Shown here piece by piece: positions 1 to 64,000 of a DNA stretch of 64,000 nucleotides. The DNA comes from an uncultured delta proteobacterium (GTDB lineage Bacteria > Desulfobacterota > WTBG01). The notes under the pieces were generated by a model, which had not been told where the DNA came from, made no database searches, and saw only the letters and a list, made by a program, of their open reading frames with translations. The position numbers were made by a program, and so were the translations under genes. How positions within the stretch are numbered: the first letter of the stretch is position 1; each line of letters starts with the position of its first letter. The DNA is taken from assembly GCA_963793865.1 (NCBI GenBank), contig CAWCBP010000014.1, positions 128,001-192,000 on the forward strand, read 5' to 3'.

Positions 1-18
1 CGCTGCTTTTCTTTTCGG

Positions 19-47
19 TTGACACCACATCCTGCGCATTGTAGTCT
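19..47 (+). promoter_or_regulatory. sigma-70-like promoter upstream of KH-domain gene
   Basis: TTGACA (19-24), 17-bp spacer, TAGTCT (42-47). Confidence 0.5.
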
Positions 48-166
48 AAATCTGCCGGGGTCGAGACGTAAGCCACCGTTCCTATGGCTGTGGCACAAAA
101 AGCCCCTTGCCGCGCAAGGAAACTAATCACTATAATTATTCAGGGGTCCTGAGGGGGAGGTGCGCG

Positions 167-412
167 ATGAAAGAGCTGGTTAAATATCTCGCCAGGGCAC
201 TTGTCGACAGGCCGGATGAGGTAGAGGTAACGGAGGTGGAAGGCGATAGAACCTCCATCATCAAGCTCCGCGTCGCCAAAGAGGATTTCGGCTTAATTAT
301 CGGGAAGCACGGGAGGAATGCCGAGGCCATCAGAACCATCCTCAGGGCATCAGCGGCAAAGCTGGGGAAAAAGCCCACCCTGGAGATTGTTGAAGAAGAT
401 AAACAGTCCTAA
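167..412 (+). CDS. khpA: KH-domain RNA-binding protein (KhpA/YlqC family)
   Basis: [19 protein letters not shown]...[26 protein letters not shown] before ATG 167. Confidence 0.9.
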
Positions 413-449
413 CCCCTTTTGAATGCCTCTCCTGATTGCGCGGTGAAGA

Positions 450-854
450 TTACTTCTGCTGACCGCGGGAATAGTCCTGCAGCATCTTCTGAACCGTTAT
501 CCTGGTGTAGTTATCCCGTGCCTTCTGCAATTCCTTCTCCGCCTCTGCTAATTCTTTTTGGGTCGTTTCCAGCAGGGCGTCAATACGGGCATAGTCTTCG
601 TCCTTAAACCATTCCCTCTTTTCCTTGGCTATCTTCAAAAGCTCCGATTTTCCCTGCAGATTTGAATAACTGGCGGCCATTCCGTACAGTTCCGCTCCCA
701 GCTGCTCGTAGCTGTCATCCGGCTTGGAGGCAGGCTCGGACGGCACGGCTTCCCCGGTCTTCTCGGCGGGCATGAAAAACTCTTTTATGGTTTTACTGTA
801 TGAGGCTGCGAATACAATGGCAGCGATGACGATCCAGATGTATAGTCTTTGCAT
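450..854 (-). CDS. hypothetical protein with N-terminal membrane anchor and coiled-coil C-terminus
   Basis: 134-aa ORF, AAGGAG RBS, hydrophobic N-terminus. Confidence 0.7.
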   Translation of the reverse strand: MQRLYIWIVIAAIVFAASYSKTIKEFFMPAEKTGEAVPSEPASKPDDSYEQLGAELYGMAASYSNLQGKSELLKIAKEKREWFKDEDYARIDALLETTQKELAEAEKELQKARDNYTRITVQKMLQDYSRGQQK

Positions 855-1015
855 AGGTCTCCTTGCGTAATGGTATCAGAATTTTTCGTAGCCTAGCATG
901 AAAAGGCTTTTTTTAACAGTAAAAAGTGCGGACCCGGTGAATAAAAGCACGGTTCTTGCATTTACACTGCGTGAGGCACCCGTTGTGTCCATTAAATGTA
1001 CAGGGAGGAGGGTTC

Positions 1016-1777
1016 ATGCCGGATACTGCAATGCCGGATCCTTACGCAGCCGAGGTCAGGGAATACCGGTCCGGCGAGGTAATTGCCGCGGAAGGTGAAC
1101 CGCAGGAGATTTTCTATGTTATTCTGGAAGGATCGGTTGAGATTTTTCAGCATAACAAAAGCATCAGGGTGCTCAAGACAGGGGATGTCTTCGGGCTTGA
1201 ACGCGTCTTTTTGAAAAAATCGCTGACCACAACCGCGCGGGCGCTGAGTCCCGTGCGCATCGCCGCCTATCAGAAGAGCGCGATCGGCCGTATTGCCCAA
1301 GCCGGGTCACGGGTAATTACCGCCATCATTTCATCGCTCTTAAATCAGCTGGAGCAGACAACACAGGTTGCGGAGGAGTATATACCCCCGGCGTTTCTGT
1401 TGGATTTTAACCAGCGCGTTTACCGGGAGGGAGAGGTCATCATCGAGGAAGGCACTTCAGGCAGCGATATTTTTATGCTTCTGGAAAGTGAGGGGGGATT
1501 GCTGGTGACCCGGAAGGGCATGGAAGTGGGCCGCATCACCCGCACCGGCGAATACTTCGGTGAAATGAGCGGCCTGCTCGGCGAGCCGCGCACGGCAACC
1601 GTGCGATCGCTTGGTGCCAGCACGGTGCAGCGCTTCCCCGGCGAGGACCTGGAAGCCACCCTCACGGCCTGCCCCCGCCTTGCCAAGCAGCTCATAGATA
1701 TCCTCGCCTCCCGGCTGCATGACGCCAACCGGAGAATCGTCGAGCTTTCAGGTAAATCGGGGGTTGGATGCATGTGA
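1016..1777 (+). CDS. tandem cyclic-nucleotide-binding domain protein
   Basis: two cNMP domains (GDVFGLE...TTTARA; GEYFGEM...PRTATVRS); GGAGGAGG RBS before ATG 1016. Confidence 0.85.
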   Translation: MPDTAMPDPYAAEVREYRSGEVIAAEGEPQEIFYVILEGSVEIFQHNKSIRVLKTGDVFGLERVFLKKSLTTTARALSPVRIAAYQKSAIGRIAQAGSRVITAIISSLLNQLEQTTQVAEEYIPPAFLLDFNQRVYREGEVIIEEGTSGSDIFMLLESEGGLLVTRKGMEVGRITRTGEYFGEMSGLLGEPRTATVRSLGASTVQRFPGEDLEATLTACPRLAKQLIDILASRLHDANRRIVELSGKSGVGCM

Positions 1778-1837
1778 CAGGGGCACACATTGGGCACACT
1801 CGGCATTTTAAGGAGAAGAGGGCACGCGAGGCAGGAC

Positions 1838-1916
1838 TCTAACTCATTGAAAAACAAGTGCATAGGGCGGGAATCGAACCCCCACAGGGCTAAGCCCCGA
1901 GGGATTTTAAGTCCCT
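1838..1916 (-). repeat. att-like duplication of the tRNA-Leu 3' half plus 21 nt of downstream flank
   Basis: 77/79 identical to 3552-3630; identity stops just past the anticodon stem. Confidence 0.9.
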
Positions 1917-2124
1917 ACTCCTGAGTTTCCTAACCGCCTCAATATTGTTTAACTATTTGAATTATAGCAATTCCCTCTTTGGCAGATTTTCCTCGTAGTA
2001 GCAGTTTTTTGTAAGCTTTGGAAAACTTTTCTCACACAAATTCACACACAGCAAATCTTAAAAATCTAAATCGCATTTATCTTTCTTTGGCAATGCACCC
2101 GATATTCAAGATGCCAGTTTATAT

Positions 2125-2153
2125 TTGACAAACTGTAGCTAATAAGCTACACT
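2125..2153 (+). promoter_or_regulatory. TA operon promoter with overlapping palindromic operator
   Basis: TTGACA-17-TACACT; TGTAGCT-AATA-AGCTACA inverted repeat at 2134-2151. Confidence 0.7.
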
Positions 2154-2165
2154 ATCTTAACAATC

Positions 2166-2525
2166 ATGAGCGGTCAGGAAAGTTCTGTGACGCAAATACG
2201 GATTTATCAAACCAAAGACAAAGAGATCCCCTTTGAGGATTGGCTGGATAATCTCAATGACATTAATGCACAAGCAAGAATACTTCAAAGGATTGACAGA
2301 ATCGCGTTGGGGAATTTCGGTGACTGTGAACCTGTCGGGGATGGGGTTCACGAAGTAAGAATAGACTATGGTCCCGGATACCGGATATATTTTGGCAACG
2401 ATGGAAAGACGCTTGTAATCCTGCTCTGCGGGGGAACAAAAAGACACCAAGAAAAAGACATAAGAAAAGCCAAAGAGTATTGGCAAGACTATAAAGCCAG
2501 AAAAAAACCTCAGCGTTTAGTTTAG
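2166..2525 (+). CDS. type II toxin, RelE/ParE superfamily (addiction module killer protein, HigB-like)
   Basis: RIDRIALGNFGDCEPVGDGVHEVRIDYGPGYRIYF...LLCGGTK motif. Confidence 0.9.
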   Translation: MSGQESSVTQIRIYQTKDKEIPFEDWLDNLNDINAQARILQRIDRIALGNFGDCEPVGDGVHEVRIDYGPGYRIYFGNDGKTLVILLCGGTKRHQEKDIRKAKEYWQDYKARKKPQRLV

Positions 2526-2554
2526 AATCAATTAAAAGAAAGGGAAATGAGGTA

Positions 2555-2845
2555 ATGACTAGACCAAGCAAAGATTATAAAAGCGAATTACTCAAAAGAC
2601 TTAAAGACCCAAAACTTGCAGAGGCATATGTAAATGCTGCGCTTGAGAATGGGACCCAAGAGGAGCTATTAGTTGCTCTTAAGAATGTGTGTGAGGCTCA
2701 TGGCATGGCGCGCACAGCCAGAAAGGCAAAAATCAATCGCGAAAACATGTACCGGGTGCTCTCTGCAAAAGGAAATCCGCATCTTTCAACATTTACCTCA
2801 ATTCTTGAGAGCACAGGGTTAAAACTGCGCGTGCAAGCCAACTAA
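2555..2845 (+). CDS. addiction module antidote protein (HTH, HigA-like)
   Basis: AEAYVNAALE...GMARTARKAKINRENMYRVLSAKGNP; directly downstream of the toxin. Confidence 0.9.
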   Translation: MTRPSKDYKSELLKRLKDPKLAEAYVNAALENGTQEELLVALKNVCEAHGMARTARKAKINRENMYRVLSAKGNPHLSTFTSILESTGLKLRVQAN

Positions 2846-2950
2846 ACTCGTTTCTGCTTCTTCTTTTCAGCTGTTCCAGATTTTCCAGTACATCGGACGG
2901 TAATTTCATCTCACCCACGTAGACTCCATCAGACTGCTTACGAAGTCATT

Positions 2951-3330
2951 TTAGCATTTCCCAATTGGCTCAGATTTATTACAGGACAGTATCCATCTTT
3001 CCTGAAAAGGTTTCGTAAGATTAACAGCGTTCTTTGCGATTGATGATGTTATAAAGGTCTTGGCTTCCCACTTATCAGCTGCGCGGGGCTTGATGCCTCG
3101 GGTGTTTAACTCCTCAGCTATTTTCTGATAGCTCATCCGTTTCTTCCCTTTCGGTTTACGGTATAGGGATTTAATGAGCTTAATAACTTCCTGTTCGCCT
3201 TCTAAGGCTCCATATGGCTTCCTGTCTTCACATTTACCCTTTCTTTCCCTAATAGCTTCTCTAGCCTTACGCAGCTTCCTTACAAGCCTAGATTTCTCAA
3301 GTTCTGAGAAAACACCCTGCATTTGTACCA
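2951..3330 (-). pseudogene. serine recombinase/resolvase C-terminal fragment
   Basis: [23 protein letters not shown]...RKPYG...SYQKIAEELNTRGIKPR; catalytic N-terminus missing. Confidence 0.7.
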
Positions 3331-3483
3331 ACGGCAGTAAGGAACATGGTAAGGGCTGGAGTGCCTGAGAAGGTAGCAATGAAAATATCCGGGCATAAAA
3401 CAAGGTCTGTCTTTGACCGCTATAACATAGTCAATGAAACAGACCTTAAAAAGGCTGCGTATGTGCCTCACCAAGTACCATGA
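3331..3483 (+). pseudogene. tyrosine integrase C-terminal fragment
   Basis: manual translation [43 protein letters not shown] (box II GH and catalytic Y); not in the ORF track. Confidence 0.85.
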
Positions 3484-3572
3484 TGAAAATCACGGGCACA
3501 CTTTGGGCACACCAAGCATATTCAGGAGGAAAAGAGCGAATGAGTCAGCTTTCTAACTCATTGAAAAACAAG

Positions 3573-3657
3573 TGCCTAGGGCGGGAATCGAACCCGCACA
3601 GGGCTAAGCCCCGAGGGATTTTAAGTCCCTTGCGTCTGCCAGTTCCGCCACCCAGGC
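3573..3657 (-). tRNA. tRNA-Leu (anticodon UAA)
   Basis: GCCTGGG acceptor stem, AGGGA-CTTAAAA-TCCCT anticodon arm, long variable arm, GGTTCGATTCC T-loop; CCA not encoded. Confidence 0.95.
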
Positions 3658-3845
3658 ACTGTTATAAATCGAGTAGTTATAAGGATAGAAATAAAATGAT
3701 GGTGCAGGCACTTTATAATATTTTTGAGCAACTCTGTCAATTTATTACTGAGCGGTGTCGCCGTGCCTTCACTGTTCTTGGTGTCCTCAGATTTCATTAA
3801 AGCTACAATCTCACTATTGTAATATTCCATCTCAGTCATTGCGTA

Positions 3846-4751
3846 TTACTTTTTGATAAACGTGCCCTTATCATATTCTTCGAATGCAATCCGCAGTTCT
3901 TCCTGGGTATTCATAACTATCGGTCCGTACCATGCGACTGGTTCTTTGATCGGCTTTCCGGTTATGAGCAAAAACCGCACCGGTTCATCCTCGGTTGTGA
4001 TCATAACCTCATCACCCTTATCAAACAGTACGATCGTGCCATTGTCCGCAAAAGGCTCCCGTTTAATATCAAAATAGTTTTCTCCTTCGACCTCATAGGT
4101 AAACGGTTTTTTCTCCTGACAGAAATATCCCGTACCCTCAAAGACATAGGCAAAAACCGTGTGCCCCCGTTTGGTCGGATGAACAAACACCGCTCGACGC
4201 GGGACGGTAATATCAAGATATTCCGGATCAATGACTATGTCACGCACCGGTCCCTGTGTATTACCCACCGTACCACAGATGATTTTGATTTTTACACCAT
4301 TCTCCATTGTCAGCTCGGGAATCTGCTCCCTCTTAACATCGCGATAGCGCGGATCCATCATTTTATGAGCAGCAGGGAGATTTGCCCAGAGCTGGAAGCC
4401 ATACATCGAACCGTGTACATCTCCCTTGGGCATTTCCTGGTGGATAATCCCGCTGCCCGCGGTCATCCACTGCACATCGCCGGATGTGATAATCCCCTCA
4501 TTTCCCATGCTGTCACCATGCACTACATCACCGCGCAACACATAGGTGATCGTTTCTATGCCACGATGCGGATGCCAGGGAAATCCCTTCAAATAATGCC
4601 CGGGGGTGTCGGAACGGAAATCATCCAGCATCAGAAAAGGGTCAAACTGGGGAACTTGGTTATAGCCGAAAGCCCGTTTTAGATGGACGCCAGCCCCCTC
4701 GATGGTCGGCTTGCTCTTCCACACCTTTTTGATCTTGCGGATTGAGTTCAT
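3846..4751 (-). CDS. pirin family protein
   Basis: DPFLMLDDF...HPHRGIETITY...MTAGSGIIHQE; AGGAG RBS before ATG 4751. Confidence 0.92.
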   Translation of the reverse strand: MNSIRKIKKVWKSKPTIEGAGVHLKRAFGYNQVPQFDPFLMLDDFRSDTPGHYLKGFPWHPHRGIETITYVLRGDVVHGDSMGNEGIITSGDVQWMTAGSGIIHQEMPKGDVHGSMYGFQLWANLPAAHKMMDPRYRDVKREQIPELTMENGVKIKIICGTVGNTQGPVRDIVIDPEYLDITVPRRAVFVHPTKRGHTVFAYVFEGTGYFCQEKKPFTYEVEGENYFDIKREPFADNGTIVLFDKGDEVMITTEDEPVRFLLITGKPIKEPVAWYGPIVMNTQEELRIAFEEYDKGTFIKK

Positions 4752-4783
4752 ACTCATCTCCTGCATTCTTCCACCCTGCGTTT

Positions 4784-5452
4784 CTATTCTGCGCAGGATT
4801 CACTTTTTGTATGCTGAGGCATTTTGTGGACCATAGTCTTTACATATTCAATGCCGAAACCGTACGCACCGCTGTGCTCCCAGATGAGATCGCAAACCGC
4901 ATCGTAGGTTTTTTTGTTGGCCCAATCACGCTGCCATTCAAGCATCACCTGCTGCCAGGTCATGGGAACGGCTCCAGCCTGAATCATCCGCTGGCAGGCC
5001 CGTTCGTGAACCTCAGGGGAAGTTCCTCCGGAAGCATCGGAAACGAAATATACCTCATACCCATCTTCTAATGCACTTAACACGGGGAAACAGAGGCAGA
5101 CTTCCGTCCACAGGGCACACATGACAAGACGCTTGCGGCCAATGCGCTTGACTTCGGCAAGGAATTTTTTATCCTCCCATGAGTTCATGCTGGAGCGTTC
5201 AATAGGCTTCTGTCCATTGAAGATGTCTAAAATTTGAGGCCACATATAGCCACTGAAGCTCTCGGTTTCTACAGTAGTGAGGATGGTTGGCACATTAAAG
5301 ATCTTGGCAGCCTTTGCCAGAGCTATGACGTTGTTTAAAAGCAGCTGCCGGTCAATTGAGGCCACACCAAAGGCCATCTGAGGCTGATGGTCGATAAAGA
5401 TCATTGTGCAGTCTTCAGGATACAGCAGGCTTTTAATTTTTCTTTTGACCAT
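4784..5452 (-). CDS. ycaC: isochorismatase-family hydrolase (YcaC-like)
   Basis: IFIDHQPQM...SMNSWED...ALWTEVC...DASGG. Confidence 0.88.
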   Translation of the reverse strand: MVKRKIKSLLYPEDCTMIFIDHQPQMAFGVASIDRQLLLNNVIALAKAAKIFNVPTILTTVETESFSGYMWPQILDIFNGQKPIERSSMNSWEDKKFLAEVKRIGRKRLVMCALWTEVCLCFPVLSALEDGYEVYFVSDASGGTSPEVHERACQRMIQAGAVPMTWQQVMLEWQRDWANKKTYDAVCDLIWEHSGAYGFGIEYVKTMVHKMPQHTKSESCAE

Positions 5453-6109
5453 GGCATTCCTCCTTTCTGAAATTCATGCTTATTGGATTTGATTCAAATA
5501 CTAACAAAATTTTGCATTAATTTTTTAAGTCATATTCAGTGCGTGATATTTCAAACACTCTTATTTAAAGCCTACAAAAATAGAAAACAGTTTGTCAATG
5601 GAAACACTATAGTGTTTCGCATGATCAATGTATTACTGTCTGAAAATAATATTCTTACTACAATATATGGTGATGTATCAGGTCAAGCAACTCACATTAC
5701 TTTAAGCTGCATCAGAAGCATTAAGTGCCGTTTCATTGTGAGATTGAGTTAGTAGTGTTAAAAATTTTTGCCACCCGCTATTCTTTCAGTATGGTAGTAA
5801 CATGCAATAATCATCCCCCTCAGCTTATGCATGTTTGCAGATGTATCTTGTCGCTATAACTCAGTATTTTTGGTTTAAAATTCAATGTATTAATCAATAT
5901 TGGCACTTCCAATTGGAGCGTTACTCTCCTGACAAAACCGACTCCAGCAAACTTGTATTTAAAATGATATACATTATATGTAAAAACATGCACTCCACAA
6001 ACGCCTCCGTTACAAATTGTTCTGCATAAAATCACAAATCTCTAACCTAAGTTATTGAATTACCGTATATATAAAATTTCCGGCTGATTTTTCAGATTAT
6101 TTGAACACA

Positions 6110-6126
6110 TTGGCAAAGACATTGCG
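6110..6126 (+). promoter_or_regulatory. putative sigma-54 (-24/-12) promoter
   Basis: TTGGCAAAGACATTGCG with GG-N10-GC spacing, about 40 nt before the ORF at 6167. Confidence 0.55.
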
Positions 6127-6166
6127 ATTTACGCGATGACAGCAACCCGAATTTTGGAGAAACAAT

Positions 6167-7210
6167 TTGACCATGGTTCCCTTTAAGACCACATTTCGCC
6201 ATTGTATGATTTATAAGATATTTTGTACCTCACTTGTTCTGTTTCTCGTCTGTGTAACTCAATCCATTTACTCCCCGGAACTTATTTACGGTGCTTCGCT
6301 GGTTTTGCAATGGCAAAGCAATGAGGAAGATGATCTGGCCGGATATAATATTTATTGTGTCAGCTCACAGCCAGATCACGATTTGATTGCAGATCTCGGT
6401 AACGTAACAGAATGTGAGCTAAATGACCTCGCTCTGTATGAACATGTAGCCTATGGTATAGCCTTAACCGCCTACGACCTCAGTGGGAATGAAAGTGATT
6501 TTTCCGATCCACTTTACGTAACACTAGATGACGAAATTGATGATTTTGAGGATAATTGCCCTGATATATATAATCCGAACCAGGAAGACATGTACCCGCC
6601 TGGTGGCAATAATATTGGGGATGTTTGTGAAACCATCTTAACAACCTCTTCTACGACGATACCCACACTCCACCCTGTCAGCACTACAACAATCCCTCCT
6701 GCCAGCACTACAACAACCATTACCGAATGCGAGATAGACAGTGATTGTGCTGATGATGGGCTTTATTGCAACGGTGATGAGTTCTGTGATGAGGGAACTT
6801 GTGTAAGCACTGATAACCCCTGTGATGCAGAACTTATCTGTGATGAAACTACTCATGAGTGCAAACCAGTAGTACCCCCGGTAACACTTCAGCTCACTCC
6901 TGAAATATGGTATCAGTCACGATTGGTACCTCTAATAAAGTTTTTAAGAATAGAGGGGTCAAATAGTCACTTTGATAAGGCTGACACAGAGATCACATTT
7001 ACCCCGGATAATGCAGTAATAATGCTGCCATTAGTAATTGATGAAGCAACCATTACCTGTGGTGGTATTTTGATGCCGAGATTGTGGGCGCCGTTTGATG
7101 CAATTGATGTAAAGGTCACCACCGGGGAAGAAGAGGCAACTGCTACAATGGAGATTCAGCTTTTACCGTTTATGTTTGAACTGGAGAAAAATCTCTTGCA
7201 AGAGGAGTAA
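6167..7210 (+). CDS. secreted protein with FN3-like domain, TSP3-like Ca-binding repeat, Thr-rich linker and Cys-rich repeat
   Basis: LQW..N.EDDLAGYNIY...TAYDLSGNESDFS; DNCPDIYNPNQED; DDGLYCNGDEFC; start codon uncertain. Confidence 0.75.
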   Translation: MTMVPFKTTFRHCMIYKIFCTSLVLFLVCVTQSIYSPELIYGASLVLQWQSNEEDDLAGYNIYCVSSQPDHDLIADLGNVTECELNDLALYEHVAYGIALTAYDLSGNESDFSDPLYVTLDDEIDDFEDNCPDIYNPNQEDMYPPGGNNIGDVCETILTTSSTTIPTLHPVSTTTIPPASTTTTITECEIDSDCADDGLYCNGDEFCDEGTCVSTDNPCDAELICDETTHECKPVVPPVTLQLTPEIWYQSRLVPLIKFLRIEGSNSHFDKADTEITFTPDNAVIMLPLVIDEATITCGGILMPRLWAPFDAIDVKVTTGEEEATATMEIQLLPFMFELEKNLLQEE

Positions 7211-7375
7211 TCTACACATCATGCGGGGCTTTATAATATTTTGAATATCCCTGTCAATTCATTATTAAGCGCCACCCGGGGCATATATCAGACCATTTCC
7301 GGCGGTTCACACGCTGAATACAATAAGCTGACAAAGCAATTAAGGCACGCGCAGCTTTAAAGGCCGAACAAAATA

Positions 7376-7427
7376 GTCATTGCGGGGAGCGAAGGCGTAA
7401 GATTGCTTCGCTGACGCTCGCAATGAC
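7376..7427. repeat. REP-like palindromic repeat (GTCATTGCG...AGATTGCTTCG...CGCAATGAC family)
   Basis: terminal inverted repeat GTCATTGCG/CGCAATGAC; related copies near 9.7-9.9 kb and 46.9-47.0 kb. Confidence 0.7.
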
Positions 7428-7446
7428 ATTCGTAATTCCCGGATCA

Positions 7447-8388
7447 TCATTCCTGAAAGACTTGCTTAAGCGCTTCCACCGTCTGGTTCACCGCGTCACC
7501 GGCGGTGTCCCCGGTTACGGTCCAGTAAGCCATGTGACCCTTGCCCGCATAGCGTATGAGCCGTGTCTCTACCCCCTCATCTTTAAGCCGCTTTGCGTAC
7601 GCTTCCCCGTCGTCTCGCACCACGTCATATTCGCCGGTGAGCATAAGCGCAGGCGGTAGATTGGTCAGGTCAGGGGCAAGCAGCGGCGATGCGTAAGGAT
7701 TGGATCCGTCTTCCTCGCGCTTAAGATACTGTCTGCGAAACCACTTCGCGTGAAACCTCGTCAGCCCGTAGCCCTTTGCAAACATTCGGTAGGAATCGGT
7801 TTCCAGGGTGGCGATGTTGGTCGAGGGATAGGCGAGAATCTGCAGGATAAGAGGAGGGCCTCCGCGCTCCTTTGCCAGCAGGCACACCGCGGCGGCGAGA
7901 TTTCCTCCCGAGCTTTGTCCGCCGATGGCAATCCGCGAACTGTCACCATTGATGCGGTCCGCGTTCTGTGCTGTCCAGAGCGCAGCCGCATAGCAATCTT
8001 CAAGCCCGGCAGGAAATTTGTGCCGGGGGGCCAGGCGGTAGTCCACGGATACGACCAGACATCCGGCATGACGTGCGAAGTGCCGGCACACCGTATCAAC
8101 CTCATCGAGACTGCCGAGGGTCCATCCTCCGCCGTGCAGCCAGATGAGTATGGGTAATGAATGATCTTCACGGGGATAATACATGCGGAGCGGTATTTCA
8201 CCTGACGGACCGGGGATACGAATATTTTCAACCCTTGCAACCGCTCCGGGCGGACCCTGCTGTTTTTCAAATGCATGATTGACTACTATCCTCACAACAG
8301 GAGCAGCGCTGCAACCTGTTGCAACGGTGATAACCGTCAAGAGCCTGATGGTTAGGTATGCGAGCCTTCTCGACCTGTAACTGTTCAT
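7447..8388 (-). CDS. alpha/beta hydrolase, HSL-family esterase, possible lipoprotein
   Basis: HGGGW oxyanion motif, GQSSGG nucleophile, DVVRDDG; ATGC lipobox-like segment. Confidence 0.88.
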   Translation of the reverse strand: MNSYRSRRLAYLTIRLLTVITVATGCSAAPVVRIVVNHAFEKQQGPPGAVARVENIRIPGPSGEIPLRMYYPREDHSLPILIWLHGGGWTLGSLDEVDTVCRHFARHAGCLVVSVDYRLAPRHKFPAGLEDCYAAALWTAQNADRINGDSSRIAIGGQSSGGNLAAAVCLLAKERGGPPLILQILAYPSTNIATLETDSYRMFAKGYGLTRFHAKWFRRQYLKREEDGSNPYASPLLAPDLTNLPPALMLTGEYDVVRDDGEAYAKRLKDEGVETRLIRYAGKGHMAYWTVTGDTAGDAVNQTVEALKQVFQE

Positions 8389-8708
8389 ACTCTGCGCGAA
8401 CCTTTCCCCGCAACAAGATATGCCGCCGTGTCATCTCGATAAGAACCTGTCCATTAAGAACAGAGTGTTCTTGCATTACTACAAATAAAAAGTCAACAAA
8501 ATTGTTGAATTGAACAGTGTGTGTGTTGTCACGTCCTCCTTTATAGTCAAAGGCTGTGTCACGGCAGTCCTGCGCTGATCTGTAAGCTGCTGAGTTACTT
8601 GAAACAGGAGGAGTTTCCCGGCTCTGATTTTTTAAGCATGTAATTTGCAAAGCCATGCAACATGTGTGCTGCGTCCAACCGATAGAGGCAAGAGATAGGG
8701 GATCTATC

Positions 8709-9674
8709 ATGGAGCATGATCAAGGCGATCTTGTAATAATCGGCAGAAGCAAGTCCATAACCGCTCTTTTCCGCTTTATTGCGAACACCAGGATATCGGA
8801 AGCGCCCGTTCTGATTACCGGTGAGACCGGCACGGGTAAAGAACTGGTTGCCCGTGCCATTCACCGCACCGGGGCGAGACACTGCAGGCCTTTTTTCACG
8901 CTGGACTGCTCGGTGCTCAACAAAAATCTGCTTGAATCGGAACTGTTCGGTCATGTGCGGGGGGCTTTCACGGGTGCGGTGGCTGATAAGAAGGGTGTCT
9001 TCGAGATGGCCGCGGGGAGCACCCTCTTTTTGGATGAAATAGGGGAAATGAGTTTGGATACCCAGGTAAAACTGCTCAGGGTGCTGGAGGAGGGCACATT
9101 TCGGCCGGTGGGCAGTGCGGAAGAAAAAAAGGTGAGTGTCCGGATTATCGCTGCTACCAACCGGGATTTGAAACTGATGATTCAAAAAGGCACATTTCGT
9201 GAGGATCTCTACTACCGGATTAATGTGATTGCCGTCCACCTGCCTGTTTTGCGGGAGAGAAGGGATGACATCCCGGCCCTGATAGACCACTTTGTAAAAA
9301 AACTCAATACGAGAAACGGCGTTTCCAGGCAATTTTCTCCCGAAGCCATGAGCCTGCTTGCGGAATATAGTTACCCCGGGAATGTAAGGGAACTGCGGAA
9401 TATAGTCGAGCGGGTCTTTTTGCTTTCTGAACGGGAGATAATGGGGGTTGAGGATTTGCCGCCGGAGGTAAGACGGGTGATAAAACGGCCCGATGCGGGA
9501 TGCGTTTCGGGATGGAACAGCCTGAGTCTGCAGCAGATCATCAAACGTACGGAAAAAAAGATGATATCACGGATGCTGCGGCTTATGAACGGCAACAAGG
9601 TGAAGGCGGCGAGGATGCTGAATATCTCCAGGTCGACGCTGTACGCAAAGATGGAGGAGTACGGGATAGAGTAG
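8709..9674 (+). CDS. sigma-54-dependent transcriptional activator (AAA+ and Fis HTH, no N-terminal sensor domain)
   Basis: GETGTGKE, ESELFGHVRGAFTGA, LFLDEIGE, YPGNVREL, C-terminal HTH. Confidence 0.9.
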   Translation: MEHDQGDLVIIGRSKSITALFRFIANTRISEAPVLITGETGTGKELVARAIHRTGARHCRPFFTLDCSVLNKNLLESELFGHVRGAFTGAVADKKGVFEMAAGSTLFLDEIGEMSLDTQVKLLRVLEEGTFRPVGSAEEKKVSVRIIAATNRDLKLMIQKGTFREDLYYRINVIAVHLPVLRERRDDIPALIDHFVKKLNTRNGVSRQFSPEAMSLLAEYSYPGNVRELRNIVERVFLLSEREIMGVEDLPPEVRRVIKRPDAGCVSGWNSLSLQQIIKRTEKKMISRMLRLMNGNKVKAARMLNISRSTLYAKMEEYGIE

Positions 9675-9725
9675 GTCAGGCAGGCTGTTGAACAACATCC
9701 ATCTGCTGTGTTGCGCTCATTATTC

Positions 9726-9924
9726 GTCATTGCCTGGCTACGCTCCCTGGCCGAGCGCGGGCAAGCGGGCAAGCCAGCGAACCGGAATGTACGCGAGATT
9801 GCTTCGCTCTCGCTCGCAATGACATCACAAAACATTCGCCTATCTACCAAGTCGTTGCGAGGAGGCTGAAAGCCGACGAAGCAATCTCACTGCTACGAGA
9901 TTGCTTCGCTATCGCCCGCAATGA
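9726..9924. repeat. cluster of two REP-like elements between convergent genes
   Basis: GTCATTGC...GAGATTGCTTCGCT...CGCAATGAC and GTCGTTGCGAG...GAAGCAATCTC...GAGATTGCTTCG...CGCAATGAC. Confidence 0.7.
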
Positions 9925-9972
9925 CCACGTATAGTGGAAATAATTATTCAATGCACTTCTGGGACATAACCC

Positions 9973-10806
9973 CTAGTTGTCCCGGAATTTTGATCTGTTG
10001 CCATTGAGATAGAGGGTGATGGTGACCTCATTGCCCCTTTCATTGAACGCTACCTTGTCCGTCAGGTATTCCACAATGAAGAGGCCTCGTTTGGCCGGAA
10101 TGTCGAGCTGATTCTGCTTCATCTGCCGGGAATATTCCTTTGCCTCAAAGCCTTCCCCTTCGTCCTGAACGGTCAGGGAAAATTTTTCGGCATCAAACGT
10201 CAGGATAATGGAAACGCTCTTGTGCGCACTTCCCTTGTTGCCGTGGACGAGCGCGTTGGTGAGAATTTCATCAGCGCACACGGAGATATTGTTGAGCATG
10301 TTTTCATCATCAATGCCCCGCCACTGGCATTCCTTGAGAATGTAGAAGGTAACCGAGGGTATGAGGTGAGGGTAGCTGGGAATTACAATCTCTGTGCGAT
10401 TGCGTATGTTTCTCAGGATCTTATCGGTGCCCAGCGCCAGCTCCCGCAGCCGCAATCCCTTGTTGATAATATTCTCCACCTCCCTGATGCTGAAGGGTTT
10501 GGTAATGAAGTTAAATGCCCCCCGGGTAAGGGCAAAGGTTGCATTTTTAACATCGCCGTACGCGGAGATGACGGCGATGGGAATCTTGGGATTCATGCTG
10601 CGGCTTTTAACGATGAACTTCATGCCGTCCATCTGGGGCATCATTAAATCGGTAATAATAAGATCGACCCTTTCAGATTGCAGCAGCTCCAGGGCTTCCA
10701 ATCCATTGCCGGCAGTCAGGGGGGTAAAGCCCAATTGGTCAACTATCGCCGACAAACTGCTGCGGATTGCCTCTTCATCATCGATAATGAGAATGACCTG
10801 TTTCAT
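9973..10806 (-). CDS. response regulator receiver fused to RsbW-like HATPase domain
   Basis: ILIIDDE...TDLMMP...KPF receiver; DEILTNALVHGN...QDEGEGF...RGLFIV. Confidence 0.85.
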   Translation of the reverse strand: MKQVILIIDDEEAIRSSLSAIVDQLGFTPLTAGNGLEALELLQSERVDLIITDLMMPQMDGMKFIVKSRSMNPKIPIAVISAYGDVKNATFALTRGAFNFITKPFSIREVENIINKGLRLRELALGTDKILRNIRNRTEIVIPSYPHLIPSVTFYILKECQWRGIDDENMLNNISVCADEILTNALVHGNKGSAHKSVSIILTFDAEKFSLTVQDEGEGFEAKEYSRQMKQNQLDIPAKRGLFIVEYLTDKVAFNERGNEVTITLYLNGNRSKFRDN

Positions 10807-10838
10807 ACCTTGTTTACCCTCGCGGATGAATAGGTAAT

Positions 10839-11117
10839 CTAGGGTTTGTTGACCCTTTCCTTGAGTTCTTTCCCCACCTTGAAAAAGGGCCTTCTCTTCG
10901 CGTTTACAGAAATGATTTCACCTGATTTCGGGTTTCTTCCCTTTCTTCCGGCGTAGTGCCGCACTTTAAAACTTCCGAACCCGCGGATTTCTATGCTCTC
11001 GTCTTTTGCCAAAGCTTCCGTCATTGAGCTGAAAATGGTATTCAGAGCCAATTCCGCGACTTCATGAGTTACGCCGACTTTTTCTGACAGATACTTGATA
11101 AGCTCAGACCTGATCAT
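10839..11117 (-). CDS. ihfB: integration host factor beta / HU family protein
   Basis: IEIRGFGSF...GRNPKSGE...PFFKVGKELKERVN. Confidence 0.85.
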   Translation of the reverse strand: MIRSELIKYLSEKVGVTHEVAELALNTIFSSMTEALAKDESIEIRGFGSFKVRHYAGRKGRNPKSGEIISVNAKRRPFFKVGKELKERVNKP

Positions 11118-11390
11118 TGCACGCCCCTTTCTCTCTACGGCAGGATGGAAAACAAGGCCATCAATCTTGCCTCAGCGCTGCGAAAAAGCATGGCCTGAGG
11201 ATACACCACCGTACTGTTCATCCGGGAAAAGAGATGCTTCCCGAATCCAGCATAACTGCCTGAAGTCATTATTCTTATTCATTATATGTTTCACATGGAA
11301 GTGTCAACACAATTTACAAAAATACTGAGCAGAGACAGATTAAGGGGAGCAGCGGTGGCTCTGCATGGCGGCAAAAAGCTTCATTTAACT

Positions 11391-11409
11391 ATTGAGACTG
11401 AGTCTCATT
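11391..11409 (+). promoter_or_regulatory. Fur-box-like 9-1-9 palindrome upstream of feoB
   Basis: ATTGAGACT-G-AGTCTCATT, just upstream of a TG-c-TATAGT extended -10. Confidence 0.65.
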
Positions 11410-11498
11410 TATGCTATAGTGATAGATGTGGGAGACGGTTAGGCCGATTATGTATCCCTGGTGTAATGGGGAAAAAGTTCTTCATGGTGGATCTGTAA

Positions 11499-13460
11499 TT
11501 GATGGACAGGCAGGCACGCGCAATGAGTCATACCGCACTTCATAAGGATAAAATAGTTATTGTCGGCAATTCCAACGTGGGGAAAAGCTCATTGTTTAAC
11601 CATCTTGCCAGAGAGTATTCCATCGTTGCCAACTATCCCTACACCACCATAGAAATAGCCCGGGGAACTCTTGCGATAGGGGGCAGACAGTTTGAGCTTA
11701 TCGATACCCCGGGTATTTATTCCCTGGAAATACAGTCGGCAGATGAGATTGTGACGAGGGATATACTGATTAAAGAGCACCCCGAGTGCGTCATTCAATG
11801 CATCGACGCGGCCAATTTAAAAACGTCGCTCCTGCTCACCTCCCAGCTGCTGGAGCTGGCCGCACCGCTGATCATTTGTCTTAATAATGTAGATGGTGCC
11901 GGAAAGAAGGGCATAGAAATTGACAGCAGCGAGCTGAGCCGCTGCCTGGGTGTGCCGGTCATTGAAACTGTTGCCAGCGAAGGCAAGGGACTGCCGGATT
12001 TGCGAAGAGCCATTCTTGACACCAGGCACCCTTCCAATGGATTTAAGCATACGGAATTCATACAAGCCCGTCTGGAAAAGATAGCCCGCCACTTTCCTGA
12101 CCACAACCGGCCCCCGTTTGCGCTGGTGCTGCTTCTGCTGCTGGGAGATGCATTGATCGAAGAATGGGTGCATAAGTATTATGGAGACGCAATTTGCCGG
12201 AATGCAACAAACGAGGCCCGCGACATAAGGGCGAGTGTTACAACCCCGCTCGGGAGGATTGTGTTTAACCGGCGCAATGAATGGGCAGACGGCATTGTGC
12301 GCCTGGTTTCAGGGACAACTGCCCTGACCGCCAGTCGATTATTGGAACGTTTCGGAGCGTTAGCCCGCCACCCCGTTTACGGATGGTTAATTTTATCCGG
12401 GATTGTGTATGTAACCTACCTTCTGGTCGGGAAGCTGGGGGCGATCGTGCTGGTTCCCGCTATCAACGAGCACTTTTTTAATCCCCTTACTTCATTCATT
12501 GGCAGCCTCGTTCCCTTTGCCTTCTGGCGTGATTTTCTGGTGGGAGATTATGGAATTCTGACGCTGGGCTTCGCGAATGCCGTCGGCACGGTAATCCCCC
12601 TTCTTGCCCTGTTTTTTTTCGTGCTCAACACCCTGGAGGATATTGGTTATCTGCCCAATTTATGCATTCTCAGCAACCGTTTTTTTCAGCAGATTGGATT
12701 GAGCGGGAAATCGGTGCTGCCTATTATTTTAGGGTTCGGCTGCAAGACCGCGGCAACGCTCACCACACGGATACTGGACTCAAAAAAGGAGCGTTACATT
12801 GCCATATTTCTTATTGCCTTTGCCATCCCCTGTTCAGCCCAGCTCGGCATCAACATTGCCGTGCTGGCATTTTTCCCCATCAGTGCCTTTATTTTTGTTT
12901 TCGGGGTGCTTGCCGTGGTTGAGATTATTGCCGGGGTCATTTTAAACAAGGGCATACAGGAAGAGACCCGCACCGATTTCATATTGGAAATACCGGTTAT
13001 CCGCGTACCCACGGTTAAGCATCTGCTGCTTAAAACATACCATCGTCTTAAATGGTTTGCCGTTGAAACGGTACCCCTGTTTGTTCTGGGGGCCTTGGTC
13101 CTCTTTGTGATGGAGCGGTTGCTCATTCTGGATCTTCTGAAAGCGTTCCTGTCACCGGTTGTTGTCTCATTCCTGGGGCTGCCCCTCAAGTGCGTAGAGG
13201 TCTTTTTGCTCTGCATCGCGCGAAGAGAGGCAGGCGCGGTCATCCTGCTGCAACTGCTTAAAGCAGGGCAGATCGACTATGTGCAGGCATGCGTGGGCAC
13301 TATAACCATCTCGCTTTTCATGCCCTGCTTTGCCAACGTTATGGCAATGATAAAAGAGCTTGGATGGAAGGCAGCGCTCCTGATGGTGCTGGTGATTACC
13401 GGCTCCTCCATTCTTATAGGCGGATTGATAAATCACCTGATGCGCATTTTCCTGCGATGA
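11499..13460 (+). CDS. feoB: ferrous iron transporter FeoB
   Basis: GNSNVGKS, NYPYTT, DTPG GTPase motifs; LEDIGY, GFGC, IPCSAQ membrane motifs; start may be 11523. Confidence 0.92.
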   Translation: MMDRQARAMSHTALHKDKIVIVGNSNVGKSSLFNHLAREYSIVANYPYTTIEIARGTLAIGGRQFELIDTPGIYSLEIQSADEIVTRDILIKEHPECVIQCIDAANLKTSLLLTSQLLELAAPLIICLNNVDGAGKKGIEIDSSELSRCLGVPVIETVASEGKGLPDLRRAILDTRHPSNGFKHTEFIQARLEKIARHFPDHNRPPFALVLLLLLGDALIEEWVHKYYGDAICRNATNEARDIRASVTTPLGRIVFNRRNEWADGIVRLVSGTTALTASRLLERFGALARHPVYGWLILSGIVYVTYLLVGKLGAIVLVPAINEHFFNPLTSFIGSLVPFAFWRDFLVGDYGILTLGFANAVGTVIPLLALFFFVLNTLEDIGYLPNLCILSNRFFQQIGLSGKSVLPIILGFGCKTAATLTTRILDSKKERYIAIFLIAFAIPCSAQLGINIAVLAFFPISAFIFVFGVLAVVEIIAGVILNKGIQEETRTDFILEIPVIRVPTVKHLLLKTYHRLKWFAVETVPLFVLGALVLFVMERLLILDLLKAFLSPVVVSFLGLPLKCVEVFLLCIARREAGAVILLQLLKAGQIDYVQACVGTITISLFMPCFANVMAMIKELGWKAALLMVLVITGSSILIGGLINHLMRIFLR

Positions 13461-13484
13461 ACATCCTTTGTCTCCGGTACCGCC

Positions 13485-13937
13485 ATGAAGGTGAAAACAG
13501 ATAAGCTTGAAAAGCTGCTGCGCGGCTATTGCAAGCAAAAGAGCTTAAAATACACCCCCGGGAGAAAAACCATCCTTGAAGCGGTTTGCTCCATGAACAG
13601 TCATTTTGAGGCGGATGATTTGTATCTCAAGCTGCGCGAAACAGGCGGCCGCAGGATATCACGGGCAACGGTTTACCGGACGCTCCCCCTGCTGGAAGAA
13701 AGCGGACTGATCAGGAGGGTAATTTTTATTGACAAACACACCCACTATGAACAGGTGTATGATCACCTGCACCACGAACATCTTATCTGCCTTAAATGCG
13801 GCAGGATAATAGAATTTTACAAGCGGGCCCTGGAAGATTCGCTTGAAGATATTGCCCGGGAGCACAGGTTCAAATCTGTTGCCCACAAGCTGGAGGTTAC
13901 CGGTTACTGCGATACCTGCAGCAGGGATGAACGTTAA
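13485..13937 (+). CDS. fur: Fur-family transcriptional regulator
   Basis: ISRATVYRTL, HHEHLICLKCG, GYCDTC. Confidence 0.9.
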   Translation: MKVKTDKLEKLLRGYCKQKSLKYTPGRKTILEAVCSMNSHFEADDLYLKLRETGGRRISRATVYRTLPLLEESGLIRRVIFIDKHTHYEQVYDHLHHEHLICLKCGRIIEFYKRALEDSLEDIAREHRFKSVAHKLEVTGYCDTCSRDER

Positions 13938-13955
13938 CCCAAGGAGCGGCGCGCC

Positions 13956-14675
13956 ATGGAAAAAAAGGAGAGAGACGAACACCTGGAAACCATATGGCAC
14001 CTTATTGAGAACAATGAATCAGACGTAAACAGTTTCAGGAGTCACAGCAGCGAGACCTTTGATGAGGGGATTCTGGAGCATCTGCGGGCGGACGGGTATA
14101 TAACCCTGCGGGGGGATGAAATTTCGCTGACGGAAAAGGGCAAAGGTGAAGCGCAACAGATCATACGCAGGCACCGGCTGGCCGAAAGGTTATTGACCGA
14201 CGTGCTGGGCATGGCTCTGGGCGACATTGAGCCGGGGGCCTGTGAATTTGAGCATGTTCTCGCGCCGGAGCTGGTTGACAGCATTTGCACCCTGCTCGGA
14301 CACCCCCGCGAATGTCCCCACGGGGGGCCAATTCCGGAAGGCGAATGCTGCAGGCAGGCCGTCAAAACGGTGGCAAGCGTTGTCCGCCCGCTGACCGACG
14401 TGCACATTGGCGAAGAGGTCAAAGTCGTTTATGTCAACACCAGATCAAACAGCAGGATGCACAAGCTGACGCACTTCGGGATTATGCCCGGGGCACGGGT
14501 ATCCGTTCACCAGCGCTATCCGTCATTTGTGATTGTGTGCGGCAGCAACCAGATTGCGCTTGAGGAGGAAATTGCCCGGGAGATTTATGTATGGCAAAAG
14601 GAACGAGTCACTCCTCATGCGGAAGTTCTTCATGAGGATCGCAAACGCTGGCGATTCAGGAAGGGCAAAGGGTAG
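13956..14675 (+). CDS. DtxR/MntR-family metalloregulator with C-terminal FeoA/SH3 domain
   Basis: RRHRLAERLL...ACEFEH...CPHGGPIP; C-terminal KLTHFGIMPG. Confidence 0.88.
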   Translation: MEKKERDEHLETIWHLIENNESDVNSFRSHSSETFDEGILEHLRADGYITLRGDEISLTEKGKGEAQQIIRRHRLAERLLTDVLGMALGDIEPGACEFEHVLAPELVDSICTLLGHPRECPHGGPIPEGECCRQAVKTVASVVRPLTDVHIGEEVKVVYVNTRSNSRMHKLTHFGIMPGARVSVHQRYPSFVIVCGSNQIALEEEIAREIYVWQKERVTPHAEVLHEDRKRWRFRKGKG

Positions 14676-14720
14676 CCCGCGCGGTGTGAGCAGCTTCGGC
14701 CCGAAGCTGTTTGCCTAGAA

Positions 14721-15170
14721 TCAGGTGGGAATGGCGCTGGAATTAACAATTAAAGTTTTGTAGGTGAGCTGATCAAGCTCCATTCGATTCTTAAGTAATG
14801 TTCCCCTGGCGGTTACATAACCGCCTTCATTTTTTGCCCACCGGGCGAGGTAAACCGCATCGGCGGGAACATATTTTAGAAAACTGTCCTCATAGGCGCG
14901 CAGTTGTTTGCCTTCTTTTTCCAGGATCAGGTACCAGGAGGTTGAATCCCGCTCTTCAAAATGGGAAACAAGCGCGCTGATTTCTATTGTCCTCCCTTCA
15001 AAGGCCTCATAGTTATCCAGGACCTGTGCAAGATCTGCGGCAATAACGATATGGTTGTTTTGATACTGTGCCGGATTCCGGAGATAGGTTTCAGAATCAA
15101 TCCGGATTGCGTGCGCGCAGCCCGCAATTAAAAATGTAAAAATTAATAGTACGGTACACTGTCTTTGCAT
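14721..15170 (-). CDS. hypothetical lipoprotein
   Basis: LIAGC lipobox; AAGGAG RBS. Confidence 0.7.
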   Translation of the reverse strand: MQRQCTVLLIFTFLIAGCAHAIRIDSETYLRNPAQYQNNHIVIAADLAQVLDNYEAFEGRTIEISALVSHFEERDSTSWYLILEKEGKQLRAYEDSFLKYVPADAVYLARWAKNEGGYVTARGTLLKNRMELDQLTYKTLIVNSSAIPT

Positions 15171-15427
15171 GGTGTTACACTCCTTTTTGGTAAATAAGAA
15201 CATATTTCAGTCCGGGAATCAAATCCCGATGGATTTTTTTAGGGCGCGCATAGGGGAGGGTACGGATTTAATTGCCTCATGACAGCAAGCAGGGCTTAAT
15301 TCATTAATATTTAAAGTTTTTATTGCAAAATGCCGAGCAAGTAATAAATTGGTAAAAAAATTGTTGACATCATAAATAAATTATCTTATCATTATCTGTT
15401 AAAAAGTTGGCATTTGGTTGTACGTAT

Positions 15428-15474
15428 ACCGGTTTGCCTGCTGAACGAGGAGTACAATGCAAACCGGTTTTTTT
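15428..15474 (+). terminator. terminator-like hairpin in the leader of the PxxKW gene
   Basis: ACCGGTTTGC...GCAAACCGGT followed by a T-tract; lies downstream of TTGACA-17-TATCAT (15364-15392). Confidence 0.55.
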
Positions 15475-15542
15475 GTATGTCAGGTAAGGTTGCCTGCGCA
15501 CGGTATAATGTTTAACCAGGATTCAAGAAAGGAGCATGTAGC

Positions 15543-15830
15543 ATGATTTGCCAAACAGTAAAAGCCGGAACCGATTGTTTCTTTATGACCAAGAAAGGAT
15601 GCAATTTTAATGGCGGCACCTGCTATGCCATCGTCACCAATTGCGAGGGCTGCGGCCGGGTAAAGGAATATCCGGCGGGAAAGTACTGTGCATCGTATCC
15701 CCAGCCTGAGATGAAGTGGAAATCCGGCAAGTGCAATTTAGCGACCCACATTGAACTTGTAGCTGCGAAGGAAGAGAAAAAAGTCAACGCCTTGAAGGCG
15801 TCAAAGAGAAAAGCAACGGGCAGAATGTAA
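15543..15830 (+). CDS. PxxKW-family cysteine-rich protein
   Basis: MICQTVKAGTDCFFM...CEGC...YPQPEMKW...CNLATH...NALKASKR. Confidence 0.85.
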   Translation: MICQTVKAGTDCFFMTKKGCNFNGGTCYAIVTNCEGCGRVKEYPAGKYCASYPQPEMKWKSGKCNLATHIELVAAKEEKKVNALKASKRKATGRM

Positions 15831-16128
15831 GCATGGCTTGACGGATGTTTTATTGCATCTGCAGCCATAACGCTTTAAAACCCGTTGTATTGAAACTGAT
15901 TGGGAAAAGGGGAATAGCGTCCTGATACAAGGATCGCCATTCCCCTTATGCTTCATTGTAACTTCCGCTTTACAACGTGCATAGAAATTGTTAACCTGCT
16001 TGAGTCGAAGCCGGAACGGTCTTCCTCAGATTTCAATCCTTCCCGCCCCGGTTTAAAATCACACGTCTTTTTTAAGCGCGGTGGATTTCCCGTATCGGAC
16101 ATCCTGGTTTGTTCAGCGGTCATACAAC

Positions 16129-17592
16129 ATGGGTTGCATACAATATTACAGCACCAATAATAAGTCGGAGCTTGTTTCCTTTGAGGCGGCGTTGATGCGG
16201 GGTCTGGGCTCGAACTATGGTCTGTATATGATCGGGCGCGCGGACATTCCGAAGCTGGAAGCCTCGTCAATAAAGGCCATGCGCGATTTCAGCTATGCCC
16301 GGATTGCGTTTGCCGTTCTCAATCCATTTCTGAAGGATGAAATTGATCCGCGGGACCTGGAACAGATACTTGATGATGCCTATGACGACAGGGTTATCCC
16401 GACAACCATCCAGCATGTTTCAGGCGAAACATCCATCATGTGGCTGTCCAAGGGGCCAACCTACTCGTTTAAGGATTACGCGGCCCGCTTTTTTGCCAGG
16501 ATACTTAATTATTTTCTTAAGCGGTCAGGGTGCCGGAGAGTGGTTGCGGTAGCCACCAGCGGCGATACCGGCGGCGCGGTTGCTGATGCCCTCCACCGGC
16601 AGGAGAGTGTGGATAATCTGGTGTTCTTCCCCCGGGGCTCCATTACCGAGCGGCAGCGAAGGCAGATGACCACCCTTCAGGACAACATCTATGCCTTCGA
16701 AGTGAACGGGGATTTTGATGTATGCCAGGCGCTGGCGAAACAACTGCTCGGGGACAAGGCATTTGCTTTTGAGGTATTCAGCGATGCCGACCGGTTTACG
16801 TCGGCCAATTCAATCAGCCTGGGCAGGCTGCTGCCCCAGGCCGTCTATCCCTTTTTTGCCTATTCGCGCGCGGTGAGCTTCGGTGATCCGCTGATTGCCA
16901 GTGTGCCCTCGGGAAATTTCGGGGACATGATGGGGACGGTCATTGCCAGGGAAATGGGGCTCCCCGTGGGGAAAATAGTATGCGGCGTCAATGAAAACAG
17001 GGAGTTTCCCCGCTTTCTGGAAACGGGAGAATATGTGGTGAGGCCGTCGGTAAAATCCCCCTCCTCAGCTATGATCGTTTCCAATCCAAGCAATTTTGCC
17101 AGGCTGCTTGATCTGTACGGCGGCCATGTGTATGACAGGCGCGATGCGAGGGGGAAGATTGTTCAGGAAGGGGTGATAGACATTCAGCCTGACCTGAGCG
17201 CCATGCGGAGCGATCTTTACTCAATGAGCGTGAGCAATCCCGATCACTATCAGGCAATGAAAGAGGTGTACGACCGCTTCGGCATCATCATGGAGCCGCA
17301 CGGCGCCGTGGGCTGGAGGGCACTGGATAGGTTTCTGGAAGGGAAGCATGACCGGCCCGCGGTCGTGTATGAGACCGCCGACCCGGGCAAATTCCCTGAT
17401 GACATACAGAAAGCGATCGGCATCGTGCCGGCCACTCCCGAAAATATTGTGAGACAGTCCGCGCTGAAGGAACGAATGTATCGCATTGAGGAACCGCCTG
17501 CCTTCAATAAAGACGGTTCCATGACATTGAGTGACGCGCAATATGAAAGGGCAAAGGAGATGGTGCGGGACATTTTTTCATCGGCGGCATAA
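16129..17592 (+). CDS. thrC: threonine synthase
   Basis: YYSTN, GPTYSFKD (PLP lysine), ATSGDTG, SANSISLGRL, VPSGNFG; alternative start 16081. Confidence 0.9.
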   Translation: MGCIQYYSTNNKSELVSFEAALMRGLGSNYGLYMIGRADIPKLEASSIKAMRDFSYARIAFAVLNPFLKDEIDPRDLEQILDDAYDDRVIPTTIQHVSGETSIMWLSKGPTYSFKDYAARFFARILNYFLKRSGCRRVVAVATSGDTGGAVADALHRQESVDNLVFFPRGSITERQRRQMTTLQDNIYAFEVNGDFDVCQALAKQLLGDKAFAFEVFSDADRFTSANSISLGRLLPQAVYPFFAYSRAVSFGDPLIASVPSGNFGDMMGTVIAREMGLPVGKIVCGVNENREFPRFLETGEYVVRPSVKSPSSAMIVSNPSNFARLLDLYGGHVYDRRDARGKIVQEGVIDIQPDLSAMRSDLYSMSVSNPDHYQAMKEVYDRFGIIMEPHGAVGWRALDRFLEGKHDRPAVVYETADPGKFPDDIQKAIGIVPATPENIVRQSALKERMYRIEEPPAFNKDGSMTLSDAQYERAKEMVRDIFSSAA

Positions 17593-17675
17593 AACGGGTG
17601 CTTGTGAAGCGGCACCGGTCTTAAAACAGTGAGGCACATAACCATTCCTTATTATCAGAGCGAAGGAGTAACTGC

Positions 17676-18284
17676 ATGAGCGAACCAAAAAGCAAGAACA
17701 TAACCTGGCATCATGGATTGGTGGACCGGAAGGAGCGTGAGAAGGTAAACAGGAACAAGGGGGTGATACTGTGGTATACGGGTCTTTCCGGCTCGGGGAA
17801 ATCCACCATTGCCAACGCCGTGGAAAAAAGGGTTTTTGACGCGGGGTATCACACCTATGTTCTGGACGGCGATAACATCCGTTTCGGCTTAAACAGTAAT
17901 GTGGGTTTTTCACCGGAAGACCGGACCGAGAATATCAGGCGCATCGGCGAGGTGGCCAAGCTCTTTGTCGACGCAGGGATAATGGTCTCCACCGCATTCA
18001 TCTCCCCCTATAAAAAGGACCGCGACCGGGTGAGAAGCATCGTGGAAGACGGTGACATGGTTGAGATTTATGTAAAGTGCGCCATTGAGATCTGCGAGCA
18101 GCGGGACGCCAAGGGGCTCTACCAAAAGGCGCGTGCCGGGCAGATAGCGGAGTTCACGGGAATTTCAGCACCCTACGAAGAGCCGGACAATCCGGAAATA
18201 ATCATAGATTCGGGAAAGCTTTCTGTGAATGAGTGCTGCGATGCGGTAATCGAGTATCTCAAGAAAAATAAGTATATCCTGTAA
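17676..18284 (+). CDS. cysC: adenylyl-sulfate kinase
   Basis: TGLSGSGKST, LDGDNIR, FTGISAPYEEP. Confidence 0.95.
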   Translation: MSEPKSKNITWHHGLVDRKEREKVNRNKGVILWYTGLSGSGKSTIANAVEKRVFDAGYHTYVLDGDNIRFGLNSNVGFSPEDRTENIRRIGEVAKLFVDAGIMVSTAFISPYKKDRDRVRSIVEDGDMVEIYVKCAIEICEQRDAKGLYQKARAGQIAEFTGISAPYEEPDNPEIIIDSGKLSVNECCDAVIEYLKKNKYIL

Positions 18285-18499
18285 TTCAGCTTGAATGTAG
18301 GAGTGCCGCGTTTTTGCCTGATCCAATGCCGGGGGGAATGTTCCTCTCGGACAAGTGCGAGGAGTACCGGCAGCGGGCGTTCCCACATGCAACAAAGCAC
18401 CTCATGGCCTGCGCCCTGGCTTGATCATAACCTGGAGAATACAGAAGAAGAGAAGTACTGCATTACTGCCAACCACTATATTTTGTAGTATCTTCCTCC

Positions 18500-18528
18500 T
18501 TGACACCCAATATCCATTCTCCTATACT
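18500..18528 (+). promoter_or_regulatory. sigma-70 promoter of top6B-top6A
   Basis: TTGACA-17-TATACT. Confidence 0.6.
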
Positions 18529-18648
18529 GAAGGCAATGACGCACCGCATTGTTTTTACTGCACAGGTGGTGCGTTCATGAAGCATGATCTTTTCACGAGT
18601 GGGTGACGAAGGTTCGCGCCTTAACCAATAACGGAAAGAAGGTAGGTA

Positions 18649-20262
18649 ATGAGACAATCGAGCGCGGCGGAAGTGGAAGAACAGGAAACGGGCCGCGCGC
18701 TGAACAAGAAGAGGCTTGAAACCGCTGAGAGCATGGCGGCCCGCCAGCGGGACATCTCGGTGTCGGAATTTTTCGCCAAGAACCGCCACCTGCTGGGTTT
18801 TGATAATCCGCGCAAAGCGCTTCTCACGGCCATTAAAGAGGCGGTGGATAATTCACTGGATGCCTGCGAGGAAGCGGGCATATTGCCCGATATCCTTGTC
18901 AGCATCGAAGACCTCGGAAATGACCGTTTCCGCATCGCGGTGGAGGACAACGGCCCGGGTATTGTCAAGCGCCAGATTCCCAACATTTTCGGGAAGCTGC
19001 TCTATGGTTCGAAATTCCACTGCCTGAAGATGAGCCGGGGGCAGCAGGGGATCGGGATCAGCGCGGCCGGCATGTACGGGATGCTTACCACCGGCAAGCC
19101 GGTTGAAATCATCAGCCGCACCGATCCGTCAAAGCCCGCGCACCATTTTCTTCTGCAGATTGACACCAAGAAGAACAAGCCTGAAATCATCAGCGATAAA
19201 GAGGTGGAGTGGGAGCTTACGCACGGCACGCGCGTGGCCATCGAGCTGGAAGGCAAGCACACGCGGGGCAGGCAGTCGGTAGACGAGTATGTGCGCCAGA
19301 CCGTCATCGCCAATCCCCACCTCCGGGTTCGGTACCAGGAACCCTCGGGCGAGCTGATTACTTATGAGCGGTCCAGCGATCAGCGTCCCGGACACACCAG
19401 CGAGATTAAACCCCATCCCCATGGCGTTGAGATGGGCGTGCTCCAGACCATGCTTAAGGATACCAGGGCGCGCAACCTGGGAGGTTTTTTGCAGATGGAA
19501 TTTTCCAGGGTTTCGCAGCGGGTGGCGGAGGAAATTTGCGCCAATGCCGCTATTGCACCCTCGCTTTCACCCTCGCGCATGGGGCATCAGGAAGTGGAGA
19601 AACTGATGCAGGGGATTGCCAAAACCAAAATCATGAATCCGCCCACCAACTGTGTAGCCCCCATCGGCGAAGAGCAGTTGCAAAAGGGCCTGGAGTCGAC
19701 CATCCCGGCTGCTTTTTACACCTGTACCACCAGACCTCCGGCGGTGTACCGGGGAAATCCCTTCATCATTGAGGCGGCCCTTGCCTACGGCGGTGACGGC
19801 CAGGAAGCCGACGAGCCGGCCCGGGTGCTCAGGTTTGCCAACCGGGTGCCGTTGCTGTACCAGCAGGGCGGGTGCTGCGCCTACCAGTCGGTGCTGCAGA
19901 CAAACTGGCGACAGTATGGCTTGAACCAGCCTCGCGGTGCGCTTCCCGTGGGACCCCTCACTATTATCGTGCACATGGCCTCGGTCTGGGTCCCTTTCAC
20001 CAGCGAATCCAAGGAAGCCATTGCCGGATACCCGGAGATTGAGGAGCAGATTGTGCTCGCCCTGCAGGAATGCGGCCGCAGGTTAAAGCTGTTCCTTTCC
20101 AAGCGCAGGCGGGAAGCTGAAGCGCAGCGCAAGCTTGACTATCTTGAGATGTATCTTCCCCATATCGGAATCGGCCTGCGCGAACTGCTCAATTTGCCGG
20201 AGAAGGAAGAGAAGCAGCTGACGGATACGCTCAAGGAGCTGCTGGAGCGGCACCGGGGCTGA
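18649..20262 (+). CDS. top6B: DNA topoisomerase VI subunit B
   Basis: [62 protein letters not shown]. Confidence 0.95.
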
Positions 20263-20314
20263 ACTGCCCGGGCAATATACTTATTCAGAGGAAAGCAATC
20301 AGGCAATTCCGGGG

Positions 20315-21532
20315 ATGTACATGAATAAAAAGAGAGTAAGTCAGGGCAAGGAAAAACAAAAACCCGTGGCAGCCGCTAAAGCCATTAAGAGATCATCACC
20401 GCTTGACCTTTCACGTTCACCCGCCATGAAGGGGCTCATAGCGCAGGCACAGGATATACACAAGGATATCAAAAGCGGCCGCCGCCCGTCGCTGCGGGTG
20501 CCCATCCGCAGCCTGTCCAACGTTTCCTTTTCCAAGGATAAGGGCTTCTTCGCCATCGGCAAGAGGGTGAGCAAGCGGACCCTCTCCTACCAGACCATCA
20601 AGCCCTTTGCCCAGACCGTGCGGATGATGGCCTTTGCCAAGCACCTGATCGACACCAGCGACTTTGCTTCCAAACGTGAAGTCTACTACACCTCCAAGGG
20701 ATCAGCCAAGCGTGGCTCGGAAGCGGGTACGGCAGGATGGGGGCCGGCATCGTTTAAAGAGCAGCCGGAATCTGACACCATCATGGATGACATGGAGGCG
20801 ATGATTGGAGTAAACCGGGAGCAGCTCGGCTTTATTCCCGCCGAGCAGAACGGTTCGGTTGCAGGCGAGCTGATTGTTATCGATATCGACCCCGCCACGG
20901 GTAAAAAGATCGAAATTGACTGCACCGCCTTCGGCAGAGGGAGCTATTCCATTCCTTCGCGTGTGGAAGGCCTGGAGTTTCGCACCAAAGCCAAATTTAT
21001 ACTTGCGGTTGAGACCGCGGCGCTTTTCGAGCGCTTAAACGGTCACGCCTACTGGCGGGACGCAAAATGTATCATCGTGGCCATGGGCGGTGTTCCCACC
21101 CGGGCAAACCGGCGGTTTGTCCGGCTGCTGTCCGATTCCTGCAGGCTGCCGGTCTATGTTTTCACCGATGGTGACCCCTATGGTTACGGCAATATTTACC
21201 GCACCATGAAGGTGGGCTCCGGCAATGCGGCTCACATCAATGAGTTCTTCTGCGTGCCCCGGGCAAAGCTGATCGGTGTCACGCCCCAGGACATCGTGGA
21301 TTACAACCTGCCTACCCATCCCCTGGAAGACAAGGATAAGAAGCGCGCCCAGGATGCGATCAAAAATGATCCCTTCTTCAAGAACAACAAACAGTGGGTG
21401 CAGGCATTGCAGGAAATGGTCAAGATGGGCGTGCGCGTCGAGCAGCAGGCATTTGCCGCGCGCGGGCTCAATTACGTCATGGAGACCTACCTTCCCGAGA
21501 AGCTGGGCAATCCCTCCAAGATGCTTCCATAG
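20315..21532 (+). CDS. top6A: DNA topoisomerase VI subunit A (Spo11 family)
   Basis: SKREVYY catalytic Tyr region, AVET, FTDGDPYG TOPRIM, EQQA. Confidence 0.93.
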   Translation: MYMNKKRVSQGKEKQKPVAAAKAIKRSSPLDLSRSPAMKGLIAQAQDIHKDIKSGRRPSLRVPIRSLSNVSFSKDKGFFAIGKRVSKRTLSYQTIKPFAQTVRMMAFAKHLIDTSDFASKREVYYTSKGSAKRGSEAGTAGWGPASFKEQPESDTIMDDMEAMIGVNREQLGFIPAEQNGSVAGELIVIDIDPATGKKIEIDCTAFGRGSYSIPSRVEGLEFRTKAKFILAVETAALFERLNGHAYWRDAKCIIVAMGGVPTRANRRFVRLLSDSCRLPVYVFTDGDPYGYGNIYRTMKVGSGNAAHINEFFCVPRAKLIGVTPQDIVDYNLPTHPLEDKDKKRAQDAIKNDPFFKNNKQWVQALQEMVKMGVRVEQQAFAARGLNYVMETYLPEKLGNPSKMLP

Positions 21533-21616
21533 GCCTTACTCGAATTCGAGACATGATATTAGAAAAAATTCTGCAGCACTGCAACCCTGGTAGGGACTTA
21601 GGCTAACATTTTTATC

Positions 21617-21644
21617 TTGACATCAACTCAGTTTTTGGTAAATT
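21617..21644 (+). promoter_or_regulatory. sigma-70 promoter driving the tandem-RNA leader
   Basis: TTGACA (21617-22), 16-bp spacer, TG-g-TAAATT extended -10. Confidence 0.6.
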
Positions 21645-21704
21645 AAATCTACACTTCAAAGATGAGTTTACTTTGAAGTGCCTATAATTGAATATAATGC
21701 TAAT

Positions 21705-21790
21705 GGGTCTAGAAACTTTCGTTTCTAGAGGTTAAAGCTGTCGATAGTCGGGCCGCTATCTGAAAATTCAGAGGGCGTCCCTTTTCTTTT
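21705..21790 (+). ncRNA. putative riboswitch copy 1 (nhaA-I/DUF1646-like, Li+/Na+) with intrinsic terminator
   Basis: GGG-TCTAGAAAC/GTTTCTAGA-GGTTAAA...GATAGT-CGGGCC-GCTATC, then terminator hairpin and TTTTCTTTT. Confidence 0.7.
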
Positions 21791-21877
21791 GTCCGGAGAG
21801 CGAGAATAAAGGAGGAAATTACGAGTTAATCGCAAATTGTAATAATACATTTTATTAATAATTGAATAGAGTTTCAC

Positions 21878-21964
21878 GGGTCTAGAAGCAATTGTTTCTA
21901 GAGGTTAAATGCTGTTGATAGCCGGGCCGCTATCTGAAAATTCAGAGGGCGTCCCTTTTCTTTT
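21878..21964 (+). ncRNA. putative riboswitch copy 2 with intrinsic terminator
   Basis: GGG-TCTAGAAGC/GTTTCTAGA-GGTTAAAT...GATAGC-CGGGCC-GCTATC, identical terminator. Confidence 0.7.
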
Positions 21965-22041
21965 GTCCGGACGGGCACAGTGCAGGAGGAAGTAACGGGT
22001 TAATCATAAATTGCGTTGATAAAATTGAAGAGAGTTTCAAC

Positions 22042-22130
22042 GGGTCCAGAAACGGTTGTTTCTGGAGGTTAAATTCTGTTGATAGCCGGGCCGCTATCTG
22101 AAAATTCAGAGGGCGTCCCTTTTCTTTTTT
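22042..22130 (+). ncRNA. putative riboswitch copy 3 with intrinsic terminator
   Basis: GGG-TCCAGAAAC/GTTTCTGGA (compensatory T-A to C-G change)-GGTTAAAT...GATAGC-CGGGCC-GCTATC, identical terminator. Confidence 0.7.
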
Positions 22131-22202
22131 CAGGAGTCAGATTCTGGGGACTTTATTAAGGTGTGTACCTCATGCATCAATTAATTATGAGGAGGAACAA
22201 GG

Positions 22203-22376
22203 ATGAAATCTTTTAAAGAAGTGATCTTAGGTCTTGTAATAGGTGGTGGTTTTATTTTGATCCTCGCTGGTATCGAAGCCTTCAATCTGGGGAACAAGTG
22301 GTATCCTGCATATTTCATAACTGGTGCTATCATTGCGGTGGGATTCCTTAAACTCTCAACAAAAGTTATCAAATAG
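22203..22376 (+). CDS. small two-helix membrane protein A (57 aa, unknown family)
   Basis: GAGGAGG RBS; MKSFKEVILGLVIGGGFILILAGIEAFNLGNKWYPAYFITGAIIAVGFLKLSTKVIK; 31/50 identical to the next gene; below the ORF-track cutoff. Confidence 0.85.
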   Translation: MKSFKEVILGLVIGGGFILILAGIEAFNLGNKWYPAYFITGAIIAVGFLKLSTKVIK

Positions 22377-22425
22377 TAACAAGTAGCGAACATCAAACAT
22401 TCATTATTTGAAAGGAGAAACAAAG

Positions 22426-22620
22426 ATGAAGATTTTAAAAGATTGGATGTTAGGTATTTGCATTGGTGGTGGCATTGTATTGATTTTATTGGGTCTGCAA
22501 GCTGTAACCAGGGGAAATAAGTGGTGGCCTGCATATTTTATAGCCGGTGCTATCATTGCCGCAGGATTCATTAAAGTCGCGATCAATGATTATTTAAAGG
22601 AGAAAATAGGAGCACGATAG
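22426..22620 (+). CDS. small two-helix membrane protein B (64 aa), paralog of A
   Basis: AAGGAG RBS; MKILKDWMLGICIGGGIVLILLGLQAVTRGNKWWPAYFIAGAIIAAGFIK... Confidence 0.85.
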   Translation: MKILKDWMLGICIGGGIVLILLGLQAVTRGNKWWPAYFIAGAIIAAGFIKVAINDYLKEKIGAR

Positions 22621-22728
22621 ATTTTATCGTTGTTTGCCTATTTGCGGTTCTGTGTGGTATAATATCTCTTCAGCTCTTTACTGAAAGGGCTGTGGGGAGG
22701 CTTTGCCGTCTTGTCAGGAAGGTGACTT

Positions 22729-23487
22729 ATGTGTGCGAGGAAACGGGGGTGCGTGCAGCACTACAATCGTCAGCCGGGAAGAATGATTTTATATTTAATG
22801 ATGGCAGTCATTCTCGTGGTTATTTTTCAGAGCCCGGCAGGCGCCGGGGAAGGGGAGGTATATGACCCCGCGGTGATCGAGGCCTTCTACAGCAAAATCA
22901 TTCGCAATCCTATAGAGATTGATGGCGATCCATACAGGGTTCTGCAGGATGAAGACCTGATTGAGTACCCGGAAGAAGCAGTCTGCGCCATTCAATATGA
23001 AGATGACCGCATTCACTATGAAATTGCTACCTTCGATGACGAGGCCGCCGCTCAAGACAGCGGCTATATAGTGACGCACAAGGGGCATTGCGGTACCTGT
23101 TCCACCCTGCAGGATCTTGCCACCTATCTCTACCACCGGGATCTGACCACGCCGGTGAGGAGGTGCTCCGCGCTGGTGTGGTTCCCCGCCTGGAGCATGC
23201 ATTGCCTGGAGGAGCTGGGGTTCAGTTCGGAATGTGCGGAAACCTGGTATTACAACGCGAAGAATACGGCGCGCGAGTGCCTGTGGCCCTGCCTGGAATC
23301 CTGGATGCATAAAGAGCCCTTTAACAAGCCTGATGGCAGCCTGAACGACTGCCTTGCCTGCGATGAAGAGTGTTCAGGCCCGATTTTCAAGTATGTTGCC
23401 GGCCGCACGCGGCGGAACTCGGGCATCCGCTCTGAAATCGACAGGCCGGAGGACGAGGTGTATCCCATTGTGCATGATTATTATTGA
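22729..23487 (+). CDS. secreted cysteine-rich hypothetical protein
   Basis: signal-like hydrophobic stretch; THKGHCGTCS, LNDCLACDEECSGP, AGRTRRNSG; start may be 22783. Confidence 0.75.
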   Translation: MCARKRGCVQHYNRQPGRMILYLMMAVILVVIFQSPAGAGEGEVYDPAVIEAFYSKIIRNPIEIDGDPYRVLQDEDLIEYPEEAVCAIQYEDDRIHYEIATFDDEAAAQDSGYIVTHKGHCGTCSTLQDLATYLYHRDLTTPVRRCSALVWFPAWSMHCLEELGFSSECAETWYYNAKNTARECLWPCLESWMHKEPFNKPDGSLNDCLACDEECSGPIFKYVAGRTRRNSGIRSEIDRPEDEVYPIVHDYY

Positions 23488-23581
23488 TACTCCGCATTGG
23501 TAAGAGGAAAGTACTACCGTAAGGGCTGTGCTCTTTGCAAGCGCGGCCCTTGTTTTATTCTCGCAGGCTGACTTCCCGGGT

Positions 23582-23757
23582 GTTATCCCCGCGGAAGCGG
23601 GGATCCAGGTCAAATCCAAATGCAGGGGCGACCGGCCGGTCGCCCCTACGCATCAGACACTATTTTCGTGTTAAATACCCATGCCCCCTGGGGGTACCAC
23701 GAAAATTGAAAATGCAATTCTATAGACGGGTCATTCTGCAGCATGACCGCAGAATCC
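23582..23757. repeat. cluster of short palindromic REP/MITE-like repeats
   Basis: ATCCCCGC/GCGGGGAT; AGGGGCGACCGGCCGGTCGCCCCT; ATTTTCGTGTTA and CCATGCCCC..GGGGTACCAC pieces shared (inverted) with about 49985-50094. Confidence 0.6.
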
Positions 23758-23888
23758 AGGATTGTATTTTTGCTATTGACACTAAGCTTTGCTTCATTTT
23801 ATAGTACCGCGCCACACAGCACGTGCTTATACTATATCGATCTATTGAGAAGGAAAAGTTACCTGAGCGGGATAAGGAAGGAGAAAAA

Positions 23889-25709
23889 ATGGATGCGCCT
23901 ACTCAAAACCATGAACTGAAGAAATGGGTCGAGGAGATGGCACGCATGTGCAGGCCGGACACGGTCTACTGGTGCGACGGCTCGGAGGAGGAGGCGGAGC
24001 GGCTGAAGCGGGAGGCCATCTCGACCGGCGAGTTGATTGAGCTGAACCAGGTGCTCATGCCCGGGTGCGTGCTCCACCGCACGGCCTTGAACGACGTTGC
24101 CCGTACCGAAGATCTGACCTTCATCTGCACGGATCGGAAAGAGGACGCAACTCCCGTCAACAACTGGAAGAGCCGGGAGGAAGGCTACGCCGAGGCCCGG
24201 GAGTATTTCAAGAACTCCATGCAAGGACGGACCATGTACGTCGTCCCTTTCAGCATGGGGCCCGTGGGTTCGCCCTTTGCCAAATACGGGGTTGAGCTCA
24301 CCGACTCCATTTACGTGGTCCTCAACATGCGGATCATGACCCGCATGGGGAAGAGGGTACTGGACGCCATCGGCGGGAGCGGTGAATTCACCCGCTGCCT
24401 TCATGGGAAGGCACAGCTTGATTTAAGCCGGCGCCGCATCATGCACTTTCCCGAGGACAACGCCATCTGGAGCGTCAACTCCGGATACGGCGGCAATGTG
24501 CTGCTGGGCAAGAAGTGCCTGGCGCTGCGCATTGCCAGCTGGCTTGCCCGCAAGGAGGGCTGGCTGGCCGAGCACATGCTCATCCTGGGGATCGAGGAGC
24601 CGGGAGGACACACCGAGTATATTGCCGCGGCCTTCCCCTCGGCCTGCGGCAAGACCAACCTGGCCATGCTGGTTCCGCCTGAGGGACTGCGCAGCAAGGG
24701 CTACCGCATCTGGACCGTGGGCGACGACATCGCCTGGCTGCGGATCGGCAAGGACGGAAGGCTCTGGGCGGTGAATCCGGAGTCCGGCTGTTTCGGCGTG
24801 GCCCCCGGAACCAACAGCAAGTCCAACCCTAACATGATGGCGGCCATCAGGAAGAACACCATCTTTACCAACGTCGTGCTCCGCGATGATGAAACGGTTT
24901 GGTGGGAGGGTCACGATGACCCGGCGCCGGTCGAGGCGTTGGACTGGACAGGGAAGCGCTGGTCCCCGGACCTGAAGGACGACAAGGGCAACCCCGTTCC
25001 CGGGGCCAACAGCAACTCCCGCTTCACTGTGCCCATTGACCAGGTTCCCACCCGCTCCAACCGCCTTGACATGCTGGAGGGCGTGCCCATTTCCGCGTTT
25101 ATCTTCGGCGGACGGCGTTCCCGTCTCGCTCCGCTTATCTTCCAGGCCTACAACTGGAACCATGGGGTCTTTGTTGCGGCCTCCATGGCCTCCGAGCGAA
25201 CGGCGGCCCAGTATGGAAAGCAGGGAGAGATCCGCTACGACCCCATGGCCATGCTTCCCTTTGCCGGCTATAACATGGGTGACTACTTGCGCCACTGGCT
25301 CGACATGGGAATGCGCATCCCCAATCCCCCGCTCATCTTCCTTGTCAACTGGTTTCGCCAGGATGATCAGGGAAGATATTTGTGGCCCGGCTTCGGCGAA
25401 AACCTCCGCGTCCTCGAATGGGTCCTCCAGCGCCGGCGCGAGGAGGTGGCCGCGGTGCAGACCCCCATCGGTTATCTCCCCAACGAGGGCGCGCTTGACA
25501 TGACCGGACTCGACATCCCGCGGGAGCAGATGGATCAGCTCTTTGCCGTAGACCAGCGGGGATGGCTCAAGGAATGCGACGACGTCAAGGCCTTCTTCAA
25601 CTCCCTGGGCGATCGCATGCCCCAGCGTCTTCATGATGAGCTGGAGCAGCTCCGCTACCGCCTCCGCCGCTGCTGCGGGCCTCAGGGACGGTTCCACATG
25701 GTCTGGTGA
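23889..25709 (+). CDS. pckG: phosphoenolpyruvate carboxykinase (GTP)
   Basis: GYGGNVLLGKKC, WLAEHM, FPSACGKTNLAM, VGDDIAW, NSRF, WPGFGEN. Confidence 0.95.
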   Translation: MDAPTQNHELKKWVEEMARMCRPDTVYWCDGSEEEAERLKREAISTGELIELNQVLMPGCVLHRTALNDVARTEDLTFICTDRKEDATPVNNWKSREEGYAEAREYFKNSMQGRTMYVVPFSMGPVGSPFAKYGVELTDSIYVVLNMRIMTRMGKRVLDAIGGSGEFTRCLHGKAQLDLSRRRIMHFPEDNAIWSVNSGYGGNVLLGKKCLALRIASWLARKEGWLAEHMLILGIEEPGGHTEYIAAAFPSACGKTNLAMLVPPEGLRSKGYRIWTVGDDIAWLRIGKDGRLWAVNPESGCFGVAPGTNSKSNPNMMAAIRKNTIFTNVVLRDDETVWWEGHDDPAPVEALDWTGKRWSPDLKDDKGNPVPGANSNSRFTVPIDQVPTRSNRLDMLEGVPISAFIFGGRRSRLAPLIFQAYNWNHGVFVAASMASERTAAQYGKQGEIRYDPMAMLPFAGYNMGDYLRHWLDMGMRIPNPPLIFLVNWFRQDDQGRYLWPGFGENLRVLEWVLQRRREEVAAVQTPIGYLPNEGALDMTGLDIPREQMDQLFAVDQRGWLKECDDVKAFFNSLGDRMPQRLHDELEQLRYRLRRCCGPQGRFHMVW

Positions 25710-25823
25710 TATGTTTTTGATACTATGGTGGGCGCGGTGGGACTCGGTTTGGAAGAGGGCTGAATGACCCTGCTTCATGAGCCATGCAATAAGGAATAAA
25801 GACTGCAAACGGAAAGGAACATA

Positions 25824-26558
25824 ATGATCGCCCGCACGGTTGATACTCTTCTGCGCGACAAAAAAGACGTTCCGGCGGCATTTAATATAATTGCGCGTCG
25901 ATATGACCTTGCAACATGTCTGAGCCAGGGATACCAGCAGGATTTGCAGACCAGCGTCGACCGGATGAAGCTGAAGGGGAATGAACTCGTTGCCGACCTC
26001 TGTTGCGGAACAGGAAAGTCAACCATTGCCTGCCTCAATAATCTTCCCGATGGTACCGTCATCGGGATTGATAATTCAGAGGGCATGCTGCGGGTCGCAC
26101 GGGAAAAACTGTCTGCACAGGTTGAAAACGCAAAAGTGCGTTTCGTTCAGAATGATGTCATGAATCTCACCCCGGATGACGTCCGTTATGACGCAATTTT
26201 CATGGCCTACGGAATCAGGAATATGCCGGACGCGGCAAGGTGCATTAGAAATCTCCACCGCCTGCTCAAGCCCGGCGGAACAATCTGTTTTCATGAATAC
26301 GCCATCAATAAATCCTTCTTCTCACGGCTTTACTGGAGATGCATAGGCTATGGGTTCATACTCCCCTTCGCGGGATTACTAACCGGTTCAACGGCAATCT
26401 TTCGGTACCTTATTACGAGTGTTGAACATTTTCTTTCCCCGGAGGGGTTCACCGCCCTCTTACGGCAGGAGGGCTTTGAAGACGTAACTCATGCTCCGCT
26501 CGTGAGCTGGCGAAAACCGATTATCCACACCTTCCTGGCACACAAACCTTTATCATGA
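25824..26558 (+). CDS. class I SAM-dependent methyltransferase (UbiE-like, CrtT-like by context)
   Basis: DLCCGTG, GIDNSEGML, DAIFMAYGIRN, LKPGG. Confidence 0.8.
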   Translation: MIARTVDTLLRDKKDVPAAFNIIARRYDLATCLSQGYQQDLQTSVDRMKLKGNELVADLCCGTGKSTIACLNNLPDGTVIGIDNSEGMLRVAREKLSAQVENAKVRFVQNDVMNLTPDDVRYDAIFMAYGIRNMPDAARCIRNLHRLLKPGGTICFHEYAINKSFFSRLYWRCIGYGFILPFAGLLTGSTAIFRYLITSVEHFLSPEGFTALLRQEGFEDVTHAPLVSWRKPIIHTFLAHKPLS

Positions 26559-28075
26559 CCATGGGCCTCACATCCCTCATCGCACACGCTATCGAGAAGA
26601 AGCTCGGAGGCTACAAAATCCGGCTCAATACCATCGACACCGGACTTCCCGAAAAACTGTCGAAGGAAAAGAGTGTCGGCATTATCGGCGGGGGACTGGC
26701 GGGAGTTTCCGCGGCGCTTTTTCTTGCCGAGAGGGGGTTCGCGGTAAAGATTTTTGAAAAGGAAGCATATCTGGGCGGGAAGGTCGGTTCCTGGCCCGTC
26801 ACCTTTGATGACGGATTTTCAGCTCAGGTTGAGCATGGCTTTCACGCATTCTTCAGGCAATACCACAATCTCCGCAACCTGTTGAAAAAAATCGATGCCT
26901 ATAAAAACCTCATTCCGGTGGATGACTACGTTATTTTTACCCTGAAACACGGCAATTTTGCTTTCAAGGACATCAGCAGCATTCCGATCCTGAACATTCT
27001 GAGCATGGCCGGGACGGGCATTTATTCCTACACCGACGCCGTAACCAATCCCGGCTATAGGAAAATGATTTCGCTGCTGCGCTACAACCGGGAGAAAACA
27101 TTTGCCCAATTTGACGCGGTTTCCTTTCAGGATTTTGCCGAACGGGTTAAATTGACGCCGCAGATGAAGCTGATGTTCACCACATTCGCGCGGGCGTTTT
27201 TCGCCGAACCCCGGTACATGTCCATGGCGGAGATGATCAAAAGCTTTCACGCCTATTTTCTCAGCAATGACCTCGGGCTCTTATATGATGTGCTTGACGA
27301 CGATTTTGACGAAACGCTCTGGAACCCGGTCCGGCAATACGCGCAGAAATACCGGATCGGGATTTCGCTCGGCACTCCGGTCAGTTCGTTCAGCAAAGAG
27401 GGGAACAGCTTTGTGATCAACGGTGAAAGGTTTGACTACGCGATCATCGCCGCGGACGTGAAGGGAACAAAGGGCATCATGGGCCGTTCCGATTACTTTA
27501 AACATAAGCACCCGGACTTCTTCAATCGCCTGACCGCCCTGAAACAATCCCAGCGGTATTCGGTATTGCGCGTCTGGATTGACAAAGATATCAGACCGGA
27601 TGTGCCGTTTTTTGTTTTCACCGATGCGCTGCAAATACTTGATTCGGTGACCGTTTACCACCGGATGGAGAAGGCCAGCCGGGCATGGGTTCAGAAAAAC
27701 GGCGGAGGAATTTTTGAATTTCATTCATATGCGCTGCCGGACGATTTCCCTGAAAAGGACGTTCGCAACCAGTTTCTCAAGGAATGTGAGGCGTATTTCC
27801 CCGAAATGAAAGGCTGCACCGTTCACTATGAACATCTGCAGATTAGGGATGACTTCACCGCCTTCCATACGAATCTTTATAAACAGCGGCCGGAGGTAAA
27901 AACCGAGGTTGACAATCTTTTTCTGGCCGGAGACTGGGTTAAGCTTGATAATCCCGCGATGCTGATGGAGGCCGCGGTGACCTCGGCGCTGTGTGCCGCG
28001 AATTTGATTTTCAAAGAGGAAGGATTACGGGAAGAACCTGTTTATTCAGTGCCTTTGAAGGGTCTGTTTGCGTAA
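26555..28075 (+). CDS. FAD-dependent oxidoreductase, CrtU (isorenieratene synthase)-like
   Basis: IIGGGLAG, LGGKVGSW, HGFHAFFRQYHNL, LAGDWV...LMEAAVTS. Confidence 0.75.
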   Translation: MTMGLTSLIAHAIEKKLGGYKIRLNTIDTGLPEKLSKEKSVGIIGGGLAGVSAALFLAERGFAVKIFEKEAYLGGKVGSWPVTFDDGFSAQVEHGFHAFFRQYHNLRNLLKKIDAYKNLIPVDDYVIFTLKHGNFAFKDISSIPILNILSMAGTGIYSYTDAVTNPGYRKMISLLRYNREKTFAQFDAVSFQDFAERVKLTPQMKLMFTTFARAFFAEPRYMSMAEMIKSFHAYFLSNDLGLLYDVLDDDFDETLWNPVRQYAQKYRIGISLGTPVSSFSKEGNSFVINGERFDYAIIAADVKGTKGIMGRSDYFKHKHPDFFNRLTALKQSQRYSVLRVWIDKDIRPDVPFFVFTDALQILDSVTVYHRMEKASRAWVQKNGGGIFEFHSYALPDDFPEKDVRNQFLKECEAYFPEMKGCTVHYEHLQIRDDFTAFHTNLYKQRPEVKTEVDNLFLAGDWVKLDNPAMLMEAAVTSALCAANLIFKEEGLREEPVYSVPLKGLFA

Positions 28076-28170
28076 TTCGTCTCAACCGGCGTTGAAGAGC
28101 TTACTTCTTGACCGGCGCGTCGCTCGCTTCGTGAGCGGTGATTGCCGGGGGTATCGGTCAGGGGAAACAT

Positions 28171-29118
28171 ATGGAAAAACTGCTGCTCATGGGAAAACGG
28201 CTTCCCCCGCTTGACACCCCCGCCCTGTCCGCGGATCCGGATTGGAAACAGTGCGATCCGGCCTTTATCCGCAGGGCCCTCGACAGGGCTTTGGAGCGGC
28301 CGTCAGGAGGGTGGTACGCCGTAGACGCAACGGGATCACTCACCGATAAACCCAGATTGATTCAAATCAACGGAGAGGAGCTGGTTGCCTACCGCGTTGA
28401 TGGCGCCTCCATAGTGGCGCGCCATGCCTGCCCGCATCTCGGAGGCCCCCTTTCCCTGGGGAAAATCAGCAACGGGAAGCTGGTGTGCCCCTGGCATGGA
28501 TTGAGATTGCCGAGCCCGAACCACGAGCATTGGCAGCCGTTAAAGACCCATGAAGATGGCGTGCTCACCTGGGTCCGGATGGGACCGGACGAGAGCGCGA
28601 CCCCCGCGCCGATTCTGCCGGTTCGGCCGAAGTTCTTTATCGACTCGGTCATTCGCAGGGACGCGAATTGCGAGGCGAGCGGCATTCTGGCCAACCGCCT
28701 GGATCCCTGGCACGGCGCACATTACCATCCGCATACCTTTGCCAGGCTGAAGGTGACCGAAGCAACCCTTGATCTGCTGAGGGTCCGCGTCGCCTTCCGC
28801 GTGTGGGGCCGGTTCTGCATCGAGGTGGACGCGACGTTTCACTCTCCCGAACCGCGGACCATTGTCATGACCATCGTGGACGGTGAAGGCGCCGGCTCCG
28901 TGGTCGAGACCCACTCCACGCCGGCGGCACCCGGCAGGAGCATTGTCATTGAAGCTACCCTGGCAACTTCAGATCGCCCGGGGTTCCGTTACGCCCTGAA
29001 AGCCGCCCGCTTCATCCGACCCCTCATGGCGCGAGCCGCCCACAAGTTATGGATCGAGGATGTAGCCTATGCTGAGCGCGCTTATGCGCTCCAGCAGGGC
29101 AGAATTATTACTTCGTGA
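28171..29118 (+). CDS. Rieske 2Fe-2S protein with C-terminal domain resembling actinobacterial CrtV (DUF5914-like)
   Basis: CPHLG...CPWHG; ALERPSGGWY; NRLDPWHG..HP; VVETH; LWIEDVAYAER. Confidence 0.75.
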   Translation: MEKLLLMGKRLPPLDTPALSADPDWKQCDPAFIRRALDRALERPSGGWYAVDATGSLTDKPRLIQINGEELVAYRVDGASIVARHACPHLGGPLSLGKISNGKLVCPWHGLRLPSPNHEHWQPLKTHEDGVLTWVRMGPDESATPAPILPVRPKFFIDSVIRRDANCEASGILANRLDPWHGAHYHPHTFARLKVTEATLDLLRVRVAFRVWGRFCIEVDATFHSPEPRTIVMTIVDGEGAGSVVETHSTPAAPGRSIVIEATLATSDRPGFRYALKAARFIRPLMARAAHKLWIEDVAYAERAYALQQGRIITS

Positions 29119-29497
29119 TGTTCATCCGCCGACTTCTTATTTCATCCAGGGCTATTTTTGCGTCTGCTACGCCATTGGTTCCCTTTCCAAACACCTCGCA
29201 CATAACCGTGTATACCCTTTCAAGCTCCTTGCAAACATACTCATCGCAATAGGCGCAATTCTCCAGCTTCTTTTCAATGCAGCATCTTCTGATTTCGCAC
29301 ATGCTGCAATAGCCGAGATGTTCACCATCTGATAAACAGCCGTCACAGTTTATCTTTTCCGGCCCTATTTCCATACCGAAAAAATCGGACTGTTCCTCAG
29401 CATACTTTTTTCTGAGCGCATCATCATTTTGCTTCTTGCAAATGAATGGCACACACTTTGAGCAGTCTACCCCGCAATATCCAATCATCTTCTCCAT
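29108..29497 (-). CDS. DUF3795-like cysteine-rich protein
   Basis: YCGVDCSKC...CDGC...CEIRRCC...NCAYCDEYVC. Confidence 0.8.
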   Translation of the reverse strand: MEKMIGYCGVDCSKCVPFICKKQNDDALRKKYAEEQSDFFGMEIGPEKINCDGCLSDGEHLGYCSMCEIRRCCIEKKLENCAYCDEYVCKELERVYTVMCEVFGKGTNGVADAKIALDEIRSRRMNITK

Positions 29498-29578
29498 GGC
29501 ACTCTCCGGTTCCGGTTAAAGAAAGCTAAACCTCTCTTTGCATTACATATTGAAATAACGGTATAAAAATGAATTGTA

Positions 29579-30373
29579 TCAGTTTTGTAAGGCAGTCCTT
29601 CTTTCCGCGCGGATAATGATGAACGCCAGAAGCACGACAGCCACAGCCATGCTGATGGTGAGGAAAGGGTCAACCGCGGCCATAGGATCGGGATACGCCC
29701 GCCACCGGCCGATGGTTTCAACGCAGCTCCATATGATCACCACCGTGGGAATGGTGTAGCGCAAGGCATAACCCATCTCCTTCGCCTTTAAGAGCCGGTA
29801 TATGAGATAGCTTCCGACAAAGAAGCAGAAGGTGAAAAGACATTTTGTAAAAATTCCCCGCTCCCCGAAGATGGTCGCGTCGTAGGCATAATAGAGGGCC
29901 ACATGGCCGAACCACATGGTAAAGAATACCTTGACCGCGGTGCGCGGGCACCATCGGTCGACCGGGATATCATTCCGCGAATGCTTCTCCAGATGCAAAA
30001 GCCTCCTTATCTGCAGGAAAAAAGTACACCTGACATTTTCATTGAAGGATAAGTAAAGAACCAGCGGCACAATGAGAATAAGCGTCAACTCTACCGCTTT
30101 CGTATCATTCATGCCGGCTGTTTTTACAAAGAGCCGAAAGCCCATTTCAAAGAGGCTTGCCCACAGCAGAACTCCTGCAATCAGCCCGCAGAATGTCTCC
30201 CACGCTTCTGACGACAGGTATTTTGTCACATACATTATGGCAATGGCTATAGCCAGGGCGATGAGGATAACTGCCATTTGGCCGGATGCCAGGAACTTTA
30301 TGGCGGCGGCAGTGAGAATATGTCCGACGGGGATGATAAACAGAAATGTCAAAAACGCCAGTATCCCTTTCAT
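29579..30373 (-). CDS. multi-pass membrane protein of unknown function
   Basis: about 7-8 hydrophobic segments; GAGGAGG RBS. Confidence 0.75.
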   Translation of the reverse strand: MKGILAFLTFLFIIPVGHILTAAAIKFLASGQMAVILIALAIAIAIMYVTKYLSSEAWETFCGLIAGVLLWASLFEMGFRLFVKTAGMNDTKAVELTLILIVPLVLYLSFNENVRCTFFLQIRRLLHLEKHSRNDIPVDRWCPRTAVKVFFTMWFGHVALYYAYDATIFGERGIFTKCLFTFCFFVGSYLIYRLLKAKEMGYALRYTIPTVVIIWSCVETIGRWRAYPDPMAAVDPFLTISMAVAVVLLAFIIIRAERRTALQN

Positions 30374-30458
30374 ATCTCCTCCTCAAGTAATTTACCGCAG
30401 TTTACTGCTTGCACGACTATCTCAAAGACTTCATAGCAGACAACGCCACCTCGAAAAA

Positions 30459-30497
30459 TTAATAAATTCTTAACACAAAATTAATATTAAGTTAATT
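30459..30497. promoter_or_regulatory. PHO-box-like array (4 x TTAA(C/T)W, 11-bp period)
   Basis: TTAATA 30459, TTAACA 30470, TTAATA 30481, TTAATT 30492. Confidence 0.65.
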
Positions 30498-30644
30498 CCC
30501 ATTTTGTACACTTGAAAGAAATAGCTTCCGCTTAGACCATGCTTTCAGTGGCATAATATTTTCCTTGACAAGGGGTTGCTTCTTGATAACTGTAGAATAT
30601 AAGTTGAGAATCTATGAGATTTTCCTGTTAGTCAGGGCAATCTG

Positions 30645-31325
30645 ATGAATGAGCTGATCGCAATCATAGACGATGAACCCGATATCCTGGAACTGGTATC
30701 GCTGCACCTGACCAGGGCGGGTTTTTCCGTCAGGGAATTTGCTGATGCAGACAGCTTCAATGCTTTTATCCAAACCAGCACACCTGATCTCATTGTGCTT
30801 GATTTGATGCTCCCGGATACCGACGGATTGGAGCTCTGCAAATCGCTGAAGCGGAAGGATGCGCTTGCCGCCATACCCATCATCATGCTCACGGCCAAGG
30901 GGGAAGAAACTGACAAAATACTCGGTCTGGAGCTGGGAGCTGATGATTATATTACCAAACCGTTTTCCCCCAAAGAACTGGTGGCGCGGGTAAAAGCAGT
31001 CCTTCGCAGGCCTGCCCGGCAAGAAGCCGGGAAGACAATTGAAATAGCAGGAAGGGTCGTCATAGATCTGGAAAAATACCAGGTAACCGTAAAAGGGAAG
31101 AAGGTTGATCTTACCACAACCGAATTCAAGGTCTTACAGCTCCTTGCGTCAAGAAAGGGATATGTCTTCAGCCGGGATAACATCCTCGATTATCTCTGGG
31201 GTGATGAAAAAGCGGTCGTCGACAGAACTATTGACGTGCACATCCGGCACCTCAGGGAAAAGCTGGGAAGCGCGGCCTCCCTCATCAAAAATATACGCGG
31301 CATAGGCTACAAGCTGGAAGAATGA
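30645..31325 (+). CDS. phoB: OmpR-family response regulator PhoB/PhoP
   Basis: receiver plus winged helix; GADDYITKPF; RTIDVHIRHLR; adjacent to phoR and pst. Confidence 0.88.
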   Translation: MNELIAIIDDEPDILELVSLHLTRAGFSVREFADADSFNAFIQTSTPDLIVLDLMLPDTDGLELCKSLKRKDALAAIPIIMLTAKGEETDKILGLELGADDYITKPFSPKELVARVKAVLRRPARQEAGKTIEIAGRVVIDLEKYQVTVKGKKVDLTTTEFKVLQLLASRKGYVFSRDNILDYLWGDEKAVVDRTIDVHIRHLREKLGSAASLIKNIRGIGYKLEE

Positions 31326-33058
31326 TAAAATCACTGTTCGGCAAACTATTCGCTGCTTACCTGTGCATCATTCTATTGTTTTCGCTGTTTATTCTCTTTG
31401 TCTCATTTAACGCCTTCCGCAATTACTCCCTCGCCGTTCATACCGATGACCTGCAAAATCTTGCCACCGTATTACTCCCCCAGGTAGCCCCGCTCTTTTT
31501 GGAAAACAAAGACAGGGAGTTGGATGTTCTGATCAAAGGTCTTGGACCGGGCATTAATACGCGTCTTACCATTGTTAATAGTGAAGGCGTGGTTGTGTCT
31601 GACTCTGAAAAAGATCCGCTGCTGATGGAAAACCACCGCTTCAGACCTGAAATACTCCAGGTGCTGGAGGGTGAGCGCGGCACATCTCTTCGTTTCAGTT
31701 CGACGGTGAATGAGGAGATGCTCTATGTCGCCGTGCCTATCCTGCATCAGGGGGTAATAAAAGGTGTCCTGCGGGTAAGTTTGTTTTTGGCGGACTTCAA
31801 CCGGCATTTCTCCCGGGTGAGAACCGGCATTGTCTACAGTGCCATCGGCCTGTCCCTTCTGGCGCTGCTTGCAGCCTTTTTAATCAGCAGGAGCCTGTCG
31901 CGGCCCATCAGGGACCTGCGAGTCGCTTCAAGCAGGCTGGCATCGGGGGATTTTACGTCACGGGTTATTATACGGGACAAAGGTGAGATACAGGATCTCG
32001 CTCAAAGCTTTAATTACATGATCGGCGAGATCAATAAGCTGTTCACCCGACTGGCAGACCAGCGGGACCAGTTGCACGGCATCATTGCCTCCATTCAGGA
32101 GGGATTGCTCGTTTTTGACCGCAAGGGGAGGATTACACTTTGCAACGGGAGCTTCAAAAAGATTGTGCAGAGCAGCACCATGGAAGGGAAGTATTATTGG
32201 GAAGTGGTCAGGATACCCCGGTTCACGGAGCTCATTAAGAAAGTTCAGGAGGATACGGTTTCCTATTGCGTTGAAGAGCTTTCCCTGCATGACTCAGCTT
32301 ATTTATGCAGTATCAGCTATCTGGCTGAGCGTGAAGAGACGGTGGTCATCCTCTCTGATATAACTGAAATGAAGCGTGTTGAGACGATGAAAAAAGATTT
32401 TGTGGTCAATGTCTCCCACGAGTTGCGCACCCCGCTTACCGCCATCAAGGGATTTGTGGAAACGCTGGAAGAAACCGTAGATGAAAAAAATCGTCACTAT
32501 GTGGAAATCATCAAACGGCACACGGAAAGACTTGTTTATATCGTTGAAGACCTGCTGACACTCTCAGAGCTGGAAGGGCGGGAAACAGCATTGGCGCTGG
32601 AAGATGTGAATCCGGCAGAGCTGCTGCGTCAGGTCAGCCTGCTCTTTGAACCCAGAATGAGAGAAAAAGGGCTTACCTGGATATTGAACATTGAGCCCAA
32701 CATATCCTCAATCAAGGCAGACGCCTTTAAACTGGAGCAGGCGCTCATCAATTTGATTGATAACGCCATCAAGTATACCGAGCACGGAACGGTCACCCTT
32801 TCCCTGAAACGCCGGAACGGCCATGCCGTGATTGAAGTGAGTGATACCGGCATCGGCATTCCAGAGGAGCACCTTTCGCGCATCTTTGAGCGATTTTACG
32901 TGGTCGATAAATCGCGCTCGAAACGGCTCGGCGGAACCGGCCTGGGACTTTCTATTGTGAAGCACATCGTTCTTCTCCACAACGGCACCATAAACGTCCG
33001 AAGCACCCCTTCACAGGGCACCACCTTCTCCATCTCCTTGCCGGCAATCCCCCTTTAA
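31322..33058 (+). CDS. phoR: sensor histidine kinase PhoR (HAMP, PAS, HisKA, HATPase)
   Basis: MENHRFRPEI, DFVVNVSHELRTPL, GGTGLGLSIVKH. Confidence 0.9.
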   Translation: MIKSLFGKLFAAYLCIILLFSLFILFVSFNAFRNYSLAVHTDDLQNLATVLLPQVAPLFLENKDRELDVLIKGLGPGINTRLTIVNSEGVVVSDSEKDPLLMENHRFRPEILQVLEGERGTSLRFSSTVNEEMLYVAVPILHQGVIKGVLRVSLFLADFNRHFSRVRTGIVYSAIGLSLLALLAAFLISRSLSRPIRDLRVASSRLASGDFTSRVIIRDKGEIQDLAQSFNYMIGEINKLFTRLADQRDQLHGIIASIQEGLLVFDRKGRITLCNGSFKKIVQSSTMEGKYYWEVVRIPRFTELIKKVQEDTVSYCVEELSLHDSAYLCSISYLAEREETVVILSDITEMKRVETMKKDFVVNVSHELRTPLTAIKGFVETLEETVDEKNRHYVEIIKRHTERLVYIVEDLLTLSELEGRETALALEDVNPAELLRQVSLLFEPRMREKGLTWILNIEPNISSIKADAFKLEQALINLIDNAIKYTEHGTVTLSLKRRNGHAVIEVSDTGIGIPEEHLSRIFERFYVVDKSRSKRLGGTGLGLSIVKHIVLLHNGTINVRSTPSQGTTFSISLPAIPL

Positions 33059-33068
33059 GCCTCAATTC

Positions 33069-33107
33069 TTAATCTAAAATTAACATCGCATTTATATCCG
33101 GTTAACA
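33069..33107 (+). promoter_or_regulatory. PHO-box-like array
   Basis: TTAATC 33069, TTAACA 33080, TTTATA 33091, TTAACA 33102. Confidence 0.7.
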
Positions 33108-33179
33108 ATCAGGGTGTACATTTTGGGCAATAATTCACTGTTCCAAAATGATTAACCACAACATTGTAAGGAGAAGATT

Positions 33180-33389
33180 ATGTCACCATCAGTACCAGAG
33201 AAGTGTCGTATGCCTGCCGCGTCGGCTAACCATGATAAACGCATACATCTGCACCGCAACGGTCAGAAGGTGCGCTTTGAAAACGAGGAGGCCGAAATCA
33301 TCAGGATATCACCGCTCATGGTTATTAAAACCAGGGACCGCCTCGTATGCGGTGCCCTCTATGACAGGATTCAGTACCTGGCTGCATAA
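33180..33389 (+). CDS. small hypothetical protein downstream of a PHO-box array
   Basis: AAGGAG RBS, 69 aa, fills the gap between two PHO-box arrays. Confidence 0.6.
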   Translation: MSPSVPEKCRMPAASANHDKRIHLHRNGQKVRFENEEAEIIRISPLMVIKTRDRLVCGALYDRIQYLAA

Positions 33390-33417
33390 GCTCTCATAAT
33401 CAGCAACCCTTAAACAA

Positions 33418-33456
33418 TTAACCGAGAATTAACAAATTTTTAATATGGGATTAACA
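33418..33456 (+). promoter_or_regulatory. PHO-box-like array
   Basis: TTAACC 33418, TTAACA 33429, TTAATA 33440, TTAACA 33451. Confidence 0.75.
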
Positions 33457-33514
33457 GAACATGGTTATCATGTGTCCACATTTTAAAAATTTATTGCAAA
33501 GGGGAGGGAAAACC

Positions 33515-34975
33515 ATGCTTGGCAAAAGAAAGAATAGTGTTCTGGTGATGGCAACATTATTCATCCTTGTTTTATCAGCCCCGGTTCGAGGGGAAGAGGC
33601 ACCCAAAACCACGGTAGATAAGCTCCTGGAGATCTTGCAGGAGAAGGGCATCATCAACGGGCAGCAGTATCGGGATCTCAAAAATGAGCTGGGTGCGGAG
33701 CAAAAGGTTATTGAAGAGCAGAAACAGGTCATAGCGGAGCAGAAAAAGGTGGTAGAAGAGGTTAAAAGCCGTGAAGCAAAACTCCCGCACGTGGGCTACA
33801 AGAACGGCTTTTACCTGGAGACGCCGGATCAGAATTTTAGCCTGAAAATGGGCGGCCGGGTTCATGGTGACCTGCGGTTGTATAACAGCGATCACCCTGA
33901 AAACAGCGAGTTCCTGATGAGCCGGGCGAGGGTTTATCTTTCAGGCACGCTCTATAAATATCTGGACTTTAAAGTTGAGGCTGACTTCGGCAAGGGGGAA
34001 AGCGAGCTCAAGGACGGTTTTATCAATGCCAACTATGTGCCCTACGCCCAGCTCAAGGCGGGGCAGTTCAAGGCCCCCTTCAGCCTGGAACGGCTCACCT
34101 CCTCCAACCACATTGACTTTGTGGAACGGGCGCTGCCGGTTGACAACCTGACCCCCGATCGCGATCTGGGCATCATGCTCCACGGAGCCTATATGCCCTT
34201 CGGGTTGAGTTATGGTTTGGGAATATTTAACGGCGCCAGGGCCAATGAGCATGATACGGATGACCATAAGGACATAGCCATGCGCATAGGGATAAGCCCC
34301 TTCCACAATACAAAGTCCGTGCTGATCAAGGGCCTGCACCTGGGATTTTCGACCACCTACGGGGACCAGGAAATGACGTTTCCCGACGACAAGGATTCCT
34401 TCTGGAGCAAGGGGAAGCTTGAGACGGCGGGTGACACCAAGTTTTTTGAATTTGCCAACGGCGTAACCCATGATGGGAAACGGCAGCGTCTGGGAACCGA
34501 ACTTGCCTGGATTGTAGGCCCCCTGACCCTGAAGGGGGAGTGGATGCGGGTGGATCTGGATGACCTAAAGAATCCGCTGGGTGAGAGCCATGACCTGTCC
34601 ATGAACGGCGGATATGTTTCGATGAGCTGGTTTCTGACCGGTGAGGAGCAGCAGTTCGATGTGTCCCAGGCTATTTTCAAGCGCGTCAAGCCGAAGAAGA
34701 TTTTTGATCCTTCAAAAGGTCTCTGGGGGGCCGTCCAACTGGTGGGGCGTTATGAGTACCTTAGTTTAAGCGACGGCTTCTTTGACCATGGCTACGCCAA
34801 CAGCGCCCGGTACACCGACGGCGCAAAAGGCGGAACGTTCGGCATCAACTGGTACTTAAACGACATGGTGCGGTTGATGCTCAACTACAACCACATAGAG
34901 TTTGATGACTATGTCCTGGAAGCGGATGATGATGATGAGGATGTGTTTCTTGTCGGGTTCCATCTCGAGTTCTAG
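33515..34975 (+). CDS. phosphate-selective porin (OprO/OprP family)
   Basis: signal peptide, LLEILQEKGII, GQFKAPFSLERLTSS, FGINWYLN, C-terminal F. Confidence 0.85.
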   Translation: MLGKRKNSVLVMATLFILVLSAPVRGEEAPKTTVDKLLEILQEKGIINGQQYRDLKNELGAEQKVIEEQKQVIAEQKKVVEEVKSREAKLPHVGYKNGFYLETPDQNFSLKMGGRVHGDLRLYNSDHPENSEFLMSRARVYLSGTLYKYLDFKVEADFGKGESELKDGFINANYVPYAQLKAGQFKAPFSLERLTSSNHIDFVERALPVDNLTPDRDLGIMLHGAYMPFGLSYGLGIFNGARANEHDTDDHKDIAMRIGISPFHNTKSVLIKGLHLGFSTTYGDQEMTFPDDKDSFWSKGKLETAGDTKFFEFANGVTHDGKRQRLGTELAWIVGPLTLKGEWMRVDLDDLKNPLGESHDLSMNGGYVSMSWFLTGEEQQFDVSQAIFKRVKPKKIFDPSKGLWGAVQLVGRYEYLSLSDGFFDHGYANSARYTDGAKGGTFGINWYLNDMVRLMLNYNHIEFDDYVLEADDDDEDVFLVGFHLEF

Positions 34976-35040
34976 CAGGTTGTTGAAAACGTAAGTAATT
35001 GTATGCAACATAAACCATAATAGTGAGAAAGGAGATTCTT

Positions 35041-36093
35041 ATGACAAAAAGATTGCTGCTGTTGGTCTCTGTCACACTGATGCTGTGTTCGTGCATCATC
35101 CCCCTGGCAGGGGCGGAAGAACTGCTGGGTGCCGGGGCGACCTTTCCCTACCCCCTGTATTCAAAAATGTTTGATGTATACAGCAAGGAATACGGTGTGA
35201 AGGTAAATTACCAGTCGATCGGGTCCGGGGGCGGGATACTGCAGCTTAAAAACAAGACTGTCGATTTCGGAGGCACCGATGCGGCCATGAGCGACGCTGA
35301 AATGAAAGACCTGCCGGCGATCATCCACGTCCCCATTTGTCTGGGCGCTGTTTCAGTTACCTACAATATACCCGGAAATCCTGAGCTCAACTTCACCCCC
35401 GATGTGCTTGCGGATATCTTTCTTGGCACTATAAGCAAATGGAATGATCCCCGGATTCAGCAGATTAACAGCGGGGTAAAGCTGCCCGATATGAACATCG
35501 TGGTGGTACACCGCTCAGATGGCAGCGGAACCACCTTTATTTTTACCGATTATCTTTCAAAGATAAGCCCAGAATGGCGGGTGAAGGTTGGAATGGAAAA
35601 GTCAGTTAACTGGCCGACCGGACTCGGTGCCAAGGGAAATCCCGGAGTCGCGGGGCTGGTGAAACAGCTTCCCGGGAGCATTGGATACGTTGAGCTGATT
35701 TACGCGATGCAAAACAGCATGCCGGTGGTAGCCCTCCGCAACAAGAAGGGTGCATTTATAAAGCCTACACTTGCATCAACAAGCCTGGCGGCTGAGATAG
35801 CCATACCGGATGATACCCGGGTGTCACTTACCGACACCGATGCGCAGGAAGGATATCCCATAAGCGGGTTTACCTGGATAATAGTTTTTAAAGACCAGAA
35901 TTACAATCTCAGAACCATGGAAAAGGGCAAGGCTCTGGCGCAACTTCTCTGGTGGATGACTCACGAGGGACAGAAATATGTTGAGCCTCTCCAGTATGCG
36001 CCGCTTCCCAGGGCAGCGGTTGAAACGGCCGAAAAAATCATAGGGTCTATGACCTTTAAGGATAAGTTTTTACAAACACTTGACAAAAAGTAA
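35041..36093 (+). CDS. pstS: phosphate ABC transporter substrate-binding protein
   Basis: GAGATFPYP, YQSIGSGGG, HRSDGSGTT, YPISGFT. Confidence 0.95.
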   Translation: MTKRLLLLVSVTLMLCSCIIPLAGAEELLGAGATFPYPLYSKMFDVYSKEYGVKVNYQSIGSGGGILQLKNKTVDFGGTDAAMSDAEMKDLPAIIHVPICLGAVSVTYNIPGNPELNFTPDVLADIFLGTISKWNDPRIQQINSGVKLPDMNIVVVHRSDGSGTTFIFTDYLSKISPEWRVKVGMEKSVNWPTGLGAKGNPGVAGLVKQLPGSIGYVELIYAMQNSMPVVALRNKKGAFIKPTLASTSLAAEIAIPDDTRVSLTDTDAQEGYPISGFTWIIVFKDQNYNLRTMEKGKALAQLLWWMTHEGQKYVEPLQYAPLPRAAVETAEKIIGSMTFKDKFLQTLDKK

Positions 36094-36145
36094 TGAGCGT
36101 TGATAAAAACTGAGCTATAAATTTCCATTCCAGAAAGGTGCCGCC

Positions 36146-36607
36146 ATGACTGTATCTACAAAGAATTATATGATTATCCTTTTTGTCACCATGTTTTTTG
36201 TGCTGCCCGTAACCTGCCATCAATGCCTTGCGGAGTCAGATCATGCTGCAGAGATAACCCCTACCGTTTATGGCAGAGGCGTCATCCCATTGACACCCGG
36301 GTCGTCGACCACATTGCAAAATATGCCCGGTCAGGCAAGGACGTTTGTCACCGTGCTTGCCCTGGGGCAGGGAACGCTCAAGGCAACATTGAGCAAGAAA
36401 GACACCGCCAATGACGTCATCAGCATGCTGCTTATCGGTTATCCTGCCGATCCGGCCTTTGTGCCGGGTTTTGGCATAACCCCGGCCGAGGTAGCTGTAA
36501 GCGCTGAGGTCACCGACGCTTTGGGCGGTTACGGTCTCTTCTTTATAATCACCACCATTAATTCGTCGGAAACATACACCAGCTCCCTTTCGCTCAAATT
36601 GGAGTAG
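36146..36607 (+). CDS. secreted hypothetical protein within the pst operon
   Basis: signal-peptide-like N-terminus, beta-rich sequence, lies between pstS and pstC. Confidence 0.7.
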   Translation: MTVSTKNYMIILFVTMFFVLPVTCHQCLAESDHAAEITPTVYGRGVIPLTPGSSTTLQNMPGQARTFVTVLALGQGTLKATLSKKDTANDVISMLLIGYPADPAFVPGFGITPAEVAVSAEVTDALGGYGLFFIITTINSSETYTSSLSLKLE

Positions 36608-36616
36608 GTTTTCCCT

Positions 36617-37594
36617 GTGGCTGACCACAAGATACTTGCCGGAATAGATGATGCCGCCATTGCACGGTATGCAGTCAGGGGTGATGCGGCAGGATACAGG
36701 AATCAAGGGCAGAGCGCAGACCGGTTGTTTTTTAATCTTCTTAACCTGTCTGCGCTCCTGGTGCTGGTTCTGGTAGCGGCCATTTTTATTACCCTGCTCA
36801 TCTACGCCCTTCCCTCAATCCGGACCTTCGGGTTCTCCTTCTTTATCCAAAAAACCTGGGATCCGGTGGCACAAATATTCGGAGTGCTGCCCTTTCTGGT
36901 GGGGACGCTGCTTACCTCCTTTCTGGCCCTGATTATCTCCATCCCCTTTTCCCTGTCCATCGCCATATTTTTAGGTGAGTACGCCACGAAAGGAACTTTA
37001 TCTTCGCTGCTTAAAAGTTCCATAGAGCTGCTTGCGGGGATTCCATCCATCGTCTACGGCTTCTGGGGTATTTTCGTGCTCGTGCCGGTGATCAGGAACC
37101 TGGAGTTAAAACTGGGGGTGGCGCCATACGGCGTGGGCATATTCACCGCATCGATTGTGCTTGCCATCATGATTATTCCTTACTCCGCGTCGATCGCGGT
37201 GGAGGTAATCCAGCTGGTTCCCGCCGACCTCAAAGAGGCCGCCTATTCACTCGGCGCAACCCGCTTTGAGGTGATACGCAGGGTCATCGTTACCTACGCC
37301 CGCTCGGGGATTTTTGCCGGCATCCTGCTTGCCCTGGGCAGGGCGCTGGGTGAAACCATGGCGGTAACCATGGTAATCGGCAATTCACATTTTCTGCCCA
37401 CATCCATTTTCAGCCCCGGCAACAGCATGGCAAGCGTGATTGCCAATGAGTTTACCGAGGCTACTGAGAGGATTTACCTCTCCTCGCTGGTACAAATCGC
37501 GCTGTTGCTGTTTGTGGTGACCATGATTGTCAATCTCATCGGAAAATACATCATCGGGAGAATGAGCGTTGAAGGTTCCGGCAGCGCCGCCTAA
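36617..37594 (+). CDS. pstC: phosphate ABC transporter permease
   Basis: ELLAGIPSIVYGFWG, LGRALGETMAV. Confidence 0.95.
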   Translation: MADHKILAGIDDAAIARYAVRGDAAGYRNQGQSADRLFFNLLNLSALLVLVLVAAIFITLLIYALPSIRTFGFSFFIQKTWDPVAQIFGVLPFLVGTLLTSFLALIISIPFSLSIAIFLGEYATKGTLSSLLKSSIELLAGIPSIVYGFWGIFVLVPVIRNLELKLGVAPYGVGIFTASIVLAIMIIPYSASIAVEVIQLVPADLKEAAYSLGATRFEVIRRVIVTYARSGIFAGILLALGRALGETMAVTMVIGNSHFLPTSIFSPGNSMASVIANEFTEATERIYLSSLVQIALLLFVVTMIVNLIGKYIIGRMSVEGSGSAA

Positions 37595-38429
37595 TCTAAT
37601 CTACCGGGTGATCAAGGACAGGGTGTTTCTGGCCCTGGTCGTGCTCTTTTCGTTACTCACCTTCCTGCCCCTGCTGTTGATCATTTTCCACATAGTGCAA
37701 AACGGCATCGCGGTGGTGGATTGGCAGTTTCTTACCCATCTTCCCCGGCCGGTCGGTGAAGTGGGCGGCGGGATCGCCAACGCCATGGTGGGAACGCTCA
37801 TGCTGATTGTCATCGCATCGGTGATGGCCATACCGCTGGGCGTGTGCGCCGGCGTGTATCTTACCGAGCGAAAAACAGGAACCGTATGCTATCTGGTCCG
37901 CCTGTGCGTTGAGGTGCTTCACGGTGTGCCCTCCATCGTCATCGGCATCATCGCCTACGTGTGGGTGGTGATGGCGCTCGGAACTTTTTCAGCGCTTGCG
38001 GGGGGCATTGCGCTGGCCATCATGATGCTGCCGGTGATCGTCAGGTCAACCGAAGAGACGCTCAGGCTTATACCCGACACGCTGCGGGAGGCCTCCCTGT
38101 CGCTCGGTGTTCCTTACGGCCGCACGGTGCTCAAGGTTGTCATGCCCGCGGGAATAAGCGGGATTGCCACCGGTGTTTTGATCAGCGTGGCCCGGGTGGG
38201 GGGAGAAACCGCGCCCCTTCTCTTTACCGCGTTCGGCAGCCCCTATATGGAAGTTAATGTTCTCAAGCCGGTCAATTCGCTGCCGCTCATGATTTTTAAC
38301 TATGCCACCAGCCCATACCCCGAATGGCACGCGCTCGCCTGGGGGGCTTCGTTTGTGCTGGTTGCCTTTGTGCTGCTCTTAAACCTGAGCGCGAAGTTCC
38401 TGACCAGAAAATGGAAAGTTCAATTTTAA
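37569..38429 (+). CDS. pstA: phosphate ABC transporter permease
   Basis: [21 protein letters not shown]. Confidence 0.93.
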
Positions 38430-39169
38430 GCGTCAGGGCATTTTCCGCCTACTTCGGAGAGCATGCCGTTCTCAACAACGTCAATCTCTCCATTACTGAG
38501 CGGAAGGCCACAGCCATCATGGGCCCCTCGGGGTGCGGGAAGACGACGCTCATACGCTGCATCAACCGCATGCATGAGCTCATTCCCGGCGCCCGGGTTA
38601 GCGGCGAGATACTGCTCCACGCGGAAAACCTCTACGGGATGAATCCCATCAATGTGCGCAGAAAGATAGGGATGGTGTTTCAGAAGCCCAATCCCTTCCC
38701 TACCATGAGCATCTATGATAATGTGATCGCGGGATACACCCTCAACGGGATAAAGCTCAAAAAGAGAGATAAGGACCGCATCGCCGAAGAATCACTGACC
38801 AGGGCCGCCCTGTGGGGCGAAGTGAAAGATTCACTTCACCGCAAGGGGACTTTTCTGTCGGGCGGCCAGCAGCAGCGTCTCTGCATTGCCCGCGCCCTGG
38901 CCATGAATCCCGAGATCATGCTGCTTGATGAACCGACCTCGGCGCTTGATCCCAAGGCCACCGCGCATATCGAGGAGTTGATCGAGGAGCTTAAAAAACA
39001 GGTGACCATCGTCATGGTCACCCATAACATCGCCCAGGCGGCACGCATCTCCGATAATACCGCCTTTATTTACCTGGGCGAGCTGGTTGAATACGGCACT
39101 ACCCAGAAGATGTTTACCGTTCCCCAGGATAAAAGGACGGAAGAGTATCTTACCGGCAAATTTGGCTAA
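38411..39169 (+). CDS. pstB: phosphate ABC transporter ATPase
   Basis: [38 protein letters not shown]. Confidence 0.95.
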
Positions 39170-39180
39170 GAGGAATACAT

Positions 39181-39846
39181 ATGCTTGAGGAAAAAATAAC
39201 CGACCTTAAGAGGGAACTGGTCGGATGTGCCACCCTGGTTGAGCACATGATTGAAAAAAGCACCGCCGGGCTGGTGAGGCGGGATAAAGCGCAGCTCGAA
39301 TCGGTGGAGCGGGTGGACGAGCCGCAGGTAAACGCCCTGAATAACAGGATGGACGAACTGTGCACCTCGCTGATCGCCCAATACCAGCCACGCGCGAAGG
39401 ATCTGCGGGTGATTCTCATGATGTTAAAGATGAACGATGTGCTGGAGCGGATGGGAGACCACGCGGTGAACATTGCGCAAAGCAGCCTGTTTCTCCTGGC
39501 CAACCCGCTGGTGAAACCGCTCATCGACATACCGGAAATGGCGGGGCTCGCCGCCCAGATGGTCCGGGACAGCATAACCGCGTTTATCAATGAAGACGGT
39601 CCGCTGGCGAAGTCGGTATGCGAGCGGGACAGCATCATCGACCGGCTCAGGGACAAGACCTACAGCGAATTGATCGAGGTGATGAGCGCCAATCCGTCCG
39701 CCATTGAAAAGAGCCTGAACCTGCTCAGAATTTCCCGTAACCTTGAGCGCATTGCCGACCTGTCCACCAATATCTGCGAGGACGTCATATTTATTGTTGA
39801 AGGGAAAATCATCAAGCATCACGGACTTAATAGCCTAAACCGGTGA
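39181..39846 (+). CDS. phoU: phosphate signalling protein PhoU
   Basis: QPRAKDLR, LERMGDHAVNIA, LERIADLSTNICE. Confidence 0.95.
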   Translation: MLEEKITDLKRELVGCATLVEHMIEKSTAGLVRRDKAQLESVERVDEPQVNALNNRMDELCTSLIAQYQPRAKDLRVILMMLKMNDVLERMGDHAVNIAQSSLFLLANPLVKPLIDIPEMAGLAAQMVRDSITAFINEDGPLAKSVCERDSIIDRLRDKTYSELIEVMSANPSAIEKSLNLLRISRNLERIADLSTNICEDVIFIVEGKIIKHHGLNSLNR

Positions 39847-39871
39847 GGTGCAAACACTCACCGGCGTTCCT
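39793..39871 (+). repeat. direct repeat 1 (phoU 3' end plus hairpin)
   Basis: 75/79 identical to 46421-46499. Confidence 0.9.
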
Positions 39872-39873
39872 TC

Positions 39874-39908
39874 AGGCAGGGTCACTCGCGGCCCTGCCTT
39901 TTGCTTTT
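39874..39908 (+). terminator. intrinsic terminator of pst-phoU
   Basis: AGGCAGGGTC/GGCCCTGCCT hairpin followed by T-rich tail. Confidence 0.7.
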
Positions 39909-40389
39909 ATTTTAGACCTTGACTGCGCGTGGCCCACCATCCTTCAAGGTCGATATTTCACAACCTAATATGGACATTTGATTAGGTGCCTTTTATTAGG
40001 TATAGATGGTAGCAGTACAAAGTTTTCGGGGACGAACATAAACCGCCACATATGGTATGTGGTATTAAGGTCAGGTTAATACAACGGGAAAGATTGCAGT
40101 GCCCGGAATTACTGCTGAGGTGCATATCGAGTAGAACTTTGCCATTATATTAATCAGTTATCGTACCTTTCCAACCAACGCGAAACTAAAACGGTATAGG
40201 GGAAAACATAAAGTCGACTTGACTCATAAAGTAAATCAGGGTATATATGTACTTAACTGCGGCTTATTTACTTCAATCATTTTATTGTCAGAAGAAGAAA
40301 AACGGTTTCTTTAAACCACCTCTTTTTTTACAGTGAAAGGTTGGGTAGATAGTTTCAGGGTACTCTGTAAAGAAAGGAGGTGGTATCGT

Positions 40390-40590
40390 ATGGTTAAGGG
40401 AACCGTGAAGTGGTTTAATGACAAAAAAGGTTTTGGGTTCTTGTCACGAGAAGGTGGAGATGATGTATTTGTACATCACACATCTATCCAGGGAGATGGC
40501 TTCAAAACACTCAGTGAAGGGCAGCAAGTGGAGTTTGAGGTGCAGGATGGACCTAAAGGTCCGCAAGCGGTTAATGTTAAAGCGCTGTGA
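40390..40590 (+). CDS. cspA: cold-shock protein
   Basis: [30 protein letters not shown]. Confidence 0.95.
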
Positions 40591-40597
40591 AGTGGTA

Positions 40598-40629
40598 ATG
40601 GCAGTCAGATAATGGCTGCCATTTTTTTT
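40598..40629 (+). terminator. intrinsic terminator after csp
   Basis: ATGGCAGTC/GGCTGCCAT hairpin followed by a T-tract. Confidence 0.75.
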
Positions 40630-40847
40630 GTGTTTCCTCTTCAGTATCTGAAACATCCAGAAGATACCCGCCCCCGGTAATGCTGCTGAGAAGTTCCTGG
40701 TTCTTCACCTTTTCCCTCCCAATCACGGGAAAGAGAAGATGGTTGCGCTGAGTTCGATTGTAATTATGAGGCATATATTTTGCTCAGCCGGGTTTATCCT
40801 GAGGCACGAAATAATTAACGAAAAACACATGGTGGAAGGAAACCTTA

Positions 40848-42797
40848 ATGGAAAAAGTGCTTTTAACAACAGTGTGCGGACCTTTTGGTGCAGATACCGA
40901 AGATTGTACCAGGCACGTTATGCCTGAACTGTATCATGCCCAGGTAACACGGGCGCAGGGAATTTTTAGCATCCGGGCAACCTATATTTCATACGGTCTG
41001 GAGTATATTGCGAACAACATAACAACCCCTACAACAGTGTTACAGTATCCCACCATGAAACAGTTTAAACGCGAGCTGAGAAAGGGGTATGATTATGTGG
41101 GAATCAGTTTTGTTATAGCCACATTCGGCAAGCTACAAAAAATGTGCAGGATGGTAAGAGAGGTGTCACCCGGTTCTAAAATAATACTGGGCGGGTACGG
41201 TACCATGCTTCCTGAATGTGATCTATATGGTGACTATATCTGCCGCGAGGAAGGGGTCGACTTTATGCGGCGGCTTTTGGGAGAAGTTCACCAGGATGAA
41301 CCCAAAAAGCATGTTGTGCTCCCAACCAGGGGGAACGTTGTTGGGTACCCCGCTATGAAAGGCGCTATGGTGCTGGCCGGGCTGGGCTGCCCCCATGGGT
41401 GTGAGTTTTGTGCCACATCTCATTTTCACAAGAGGCGCCATATCCCTCTTTTAAAGACAGGAGCGGATTTGCACAGGGAAATCAGAAGGGTGCGCAAGGT
41501 CTTGGGCAGTCCAAAACTGCGTATCGGAATTATTGAAGAGGATTTTCTCCTCCAGAAAGAACGTGCGCGTGAATATCTTAACTGCGTTAAGCAGGACATG
41601 GACAATCCCATGAGAATTTCCTGTTTTGCAAGCGCCTACTCGGTATCTCAATGGGATCCTGAGGATCTGGTCAGAATGGGTATTGACACTCTCTGGATTG
41701 GTGTTGAGTCCAAACAGGCTGCCTATGCCAAACTAAAGGGAATTGATGTAAAAAGCGTTTTTGAAACCCTCCATGCTCATGGCATCAACACCCTTGCATC
41801 CTTTATACTAGGCCATGATTTTCACACGGCTGAAAACATATGGGAAGATTTTGACTACCTTGTATCACTTAATCCGAGCCTGACCCAGTTTCTTATTCTG
41901 ACCCCGGCCTGTAACACACCTCTGTTTGACCGGCTCAAGCTGGAAGGAAGGCTGCTCGATATTCCCCACAAACATTGGGACGGGTTTCACCTGGCGTTTG
42001 ATCATCCCCACATCGAAAAGTCCCTCATGGAACAGCTGATCTTGGAGTTTTATGATGAGGAATACCGCAGGCTGGGCCCATCAGTCATACGGTACATTGA
42101 AAAGCAACTTCAGGGTTACGTGCGGTTCAAAAATTCCACTGATCCCCTTCTCAGGAGACGTGCAGAGCAGTACAGGCAGGGGTGCCTTGATGCACTGCCA
42201 ATCTTTCCCTCTGCATCCAGGTACGCCCCTACAGAAGAAGTTGCCCGGCGGATCAGAAATATTCGGCAATCTATAGCCTGCGAGATCGGTAACGGTGGAT
42301 TGAAAAATAAAATTCTTTCAGGCTTTGTGCCGTTACTTGCCCTGGCGGAAAAATTCAAGCAGAAGCACTGTGCTTATCCGCAGGCAAGGCTTCAGCGCAC
42401 CGAATACAGAATGTCGGAGAGTTGGTTGCACCCTGCAGCCCTTAAAGGAAACGGCATTCTCACCATCAAACCAAGGCCGCGCTATGCGGCTCATCATCCT
42501 CTGGTGATTGATCTTCATGGTGTTTTTGACAGGATGACGGCAAAGGAGCTGAAAAAAAGAGTTAAAGCTTATCTCGAGGGAAACAGGGAGCACCTTGCCA
42601 TTAACTTCAGTGGAGTAACCAGTACCGAACAGGGTGCACTGCTCTCGTTCCTGAAGAGACTGAAACGCAATAAACAGAGAATCAAGATTATCAGTATTGA
42701 TTCCTTCGGGTCAGACATGGCTGATGTGGTCAACTATGCAAAAACTTATTTTGAGGTATTTATGGATGTCGAAGGATTGACTGCGAGTCTGGCATGA
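40848..42797 (+). CDS. cobalamin-binding radical SAM protein with C-terminal STAS-like domain
   Basis: YDYVGIS...IILGGYG, GCPHGCEFC; C-terminal LVIDLHGVFD...INFSGV. Confidence 0.8.
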   Translation: MEKVLLTTVCGPFGADTEDCTRHVMPELYHAQVTRAQGIFSIRATYISYGLEYIANNITTPTTVLQYPTMKQFKRELRKGYDYVGISFVIATFGKLQKMCRMVREVSPGSKIILGGYGTMLPECDLYGDYICREEGVDFMRRLLGEVHQDEPKKHVVLPTRGNVVGYPAMKGAMVLAGLGCPHGCEFCATSHFHKRRHIPLLKTGADLHREIRRVRKVLGSPKLRIGIIEEDFLLQKERAREYLNCVKQDMDNPMRISCFASAYSVSQWDPEDLVRMGIDTLWIGVESKQAAYAKLKGIDVKSVFETLHAHGINTLASFILGHDFHTAENIWEDFDYLVSLNPSLTQFLILTPACNTPLFDRLKLEGRLLDIPHKHWDGFHLAFDHPHIEKSLMEQLILEFYDEEYRRLGPSVIRYIEKQLQGYVRFKNSTDPLLRRRAEQYRQGCLDALPIFPSASRYAPTEEVARRIRNIRQSIACEIGNGGLKNKILSGFVPLLALAEKFKQKHCAYPQARLQRTEYRMSESWLHPAALKGNGILTIKPRPRYAAHHPLVIDLHGVFDRMTAKELKKRVKAYLEGNREHLAINFSGVTSTEQGALLSFLKRLKRNKQRIKIISIDSFGSDMADVVNYAKTYFEVFMDVEGLTASLA

Positions 42798-42937
42798 AAC
42801 ATGTGTGCATCGTTTACCCAGGGTTTGGAGCAATGAACATCAATGGAGTACTTTTTTAAATCAAAAGTTCAACTTACTGCAATGATGGGTAAACACGGAT
42901 GTCCCTTTCTGAAAAAAAAAATGAAAATATAAACAGG

Positions 42938-45900
42938 TCATTCAGAATGACGCAACATAATCTCCATGACCGGAATGAGTGTTTCAATAAGTTGTTTGAA
43001 CAATAGATGTGCTGCGGGGCTATCCTCAATGAGGTTTATCATTGCATCTGTTCTGTTATAATAAAGATCGATTACCTCTACTCCAAAACTGTTGCTATAG
43101 AGTATTTCATCCCTGAATCGTCTTATTGTTTCTAAGCGGGCGTCCTTTCGGGCAAATAATCTTTCTACCAGACATTTACAGCCTTCATTTATACTTCCAT
43201 CACAGTTATTGTCTTTTCCGTCATCACACCTTTCGGTTGCACCGGGATACATATCCGGATCACTGTCGTCGCAGTCCACCGTGCCGCAGCACCCGCCTTC
43301 AACAGAATATCCGTCTCCGTCGCTGTCGGTACAATTCGAAGCTAATACCGCAGTGAAGCTGGAGTTGCTGTCAGCTTCTCCAAAACCCGGGACACTGAGG
43401 GTGAAAATCACATCCCAGGTTATGCAATCCGGGTCAGCAGCATTCAGGTTTGAGGCAGTGTATTCACTGGTAGCATCCGGCGTGCCGATAAGGGGATCAA
43501 CGCCTGCGCACATGAGCGCCGGGCCAAAACAATTTTCAACAGTTGAGGTGCCCAGTCCTGTCGTTACATCGAAACTACCGGAAGTTATGATATGGGTTTC
43601 TCCCAGGGCATTTTCAATTAACTGATCGATGGTGAAGTACAGCTCATTTCCGGATAGTATACCGGCTCCGGAGTAGGTGTAGGTGGAATCAACGGCCCGG
43701 TTGGTACGCCCGATCAGCCTGCCGGTACCATGGACAATATGAGTGCCGTCCTCAATCGGGTCCGGCGGGTCTTCTTCGACCACCACCTTTACATTATGCC
43801 AGGGTTTGACTGCGTATTCACGAACGTTGTCACGGTAGAACACCGCGCTCGGTGTAGTGCTAATGAATGCGCTCCATGGTGTTAGGATTTTATGTATGGT
43901 TACGGAGCCCGGGAGGTGCACCGGTACATCCAATGTATCTGCATCGTAAAACAGCTTATCGCATATGCCGTTACGGTGGCAGATATAATCTCCCGCCTCA
44001 ATCCAATCCAACGAGAGGGTCCGTTCAGTGCTGCCGTGCGTCTCGAATGATGCGTCAAAGTCGATTGTCGCAGACGATAAAATGGTGCGCACAGTGCTTC
44101 CGGCCAGGTCATGATTTACCTTGCTCGGCAGATTGATCAGGCTGACCGGATCCACCGCGGCATCCTCTGTTTGTAAATCAATAATCATGAATTTCTCGCG
44201 GCCGTTACCGTTGTCCACATAAACGCTCCATTCCGCGCGACCACCTTCAACAGCGCCTTCGATCTCGTAGAGGGAGAGGGTTACATAATAATCCTTTGCA
44301 GTATCATTTTCAAAAAAACGGGTTGGCGCAAGACTGTAGCCGGCAGGAAGCTTAAGTGCGGCCGACAGAGCGCCCGGATCGGTTATTTTGAAATTGTAAT
44401 ACGTAGCGGGGGGCGTATTCCTGATTTCAAATGTGGTCAGCGCATCCCCCGTACCCCTGAAGGAACTTCTTACAGCATCTCTCATGACGGTTAAGTAATT
44501 ACCGTTATTTTTGAAATCATACAGTTGACTCAGCCACTCGGGAATAATATCCAAGTACGGTGAATCCAAATTCCACCATGGTGAGAGGACATATTCCAGC
44601 GTATTGAGGTAATAAACGGCATAGGTGGGTTCGTCGTTCAGGTATTGCTTCCAACGCGTTTTATCGATGGTGATGTGAACCGGAACAATGACCGCATCAT
44701 AGTTGAACGTGGTAGCGTTATATAAACCGCGATCAAGAACCCCGTTTCCCCAGTAAATATAGTCATTGCCGGCAGCCATCTCCCTGGTAAAACGAACGAT
44801 CGTATTGGTCGCCGGGTTTGGCTTGGGAAAGCGTGATCTAAAAACGGTAGTCTCAACGCCATTCTCTCTTTTGCCCACACTCGCCACAACAGTGTTGCCT
44901 CGGAATTGATAGGAGACGGGCTCGGGCGGAGTTAAACCGCGAACCGAGTCGGCAGAAACCGCCTCAGCCAAAACATCTACGCATAAATATCCAGGGCGCG
45001 CACCGCCACCGGGAGGTTGAACAAAAACGTCCCATTCGGCACGTGCACCATTGACAATCGGCCCCGCTGCATTGTAGAGATTAAGCGCGAGAAAGTAACC
45101 CGGCTCATCCGATTCAAGAAATTGGGTGGGTGCCAAGCGAAACCCTGCGGGCAGCTCGTTCTCCTCAAATGCATCAATGGCAGCTTGATCCTTAAATTCC
45201 CACCTGATAAATACCGAACCGGGCGAGCCTTCACCATCTTCTTCGCTGGATATGATAAAATCCAGCCAGGGTTTATTGCCGGGATCTTTCACGTCTTCAG
45301 CATAGTCAAAGGCCTGCATGGTGAGGAAGAGTTTCTTCAGGGTATTTCTTGAAGCAATAAGCTGGTCTGCTGATTTGTTGATTGGCGTTGAGGGTATGGT
45401 GACAATCACCTGGCTGAGATCGTGCGCTATTGGTGCATTCAAGACCAGCGGCGCTTCATCAGAAGCACTGTCGAGCTTGTTATAATTTTCAACGAAGGTT
45501 GAAGCATTGGAGGTATGAAATGACACGCTGCCGGAGACGGTGGTCCCGGAGAAGTTCAGCGAACCACTTACCAACTCCGCTCCCCGTAATGATCGATCCG
45601 CCGGGATTGAGCTGTTAAACAGTGCCGGCAGTCCGTAAACAAAACTGAAAGAGGACCCGGTTTGCAAAGCACTTAAGAAGGGATGGATCACACTGGCGTG
45701 GGAGGGTGACACGGTATCAACAACATCGAGAACTGACTGCACAACTGTCCGTTTGCCGACGATTAACACGCCGCCATCCAGCAAAGATACGCTATTACCA
45801 TTCAGGTCAAGGTACATTTTGTGGGCGCCTGCCCCGTAAGTACCCTCGGACGCAAGGCCTGGCCCTTTAATCACTTCGCTGATGGTGTCGCAACGTAACC

Positions 45901-46270
45901 TGGCAAGCAGAAAGAGGCTCTCTGGAGCCCCCGTTGTTTGCACCAACAAGGCGGTTTTCACAGCACCAGCCAAGTCAACATTTTCAGCAAGTTCATTAAT
46001 GGTGCTCAATGGCTCGTTCAGCGCTGCATCACTGCCCTGGCCATTCAACAAACCGGTGACCTCAGTTGCGGAACTGCCGGAAAGAAGGTCATTGATATCA
46101 ACTGCAAGCACACCACGCGCATCCCCGGGCAACAAGGCTGTTAATTCGTTGACATTTTCGGCATGTGTCGTCGCAGGCAACTCACAATTGGCTTGCGCAG
46201 GTATCGACACGAAAACATTACAGAGCATGAGCAGCAACGAACACAAATAAATGCTATTCCTTTTTTTCAT
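42938..46270 (-). CDS. large secreted protein with two internal acetoacetate-decarboxylase-like repeats, a DCDD metal-binding motif and a CFI-box-CTERM-like tail
   Basis: signal peptide; repeats LPAGFRLAPT...ARAEWDVFV and LPAGYSLAPT...GRAEWSVYV; DCDDSDPDMYPGATERCDDGKDNNCDG; IRRFRDEIL...LYY. Confidence 0.75.
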   Translation of the reverse strand: MKKRNSIYLCSLLLMLCNVFVSIPAQANCELPATTHAENVNELTALLPGDARGVLAVDINDLLSGSSATEVTGLLNGQGSDAALNEPLSTINELAENVDLAGAVKTALLVQTTGAPESLFLLARLRCDTISEVIKGPGLASEGTYGAGAHKMYLDLNGNSVSLLDGGVLIVGKRTVVQSVLDVVDTVSPSHASVIHPFLSALQTGSSFSFVYGLPALFNSSIPADRSLRGAELVSGSLNFSGTTVSGSVSFHTSNASTFVENYNKLDSASDEAPLVLNAPIAHDLSQVIVTIPSTPINKSADQLIASRNTLKKLFLTMQAFDYAEDVKDPGNKPWLDFIISSEEDGEGSPGSVFIRWEFKDQAAIDAFEENELPAGFRLAPTQFLESDEPGYFLALNLYNAAGPIVNGARAEWDVFVQPPGGGARPGYLCVDVLAEAVSADSVRGLTPPEPVSYQFRGNTVVASVGKRENGVETTVFRSRFPKPNPATNTIVRFTREMAAGNDYIYWGNGVLDRGLYNATTFNYDAVIVPVHITIDKTRWKQYLNDEPTYAVYYLNTLEYVLSPWWNLDSPYLDIIPEWLSQLYDFKNNGNYLTVMRDAVRSSFRGTGDALTTFEIRNTPPATYYNFKITDPGALSAALKLPAGYSLAPTRFFENDTAKDYYVTLSLYEIEGAVEGGRAEWSVYVDNGNGREKFMIIDLQTEDAAVDPVSLINLPSKVNHDLAGSTVRTILSSATIDFDASFETHGSTERTLSLDWIEAGDYICHRNGICDKLFYDADTLDVPVHLPGSVTIHKILTPWSAFISTTPSAVFYRDNVREYAVKPWHNVKVVVEEDPPDPIEDGTHIVHGTGRLIGRTNRAVDSTYTYSGAGILSGNELYFTIDQLIENALGETHIITSGSFDVTTGLGTSTVENCFGPALMCAGVDPLIGTPDATSEYTASNLNAADPDCITWDVIFTLSVPGFGEADSNSSFTAVLASNCTDSDGDGYSVEGGCCGTVDCDDSDPDMYPGATERCDDGKDNNCDGSINEGCKCLVERLFARKDARLETIRRFRDEILYSNSFGVEVIDLYYNRTDAMINLIEDSPAAHLLFKQLIETLIPVMEIMLRHSE

Positions 46271-46420
46271 TATTTCCTTTCGTAAAAAATATTTTTTAAA
46301 GCTTCCCGATTGTGCCCCCCCCAAATCCATTGCTATGGTAAAAAGAGCATTTTTCGGGATAAATTGCAAGCATCAGCCGCAAAGATTGTACAAAGAAAAG
46401 TAATAGGGTAACCAGCAACA

Positions 46421-46499
46421 ATTGTTGAAGGGAAAATCATCAAGCATCACGGAATTACTAGCATAAACCGGTGAGGTGCAAACACTCACCGGCGCTCCT
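46421..46499 (+). repeat. direct repeat 2 (displaced phoU 3' end)
   Basis: encodes IVEGKIIKHHG...; 75/79 identical to 39793-39871. Confidence 0.9.
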
Positions 46500-46883
46500 G
46501 ATGTTTAATACAAAAAAATCGATCCTTCGCTTCACTCGGGATGATTAGCTAAATGCATCCGCGTTAGAGATTGTCTTCATGTACAGTATAATCCAGAGCA
46601 GAAGTCCTGCTTAGGATATCGAGAACGTAGCCGGTTGTCTCACCCACCGCCTGACATTATTCGGCCATATCAAAATCTCAAAATTATCAGGCTGATAACG
46701 GGTATTTAAGCGCAGCAGATGATTTTCAAAAGAAGCAACCGTACCAGAATATACAGCATAAAATTTTGAAAAATACAGTCATTACCCCATTGTCTTTGAT
46801 ATGCAATGGTATTTAATTATAGGTGACCTCATTAGTGTCCAAAACAAGATAATTATCCTTTAATTTTATTAAACTTTTTACAT

Positions 46884-47029
46884 GAGATTGCTTCGTCGCT
46901 TATGCTCCTCGCAACGACCCTATTTGTGTGTCATTGTTTGATTTTGTCATTGCGAGCCCTTCGCTTGTCATTCTGAGCAACGCGAAGAATCTCGTTTTTC
47001 GCTCAGGATAAACTCCGCGCGGCAATCTC
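46884..47029. repeat. REP-like cluster
   Basis: GAGATTGCTTCGTCG...CTCGCAACGAC; GTCATTGCGAG...GGCAATCTC with nested GTCATTCTGAGC...GCTCAGGAT. Confidence 0.65.
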
Positions 47030-47112
47030 GTTTTTGGACAAGTCTGATGTGACTTATAAATCAACAGGATGAAGTAGTATCAGGCTCAAATATATCAGTC
47101 CATCGCCTGTTT

Positions 47113-47754
47113 ATGAGACTCAGCCATTACATGTATATATTATTGGGTTTTGCAGCGGGCTGCCTGATCGTAGCCTCCTCCCTGGCAGTGAAGGATGAAC
47201 ACACGTATCCCACTGGTGCGGGCACAGAGCAGGCAATTCCGCCTCCGGAGAACTGGCTTGACATCACTCCCGTTCGCGGCGAGCCACAATTAAAATTTTA
47301 TCTTGATCAATTTATTTATAGATGTGATGTCTGCCATATTGCTGAGAAGGCCTCGGCATGTGGGTGCGACAAGAATCTCAAAACACCAAACACCTTTCAT
47401 TTGCCGTTCGGTGCACATCGGGATATGGTTTTTAATCATGGATTAAATCTGCGTTGCTTCAACTGCCATAATTGTGCAAATCTGGACACTTATGTAGATC
47501 ATGACGGCACTGAAATCCCCGGCGATCAACCCGTCCTGCTCTGCAGAAAATGTCACGGCACAACCTACCATGACTGGGAAGCCGGCGCCCACGGCCGGAG
47601 CAACGGTGCGTGGGACGCACGCCGCGGTATGCAGGCAAAGCTTACCTGCAACCAGTGTCATGATCCGCATGCACCGCACTTTCCCCGGCTGATTCCCCGG
47701 CCATTCTCCGTCCACCGTCAGAATTCCGCATTTTACGCGAGGCAGCCATCATGA
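47113..47754 (+). CDS. multiheme c-type cytochrome (4 CxxCH)
   Basis: CDVCH, CFNCH, CRKCH, CNQCH; N-terminal signal/anchor. Confidence 0.85.
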   Translation: MRLSHYMYILLGFAAGCLIVASSLAVKDEHTYPTGAGTEQAIPPPENWLDITPVRGEPQLKFYLDQFIYRCDVCHIAEKASACGCDKNLKTPNTFHLPFGAHRDMVFNHGLNLRCFNCHNCANLDTYVDHDGTEIPGDQPVLLCRKCHGTTYHDWEAGAHGRSNGAWDARRGMQAKLTCNQCHDPHAPHFPRLIPRPFSVHRQNSAFYARQPS

Positions 47755-48722
47755 GTAACCGGAACAACCATGAGCCCGGACAATCCGGCCGCCGGGCTCT
47801 TCATGATGTACCCTATGCGCCCATAACGCGGCGGAGCTTTTTAAAGTTTGGTGCTGTGGCGGCTGGCACCTGTGCAGGGCTGAGCCTTGCACTGTCGCCA
47901 TTCAAAAACCTCAAGGAACATGTCAGCCTCGATGAATTTCTCCAGCAGCACTATCAGCGTTTGACCCCGGAGATGATGAACACGATTATGAAGCGCATAG
48001 AAAGGGAGATAGAGCGTGATTACGGGGTTAAGGCGCTGATGGAAGATTCTAAACCCCTGCCGGGGGTTGAATATGCCTTTGCATTGAATATCGGAAAGTG
48101 CATAGGTTGTCGCCGGTGCGTCTACGGCTGTATGAAGGAAAACAACACCTCCCGCAACCCCCAGATTCAATATATACGCGTTCTTGAGATGGACAAAGGC
48201 ACACAGAATGTTGAAGAGTCAGAGCACTATTATGAACACGACGCGGTTCCCCAAAAAGATAAATATTACATGCCGGTTCAGTGCCATCAGTGTAAAAATG
48301 CCCCCTGCGTAAAAGCCTGTCCGGTCAAGGCAACCTGGCAGGAGCCGGATGGGATAATCGTTGTAGATTACAATTGGTGCATCGGCTGCCGCTATTGCAT
48401 GGCAGCATGCCCGTACTGGGCGCGCCGGTTTAATTTTGCCAAACCGGTCATCCCCACAGAAGAGATTACAACAGATATGGCATACCTTGGAAACCGTATC
48501 CGGCCGCGCGGGGTTGTGGAAAAATGCACCTTCTGCCTGCGGCGGGTTCGCAAAGGAATGCTTCCTGCGTGCGTTGAGGTCTGCCCTACGGGTTCACGCG
48601 TGTTTGGTAATCTGCGTGATCCGGAGAGCCCGATTAACTATATTCTCAAACACAAACTGGTCTACATTTTTAAAGAGGAGGCGGGAACAATCCCCCGTTT
48701 CTATTATTGCTTTGATGTATGA
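47751..48722 (+). CDS. Tat-exported 4Fe-4S protein (NrfC/DsrO/DmsB family)
   Basis: TRRSFLK; CIGCRRC, CHQCKNAPC, CIGCRYC, EKCTFC. Confidence 0.9.
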   Translation: MSNRNNHEPGQSGRRALHDVPYAPITRRSFLKFGAVAAGTCAGLSLALSPFKNLKEHVSLDEFLQQHYQRLTPEMMNTIMKRIEREIERDYGVKALMEDSKPLPGVEYAFALNIGKCIGCRRCVYGCMKENNTSRNPQIQYIRVLEMDKGTQNVEESEHYYEHDAVPQKDKYYMPVQCHQCKNAPCVKACPVKATWQEPDGIIVVDYNWCIGCRYCMAACPYWARRFNFAKPVIPTEEITTDMAYLGNRIRPRGVVEKCTFCLRRVRKGMLPACVEVCPTGSRVFGNLRDPESPINYILKHKLVYIFKEEAGTIPRFYYCFDV

Positions 48723-48729
48723 GGATTTT

Positions 48730-49962
48730 ATGACCCAACATGCGGCGCGGGATTATGTAATCTTTCTCTGGCGTCTCTATCGCTACAGCTTTCTGGCAGC
48801 ATGAAGTACTATGCCTGGATGACTGTGCTCACCATTCTTTCCCTGGCCGGCCTTTATGCGTTTGCTGAACAGACCGTTAACGGCCTTGCCATTACCGGCA
48901 TGACAGACCAGGTTTCCTGGGGAGTGTACATCGCAAACTTTACTTTTATTGTGGGTCTTGCGGCAGCCGCGGTGATGCTGGTCATTCCCGCCTATATCTA
49001 TAATAATAAGCATCTCCACGATGTGGTCATACTTGGTGAGCTGCTGGCGATTGCAGCAATTGTGATGTGCCTGCTGTTTGTCAATGTGGATCTGGGTCGG
49101 CCGGATCGTTTCTGGCACCTCACCCCGGTCATTGGGGTCTTCAACTTTCCCATTTCGATGCTTTCGTGGGATGTGATTGTGCTCATTGGCTATTGATACT
49201 GAATGTGCACATTTGCGGCTACCTTCTCTATATGCGCTATTTGAACAGAAAACCCTCCACCCTTTTTTACATGCCGTTTGTGTTTATTGCCATCGTATGG
49301 GCAATCAGCATTCACACGGTAACTGCATTTCTTTATGTGGGACTGGTCGGCAGGCCGTTCTGGAACGCTGCCATCGTTGCCCCCCGTTTCATCGGGTCCG
49401 CATTCACTGCAGGGCCCGGACTGATGATTGTTGCCTTCCAGGTCATCCGGCGTTATACCAATTATAAAATTGATGATGAGGCGCTCCGGATCCTTCGCCA
49501 GATTGTGACCGTTTCCCTGCTGGTGAACCTGTTTCTGCTCGGCTGTGAGGCATTCAAGGAGTTTTATGCCGAATCGGTTCATTCCAGTTCCGCACGGTAT
49601 CTTTTTTTGGACTTGACGGCTATACCCAGCTCAGATCGTGGATATGGTTTGCCATCGTCATAGAAACCATCGCCGGGGTTATCCTGGTTACTCCCTCTCT
49701 GGCCAAAAACATGATGTACACCAATGCAGCCTGCATGCTCGCTTTTGTGGGAATATGGATAGAAAAAGGAATGGGGATGATCGTGCCCGGTTTTCTGCCG
49801 ACTCCGCTGGGTGAAATTGTAGAATATTTTCCGACCATGCTTGAAACGCTCATGTGTATTGGCGTCTGGTCTTTTGGCCTGCTTATGTATTCATGGATGA
49901 TTCATTTGGCAGTACCCATCCTGTCCGGACAGTTCCAGCGGCATGGAAATCCATCAGGGTAG
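48730..49962 (+). pseudogene. NrfD/PsrC/DsrP-family membrane subunit with three single-base frameshifts (pseudogene or assembly error)
   Basis: GMTDQVSWGVYIANF, DLGRPDR, SIHTVTAFL, GIWIEKG split across frames near 48796, 49192 and 49608. Confidence 0.8.
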
Positions 49963-50009
49963 GGCTTGACGGACGCCCGTTAGTGTAACACGAAAATGGA
50001 TGTAGGCTG

Positions 50010-50047
50010 CCCCCTCACCCTAACCCTCTCCCCGACGGGGAGAGGGG
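50010..50047. repeat. CCCTCACCC...CCTCTCCC/GGGAGAGG palindromic repeat
   Basis: same family as 57947-57970 and 58729-58766. Confidence 0.65.
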
Positions 50048-50098
50048 AATCAGTGATTTTAATGCTTAGTGGTGCCCCAACGGGGAATGGAGGGTAAT

Positions 50099-50137
50099 AA
50101 AAAAAGGCAAAGCCATAAAAGGCCGTGCCTTTTTTTT
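50099..50137. terminator. bidirectional terminator between convergent genes
   Basis: A-tract GGCA...TGCC T-tract. Confidence 0.6.
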
Positions 50138-50236
50138 AGCGAGATGGGGAATTAATTACCTGTGCACTCTGTTTCAAATTACCAGCTTATCATCTTGTCA
50201 ATCGGATCAGGACATATTGAAAGGTATGGAATGTAA

Positions 50237-51263
50237 TTATTCCGGTTGAGGGGTAAGCTGCACCTTGTCTGCCTCAAAACCTTTCTTTACGATCCGGTAG
50301 AGAAGGTCTTCATAGACAGTCTCGTCCAGGGCGGGAGTTCTGCTTAGAATGTAAAGTACAAACCGTGTCGAATTTGTAACCACCGCCCATTCATAGTCTT
50401 CATCCAGTTCAATGATCCAGTAATCAAATTCGATGCCGGCAATGTCTTCCCGGTCGAAGGTGACGCCAAGTTTTGCGTTGGTTGCAGTGATCAAGCACCC
50501 GGGCAATTCCTTCTATCGAGGTGGGATTACCATCCGGGCGCACGCCCCGGTTGAAGACTTTTACGGTGCCGTCATCATTGAGGGTGTATTCGGCGGTAAC
50601 TTCTTCCGCATCTTCATCAAAAATGGTGTCATACCGGGCATATTCATACCATAGCCCGGCGTAGCTTTCCAAATCCACGGAATCCACTGTCTCCGGTGGA
50701 GGCATATCCTTGGTTTCAATTTGAACCGTTTTTACAATTTGCTCGGGGTCAAAACCGTTTTTAGTGAGCCTGTCGATTATTCCCTCGTAGGTTGCCTCAT
50801 CCATGGTCGGCCTGCGATTGAGGATGAATAATGAACTCCTCTCGGAGTTGGTAACCACCGCGTAGGAATAGTACTCGCCCAGCTCGATGATCCAGTACTC
50901 GGATTCTTCGGTAATGCCGAAATCGGGAAAGCTGACGGCAAGTTTTGCATTGGTTGCAGGCTCAACCACCCGGGCAACCCCTTCTATCATGACCGGGGTA
51001 CCCTCTAAGCCGCCCACGAACCCCTTGTTTACCACTTTGACCGTGCAATCCTGGTTGATCGAGTATTCAGCTGTTACCCCGGCGAGATCTCCTATATTAG
51101 GGTTAATATACGATGCGATCTGGTACCACAAGCCGGTGTAACGGCACACATTCACGTAATCCACCGTCTCCGGCGGCCTCCTTTGGGGACAGCCGGTAAT
51201 AGTGAGTGCTACAATAAAAAGTAATATTTTTTGATATCCGGCGAATGTACCAATGCGTCTCAT
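50237..51263 (-). CDS. blc: tandem two-domain Blc-type lipocalin lipoprotein, one frameshift near 50490
   Basis: ITGC lipobox; YTGLWYQIA and YAGLWYEYAR; ATNAKL, YWIIEL, LFILNR/LYILSR. Confidence 0.8.
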
Positions 51264-51308
51264 GTAAATTCCCTCCTTTTTTAAGATGTTGGTTTTTAGC
51301 CAAGTTCC

Positions 51309-51752
51309 CTATGCTTTTGCCGTCTTAAAGGCGTTGTTTTTCCAGAATTGCAGGCTGGAGGCCAGGAGCGCGGTACCGATGGAGAGATCAAGCACGGCAA
51401 CAGCGCACAGCCAGCCGAACTTGCCGGTTGCCATGCGTGACATGGTTGCTCCAACCGGGATGATGATGGCAAGAAAAATGAGCATGCCCGGGCGGAAGAA
51501 TTGCCATAGCTTGGGATTGGTCAGCGATTGGATCCTTTTGACATTTTTCTTGCAGGCATGGTTAAAGATGAGCAGCGTCTTTATTAATCCGATGGTAATG
51601 CCGAGAATCGGCGCCAGGTAAATCCAGAAGGAAACGGGGTCCAGCGCGTAGGCTTCCCTGATAAGTGCCCACGCCTTGAGAAAAAGCGCTATTCCGCCTC
51701 CGTACCAGGTAAAGGCTGCCAGTATCATCAGGGTAAGTTTTGATACGATCAT
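51309..51752 (-). CDS. four-helix membrane protein
   Basis: AAFTWYGGG...KNVKRI...WQFF...DLSIG pattern. Confidence 0.75.
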   Translation of the reverse strand: MIVSKLTLMILAAFTWYGGGIALFLKAWALIREAYALDPVSFWIYLAPILGITIGLIKTLLIFNHACKKNVKRIQSLTNPKLWQFFRPGMLIFLAIIIPVGATMSRMATGKFGWLCAVAVLDLSIGTALLASSLQFWKNNAFKTAKA

Positions 51753-52127
51753 ACCTTCTCCTTTTTGAGTTAACCGTCGTATGAAGCAGAAAAATCAATC
51801 CGGATCATACCTTAAAGAGGGCAAATTATAGGAACATTTTGCCGGCGTGTCAATGAAAAAGCAGTCAAGCCGTTAGCGTGTGGCCATTCATAAGCAGCTT
51901 TAGTTATGATGGACACCACACATTCCAACTTTTTTATTGACCTCAGTGCTTTATTATTTTATGCTTATTATATATTACGAATATGGGTAGATTTGCAGCA
52001 GACAGATATATATTCTGAAGGATGGCACTGCAACTTTTTCAAAGGATGAAGGGGGGTGATCAGGGTTCGCAAATATTGATGATGGAGAACTAACCATTAG
52101 TAACTACTCACACAAGGAGGGAATTAC

Positions 52128-52592
52128 ATGAAGAAGATTTTATTCGTACTGGTTATTTCCGTGTTAACGTGCAGTCTGGCTTATGCGGCCGGTCCTCGCA
52201 GCAACTGCGGATGCGGGTTTGGCACAATGCTGTTCAAAAATAATGATGGCCTGCTTTCTCAAACCGCTGCAGCTACCACAAACGGTCTCCTGGGGAATCA
52301 GACCTTCGGCATATCTTCCGGAACACTCGAATGCAATCAGCCGGCAGAATTATATGCCCGTGAACAGCTGCAAAAATTTGTGGCATCAAATATGGACAGT
52401 GTTGCAAAAGACATTGCGCGGGGAAACGGCGAATCTCTGGATACGCTGGCCGAACTGATGCAGGTGCCGGTTGAAAAACGTGACACGTTTAATGCGCAGC
52501 TCCAGCAAAACTTTGACAACATATTCACATCAGCGCACGTAACCGAAACGGAAGTCATCGAGAACATCATTACCGTAACCCAGTCAAGTTAA
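52128..52592 (+). CDS. DUF3015-family secreted protein
   Basis: GCGFGT, AATTNG..GNQTFGISSGTLEC, DIARGNGE. Confidence 0.85.
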   Translation: MKKILFVLVISVLTCSLAYAAGPRSNCGCGFGTMLFKNNDGLLSQTAAATTNGLLGNQTFGISSGTLECNQPAELYAREQLQKFVASNMDSVAKDIARGNGESLDTLAELMQVPVEKRDTFNAQLQQNFDNIFTSAHVTETEVIENIITVTQSS

Positions 52593-52605
52593 TCACTACT
52601 CTCTT

Positions 52606-54537
52606 GTGAGCGGTCCTGTGAGGAGATGTGGATTTGTAAAAAAAACCATATCTCCTTTTTTATTGATTTCACTCGTGGTTTTCTTGTGTGCAGTTCCTGG
52701 TGAGCTGAGGGGGGGAGAACTGTCTTACCCCGATCAGCTCATCCTGCTTGCCCATCAAAAGCGGTTGCATGAAGATCCCTACTGGCGGATTCTGCTCCAT
52801 TATCAAAATAAGCTTTTCGGCGTGCAGAGTCTGATCGATGACCCGCAGTTCTTCTTGTCTGTTGAAGGAAAAGAAAATCCCATGGCAGAACTTGATGCCA
52901 CGCTGCGGGCATTTTTTCAGGATGATACGGTAAGCGCGGGGAGTTCGATATGCCGGTTTGTAGCCCGCTACACGTGGCTCAAGGAAAAACTCTCCATTGA
53001 CGCATCAAAGCTGCCGGCAGGCGGGTGTTCAGAATTCAACAAAACAATGGAGCTGATCAAACCGCAATCGGCGACCCTCATTTTCCCGGCTGCCTACATG
53101 AACAACCCTGCGTCCATGTTCGGCCACACCTTGATCAATATTGAAACTCCGTCACAAAGTAAACTCTTATCCCACGCCGTTAATTATTCCGCCTATACCC
53201 AGGAAAACAACGGGGTTGTTTTTGCCGTCAAGGGTATAGGGGGATTTTACAAAGGCTATTTCTCAATCCTTCCCTATTATGAAAAAGTGCAGGAGTACAA
53301 TGATATCAGCCACAGGGATATATGGGAATACCGCCTCAATCTTACCGAAGATGAAGTGCGTAATATGGTCATGCACATATGGGAGCTGCAGAAAATATAT
53401 TCTTACTACTATTTCTTCGGGGAAAATTGTTCTTATAACCTTCTTTTTCTGCTCGACGCTGCCCGACCATCACTGAGAATGGTGGACCGGTTCAAATGGT
53501 GGGTCATCCCCATCGATACGGTTAAAGCTCTTTACAGCTCCGGCCTGGTCGAGTCTGTACACTACAGACCTGCACAGGCAACAAAAATACGGTATATGTC
53601 TTCGATAATGAAGAGCCGGAGCAGAAAAATGGCTGAAACCATCGCAGAAAATGCAATGGATCCTGCCCTTTTGCTCAACACGCACGATTCCCTGGAAGAC
53701 AAGATAAAAATCCTGGATTTGGCAGTAGAGTATCTCCAGTACCGTTATGGTAAGGAAAAAGTTTCGCGGGATGACTATTCCTCCCTTTTTCTGAGCATCC
53801 TCACGGCACGGAGCACCCTGGGAAGACCTGAGGGGCTTGATTATGCCGTACCGCGTCCCACCAGCCCGGAAAAGGGGCACGGCTCAAAGAGGCTGTCCGT
53901 GGGTTTCGGTTATGGAGAAGACAGATCCTTTCAGGAAATACGCTTGCGGCCGGCTTATCATGACCTGATGGATGATGATGCCGGATACATCCCCGGATCG
54001 CAAATCCAGTTTTGTGATACCCGACTGCGTTACTATTTCTCAGACCGGAAATTTGAACTGGAGGAATTTAATCTCATAGATATAATTTCCCTTTCGGAAC
54101 GGGATATGTTTTTCAAGCCTTTCTCATGGAAAGCGCAAACCGGTCTCATGCAAAAAAGACGGGATGATGGAGATAATCATCTCATTTATTACCTGAGCAC
54201 CGGCGGCGGATTCGCATACCGAAACAGGTTCCTGGGTTTATATTACGGGATGATGGAATCAGATCTGAATTTCGGAGGTTCATTTGAATCAAATCATGCA
54301 CTGGGTGCCGGTGCTTCAATGGGACTTCAGAAGAAAATCACCGGTTTCTGGAAATTACATCTTCACGGAAAAGCACTGTATTATCCGGTGGGGGATGAAC
54401 ACAAGAGTTATGAGCTGTCACTTGCACAAAACATTACCCTCAGCCCGGCTCACGCCTTTACTGCAAAATTGTCCCGAACTAAAACTTTTGGATTCTACGA
54501 GACTGAAGCGGTTTTCATGTGGAACATTTATTTTTGA
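52606..54537 (+). CDS. DUF4105-domain protein with probable C-terminal beta-barrel
   Basis: WRILLHY, NNPASMFGHT, RDIWEY, YYFFGENCSY, RPAYHDL. Confidence 0.85.
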   Translation: MSGPVRRCGFVKKTISPFLLISLVVFLCAVPGELRGGELSYPDQLILLAHQKRLHEDPYWRILLHYQNKLFGVQSLIDDPQFFLSVEGKENPMAELDATLRAFFQDDTVSAGSSICRFVARYTWLKEKLSIDASKLPAGGCSEFNKTMELIKPQSATLIFPAAYMNNPASMFGHTLINIETPSQSKLLSHAVNYSAYTQENNGVVFAVKGIGGFYKGYFSILPYYEKVQEYNDISHRDIWEYRLNLTEDEVRNMVMHIWELQKIYSYYYFFGENCSYNLLFLLDAARPSLRMVDRFKWWVIPIDTVKALYSSGLVESVHYRPAQATKIRYMSSIMKSRSRKMAETIAENAMDPALLLNTHDSLEDKIKILDLAVEYLQYRYGKEKVSRDDYSSLFLSILTARSTLGRPEGLDYAVPRPTSPEKGHGSKRLSVGFGYGEDRSFQEIRLRPAYHDLMDDDAGYIPGSQIQFCDTRLRYYFSDRKFELEEFNLIDIISLSERDMFFKPFSWKAQTGLMQKRRDDGDNHLIYYLSTGGGFAYRNRFLGLYYGMMESDLNFGGSFESNHALGAGASMGLQKKITGFWKLHLHGKALYYPVGDEHKSYELSLAQNITLSPAHAFTAKLSRTKTFGFYETEAVFMWNIYF

Positions 54538-54600
54538 TCAAGGCTGCAGGATTGTTTCAAGTAATACAGAGCGATGAAAACTTCGGGCATGAAGCCAGGT

Positions 54601-54648
54601 GTAGGAGCGGCTTTCAGCCGCGAATGTATCGCGCCTGAAGGCGCTCCT
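54601..54648. repeat. GTAG-family REP pair (inverted)
   Basis: GTAGGAGCGGCTTTCAGCCGCGA...TCGCGCCTGAAGGCGCTCCT. Confidence 0.65.
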
Positions 54649-54777
54649 GGCGAAATTTCCCCATTGACTCCGATTATTTGATTTTTAGTTGCAACAATGG
54701 AATAGTATGAGTTAGGATCAACAGTGAAGAGATTTTGAATCGGTTGCGGCTTCCGGATCCGGATTGTGGAGAGAATC

Positions 54778-56748
54778 ATGAGTAAGGCAACAGATGTGTT
54801 TGGCTGGAGAGGGAAAGTACTGCGGGCGGACCTCACCACCGGCAAGGTGTGGGATGAGGACCTTCAGCGAAAATATATGGAAGGATATATCGGCGGTGCG
54901 GGTATTAACGCCCGTTTGCTCTACGACCTCTTGCGCCATAATCCCCATGTAGCCTCCCTGTCACCGGAGAATCCCCTCATTTTCGGCTGCGGGCCCATGG
55001 TCGGGACAATCTTTCCCAGCGCAAGCCGCTTTACTGTAACCGGGAAGAGTCCTCTCACCGGGATTTTTGGTGACAGCAACGCCGGCGGATGGTTTCCGGT
55101 CCGCATGAAGCAGGCAGGATATGATCATATTGTGATCCAGGGGAAGGCGGACCGCCCCGTCGCCCTTCTCATTGAACCGGGAAAGCGGCCCGAAATTATT
55201 GACGCGGCAGAGTTCTGGGGCCTTGATATGTATGAGACCGACAAAAAATTCCATGATCTGTGCGGCAATTGTGATACGGCGCGGATCGGCCCGGCCGGGG
55301 AAAATCTGGTCAAATATGCGAACATCCAGTCGGGAACCAAAAGGGTCAGCACCAACGGCCGCACCGGCATGGGATGCCTCATGGGTTCAAAAAACCTCAA
55401 GGCCATCGTGATTACAGTAGCAAAGGGTGCCGGCACGGTGCCGGTCGCTGACCAAAAAAGAACCGACGAGCTTGCGCGCTATTACCGGAACGCATGGCTT
55501 AAGGGACCGGGCACGACGCTAAAACGGCAGTACGGCACGCTGACCAACTATTCACAGATTGCCGAGCATACCCGGATCAAGAATGAGCAGGAGCAGCTGA
55601 CTGCGGAACAGGTTGATGCCTATGATCTGGATCTTTTTACCGGCACGTTCAAAACAGGGCAGACCGCCTGCTATCGTTGCCCGGTGGCCTGCTCGCAAAA
55701 ATGGGAGATCAAGGACGGTCCGTATCGCGGTGACAAGGGAGACAAGCTGGAATACGGCCACCTGCTCAACCTCGGGCCCAATCTGGGCATTTTTGAATTT
55801 CCCGCAATGCTGCATCTGGCGGACGTGTGCAACCGGCTGGGAATGGATTGCATTCAGTTCGGCTATAATATGGCCGCTGCCATGGAGTGCTATCAGCGCG
55901 GCATTCTGGGTTCCGAGGCAACGGGAGGTTCGAACTTAAAATGGGGGGATGCCCGGGTAGTGGAAAAATGTATGCGCATGACGTCACGGCGCGAGGGTTT
56001 CGGCAACCTGCTTGCGGAAAATGCTCCGACCATGGCATCACAGCTGGGGGACGATGCCGTGCCCTATGGCTTCCATACCAAGGGCATGTCCTTTCCGTTC
56101 AGCTGCACCTACGCCCTGCCCATGAGCCTGGCTTCGTCGGTCGCTACACGGGGGGGAGACCATCTGAAGGGGCATCCCTTTGCGGCGATCATCGGTCACC
56201 AGGAGATGCTGGAAAAAATGTTCGGCAAGGATATTCCTCCTGAAGCAGCCGATCACACCAGCCCGGTGGCGAAGGGGAGGGTTGTCTGGTGGCAGGAAAA
56301 CTATAAAATGATCATGGACTGTATCGGACTCTGCTTCCTGCCCATTGTCAACTCAAATGTCTGGAGTGATCCGCTGATCATGGCAAAAGAGATGGGCGAG
56401 ATGTATCAGGCCATAACCGGCTATGATTCTGTCGGGCTTTTCACCTCAGCCGAGCGGGCCTACCAGATCGAGCGATGCTTCAACGCGCTGCTGGGAATCA
56501 GCCGCAAGGATGATGCCAGGAAAGGCACAACGAGGGGAGAGAAGGATCCGGTCAATCTCCCGGGCATGCTTGATGAATATTATCTGTACCGGGGCTGCTC
56601 TTCGGACGGGCTGCCGACGAGGAAACGGCTTGAGGAACTGGGCATGAAAGACGTTGCTCTAGATCTTGCCGTCAATCAAAAGCTTGCCGAGCAGGAATGT
56701 CCATCAATCTCCGAGCTGCTTAAGAATTCCGATGATGTCAGGGGATAG
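54778..56748 (+). CDS. aldehyde:ferredoxin oxidoreductase family protein
   Basis: KSPLTG, IGPAGEN, GRTGMGCLMGSKNLKA, CYRCPVAC, RGGDH. Confidence 0.9.
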   Translation: MSKATDVFGWRGKVLRADLTTGKVWDEDLQRKYMEGYIGGAGINARLLYDLLRHNPHVASLSPENPLIFGCGPMVGTIFPSASRFTVTGKSPLTGIFGDSNAGGWFPVRMKQAGYDHIVIQGKADRPVALLIEPGKRPEIIDAAEFWGLDMYETDKKFHDLCGNCDTARIGPAGENLVKYANIQSGTKRVSTNGRTGMGCLMGSKNLKAIVITVAKGAGTVPVADQKRTDELARYYRNAWLKGPGTTLKRQYGTLTNYSQIAEHTRIKNEQEQLTAEQVDAYDLDLFTGTFKTGQTACYRCPVACSQKWEIKDGPYRGDKGDKLEYGHLLNLGPNLGIFEFPAMLHLADVCNRLGMDCIQFGYNMAAAMECYQRGILGSEATGGSNLKWGDARVVEKCMRMTSRREGFGNLLAENAPTMASQLGDDAVPYGFHTKGMSFPFSCTYALPMSLASSVATRGGDHLKGHPFAAIIGHQEMLEKMFGKDIPPEAADHTSPVAKGRVVWWQENYKMIMDCIGLCFLPIVNSNVWSDPLIMAKEMGEMYQAITGYDSVGLFTSAERAYQIERCFNALLGISRKDDARKGTTRGEKDPVNLPGMLDEYYLYRGCSSDGLPTRKRLEELGMKDVALDLAVNQKLAEQECPSISELLKNSDDVRG

Positions 56749-56902
56749 AGAAGATCGGCTGAATATCCGTTTTAAATGGGTAAAGATTTCTCAGTCGCTA
56801 TAGCTCCTTCGAAATGACGTCCGCCATAGCATTCTAAAATGTGAGTTTAGACATCCATGAGAAGAGTTATGGTTAATCATTTCTGATGGACAAGGAGGAC
56901 AA

Positions 56903-57358
56903 GTGCTTACAAAAGCAGTGTTAACCGGGGTCATATTTGACGAGATGTATACAGATCCGGCAAAGGGCAGTGTGCGATTCGAGTTTCTTCCTGATATCCA
57001 AACCCTCCATTTGCAATGGTACGGTATACTGTCACATGAAGATCATACCAAATATGCTGAGATGACGATTGAATGCGTTACGCAAAAAAAAGCGATACGG
57101 TGGATTGGTGATGTTTCCCACATTATTGAACCGCTGCCGGTAGACATAGCACATTATATTGCTGATTCCTGGTTCCCGGCAGTGGTAAAAAGGGGAATCG
57201 GGAAAATAGCTATCGTGATGCCCGCGGTTGACAGGGTCAGGCCGTCCGCCGGCAAAATCGGTGAAGTGCTTGCCCTGAAGCACGGGGAGTTGCTTAAAAC
57301 CTTTCCCATTGAAGTGTTTAACGGCAGGCAGGAAGCCCGGGAATGGATCAGCAGGTAA
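56903..57358 (+). CDS. hypothetical protein (SpoIIAA/STAS-SEC14-like)
   Basis: AAGGAGG RBS and GTG; RWIGD...KIAIV...F...EAREW pattern. Confidence 0.65.
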   Translation: MLTKAVLTGVIFDEMYTDPAKGSVRFEFLPDIQTLHLQWYGILSHEDHTKYAEMTIECVTQKKAIRWIGDVSHIIEPLPVDIAHYIADSWFPAVVKRGIGKIAIVMPAVDRVRPSAGKIGEVLALKHGELLKTFPIEVFNGRQEAREWISR

Positions 57359-57423
57359 CAGGAAAAGAGTAAACGCGTTTATCATTTTTTCACAACCACC
57401 CATTTATAAAGAGGAGGCAGGTT

Positions 57424-57933
57424 ATGGGAACAAAAGGAAGATCGATAGTCAATATGGATGTGGACGAACTTTTAAAGCTTCTCAATAAGGCATACAGCGA
57501 TGAATGGCTTGCGTACTATCAATACTGGATCGGCGCCAAAATAGTAAAGGGGCCCATGAAAGAGGCTGCCATAACTGAACTTGAGCAGCACGCCACGGAG
57601 GAATTGAGTCACGCGCTGCTGCTGACCGGCAGAATAATTCAGCTCGGGGGGACTCCCGTGACCAAGCCGGCTGACTGGTACAAGATGACCAACTGCGGAT
57701 ATGATGCGCCTGATGACCCCTTTGTCAGGGTTATCCTTGAGCAGAACATCAAGGGAGAACAATGTGCCATCGGTGTATATAGAGACCTGATGACGAAGAC
57801 GCAGCAGGGGGATCCGGTTACCTACAACATAGTGCTGCAGATACTGGAGCAGGAGGTTGAACATGAGGAGGATCTTCAGGCGCTGCTGGAAGATTTTGAT
57901 CTGATGATCAAGGCCACCGCCGGGGGCAGGTAG
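57424..57933 (+). CDS. DPS-like / bacterioferritin-related protein
   Basis: AYSDEWLAYYQYW, EELSHA, GEQCAI, EVEHEED. Confidence 0.88.
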   Translation: MGTKGRSIVNMDVDELLKLLNKAYSDEWLAYYQYWIGAKIVKGPMKEAAITELEQHATEELSHALLLTGRIIQLGGTPVTKPADWYKMTNCGYDAPDDPFVRVILEQNIKGEQCAIGVYRDLMTKTQQGDPVTYNIVLQILEQEVEHEEDLQALLEDFDLMIKATAGGR

Positions 57934-57973
57934 GGTGACAGTTCAACCCCTCACCCCATCCCTCTCCCCAAGA

Positions 57974-58665
57974 TTTGTCTGCGGATGATACGGCCGGCTG
58001 TGTATGATGGTAATGCCTTGGCGGATCAACCATACCGTCAACGGGGTGAAGGGATGTGGCTTATCAGACCCCCACGGCGAACCGTTGTCCACCAGCATTC
58101 GCTTGGGCAATCCATACCGATGAAAAATATCGACCAATTGCTGCCGTACGGTTAGCGTTTGCTCATTGCTGCAGGCGCGTATTCCCAGTGCATAGCGCGA
58201 ATGGTCATCAAGCACGGTCAGTGGATGACAGCGGCCCTGTTCAGCATCAAAATTGCCTTTAAAGTCCATTTGCCAAAGATCATTCGGTGCCACAGCTTCA
58301 AAACGCTGCCAAGCATTGTGCTTAAGTGATTCAGCGGCATCAATGCGACCACGGCGCTGTAAGATGGCGGTGATCGTACTGGCCGCCGGCAGTTTTTGCC
58401 AGCCCAGATGTTGCAAACGCGTGCGGATTTTACGTCCTCCCCAGGCTTTGTGTTCATCTCGAATTGCCAGGATTGCATCTTCCAGTTCATCACTGGTTCT
58501 GGCAGGGCTTGAATGGGGCCTGCGGCGATGATAGGCAAGACCCGGGGAACTGTATCGCAGAAAGCGCTTTATCGATTTATAGGCGGTTTTACGGCTGATA
58601 TTAAAACGTCGAAACAACTTGGCGATATTAGCTGAGTCGGACAATGGAAATCTTATAAATTCTAA
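57974..58665 (-). mobile_element. IS481-family transposase remnant, truncated at both ends
   Basis: RRFNISRKTAYK HTH, WGGRKI, LWQMDFKG, VLDDHSRY, DNGSPW, PYHPQT; final catalytic E region missing. Confidence 0.85.
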
Positions 58666-58795
58666 CAAAGGGGCGAGGGGGAGTTCATGATGATTCCTTT
58701 CTAAGAGTGTAGAGGAAACCAACCGATTCCCTCTCCCCACTGGGGGAGAGGGTTAGGGTGAGGGGGTATCGTAAATCTATTGCTGGCTAACACTA

Positions 58796-58837
58796 AGAAC
58801 CGGGCGGGAGAGGTAATCGCTCCCGCCCGATTCTTTT
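58796..58837. terminator. terminator hairpin
   Basis: AAGAACCGGGCGGGAG/CTCCCGCCCGATTCTT. Confidence 0.65.
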
Positions 58838-58857
58838 ATCCGGCTCAGCCAATACAA

Positions 58858-59696
58858 TTACGGTGCGTCGCTGTCGACGAACAGATCAAGCGGCGTTGTG
58901 GAGCTGATGGTGAGATTGGCCTTTGACCAGGTGCCGTAGAAGGCGGCGGTTATGAATTTGTTCACACTTTTGGCGATGTCGGTAAAGAAGTAGCTCGGCG
59001 TAGTCATGCAGTTGGTGCATGCCGGGCAGTGCCCGTCGCAAAAACTGCAGTGGAAGAATTTCGGGGAATATCCGCACGGCCCCCACGAGTATACCTTCTT
59101 TACCCGGTAGAAAGCCCGGGGCCGTCAGTATAATAATAAGCAGCTTCGGCAGCATCTGATTTTTCAACAAAGCAGGTGGTGATATTGAAACCCCAGTAGA
59201 TTGCAGGCCCGTCGACATGGCCCGCACCATCAATGTTGTAGGGGTCAATGCTGAACATGCCATCGGCTAAAGAAGAATCGGCGGAAACGGCATTTTGCGC
59301 CGCCTGGCCGCCGGCTGAATGCCCGCCCAGTATCCAATGGGCGACTGAGGTGCAGCCCGTACCCGACATCCAGGTCAGTAGATTGCTCTGCACTTCCAGG
59401 GCACAGTTCCGGTATTTGGCGGCGTCGGTTTTGACCATGTTTCCCGGATTATGGTCCATGACTACCACCACATACCCGTAGGTGTTGGCCATGGCATTAC
59501 CCAGATTGTCATAGTCCGCCCGGGACATGGAGGTGCCCACGCCCAAAATAAAAACTTCGCAGCTTGCAGGCGAAGGACTTTTATAGATGATCCGGTACTG
59601 CCCGATTCCTGTTGTCTTGTCCATGTAATTGGCCTGGGCGGAACAAACCGCTAAAATCATGGACATGCAGATAAAGATAGAAAAAACTTTTTTCAT
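58858..59696 (-). CDS. secreted alpha/beta hydrolase (chlorophyllase/cutinase-like), one frameshift near 59118
   Basis: signal peptide, GGHSAGG, IDP; restoring one C continues as AFYRVKK...FFHCSFCD...DSDAP-stop. Confidence 0.75.
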
Positions 59697-59902
59697 AGCA
59701 ACCCCCCTTTGCGAGAAATCAGATTTTTCCACATTGATACGTTGCATGCTGTTCCCAACAAACTACAAAACCAGTTTCCCCCCCAAACTGGTCTTACCTC
59801 AACCCCTTTCTATGCATCACCTCCTTTCGTGCCGGGTTGAAAAGCTTTTCTTTGCATTAAACTCCTTTGGGAAAAATTGTCAACAAAAAACCAGGCTATA
59901 AA

Positions 59903-61813
59903 TCATCCCCACAAAGCCTCGCGCAGGCCTGAAGCGCGGATTATCCGGCGTGAGACGGCAGTCTTGAAAATCTCCTCCCTTCCCCAGACTTCAACAGCGG
60001 CCTTTGCCCTGGTGATAGCGGTATAGACAAGTTCGCGAGTCAGCACCGGGACGTCCCGGTCAGGCATAAGGAAGAGCACCTTCTCGAATTCAGATCCCTG
60101 GCTCTTGTGCACCGTCATGGCGAAAGCAGTTTCATGTTCCGGAAGTTTTGAAAGGGGAAATTTCCGGAAACTACCATCCGGTTCTGGAAAAAAAACCCGT
60201 AACTTGTCTCTGTTCTCTGGATCAGGCAGGGTAATTCCTATATCACCATTAAAGAGTTTCAGGTTATAATCATTATGGGTAATGAGGATAGGACGTCCTT
60301 GATACAGTTCATCTTTGCTTTTCTTTCTAATGTTAAATAATAAATATTCCACATGTTCATTGAGTTTCTTAATACCATAGGGACCTTCACGCACAGCGCA
60401 CAGAATTCGGAAATTGTTGAAGTGTTCAAAAACCTTAGCAGGCTCGCTCTCTTCTAAATAAGGTGTGAAGCATTCGAGTATAGTTTCCTTCAGAGCCGCA
60501 GGTAAGCTAGGAAGTTCTCTCCACTTAATATCTGTATAAGGACCTTTTGTTAGAAGTTCAAAAGCACATTCGTAGTCTGCTTTATTGACTACCTGACTCA
60601 CTTCTCCAATCCCGCTCTTGTCTTTAAACCTGTGGCTCGTCCTCAGTTGGATGATGGAATCCTGCATTCCGGAGTCACTTTGTTCATCTATATCCTCACC
60701 AATTTTCTCGCCTGTAACTTTCTGATAAGCCTCTGAGATATATCTTGAAAACTTATGGTTATTTCCCGTGTCGCAGATGTCTCCAAGCACCGCTCCCGCG
60801 TCAACTGATGCCAACTGGTCTTTATCACCCAAGAGAATCAGCCGGGCATTTAAGGGAATTGCCTGGATCAGCTTGGACATAAGCGCAAGGTCTATCATCG
60901 ATGCTTCATCCACAACCACTAGGTCCATCGGAAGGGGGTTCTTGGCATCAAAAGGGGGGTAAGGAGAATCCGGGGTCATTTTCAAAAGTCGGTGAATTGT
61001 TGATGATTTTAGATTTTGTATAACCTTCTGGATATTTTGAGGGCAGTTTATCTTTTTAAGGGCATTATTAATGGTTTCTTGCAGCCGCACGGCGGCTTTC
61101 CCCGTAGGTGCAGTAAGCGCAATCCGCAGAGATGAGGTTTGCTGCTGTAGGATAATAGCTAAAATCGAGGCCACGGTATAGGTCTTCCCCGTCCCTGGAC
61201 CACCGGAGATGACACAGAAGTTTTTCATGATGGAAGCAACGACAGCAACCTTCTGTTCTTTGGTGGTATTCTCGGGAAGTTGCTTCATCAGCCCATCTTT
61301 GAACAGCTTTAGGTTAACCTCAACAGGCGTAGTTGCAACACGCGCCTTGATGTTATCAATTAATTTCTTTTCATAGTCCCAATACCGGTAAAGATAAAGC
61401 CTCGATCCATCAAGGATTAGCGGCCTATGATCTCCAGGTTTACCGACCACCTTTTTTACATTAAGGTTTTTCAACCATTTGCCAAGTTCCGGACATAAAG
61501 TTGGATTAAGCTTCTCTTTCGATTGACCCTCAGCCTTCATGGAAATGTCAAAGCATATTTGTCCCTTCCCCCAGTGATGTTTGGTCCAAGCAGTGTCAAA
61601 GGAAAATTCCTCGCCCTTTTTAAAGGACAGTTTTATCATGGTCTCTTTCCCGGCCCGAGACGAAATGTCAAAGCATATATGTCCTTCCCCCCTATAATAG
61701 CTAGCCAAGGCCGCAGCAAGGAAAAGCTCTTTGCTGTCTTTTCCAGACATTTTCACCATAAGCTCGGCAAAATGATAGTCAATAGGTGAAAGGATAATAG
61801 GTTTATCTTCCAT
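59903..61813 (-). CDS. recD: exodeoxyribonuclease V alpha subunit
   Basis: LYLYRYW, GGPGTGKT, TIHRLL, VDEASM, TVHKSQGSEF, YTAITRA. Confidence 0.95.
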   Translation of the reverse strand: MEDKPIILSPIDYHFAELMVKMSGKDSKELFLAAALASYYRGEGHICFDISSRAGKETMIKLSFKKGEEFSFDTAWTKHHWGKGQICFDISMKAEGQSKEKLNPTLCPELGKWLKNLNVKKVVGKPGDHRPLILDGSRLYLYRYWDYEKKLIDNIKARVATTPVEVNLKLFKDGLMKQLPENTTKEQKVAVVASIMKNFCVISGGPGTGKTYTVASILAIILQQQTSSLRIALTAPTGKAAVRLQETINNALKKINCPQNIQKVIQNLKSSTIHRLLKMTPDSPYPPFDAKNPLPMDLVVVDEASMIDLALMSKLIQAIPLNARLILLGDKDQLASVDAGAVLGDICDTGNNHKFSRYISEAYQKVTGEKIGEDIDEQSDSGMQDSIIQLRTSHRFKDKSGIGEVSQVVNKADYECAFELLTKGPYTDIKWRELPSLPAALKETILECFTPYLEESEPAKVFEHFNNFRILCAVREGPYGIKKLNEHVEYLLFNIRKKSKDELYQGRPILITHNDYNLKLFNGDIGITLPDPENRDKLRVFFPEPDGSFRKFPLSKLPEHETAFAMTVHKSQGSEFEKVLFLMPDRDVPVLTRELVYTAITRAKAAVEVWGREEIFKTAVSRRIIRASGLREALWG

Positions 61814-61901
61814 ATCGATCTCTGTTTTAGGCTATTTCATAATTTGCTATCCCTCTTTTAGAGAGAGGATGAAAAATTTATGAAGAGCAAGAAATTGAAT
61901 T

Positions 61902-64000
61902 CTAGTCGAGAGGCGCTTTCTGTTTGCCTGGTGGTACTATCAGGTTTTGGCATAAAGCCTCAACCAGTTCTTCCCCGGGAAGGTCACGATAAATCCCGAA
62001 TTCATCTTCCGGGGTGGGACTCACTCCGCGCAGAAAGATGTAGAACACCCCGCCAAAATGGTCCCGGTAGCGGTATCCCGGGAGCCTTTTTTTCAGGTAC
62101 TGGTGGAGGGCCAGCACATACAGGTTGGACTGGAGCAGGTAAAAGCGCTCTTCCATCTCTGCGGCCATTCGTTCTCGGGTGTAATCTTCAACACTGTTGC
62201 CAAGGTAATTGGATTTCCAGTCCACGATATAAAACCGCTCCTTGAATCGGAAGACCAGGTCGATGAATCCTTTCATGAAACCCCGTGCCGGTGAAAAGGC
62301 AAGCTCCCCGATCCGCTCCGGAAAATGAGGGGAGACATTTTTGCTGCCGTGGTTTGCGAAGATCCTGCCCAGCGTGTCAGGTGTTATCGGCTGAAGCGGA
62401 AAGTAGAACTCAAGCTCGCTCAGCCGGTCATCCTTCCGGACCAGGGACAGGGTAAGCCTATTTCCCGACGGCTGCAGATGTGCGTTCAGCACCCGGGTGA
62501 TCATCGCCACCAGTGTATCTTCCCAGCGTGCTTCAAACCTGTATTCCCCGAGCTTCCCCGACACTGCTTTTTTGATTTCGGTGCGATCATCCTTCGCAAA
62601 ATCCAGAACCTCAAAAATTTCATGCAGGAGGCTCCCGGCTCCGGCCCCTTTGGGAAACGCGAATATGGACAAAGGATCCATATCCAGCACCGGTTCATCC
62701 TGCACAAACATCCGGTCGTGATCGGGGGTGTCGAGTACCGCGGCGGCTTGAAGGATCGGTCGATCCCCTGCCTTCGAGATGAGGCCGGAAAAACTGGCTA
62801 TCCGCCATTCTCGGCTGATAGTGCCGGAAAAGTTCCGGCAGGTTAGTGCTTCACTATCCTTTTCAGCCGGGGGAACTTCTTCCCCCGAATCCACGGGCAT
62901 GTCCGAAAGAACGATAGTACCCTTTGATGTGCGAGACAGTCTTTCCAAATCGTGACGGATGGTTTGACGATCCATCTCTGTGAAGTGACTGTCTGTAGCC
63001 TCGAGCAGATTCTCTGCCGATCCCGCAGGCGGGTGGAGGATGTAGGCCATGGAGGACGTCCCGGCATCCTTGAAATTTCCCCAGACGAGGTAGCATCGGT
63101 TCCTGGCCCTGGTGAGGGAAACATAGAGGAGGCGCAGATTTTCAGCAAGCGCCTCCTTTTCGGCTGATACCCTGTTCGAGCTTCCTTCCGGGTCGATAAC
63201 CAGCTTGAGCTTCGCGTCATCATTTTCGTCATGAAAGGCAAAAACTTCATTGGTCTTGATTCGTGACCCGCTCCAGTTAAAGGGGCAGAAGACAATGGGG
63301 TATTCCAGCCCCTTGCTTTTATGAATGGTCACGATTTTTACCGCGTTGGCGTCACTTTCCAACCGAAGCTGGTGTTCTTCCATCCGCGGTGATTCCGGGT
63401 CCCGCTGGCAGGCCAGCCATTTCAGGAGACCCGCCATACCCAGCTTTTCTTCAGTGGCCGTTTGATGAAGAACCTCGGACAGATGGAGCACGTTGGTGAG
63501 CCTTCTTTCTCCATTGGGAAGAGAAAGGAGCCGGGATCGCACCCGTTCCCTGAGCAGGAAAGAGCGGAACATGCGGATGAAACCGAAGCCGTTCCACAAG
63601 TCATGATATTCATGAAAACGGTTCAGGGCGGCCTCCCACCCCGCTTCATCACGCTGGAGCCGCTCGATCTCTTCGCCGCTCACCCCCATCATATCCGTTG
63701 CCAGCGCCCCCCTGATGAGGCCCTCACGATTCGGGTTGATGATTCCCTCCAGCACCCGGTTCATCTCCGCCGCTTCGTCGGTATCAAAAAGATTTCCAGT
63801 GCTGTAGAGGACGCTGGGTATCCTCAGTTTGGACAGCGCCTTTTGCATGAGCTGCGCTTCCCGATTGGAACGCGTGAGCACCGCTATGTCGGCTTCGCGG
63901 AGAGCATCGTCGCCTATGCGCGCCTTCCCGCTCCTGCCCAGATGAATAAGGCGTGCTATTTCCCCGGCAACAGCCTCGGGAATGCGTTTGTTGGCAAATC
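61902..64000 (-). CDS. recB: exodeoxyribonuclease V beta subunit (5' part outside the window)
   Basis: RLESD, TIHKSKGLE, RLLYVSLTRA, GFIDLVF...DWKSN; frame open to the window edge. Confidence 0.95.
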   Translation of the reverse strand, partial: FANKRIPEAVAGEIARLIHLGRSGKARIGDDALREADIAVLTRSNREAQLMQKALSKLRIPSVLYSTGNLFDTDEAAEMNRVLEGIINPNREGLIRGALATDMMGVSGEEIERLQRDEAGWEAALNRFHEYHDLWNGFGFIRMFRSFLLRERVRSRLLSLPNGERRLTNVLHLSEVLHQTATEEKLGMAGLLKWLACQRDPESPRMEEHQLRLESDANAVKIVTIHKSKGLEYPIVFCPFNWSGSRIKTNEVFAFHDENDDAKLKLVIDPEGSSNRVSAEKEALAENLRLLYVSLTRARNRCYLVWGNFKDAGTSSMAYILHPPAGSAENLLEATDSHFTEMDRQTIRHDLERLSRTSKGTIVLSDMPVDSGEEVPPAEKDSEALTCRNFSGTISREWRIASFSGLISKAGDRPILQAAAVLDTPDHDRMFVQDEPVLDMDPLSIFAFPKGAGAGSLLHEIFEVLDFAKDDRTEIKKAVSGKLGEYRFEARWEDTLVAMITRVLNAHLQPSGNRLTLSLVRKDDRLSELEFYFPLQPITPDTLGRIFANHGSKNVSPHFPERIGELAFSPARGFMKGFIDLVFRFKERFYIVDWKSNYLGNSVEDYTRERMAAEMEERFYLLQSNLYVLALHQYLKKRLPGYRYRDHFGGVFYIFLRGVSPTPEDEFGIYRDLPGEELVEALCQNLIVPPGKQKAPLD

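Follow-up and report, generated by a model that had tools for sequence, protein, structure and literature searches.

Most Li+-I riboswitches (RF03057; PMC5737381) presumably act on the ribosome-binding site of nhaA genes (PMC9646797). As described by White et al. 2022 (PMC9646797), terminator-bearing nhaA-I variants occur in Deltaproteobacteria before hypothetical genes and are termed Na+-II riboswitches. The gene associations of these variants are unlike those of Li+-I and Li+-II RNAs, which in that account argues for another ligand, and the variant from Desulfobulbus propionicus gave Na+-dependent anti-termination in vitro (PMC9646797). A C54U mutant of this switch had its response broadened to Li+, Na+ and NH4+, and the D. 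propionicus gene is listed in the supplementary table only under "Hypothetical, various unknown, 171" (PMC9646797). The same paper presents tandem arrays and one triple array, with an own terminator for each aptamer (PMC9646797). As for the proteins, a parallel is offered by the Pmp3/RCI2 proteolipids (PF01679), which have about 55 residues and two helices and are salt-induced in yeast and plants (PMC7835403, PMC3278423).

We analysed a stretch of 64,000 nt from an uncultured delta proteobacterium, here called the window. At the gathering threshold, cmscan of the whole window returned four matches, one tRNA and three nhaA-I. All three nhaA-I matches are on the + strand, cover model positions 1-55 of 55 and pass the curated threshold of RF03057 (37 bits):

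21705-21761, + strand: aptamer unit 1 (nhaA-I), RF03057 at 48.0 bits
21878-21935, + strand: aptamer unit 2 (nhaA-I), RF03057 at 42.6 bits
22042-22099, + strand: aptamer unit 3 (nhaA-I), RF03057 at 44.7 bits

These are the only nhaA-I matches in the whole 3.85-Mb genome, and between 21500 and 22700 no Rfam family other than nhaA-I was found at E ≤ 0.1. The covariance-model search, suggested by a first-pass annotation of this DNA, thus bears out the nhaA-I architecture claimed there for the three units. The likeness to DUF1646 (Na+-I) RNAs that it also claimed was not recovered, as RF03071 has no match in 21500-22700 at E ≤ 1, nor in the whole genome at E ≤ 0.001.

The three units repeat with periods of 173/174 and 164 nt. 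In the alignments each of them has the 5' GGGU, the AGGUU linker and the CGGGCC loop, and the 42 nt from CGGGCC through the end of TTTTCTTTT are the same in all three, whereas the P1 loop and the spacers have diverged. Within P1, unit 3 carries a compensatory change from U-A to C-G and unit 2 a change from A-U to G-U. GGGU, AGGUU and CGGGCC are nearly invariant in 46 related aptamers; RNAalifold on these 46 distinct sequences of the lineage recovered both P1 and P2, with compensatory changes in 11 of 14 pairs. The identification of the three units as nhaA-I-type alkali-ion riboswitches is supported by these observations.

Two smaller features were noted around the aptamers. A block AATTGAA is conserved 5' of each one. 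The minimum-energy folds place an extra helix 5' of GGGU in unit 3 but not in units 1 and 2, and it was therefore taken as chance.

Compared with the Na+-II riboswitch of D. propionicus ("hypo"), the window has the same covariance model (RF03057) and the same order of elements, namely GGGU, P1, AGGUU, P2 with CGGGCC and a terminator overlapping P2. The deltaproteobacterial (Thermodesulfobacteriota) host group and the hypothetical nature of the downstream genes are also shared. By eye, the P1 stem arms of the published construct equal those of unit 3; when the D. propionicus locus was sought through these shared arms in 401 sampled genomes of the phylum, only unit 3 of the window matched. The window differs in having three serial units, against one in the validated example. 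Public records with the same array are labelled as "uncultured delta proteobacterium" or "Thermodesulfobacteriota" MAGs (L079, L041). The same P2 motif is present in records labelled as other phyla, and the published host limit of Na+-II is therefore probably too narrow.

Each aptamer is followed by an intrinsic terminator, identified by folding and by a terminator scan:

21750-21790, + strand: terminator 1, stem 21750-21763 / 21768-21781, T-tract 21782-21790, hairpin of -16.3 kcal/mol
21924-21964, + strand: terminator 2, same sequence as terminator 1
22088-22130, + strand: terminator 3, stem as in terminators 1 and 2, T-tract longer

The minimum-energy folds of all three units contain the hairpin GGGCCGCTATCTGA / TCAGAGGGCGTCCC followed by the T-tract. 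In each unit the terminator 5' arm consists of the loop and the 3' arm of aptamer P2, and because the terminator hairpin consumes these parts, P2 and terminator are mutually exclusive. The scan reported three sites in the array, against 1.6 +/- 1.4 in shuffles. Among related aptamers, 37 of 41 have a hairpin of -8 kcal/mol or stronger that begins within P2 and ends at a T-run. This arrangement supports the prediction that the units are built as ON switches, through competition between terminator and anti-terminator.

Upstream of the array, a single promoter-like site was found on the + strand:

21617-21644, + strand: predicted sigma-70-type promoter, TTGACA-16-TAAATT with TG before the -10 element, 10 of 12 matches

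The leaders of the four species of the genus (G000-G003) all carry the promoter segment TCTTGACA without change, and in 7 metagenome loci it precedes the array as well. Promoter, array and the gene pair behind it are kept in all four of these species. The same scan found no promoter-like site between the units, and the TATAAT-like sequence seen 5' of unit 1 is lost in units 2 and 3.

Both of these last results weigh against a different view of the array, in which the units mainly serve as sources of short terminated sRNAs, or are separately transcribed, and downstream control is secondary. A strong terminator in every unit means that short transcripts must accumulate at low ligand, and the AATTGAA block before each aptamer would also suit this view. 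However, with a single promoter-like site ahead of the array, the loss of the TATAAT-like sequence in the later units, and a unit number that varies from 1 to 3 in close relatives while the link to the genes stays constant, we consider it very improbable. In addition, nhaA-I membership and a cis-acting expression platform account fully for the anatomy.

The promoter, the three units, their hairpins and their periods had all been described in the first-pass annotation, and cmscan, repeat analysis and promoter scan agree with it on each. The same is true for the 42-nt identity with diverged spacers, for the compensatory P1 change in the third copy, and for the overlap of the terminator 5' arm with hairpin 2, which the minimum-energy folds reproduce in three of three units. 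Its proposal of serial ON switches before a pair of unrecognised small membrane proteins receives support from the folds and from the lack of any Pfam or NCBIfam family for the pair.

We then considered the base directly 5' of CGGGCC, which corresponds to C54 of the published switch and was located by comparing templates WT and M4 of that paper's supplement (PMC9646797). This base is U in unit 1 (21748) and C in units 2 (21922) and 3 (22086). The array is mixed at the single nucleotide experimentally tied to ion selectivity, with two of three units in the C state found in the D. propionicus Na+-II switch. The U of unit 1, which departs from that switch, is the consensus state of Li+-I RNAs and the state of the published C54U mutant. 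The Li+-I consensus is also kept in the U-G pair that closes P2 of unit 1; what differs from that class is the use of a terminator as expression platform and the downstream genes, which do not encode transporters.

Among relatives, U is found in 35 of 41 terminator-bearing cases (35 of 46 distinct sequences), and therefore the C signature does not define the terminator-bearing group, and U-type units may sense Li+ or monovalent cations broadly. Two genomes of the same genus, G001 and G002, have U-type units only, placed before the same genes. Where arrays are mixed, the U-type unit is the first and the C-type unit the last in four out of four.

Na+ is, by analogy, the most likely ligand of these units, since units 2 and 3 carry the C of the Na+-selective published switch; for selectivity, this extrapolates from a single relative in the literature and a single point mutant. 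In the serial order, the Na+-selective units 2 and 3 would dominate over a broad unit 1. Alternatively, the array could consist of Li+-I riboswitches with terminators, sensing Li+ or monovalent cations broadly. The C54U mutant, which answers Li+, Na+ and NH4+ (PMC9646797), would be a precedent for such sensing. The consensus U of unit 1, the frequency of U in terminator-bearing relatives and the U-only arrays before the same genes in G001 and G002 point in the same direction. Units 2 and 3, on the other hand, carry C like the Na+-selective switch, and all three units must read through. Moreover, Li+ is scarce in most habitats. With gene associations of the terminator-bearing variants that differ from those of Li+-I and Li+-II (PMC9646797), Li+ or broad sensing seems unlikely.

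Our preferred reading, to which we give a probability of roughly 80%, is that of one promoter, three serial nhaA-I ON switches of Na+-II form with Na+ as the likeliest ligand, and two-helix proteolipids as the output. The ON logic and the Na+ response would be carried over from the close relative in the literature. Transcription starting from the promoter at about 21617-21644 would produce a leader of about 550 nt with three independent transcriptional ON riboswitches. At each unit the nascent RNA would take one of two folds, the aptamer (P1, AGGUU linker, P2) or the terminator. Binding of the cation would stabilise the aptamer and block the terminator, and the polymerase would read on. Full-length mRNA of the two small proteins would need read-through at all three sites, so the output would be the product of three read-through probabilities.

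Such a serial product is expected to keep the leak very low and the induction ratio large, while the ion threshold rises and the curve becomes only slightly steeper. In a product model of independent serial switches, with a per-unit leak of 0.1 and a maximum of 0.8, induction is 8-fold for one unit and 512-fold for three; over the same step the midpoint moves 3.25-fold up and the apparent Hill coefficient changes from 1.00 to 1.21, while the leak falls as the cube. The steep response expected in the first-pass annotation holds weakly (Hill from 1.0 to about 1.2), the main effects being the cubed leak and a midpoint about 3-fold higher.

In terms of serial design, tandem TPP riboswitches of Bacillus anthracis were reportedly described by Welz and Breaker in 2007. 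They share with the window complete aptamer-plus-terminator units placed serially on one leader, but the ligand class is another, and the window has three units with ON instead of OFF logic. Another serial case is the triple nhaA-I/Li+-I array before nhaD, known from an environmental sequence, which also has three serial aptamers with own intrinsic terminators and predicted activation (PMC9646797). That array controls the NhaD cation/H+ antiporter (PMC9646797), whereas in the window two tiny two-helix proteins follow:

22203-22376, + strand: gene A, ORF for a 57-aa two-helix membrane protein, with Shine-Dalgarno GAGGAGG
22426-22620, + strand: gene B, ORF for a 64-aa paralog of gene A, with AAAGGAG preceding the ATG at 22426

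Both ORFs have a strong Shine-Dalgarno site, and their products are 60% identical across 52 residues. AlphaFold models the gene A product as a helical hairpin, with helices at 2-29 and 34-56 and a mean pLDDT of 89.1. Neither gene falls in a Pfam or NCBIfam family, and the ESM Atlas gave no lead for the small protein, its highest feature score (0.87) falling under the 0.9 level.

Over 27 pairwise comparisons of the small proteins, dN/dS lies between 0.10 and 0.61; against orthologs, the values are 0.10-0.61 for gene A and 0.20-0.34 for gene B. Judged by these ratios, the small ORFs are protein-coding and under purifying selection. Aptamer and terminator are conserved even though the adjacent genes are almost saturated at synonymous sites (dS up to 1.9). 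The idea that the repeats are non-functional duplicates or chance resemblances, and that the small ORFs are not genes, draws on general caution alone, given that short ORFs and repeats can arise randomly. It is effectively refuted already, and its probability negligible, by dN/dS values well under 1, by three covariance-model matches over the curated threshold, by compensatory changes at 11 of the 14 base pairs in the 46-sequence alignment, and by aptamers and terminators kept at this level of synonymous divergence.

The protein family is tiny and lineage-restricted, and none of its relatives is annotated. A word-index homolog search with gene A found 4 proteins. The full HMMER profile search, over 1.84 billion, gave 9 representatives at E ≤ 0.001, one of which, a 512-aa protein aligned across 21 residues, was regarded as noise. 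A phylum-wide six-frame search gave matches in 12 of 401 genomes at E ≤ 0.01, of which those in G000, G001 and G029 are convincing (E ≤ 1e-16). The other nine, with E ≥ 4.8e-4 and mostly within long ORFs, were dropped.

The co-occurrence of motif and peptides, another check put forward with the first-pass annotation, was found throughout. All eight metagenome loci of the family that have upstream DNA carry 1-3 nhaA-I matches on the same strand, directly adjoining, and nhaA-I switches lie upstream in all five genomes holding the family (G000-G003, G029). Unit number ranges from 1 to 3 across close relatives and the small-protein gene link is constant; natural versions with one and with two units are found in L169 and in L171, L174 and L178.

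The same genome has a third paralog, with a Usp gene and a Na_H_Exchanger gene (PF00999, 1.2e-34) 60 nt upstream of it on the same strand. No riboswitch was found at this paralog, and the family is therefore not always switch-controlled. On the side of the switch, a rough census of 121 pattern-matched loci, with wrong-frame ORFs and one locus hit on both strands, showed diverse downstream genes. A 402-aa ORF after a single switch in G021 had suggested a compatible-solute enzyme; this idea was dropped, as the ORF had no Pfam match at 1e-3. In relatives, single-helix, basic-tailed mini-proteins also come after such switches.

As for function, the small proteins might act in membrane Na+/salt stress, either as accessory subunits of a cation/proton antiporter or, similar to Pmp3/RCI2, as modulators of the cation leak or the membrane potential, although our confidence in this is low. 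The antiporter link comes from one neighbourhood in this genome, that of the third paralog. With Pmp3/RCI2 the proteins share size, two transmembrane helices and salt induction, the last being deduced in the window from the riboswitch. The sequences, however, have no detectable relationship, since neither product matches PF01679 in Pfam at E ≤ 1, and the likeness would be an analogy of function only.

A broader and rather doubtful proposal is that the proteolipid pair and the single-helix, basic-tailed mini-proteins form a not yet recognised class of sodium-stress effectors, with the mixed array as an ion filter and the unit number tuned by recombination. If true, tiny membrane proteins would tune a cation/proton antiporter or the membrane cation leak. 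A broad U-type unit in first place and a Na+-selective C-type unit in last place would amount to a built-in ion filter, and unequal recombination would quickly adjust the number of units (1 to 3), and with it threshold and leak.

As an RNA device, the array is a good further example of a kind already described, not a new kind. The claim of a new module was overstated, since both the terminator-bearing form and tandem or triple arrays are already published (PMC9646797). What goes beyond the literature is the small-protein family, its link to the switch, the mixed U/C array and the model of serial switches. The genome spends its sole locus of Na+/Li+-type riboswitches, in triplicate, on proteins of 57 and 64 residues that no database names. 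This locus is a testable entry to the "hypothetical" part of the Na+-II regulon left open by PMC9646797, and natural arrays of one, two and three units with U/C variants are material for measuring leak, threshold and steepness of serial riboswitches.

Lastly, two further features follow gene B:

22614-22700, + strand: remnant of a third small, single-helix gene, seen in translation, with ACG where relatives have the start ATG
22729-23487, + strand: ORF for a 252-aa conserved hypothetical protein, Cys-rich, with an N-terminal hydrophobic segment

The remnant was compared with intact genes in G003, G001 and L177. The 252-aa gene may be co-transcribed with the gene pair, as the interval from gene B to its start has no terminator-like site and the first one on the + strand comes at 23519-23553. 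A separate promoter-like site, at 22634-22663, precedes the 252-aa gene. Its product has no Pfam domain and 570 homologs, and the gene is a syntenic neighbour in L171, L174 and L178.

Scanned with Rfam 15 at gathering threshold, the whole window has four matches: a tRNA and three copies of the nhaA-I RNA (RF03057). All three copies are full-length, on the + strand and above the model threshold of 37 bits, which confirms the triple unit noticed by the first-pass annotation at 21617-22620.

Features of the riboswitch locus and its genes (window coordinates)
21617-21644: promoter-like site, TTGACA-16 nt-TAAATT, one site
21705-21761, + strand: unit 1 aptamer, nhaA-I (RF03057), 48.0 bits, full-length; selectivity base U at 21748
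21878-21935, + strand: unit 2 aptamer, nhaA-I (RF03057), 42.6 bits, full-length; selectivity base C at 21922
22042-22099, + strand: unit 3 aptamer, nhaA-I (RF03057), 44.7 bits, full-length; selectivity base C at 22086
22203-22376: gene A ORF, 57 aa, good Shine-Dalgarno
22426-22620: gene B ORF, 64 aa, good Shine-Dalgarno
22729-23487: 252-aa Cys-rich ORF with an N-terminal hydrophobic segment

Three complete aptamer-terminator units sit behind one promoter, and no promoter-like sites were found between them. The spacing is 173/174 nt, then 164 nt. As the annotation had described, the 42-nt stretch from CGGGCC through the T-tract does not differ between the units, and the P1 (first hairpin) loops and spacers are variable. 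In P1, unit 3 carries a double change from U-A to C-G, and unit 2 a change from A-U to G-U. In the minimum-energy fold of all three units, GGGCCGCTATCTGA pairs with TCAGAGGGCGTCCC, followed by TTTTCTTTT. The 5' arm of this terminator hairpin is the loop and 3' arm of the second aptamer hairpin, P2, so the aptamer and terminator folds are mutually exclusive, as proposed. RNAalifold, run on 46 distinct aptamers (genus, class and metagenome loci), recovered both P1 and P2, and compensatory changes are seen in 11 of the 14 pairs. The suggested likeness to the DUF1646 (Na+) riboswitch was not borne out: a permissive Rfam scan of 21500-22700 gave no Na+-I/DUF1646 match and nothing else of note.

The class of the three units is settled by earlier papers. 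The nhaA-I motif was defined by Weinberg et al. 2017, who report occasional neighbouring copies (PMC5737381), and White et al. 2022 describe most nhaA-I RNAs as Li+ sensors (PMC9646797). The latter paper also reports rare terminator-bearing variants from Deltaproteobacteria that precede genes of unknown function, and names them Na+-II riboswitches. In full-text literature this name is found only there and in PMC9337991, and our search found no later structural work on the class. The variant from Desulfobulbus propionicus is described as binding Na+ in the low-mM range and being turned on by Na+ in transcription assays (PMC9646797). Tandem arrays are published too, including one triple array in which every aptamer is followed by a terminator. 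Its downstream gene is nhaD, whereas the window array precedes two mini membrane protein genes. Architecture, logic, host group and triple layout are thus already in print; the annotation had the kind of element right, an alkali-ion riboswitch, and over-rated its novelty. The added content is modest: the identity and tight switch linkage of a mini-protein family, the mixed U/C make-up of arrays in constant order, the fast change in unit copy number, and a model in which serial units would mainly lower leak.

The D. propionicus variant has C at "position 54", where most nhaA-I RNAs have U, and its C54U mutant extends the response to Li+ and NH4+ (PMC9646797). Wild-type and M4 templates in the supplement of that paper place C54 directly 5' of CGGGCC. 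The Rfam model and the 46-aptamer alignment pair this base with the G after the loop, as a U-G wobble or C-G. Among the other species of the genus, G003 has C in all three units, and G001 and G002 have U only. Three metagenome loci (L171, L174, L178) have U, then C, and three others (L172, L175, L176) U only. The U unit is promoter-proximal in all four mixed arrays. Across 41 aptamers of the wider lineage, U was found in 35 and C in 6, while 37 of the 41 have a downstream terminator hairpin by the set criterion. Judging from these sequences, C at position 54 is not diagnostic of the terminator-bearing variants. The four aptamers without a terminator call include two from G033 that are regex miscalls, with a GC-rich hairpin and T-run present, one from G021 (C82) that lacks a clean T-run, and one from G075 that runs directly into the ribosome-binding site. 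Since two of the window units are C-type and all three terminators must be passed, Na+ is predicted as the most likely effective signal of the array.

Ligand binding is reported to favour the aptamer and suppress termination (PMC9646797). If each unit works independently, the yield of full-length mRNA would follow from multiplying the three read-through probabilities. When each unit is given a leak of 0.1 and a maximum of 0.8, three units in place of one lower the leak in this model from 0.1 to 0.001, raise induction from 8-fold to 512-fold and shift the midpoint up 3.25-fold. The 10-90% span narrows only from 81-fold to 38-fold (apparent Hill coefficient 1.21), and maximal output falls to 0.51. 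The "steep response" expected of three serial ON-switches is only weakly borne out by the product model; the array would be better described as a tight, high-threshold gate.

The products of genes A and B share 60% identity over 52 residues. Each has two hydrophobic stretches and short ends with more basic than acidic residues. An AlphaFold model is a helical hairpin (helices 2-29 and 34-56, mean pLDDT 89.1). Neither matches a Pfam or NCBIfam family, with only sub-threshold matches at E >= 0.012. The genes are real: 27 pairwise comparisons gave dN/dS values of 0.10-0.61, with dS reaching 1.9. Among 1.84 billion representatives, a 12-member family profile found 9 proteins with E <= 0.001, 5 of them with E <= 1e-10. 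Across a sample of 401 genomes of the phylum, the family was matched convincingly only in G000 (the window's own genome), G001 and G029. The family also occurs in 10 metagenome loci: all 8 with upstream DNA have 1-3 nhaA-I matches directly upstream on the same strand, and the other 2 begin <= 64 nt from the gene. The same arrangement is seen in 5/5 genomes having the family. The family-to-switch link is tight, in loci that are close kin and not independent samples.

The one exception to this link is a third paralog in the window's genome, which has no riboswitch (L168:1501-1674, L168 being G000:C8:499379-502552). It shares its strand with genes for a universal stress protein (PF00582, 9e-27) and a sodium/hydrogen exchanger (PF00999, 1.2e-34) and lies 60 nt downstream of them; the row reads Na_H_Exchanger, Usp, mini-protein, enolase. 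With low confidence, we favour a role of A and B at the membrane in Na+ or salt stress. This neighbourhood suggests that they might assist a cation/proton antiporter as small accessory subunits, a tentative reading. Equally tentative is an analogy to Pmp3/RCI2 proteolipids, described as salt-induced two-helix proteins of similar size, whose family profile (PF01679) matches neither A nor B.

Relatives have one or two extra mini-genes after the pair (L018:830-988:- and L018:670-771:-; L009 from 2064; L177). Their products are peptides of 34-55 aa with one helix and a basic tail. The first of these mini-genes overlaps the gene B stop (ATGA). In the window and L178, a T-to-C change makes ATG into ACG and the gene B stop shifts one codon; 22614-22700 looks like a dead remnant of this mini-gene. 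In other genera of the class, switches most often precede several single-helix peptides in a row (38-68 aa, tails rich in Lys/Arg/Glu), after about 14/25 arrays by our reading of a heuristic ORF list (loci including L023, L006, L005, L012, L015, L016, L024 and L010). In G019 and G027 these peptides closely precede a gene for a multi-pass membrane protein. The G019 protein may be NhaA-like, from its N-terminus.

No terminator-like site was found between gene B and the 252-aa ORF, and the next one on the + strand is at 23519-23553. A promoter-like site at 22634-22663 could serve this ORF alone. Its product belongs to a large family (570 matches at E <= 0.001) with "hypothetical" names and no Pfam domain; named homologs include records labelled Spirochaetota and Anaeromyxobacteraceae. 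Synteny also places this ORF next to the locus in L171, L174 and L178; it was not found within the sequence covered at the G001 and G003 loci. Directly upstream of the riboswitch locus, 18649-21532 encodes topoisomerase VI subunits B and A (PF09239, PF21180, PF04406). Topoisomerase VI is uncommon in bacteria and more familiar from archaea. The left-hand neighbour of the locus is conserved: it is Top6A in L169, L171, L174 and L178 as well.

The 3.85-Mb genome has only the window's three nhaA-I matches, and no Na+-I riboswitch. Matches occur in 22 of 101 related genomes and in 17/42 genomes sampled from the class. Clustering matches within 400 nt gave triples in four genomes (G000, G002, G003, G030), pairs in eight (G001, G011, G012, G022, G028, G034, G036, G042), and one pair plus one single unit in G029. 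Within the genus the whole leader can be aligned, with TCTTGACA invariant. Unit number differs between close relatives, with one unit in L169 (promoter motif 91 nt upstream), two in L171, L174, L176 and L178, and three in L172 and L175. Protein A is identical in L175 and L176, with three versus two units. L178 is near-identical to the window and has two units, of which the first is a hybrid of units 1 and 2. Unequal recombination between repeats evidently changes unit number fast, to judge by these differences. Compared with window 21590-22640, a single small gene replaces the pair in L178, where gene A is deleted, and in L177, where the product resembles protein A at its start and protein B at its end. 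These arrangements suggest that unequal crossing-over has taken place between paralogs too, not just between riboswitch units.

An exact match to the P2 hairpin, GATAGYCGGGCCGCTATC, is present in at least 121 stretches among 185,579 species genomes. Among the matches listed, record titles are mostly delta proteobacterium or Thermodesulfobacteriota, and others include Nitrospirota, NC10, Elusimicrobia, Planctomycetia and Thermoleophilia. Going by these hairpin matches and titles, the published limit to Deltaproteobacteria is probably too narrow, and terminator-type nhaA-I switches may extend well beyond this group. At several of these loci (among the matches listed, L032-L152), the hairpin is followed by a conserved protein of ~108 aa starting MA(E/T)W(A/T)FLTNHAIV.

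What the first reader, a model, noticed from the sequence alone, without database searches (positions are those of the whole stretch)
22203..22620. Paralogous pair of tiny two-helix membrane proteins with a GNKWxPAYFIxGAII motif
Seen: two adjacent genes (57 and 64 aa), each with a strong RBS, 31/50 identical without gaps. They share LGxxIGGG in helix 1 and a GNKW(Y/W)PAYF loop; the first is missed by the ORF track. Lys-rich termini suggest both ends are cytoplasmic. Inference: the Gly-rich helices could form a hetero-oligomeric channel or transporter, or a modulator of one, by analogy with duplicated SMR/Fluc genes. I do not recognise the family.
Basis: partly seen in the sequence, partly recalled or inferred. 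Interest (0 to 1): 0.75.

Follow-up and report, generated by a model that had tools for sequence, protein, structure and literature searches.

The report
Sodium-riboswitch-gated pair of tiny membrane proteins
Two real, conserved genes for tiny two-helix membrane proteins of an unnamed family sit behind three sodium/lithium-type RNA switches in a row, which marks them as a tightly gated salt-stress response whose exact action is still unknown.

Summary
ORF-A (22203-22376, 57 aa) and ORF-B (22426-22620, 64 aa) each have a Shine-Dalgarno site. They are 31/52 identical without gaps, evolve under purifying selection (dN/dS 0.10-0.35) and are predicted as helical hairpins.

Three tandem nhaA-I riboswitch units (RF03057) lie directly upstream, each with its own intrinsic terminator. 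This is the terminator-bearing "Na+-II" type that White et al. 2022 validated in Desulfobulbus propionicus. The layout of three switches, then A, then B recurs in both other genomes that hold the family, out of 185,579 species representatives scanned.

The family is tiny and unnamed: 35 clusters among 5.8 billion, with no Pfam, NCBIfam, PHROG, PADLOC or PDB match.

Most likely reading: a Na+ (possibly Li+)-induced, near-digital, low-leak cassette. Its products act in the membrane, probably as a parallel A/B hetero-oligomer, as a salt-stress modulator rather than an autonomous transporter. The SMR/Fluc analogy is not supported. Binding, ligand and function are untested; the complex predictor was unavailable.

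The parts
21617..21644 (+). sigma-70-like promoter candidate (TTGACA-16-TAAATT, TG before the -10) upstream of the first riboswitch
   Evidence: 10 of 12 matches; consensus match only. The TTTATCTTGACA stretch is conserved in L002.
21705..21761 (+). riboswitch unit 1 aptamer, nhaA-I class, U at the specificity position (AGUCGGGCC)
   Evidence: Rfam RF03057 48.0 bits, GA 37. Position read from the alignment.
21750..21790 (+). intrinsic terminator of unit 1; its 5' arm is the loop and 3' half of aptamer helix P2, followed by UUUUCUUUU
   Evidence: MFE fold forms P1 plus terminator, not P2. 92.2% of 116 cells paired across 9 units. The terminator scan finds the inner hairpin.
21878..21935 (+). 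riboswitch unit 2 aptamer, nhaA-I class, C at the specificity position (AGCCGGGCC; Na+-II type)
   Evidence: RF03057 42.6 bits.
21924..21964 (+). intrinsic terminator of unit 2
22042..22099 (+). riboswitch unit 3 aptamer, nhaA-I class, C at the specificity position. P1 carries a compensatory U-A to C-G change relative to units 1 and 2.
   Evidence: RF03057 44.7 bits.
22088..22130 (+). intrinsic terminator of unit 3, the last gate before ORF-A
22203..22376 (+). ORF-A, 57 aa, two-helix hairpin membrane protein (A-type, tail LKLSTKVIK), own RBS AGGAGG
22426..22620 (+). ORF-B, 64 aa, paralogous two-helix hairpin membrane protein (B-type, tail VAINDYxK...), own RBS AAGGAG
22614..22700 (+). probable remnant of a third small one-helix ORF ('C') that follows B in L001 and L002. 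Here it has no ATG (ACG in its place) and appears fused from two copies. Uncertain.

Best explanation
ORF-A and ORF-B are the protein payload of a self-contained cassette of about 1 kb: promoter, three tandem nhaA-I-class riboswitch units of the terminator-bearing Na+-II type, then A, then B. Relatives carry one or two further tiny one-helix ORFs after B.

How the leader works. Without ligand, each unit folds into its terminator, so transcription must pass three gates in series. Ligand binding stabilises aptamer helix P2, whose 3' half is the 5' arm of the terminator, and allows read-through. By analogy with the validated D. propionicus switch, the ligand is cytoplasmic Na+ in the low-mM KD range, with Li+ or NH4+ possible for the U-type unit.

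My own algebra, assuming three independent units: output is roughly f cubed, leak is cubed down, the half-maximal point moves to about 3.9 x KD, and the 10-90% range narrows from 81-fold to about 32-fold.

The products are two paralogous N-in/C-in helical hairpins with Gly/Ala-rich helices and a conserved periplasmic turn (G-N-K-W-W-P-A-Y). Most likely they assemble in parallel as an A/B hetero-oligomer and act as a salt-stress membrane factor. That means a modulator of cation leak, membrane potential or a transporter encoded elsewhere, working like Pmp3/RCI2-type proteolipids or small regulators such as KdpF and MgtS. An autonomous Na+ transporter is less likely.

Shown: the genes, their selection, the hairpin fold prediction, the riboswitch hits, the terminators and the conserved architecture. 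Inferred: the ligand, the hetero-oligomer and the physiological role.
For: Riboswitches. There are three RF03057 hits above the gathering score (37), at 48.0, 42.6 and 44.7 bits. They are the only nhaA-I hits in the 64 kb. The same triple arrangement precedes the A-B pair in L001 (42.7, 49.8, 48.9 bits) and L002 (36.0, 41.8, 43.5 bits), so 8 of 9 units reach the gathering score. ORF order is shown.

RNA structure. Across the 9 units, 126 of 126 aptamer cells pair. Three of 14 pairs show compensatory changes, and 0 of 500 shuffles reach the covariation score. The terminator is 92.2% paired and is the MFE structure of each window unit (z -2.6 to -3.6).

Literature. White et al. 2022 (PMC9646797; section 8 read, oligo table seen) report nhaA-I variants with terminators, found only in Deltaproteobacteria, upstream of genes of unknown function. 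These are Na+-sensing 'Na+-II' switches, with C at position 54 diagnostic; a C54U change broadens the response to Li+, Na+ and NH4+. The window units read U, C, C at that position. The relatives' records are labelled Thermodesulfobacteriota and delta proteobacterium.

Coding and selection. dN/dS is 0.10-0.35. A-type and B-type group across genomes: the label needs 2 changes on the tree against 11.7 in shuffles (0 of 500 as low), and window A groups with L002 A at 99/99.

Fold and topology. The K+R bias is the same in A and B.

Cassette behaviour. Window 21611-22632 is 84% identical and collinear with L002 44-1056, while the flanks differ. Its GC is 0.388 against 0.502 for the window.
Against: No conserved charged or polar residue lies within either helix, so there is no obvious ion site. 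That also leaves the modulator idea without a defined partner. No transporter gene is adjacent in any of the 3 loci, and no Na+-related Pfam family appeared among the 46 other window ORFs scanned.

Ligand specificity is inferred. L001 has U at the diagnostic position in 3 of 3 units and the window in 1 of 3, so Li+ or a broader cation response is possible.

Two family members (P0023, P0025) combine an A-like N-half with a B-type tail, which weakens an obligate two-type heteromer. The tree backbone is unresolved, with 16 of 31 inner branches open.

Pmp3 (PF01679) is a functional analogy only: Pfam listed no such hit even at E<=10. There are no expression data. No terminator was found after ORF-B in the window, so read-through into the 252-aa gene at 22729 cannot be excluded.
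Confidence: 0.6

Rival explanations
1. Autonomous hetero-oligomeric cation channel or exporter. Gly-zipper helices of A and B would line a pore or carrier that moves Na+/Li+ or a counter-ion such as K+.
For: Small-xxx-small patterns occur on both helices, with invariant G16, G23, A26 and Y37. The gene pair is conserved in 3 of 3 loci. Control is by a cation-sensing riboswitch class whose usual payload is antiporters: nhaA accounts for 356 of 944 associations. Triple gating would suit a product that is dangerous when leaky.
Against: There is no conserved acidic or polar residue inside the helices. A passive Na+ channel would admit Na+ down its gradient (established bioenergetics). There is no fold match to any channel, with 0 PDB hits at E<=0.001. 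There is no fused or longer form; all hits are 41-98 aa. Oligomer prediction could not be run.
Confidence: 0.15
2. Membrane-damaging small proteins (holin-like or type-I-toxin-like). The triple terminator would exist mainly to keep them silent, and induction at high Na+ would cause growth arrest or lysis.
For: Three terminators in series give very low leak. The products are tiny hydrophobic proteins. The cassette is AT-rich and non-syntenic, and in L002 it lies next to a tyrosine integrase and a group II intron. The C ORF of L001 has a weak holin PHROG hit (E 0.019).
Against: A and B have no PHROG or PADLOC hit. No antitoxin or antisense RNA was seen. Purifying selection and conserved pairing over dS up to about 1.9 fit a housekeeping stress role equally well. 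The holin hit is far from significant and concerns C, not A or B.
Confidence: 0.1
3. Two-peptide (class IIb-like) bacteriocin with a small immunity protein (ORF C).
For: Two adjacent paralogous Gly-rich peptides are followed by a small membrane ORF in L001 and L002. GxxxG-type motifs are typical of two-peptide bacteriocins (own knowledge).
Against: The N-terminus runs straight into a hydrophobic helix, with no amphipathic double-glycine leader. No C39-peptidase ABC exporter appears among the window ORFs scanned. Control by a cation riboswitch has no rationale for a bacteriocin. Both ends are predicted to be cytoplasmic.
Confidence: 0.03
4. A and B are incidental. The riboswitches really control the downstream 252-aa Cys-rich gene (22729-23487) or PEPCK.
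For: No terminator was found between ORF-B and 22729.
Against: The downstream genes are not conserved next to the cassette in L001 or L002. A and B are conserved with dN/dS well below 1. A promoter-like site (TTGCCT-18-TATAAT) lies at 22634-22663.
Confidence: 0.03

Closest known systems
Na+-II riboswitch (terminator-bearing nhaA-I variant) upstream of a 'hypothetical' gene in Desulfobulbus propionicus (White et al. 2022, Sci Rep 12:19145, PMC9646797)
   Same: nhaA-I aptamer. An intrinsic terminator overlaps P2. The lineage is deltaproteobacterial (Thermodesulfobacteriota). The payload is of unknown function. C sits at the diagnostic position in window units 2 and 3 and in all three L002 units. 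By eye, the P1 sequence is nearly the same as the published construct.
   Different: Here there are three units in series, not one. One window unit and all three L001 units carry U at the diagnostic position.
Triple Li+-I riboswitch before nhaD, and other triple tandem riboswitches (White et al. 2022; Sherlock et al. 2022 RNA Biol, PMC9481103; c-di-GMP triple, PMC4759541, listing only)
   Same: Three aptamers, each with its own terminator, are expected to give a pseudo-cooperative, more digital response.
   Different: The payload is two micro-proteins, not an antiporter. The arrangement is conserved in 3 genomes. The 2022 review counts 6 doublets and 1 triplet for Li+-I and lists Na+-II among classes never seen in tandem.
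Pmp3 / RCI2 / YqaE proteolipids (Pfam PF01679)
   Same: About 55 aa, two transmembrane helices, salt-induced, and reported to regulate membrane potential and stress tolerance (PMC7835403, abstract start in the listing; the yeast PMP3 phenotype is from my own knowledge). This is the best match for what the pair may work like.
   Different: No sequence relationship: no PF01679 hit even at E<=10. The conserved motifs differ. Here there are two paralogues under riboswitch control.
Paired SMR (EmrE-like) and Fluc/CrcB genes
   Same: Adjacent paralogous small membrane protein genes, some under riboswitch control (guanidine, fluoride; own knowledge).
   Different: Those have 4 helices per subunit and opposite charge bias in the two paralogues, giving an antiparallel dimer. 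Here there are 2 helices and the same bias in A and B. There is no Pfam hit.
Small regulatory or accessory membrane proteins (KdpF, MgtS, AcrZ, OadG)
   Same: Tiny hydrophobic proteins, induced by an ion signal, that act by binding larger transporters (own knowledge). oadG is itself an occasional payload of nhaA-I and Na+-I riboswitches.
   Different: Those have one helix and lie in or near the operon of their partner. No partner is adjacent here, and there is no sequence similarity.

Membership tests
nhaA-I RNA (Rfam RF03057; Li+-I riboswitch class) | Covariance-model score at or above the gathering score of 37 bits over the full model (P1, AGGUU linker, P2 with CGGGCC loop) | tested here: met
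   Window units score 48.0, 42.6 and 44.7 bits over model positions 1-55 of 55. L001 gives 3 of 3 and L002 2 of 3 at or above the gathering score; the third L002 unit scores 36.0.
nhaA-I RNA (Rfam RF03057) | Base-paired helices supported by covariation | tested here: met
   126 of 126 cells paired. 3 of 14 pairs show double changes. 0 of 500 shuffles reach the covariation score. Slid controls give 32-59% paired. The 9 units are related copies, so this is modest evidence.
Na+-II riboswitch (White et al. 2022) | Intrinsic terminator as expression platform, overlapping the aptamer | tested here: met
   The terminator 5' arm is the P2 loop plus its 3' strand, followed by a U-tract, in all 9 units.
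Na+-II riboswitch (White et al. 2022) | C at construct position 54 (the base 5' of the CGGGCC loop) | tested here: inconclusive
   Window reads U, C, C; L002 reads C, C, C; L001 reads U, U, U. That is 5 C and 4 U of 9 (pair 51-58).
Na+-II riboswitch (White et al. 2022) | Occurs in Deltaproteobacteria upstream of genes of unknown function | tested here: met
   Relatives' record titles read uncultured Thermodesulfobacteriota and delta proteobacterium. The payload has no family. The window's own taxon was not determined.
Na+-II riboswitch (White et al. 2022) | Selective Na+ binding and Na+-dependent anti-termination | not testable with these tools
   Needs in-line probing and transcription assays.
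Pmp3/RCI2/YqaE (PF01679) | Match to the family HMM | tested here: not met
   Pfam scan at E<=10 lists no PF01679 for A or B.
SMR (EmrE/SugE) or Fluc/CrcB dual-topology pairs | Four-helix subunit matching the family HMM; paired paralogues with opposite K+R bias | tested here: not met
   Two helices. No Pfam hit. A and B share the same bias, averaging 4.5 K+R on the termini against 1.26 in the loop over 34 rows.
F/V-ATPase c subunit (helical hairpin with Gly-rich helix 1) | HMM match and an ion-binding carboxylate in helix 2 | tested here: not met
   No ATP-synt_C hit. No conserved D or E in helix 2. The PDB c-ring hit 4cbj_A has E 5.8.
Two-peptide bacteriocin locus | Double-glycine leader and a C39-peptidase ABC exporter nearby | tested here: not met
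   The helix starts at residue 2. No such exporter appears among the window ORFs scanned.
Phage holin or anti-phage defence protein | Match to PHROGs or PADLOC models | tested here: not met
   A has no hit. B hits only phrog_34357 (unknown function) at E 0.059. PADLOC gives nothing.

The most novel reading that the evidence does not exclude
A, B and, in relatives, the small C protein could form a previously unknown minimal membrane device that directly changes cellular Na+ handling. It could be a Gly-zipper hetero-oligomeric valve, or a subunit that switches a resident transporter to Na+ extrusion. That would give the first function for the Na+-II riboswitch regulon. The leader would also be the first tandem (triple) Na+-II arrangement, acting as a near-digital Na+ threshold switch or, in the window's U,C,C version, as a mixed-specificity AND gate.
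Probability: 0.2. Interest if true: 0.8.

Novelty: new variant of a known kind. Interest (0 to 1): 0.65.

Why it matters
Bacterial Na+ sensing is poorly understood. [quoted passage not shown]

This locus names one such payload precisely. It is a conserved pair of 57-64 aa hairpin membrane proteins with no known relatives, held behind three switches in series. That gives an expressible candidate for a new salt-stress membrane factor. It also gives a natural triple switch for a class that a 2022 survey listed as never found in tandem.

It shows as well that sub-60-aa genes, skipped by default ORF cut-offs, can be the sole cargo of elaborate regulatory RNA.

Tried and rejected
- **Family libraries.** Pfam, NCBIfam, PHROGs and PADLOC scans of A, B and the C ORFs found nothing at cut-off. 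The best were CyanoTRADDas_TM at 13.8 bits (cut-off 24.3), DUF6320 at 13.8 (29.9) and SLATT_1 at 15.6 (41).
- **ESM Atlas with B.** Best score 0.87, below the 0.9 lead threshold, with no named family except a DUF6903 row at 0.86. Not pursued.
- **Foldseek of the B model against PDB.** 163 matches at E<=10 and 0 at E<=0.001; these are generic hairpins.
- **Complex prediction for A+B** (alignments A4 and A5).
- **Fused or longer forms.** The length-unrestricted profile search of 1.84 billion representatives returned only 6 clusters, 56-73 aa. The 5.8-billion search returned 35 clusters, 41-98 aa, within its 31-128 aa length window.
- **Other paralogues in the window.** tblastn found none.
- **A terminator after ORF-B.** None with a U-tract.
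- **Literature.** Searches for nhaA-I (7 papers), 'Na+-II riboswitch' (2 papers) and riboswitch + small membrane protein + sodium (22 papers). For one search I saw only the listing of 10 of the 22 titles. None of what I read describes this protein family. PMC12452182 contains no nhaA, Li+ or Na+ term.
- **Left unchecked.** I therefore could not look at the D. propionicus gene, nor at all terminator-bearing nhaA-I loci.

Full report
**1. The observation**

Reading 21900-22900 and listing ORFs shows both genes:
- ORF-A: 22203..22376, + strand, ATG start, 57 aa, with AGGAGG 7 nt upstream.
- ORF-B: 22426..22620, + strand, ATG start, 64 aa, with AAGGAG 8 nt upstream. The mechanical ORF list starts it at a TTG at 22408, giving 70 aa.

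BLASTP of A against B gives 31/52 identities, 41/52 positives, no gaps and E 3e-22. The LGxxIGGG and GNKW(Y/W)PAYF motifs are as described.

**2. They are real genes**

- Word-indexed searches found 9 relatives of B and 4 of A, one being the window's own protein.
- A profile of 14 sequences, scored by HMMER against 1.84 billion representatives with no length limit, found 6 clusters at E<=1e-3, all 56-73 aa.
- A 16-sequence profile against 5.8 billion clusters found 35 at E<=0.01 among 4716 candidates, all 41-98 aa. They are unnamed or 'hypothetical', apart from two evidently spurious source names.
- Nei-Gojobori dN/dS between the window and the two genomic orthologues is 0.10-0.20 for A and 0.27-0.35 for B, at dS 0.33-1.9.
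- AlphaFold2 with the family alignments predicts helical hairpins. B has pLDDT 84.8 with helices 2-28 and 34-63. A has pLDDT 89.4 with helices 2-28 and 34-56. The G-N-K-W residues form the turn.

**3.

An Rfam scan of 21400-23000 and of the whole window finds three nhaA-I RNAs (RF03057, gathering score 37) on the + strand:
- 21705-21761, 48.0 bits
- 21878-21935, 42.6 bits
- 22042-22099, 44.7 bits

The last ends 104 nt before ORF-A's ATG. These are the only nhaA-I hits in the 64 kb.

The three units, about 165-175 nt each, align at 82% mean column identity. P1 carries a compensatory U-A to C-G change between units 1/2 and unit 3.

Each aptamer is followed by its own intrinsic terminator. The 5' arm of the terminator is the loop and 3' strand of aptamer helix P2, and a UUUUCUUUU tract follows. 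The minimum-free-energy fold of every unit is P1 plus terminator, with P2 unformed (z -2.6 to -3.6). The default state is therefore OFF, and ligand-stabilised P2 would act as the anti-terminator.

A sigma-70-like site (TTGACA-16-TAAATT) lies at 21617-21644 (a consensus match only).

**4. The architecture is conserved**

- L001: uncultured Thermodesulfobacteriota MAG contig CAZWCD010000021.1
- L002: uncultured delta proteobacterium MAG contig CAVVUR010000010.1

The scan pattern was the GN(K)WWPAYFI motif, so divergent members could be missed and 2 is a lower bound.

Both loci have three tandem nhaA-I hits directly upstream of an A-type ORF followed by a B-type ORF. L001 scores 42.7, 49.8 and 48.9 bits. 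L002 scores 36.0, 41.8 and 43.5 bits. So 8 of 9 units reach the gathering score.

On an alignment of the 9 units:
- Aptamer helices pair in 126 of 126 cells, with 3 of 14 pairs showing double changes. No shuffle of 500 reaches the covariation score, and slid controls pair at 32-59%.
- The terminator pairs in 92.2% of 116 cells without covariation.

The units are related copies, so the covariation evidence is modest.

Window 21611-22632 is collinear with L002 44-1056 at 84% nucleotide identity, from the promoter to just past B. The flanks differ between loci:
- Window: thrC, APS kinase and topoisomerase VI B/A upstream; a 252-aa Cys-rich protein and GTP-PEPCK downstream.
- L001: a mannosyl-3-phosphoglycerate phosphatase family gene upstream (TIGR01486, 212.6 bits against cut-off 164.75).
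- L002: a tyrosine integrase and a group II intron downstream.

The cassette is AT-rich, at 0.388 GC against 0.502 for the window. It behaves as a self-contained unit.

**5. Which ligand**

White et al. 2022 (PMC9646797) is the key source. I read the abstract, sections 8 and 9, passages of section 5, Supplementary Table I and the oligonucleotide table. They show the following:
- nhaA-I RNAs are Li+-I riboswitches, mostly upstream of nhaA (356 of 944 associations; 171 are 'hypothetical').
- Rare variants with intrinsic terminators occur only in Deltaproteobacteria, upstream of genes of unknown function.
- The tested variant, from D. propionicus, responds to Na+ with a low-mM KD. The authors named this type Na+-II.
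- The natural variant has C at position 54, the base just 5' of the CGGGCC loop. A C54U change broadens the response to Li+, Na+ and NH4+.

At that position the window units read U, C, C. L002 reads C, C, C and L001 reads U, U, U, giving 5 C and 4 U of 9.

I infer that Na+ opens all three window gates and that the C-type units set the specificity. This is an inference, not a test.

The same paper mentions several tandem Li+-I arrangements in an environmental sample and one triple arrangement before nhaD. A 2022 survey of tandem riboswitches (PMC9481103, passages only) counts 6 doublets and 1 triplet for Li+-I. It lists Na+-II among classes never seen in tandem.

My own algebra, assuming three independent gates: output goes as f cubed. 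Basal leak is cubed down. The half-maximal point shifts to about 3.9 x KD. The 10-90% range narrows from 81-fold to about 32-fold.

**6. What the proteins look like**

In a 34-row alignment the invariant residues are G16, G23, A26 and Y37. Nearly invariant are M1, K5, G10, L19, G30, P35, G41 and I44. No acidic or polar residue is conserved inside either helix.

Seventeen rows carry the A-type tail (LKLSTKVIK) and 17 the B-type tail (VAINDYxK). P0023 and P0025 combine an A-like N-half with a B tail.

On a poorly resolved tree (63 columns; 16 of 31 inner branches open), the A/B label needs 2 changes against 11.7 in shuffles, with 0 of 500 shuffles as low. Window A groups with L002 A at 99/99. 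The duplication therefore predates the split of these genomes.

K+R counts average 1.68 (N-terminus), 1.26 (loop) and 2.82 (C-terminus) per protein. The bias is the same in A and B. Both are therefore N-in/C-in, and any heteromer would be parallel.

**7. Known families**

No family library matches at cut-off. The Atlas best score is 0.87. Foldseek against PDB gives 0 hits at E<=0.001.

- **SMR/Fluc:** this analogy fails on helix number, on topology bias and on HMM match.
- **ATPase c subunit:** this resemblance fails on the missing helix-2 carboxylate and on HMM match.
- **Pmp3/RCI2/YqaE:** this is the closest functional analogue. These are roughly 55-aa, two-helix, salt-induced proteolipids reported to regulate membrane potential (PMC7835403, abstract start only; the yeast phenotype is from my own knowledge). 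There is no sequence relationship.

**8. Mechanism and rivals**

The best-supported reading is a Na+-gated (possibly Li+-gated), low-leak, threshold-type cassette. Its A/B products act together in the membrane as a salt-stress modulator. This covers ion leak, membrane potential, or control of a transporter encoded elsewhere.

The rivals are:
- an autonomous channel or exporter (no ion-binding residues; a Na+ channel would work in the wrong direction);
- a membrane-toxic peptide pair kept silent by three terminators (no phage or toxin family match);
- a two-peptide bacteriocin (no leader, no exporter);
- incidental ORFs ahead of the real target (downstream genes are not conserved with the cassette).

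A-B binding could not be examined because the complex predictor was unavailable.

**9. Limits**

- The window's organism was not identified.
- No expression or binding data exist.
- No terminator was found after ORF-B, so the 3' end of the transcript is undefined.

Noticed in passing
window 22614-22700 (+); L002 1038-1199 and 1255-1359; L001 5186-5344: In L001 and L002 a third tiny ORF follows B through an ATGA stop/start overlap. It is 52-53 aa with one hydrophobic helix and a Lys-rich tail. L002 has a fourth, 34-aa copy. In the window the ATG is ACG, which also turns B's TGA stop into Arg and gives the ...GAR ending shared with P0001 and P0003. The frame there looks like a fusion of the two L002 copies: window 22624-22656 matches L002 1289-1321 at 85%. 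Similarity among the C ORFs is weak (E 1e-3 to 1e-5 in a three-sequence database).
   Followed up: partly
window 21800-21860 and 21970-22030; L001 4373-4399 and 4555-4578: The spacers between riboswitch units hold Shine-Dalgarno-like AGGAGG sequences, conserved in L002. In L001 the spacers hold 8- and 7-codon ATG...TAA mini-ORFs. Their purpose is unknown; ribosome loading, protection from Rho or a duplication relic are possibilities.
   Followed up: no
window 21600-22620: The cassette is AT-rich (GC 0.388 against 0.502 for the window) and its flanks differ in all three genomes. In L002 a tyrosine integrase (1743-2540) and a group II intron (4892-4968, - strand) lie downstream. This hints that the cassette moves between genomes.
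   Followed up: partly
L001 3348-4190: A mannosyl-3-phosphoglycerate phosphatase family gene (compatible-solute synthesis) ends just before the cassette's promoter region in L001. This osmotic-stress neighbour is seen in 1 of 3 loci.
   Followed up: partly
alignment A7 rows P0023 and P0025: Two metagenomic family members have an A-like N-terminal half joined to a B-type C-terminal tail. They may be recombinants, or single-gene versions of the pair.
   Followed up: no
window 18649-21532 (+): Adjacent topoisomerase VI B and A (Spo11-like) subunit genes lie just upstream. This archaeal-type enzyme is uncommon in bacteria (own knowledge).
   Followed up: no
window 22729-23487 (+): A 252-aa Cys-rich protein with an N-terminal hydrophobic segment and no Pfam or NCBIfam match. 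A promoter-like site (TTGCCT-18-TATAAT) lies at 22634-22663, between ORF-B and this gene.
   Followed up: partly
window 48801-49196 and 49067-49663 (+): Two overlapping ORFs match the first third and the middle of NrfD (polysulphide reductase membrane subunit). This looks like a frameshifted or split gene next to a 4Fe-4S protein gene at 47751-48722.
   Followed up: no
window 57943-58740 (-): An rve-type integrase with an HTH_32 domain, probably an insertion-sequence transposase, next to recD/uvrD-like helicase genes.
   Followed up: no
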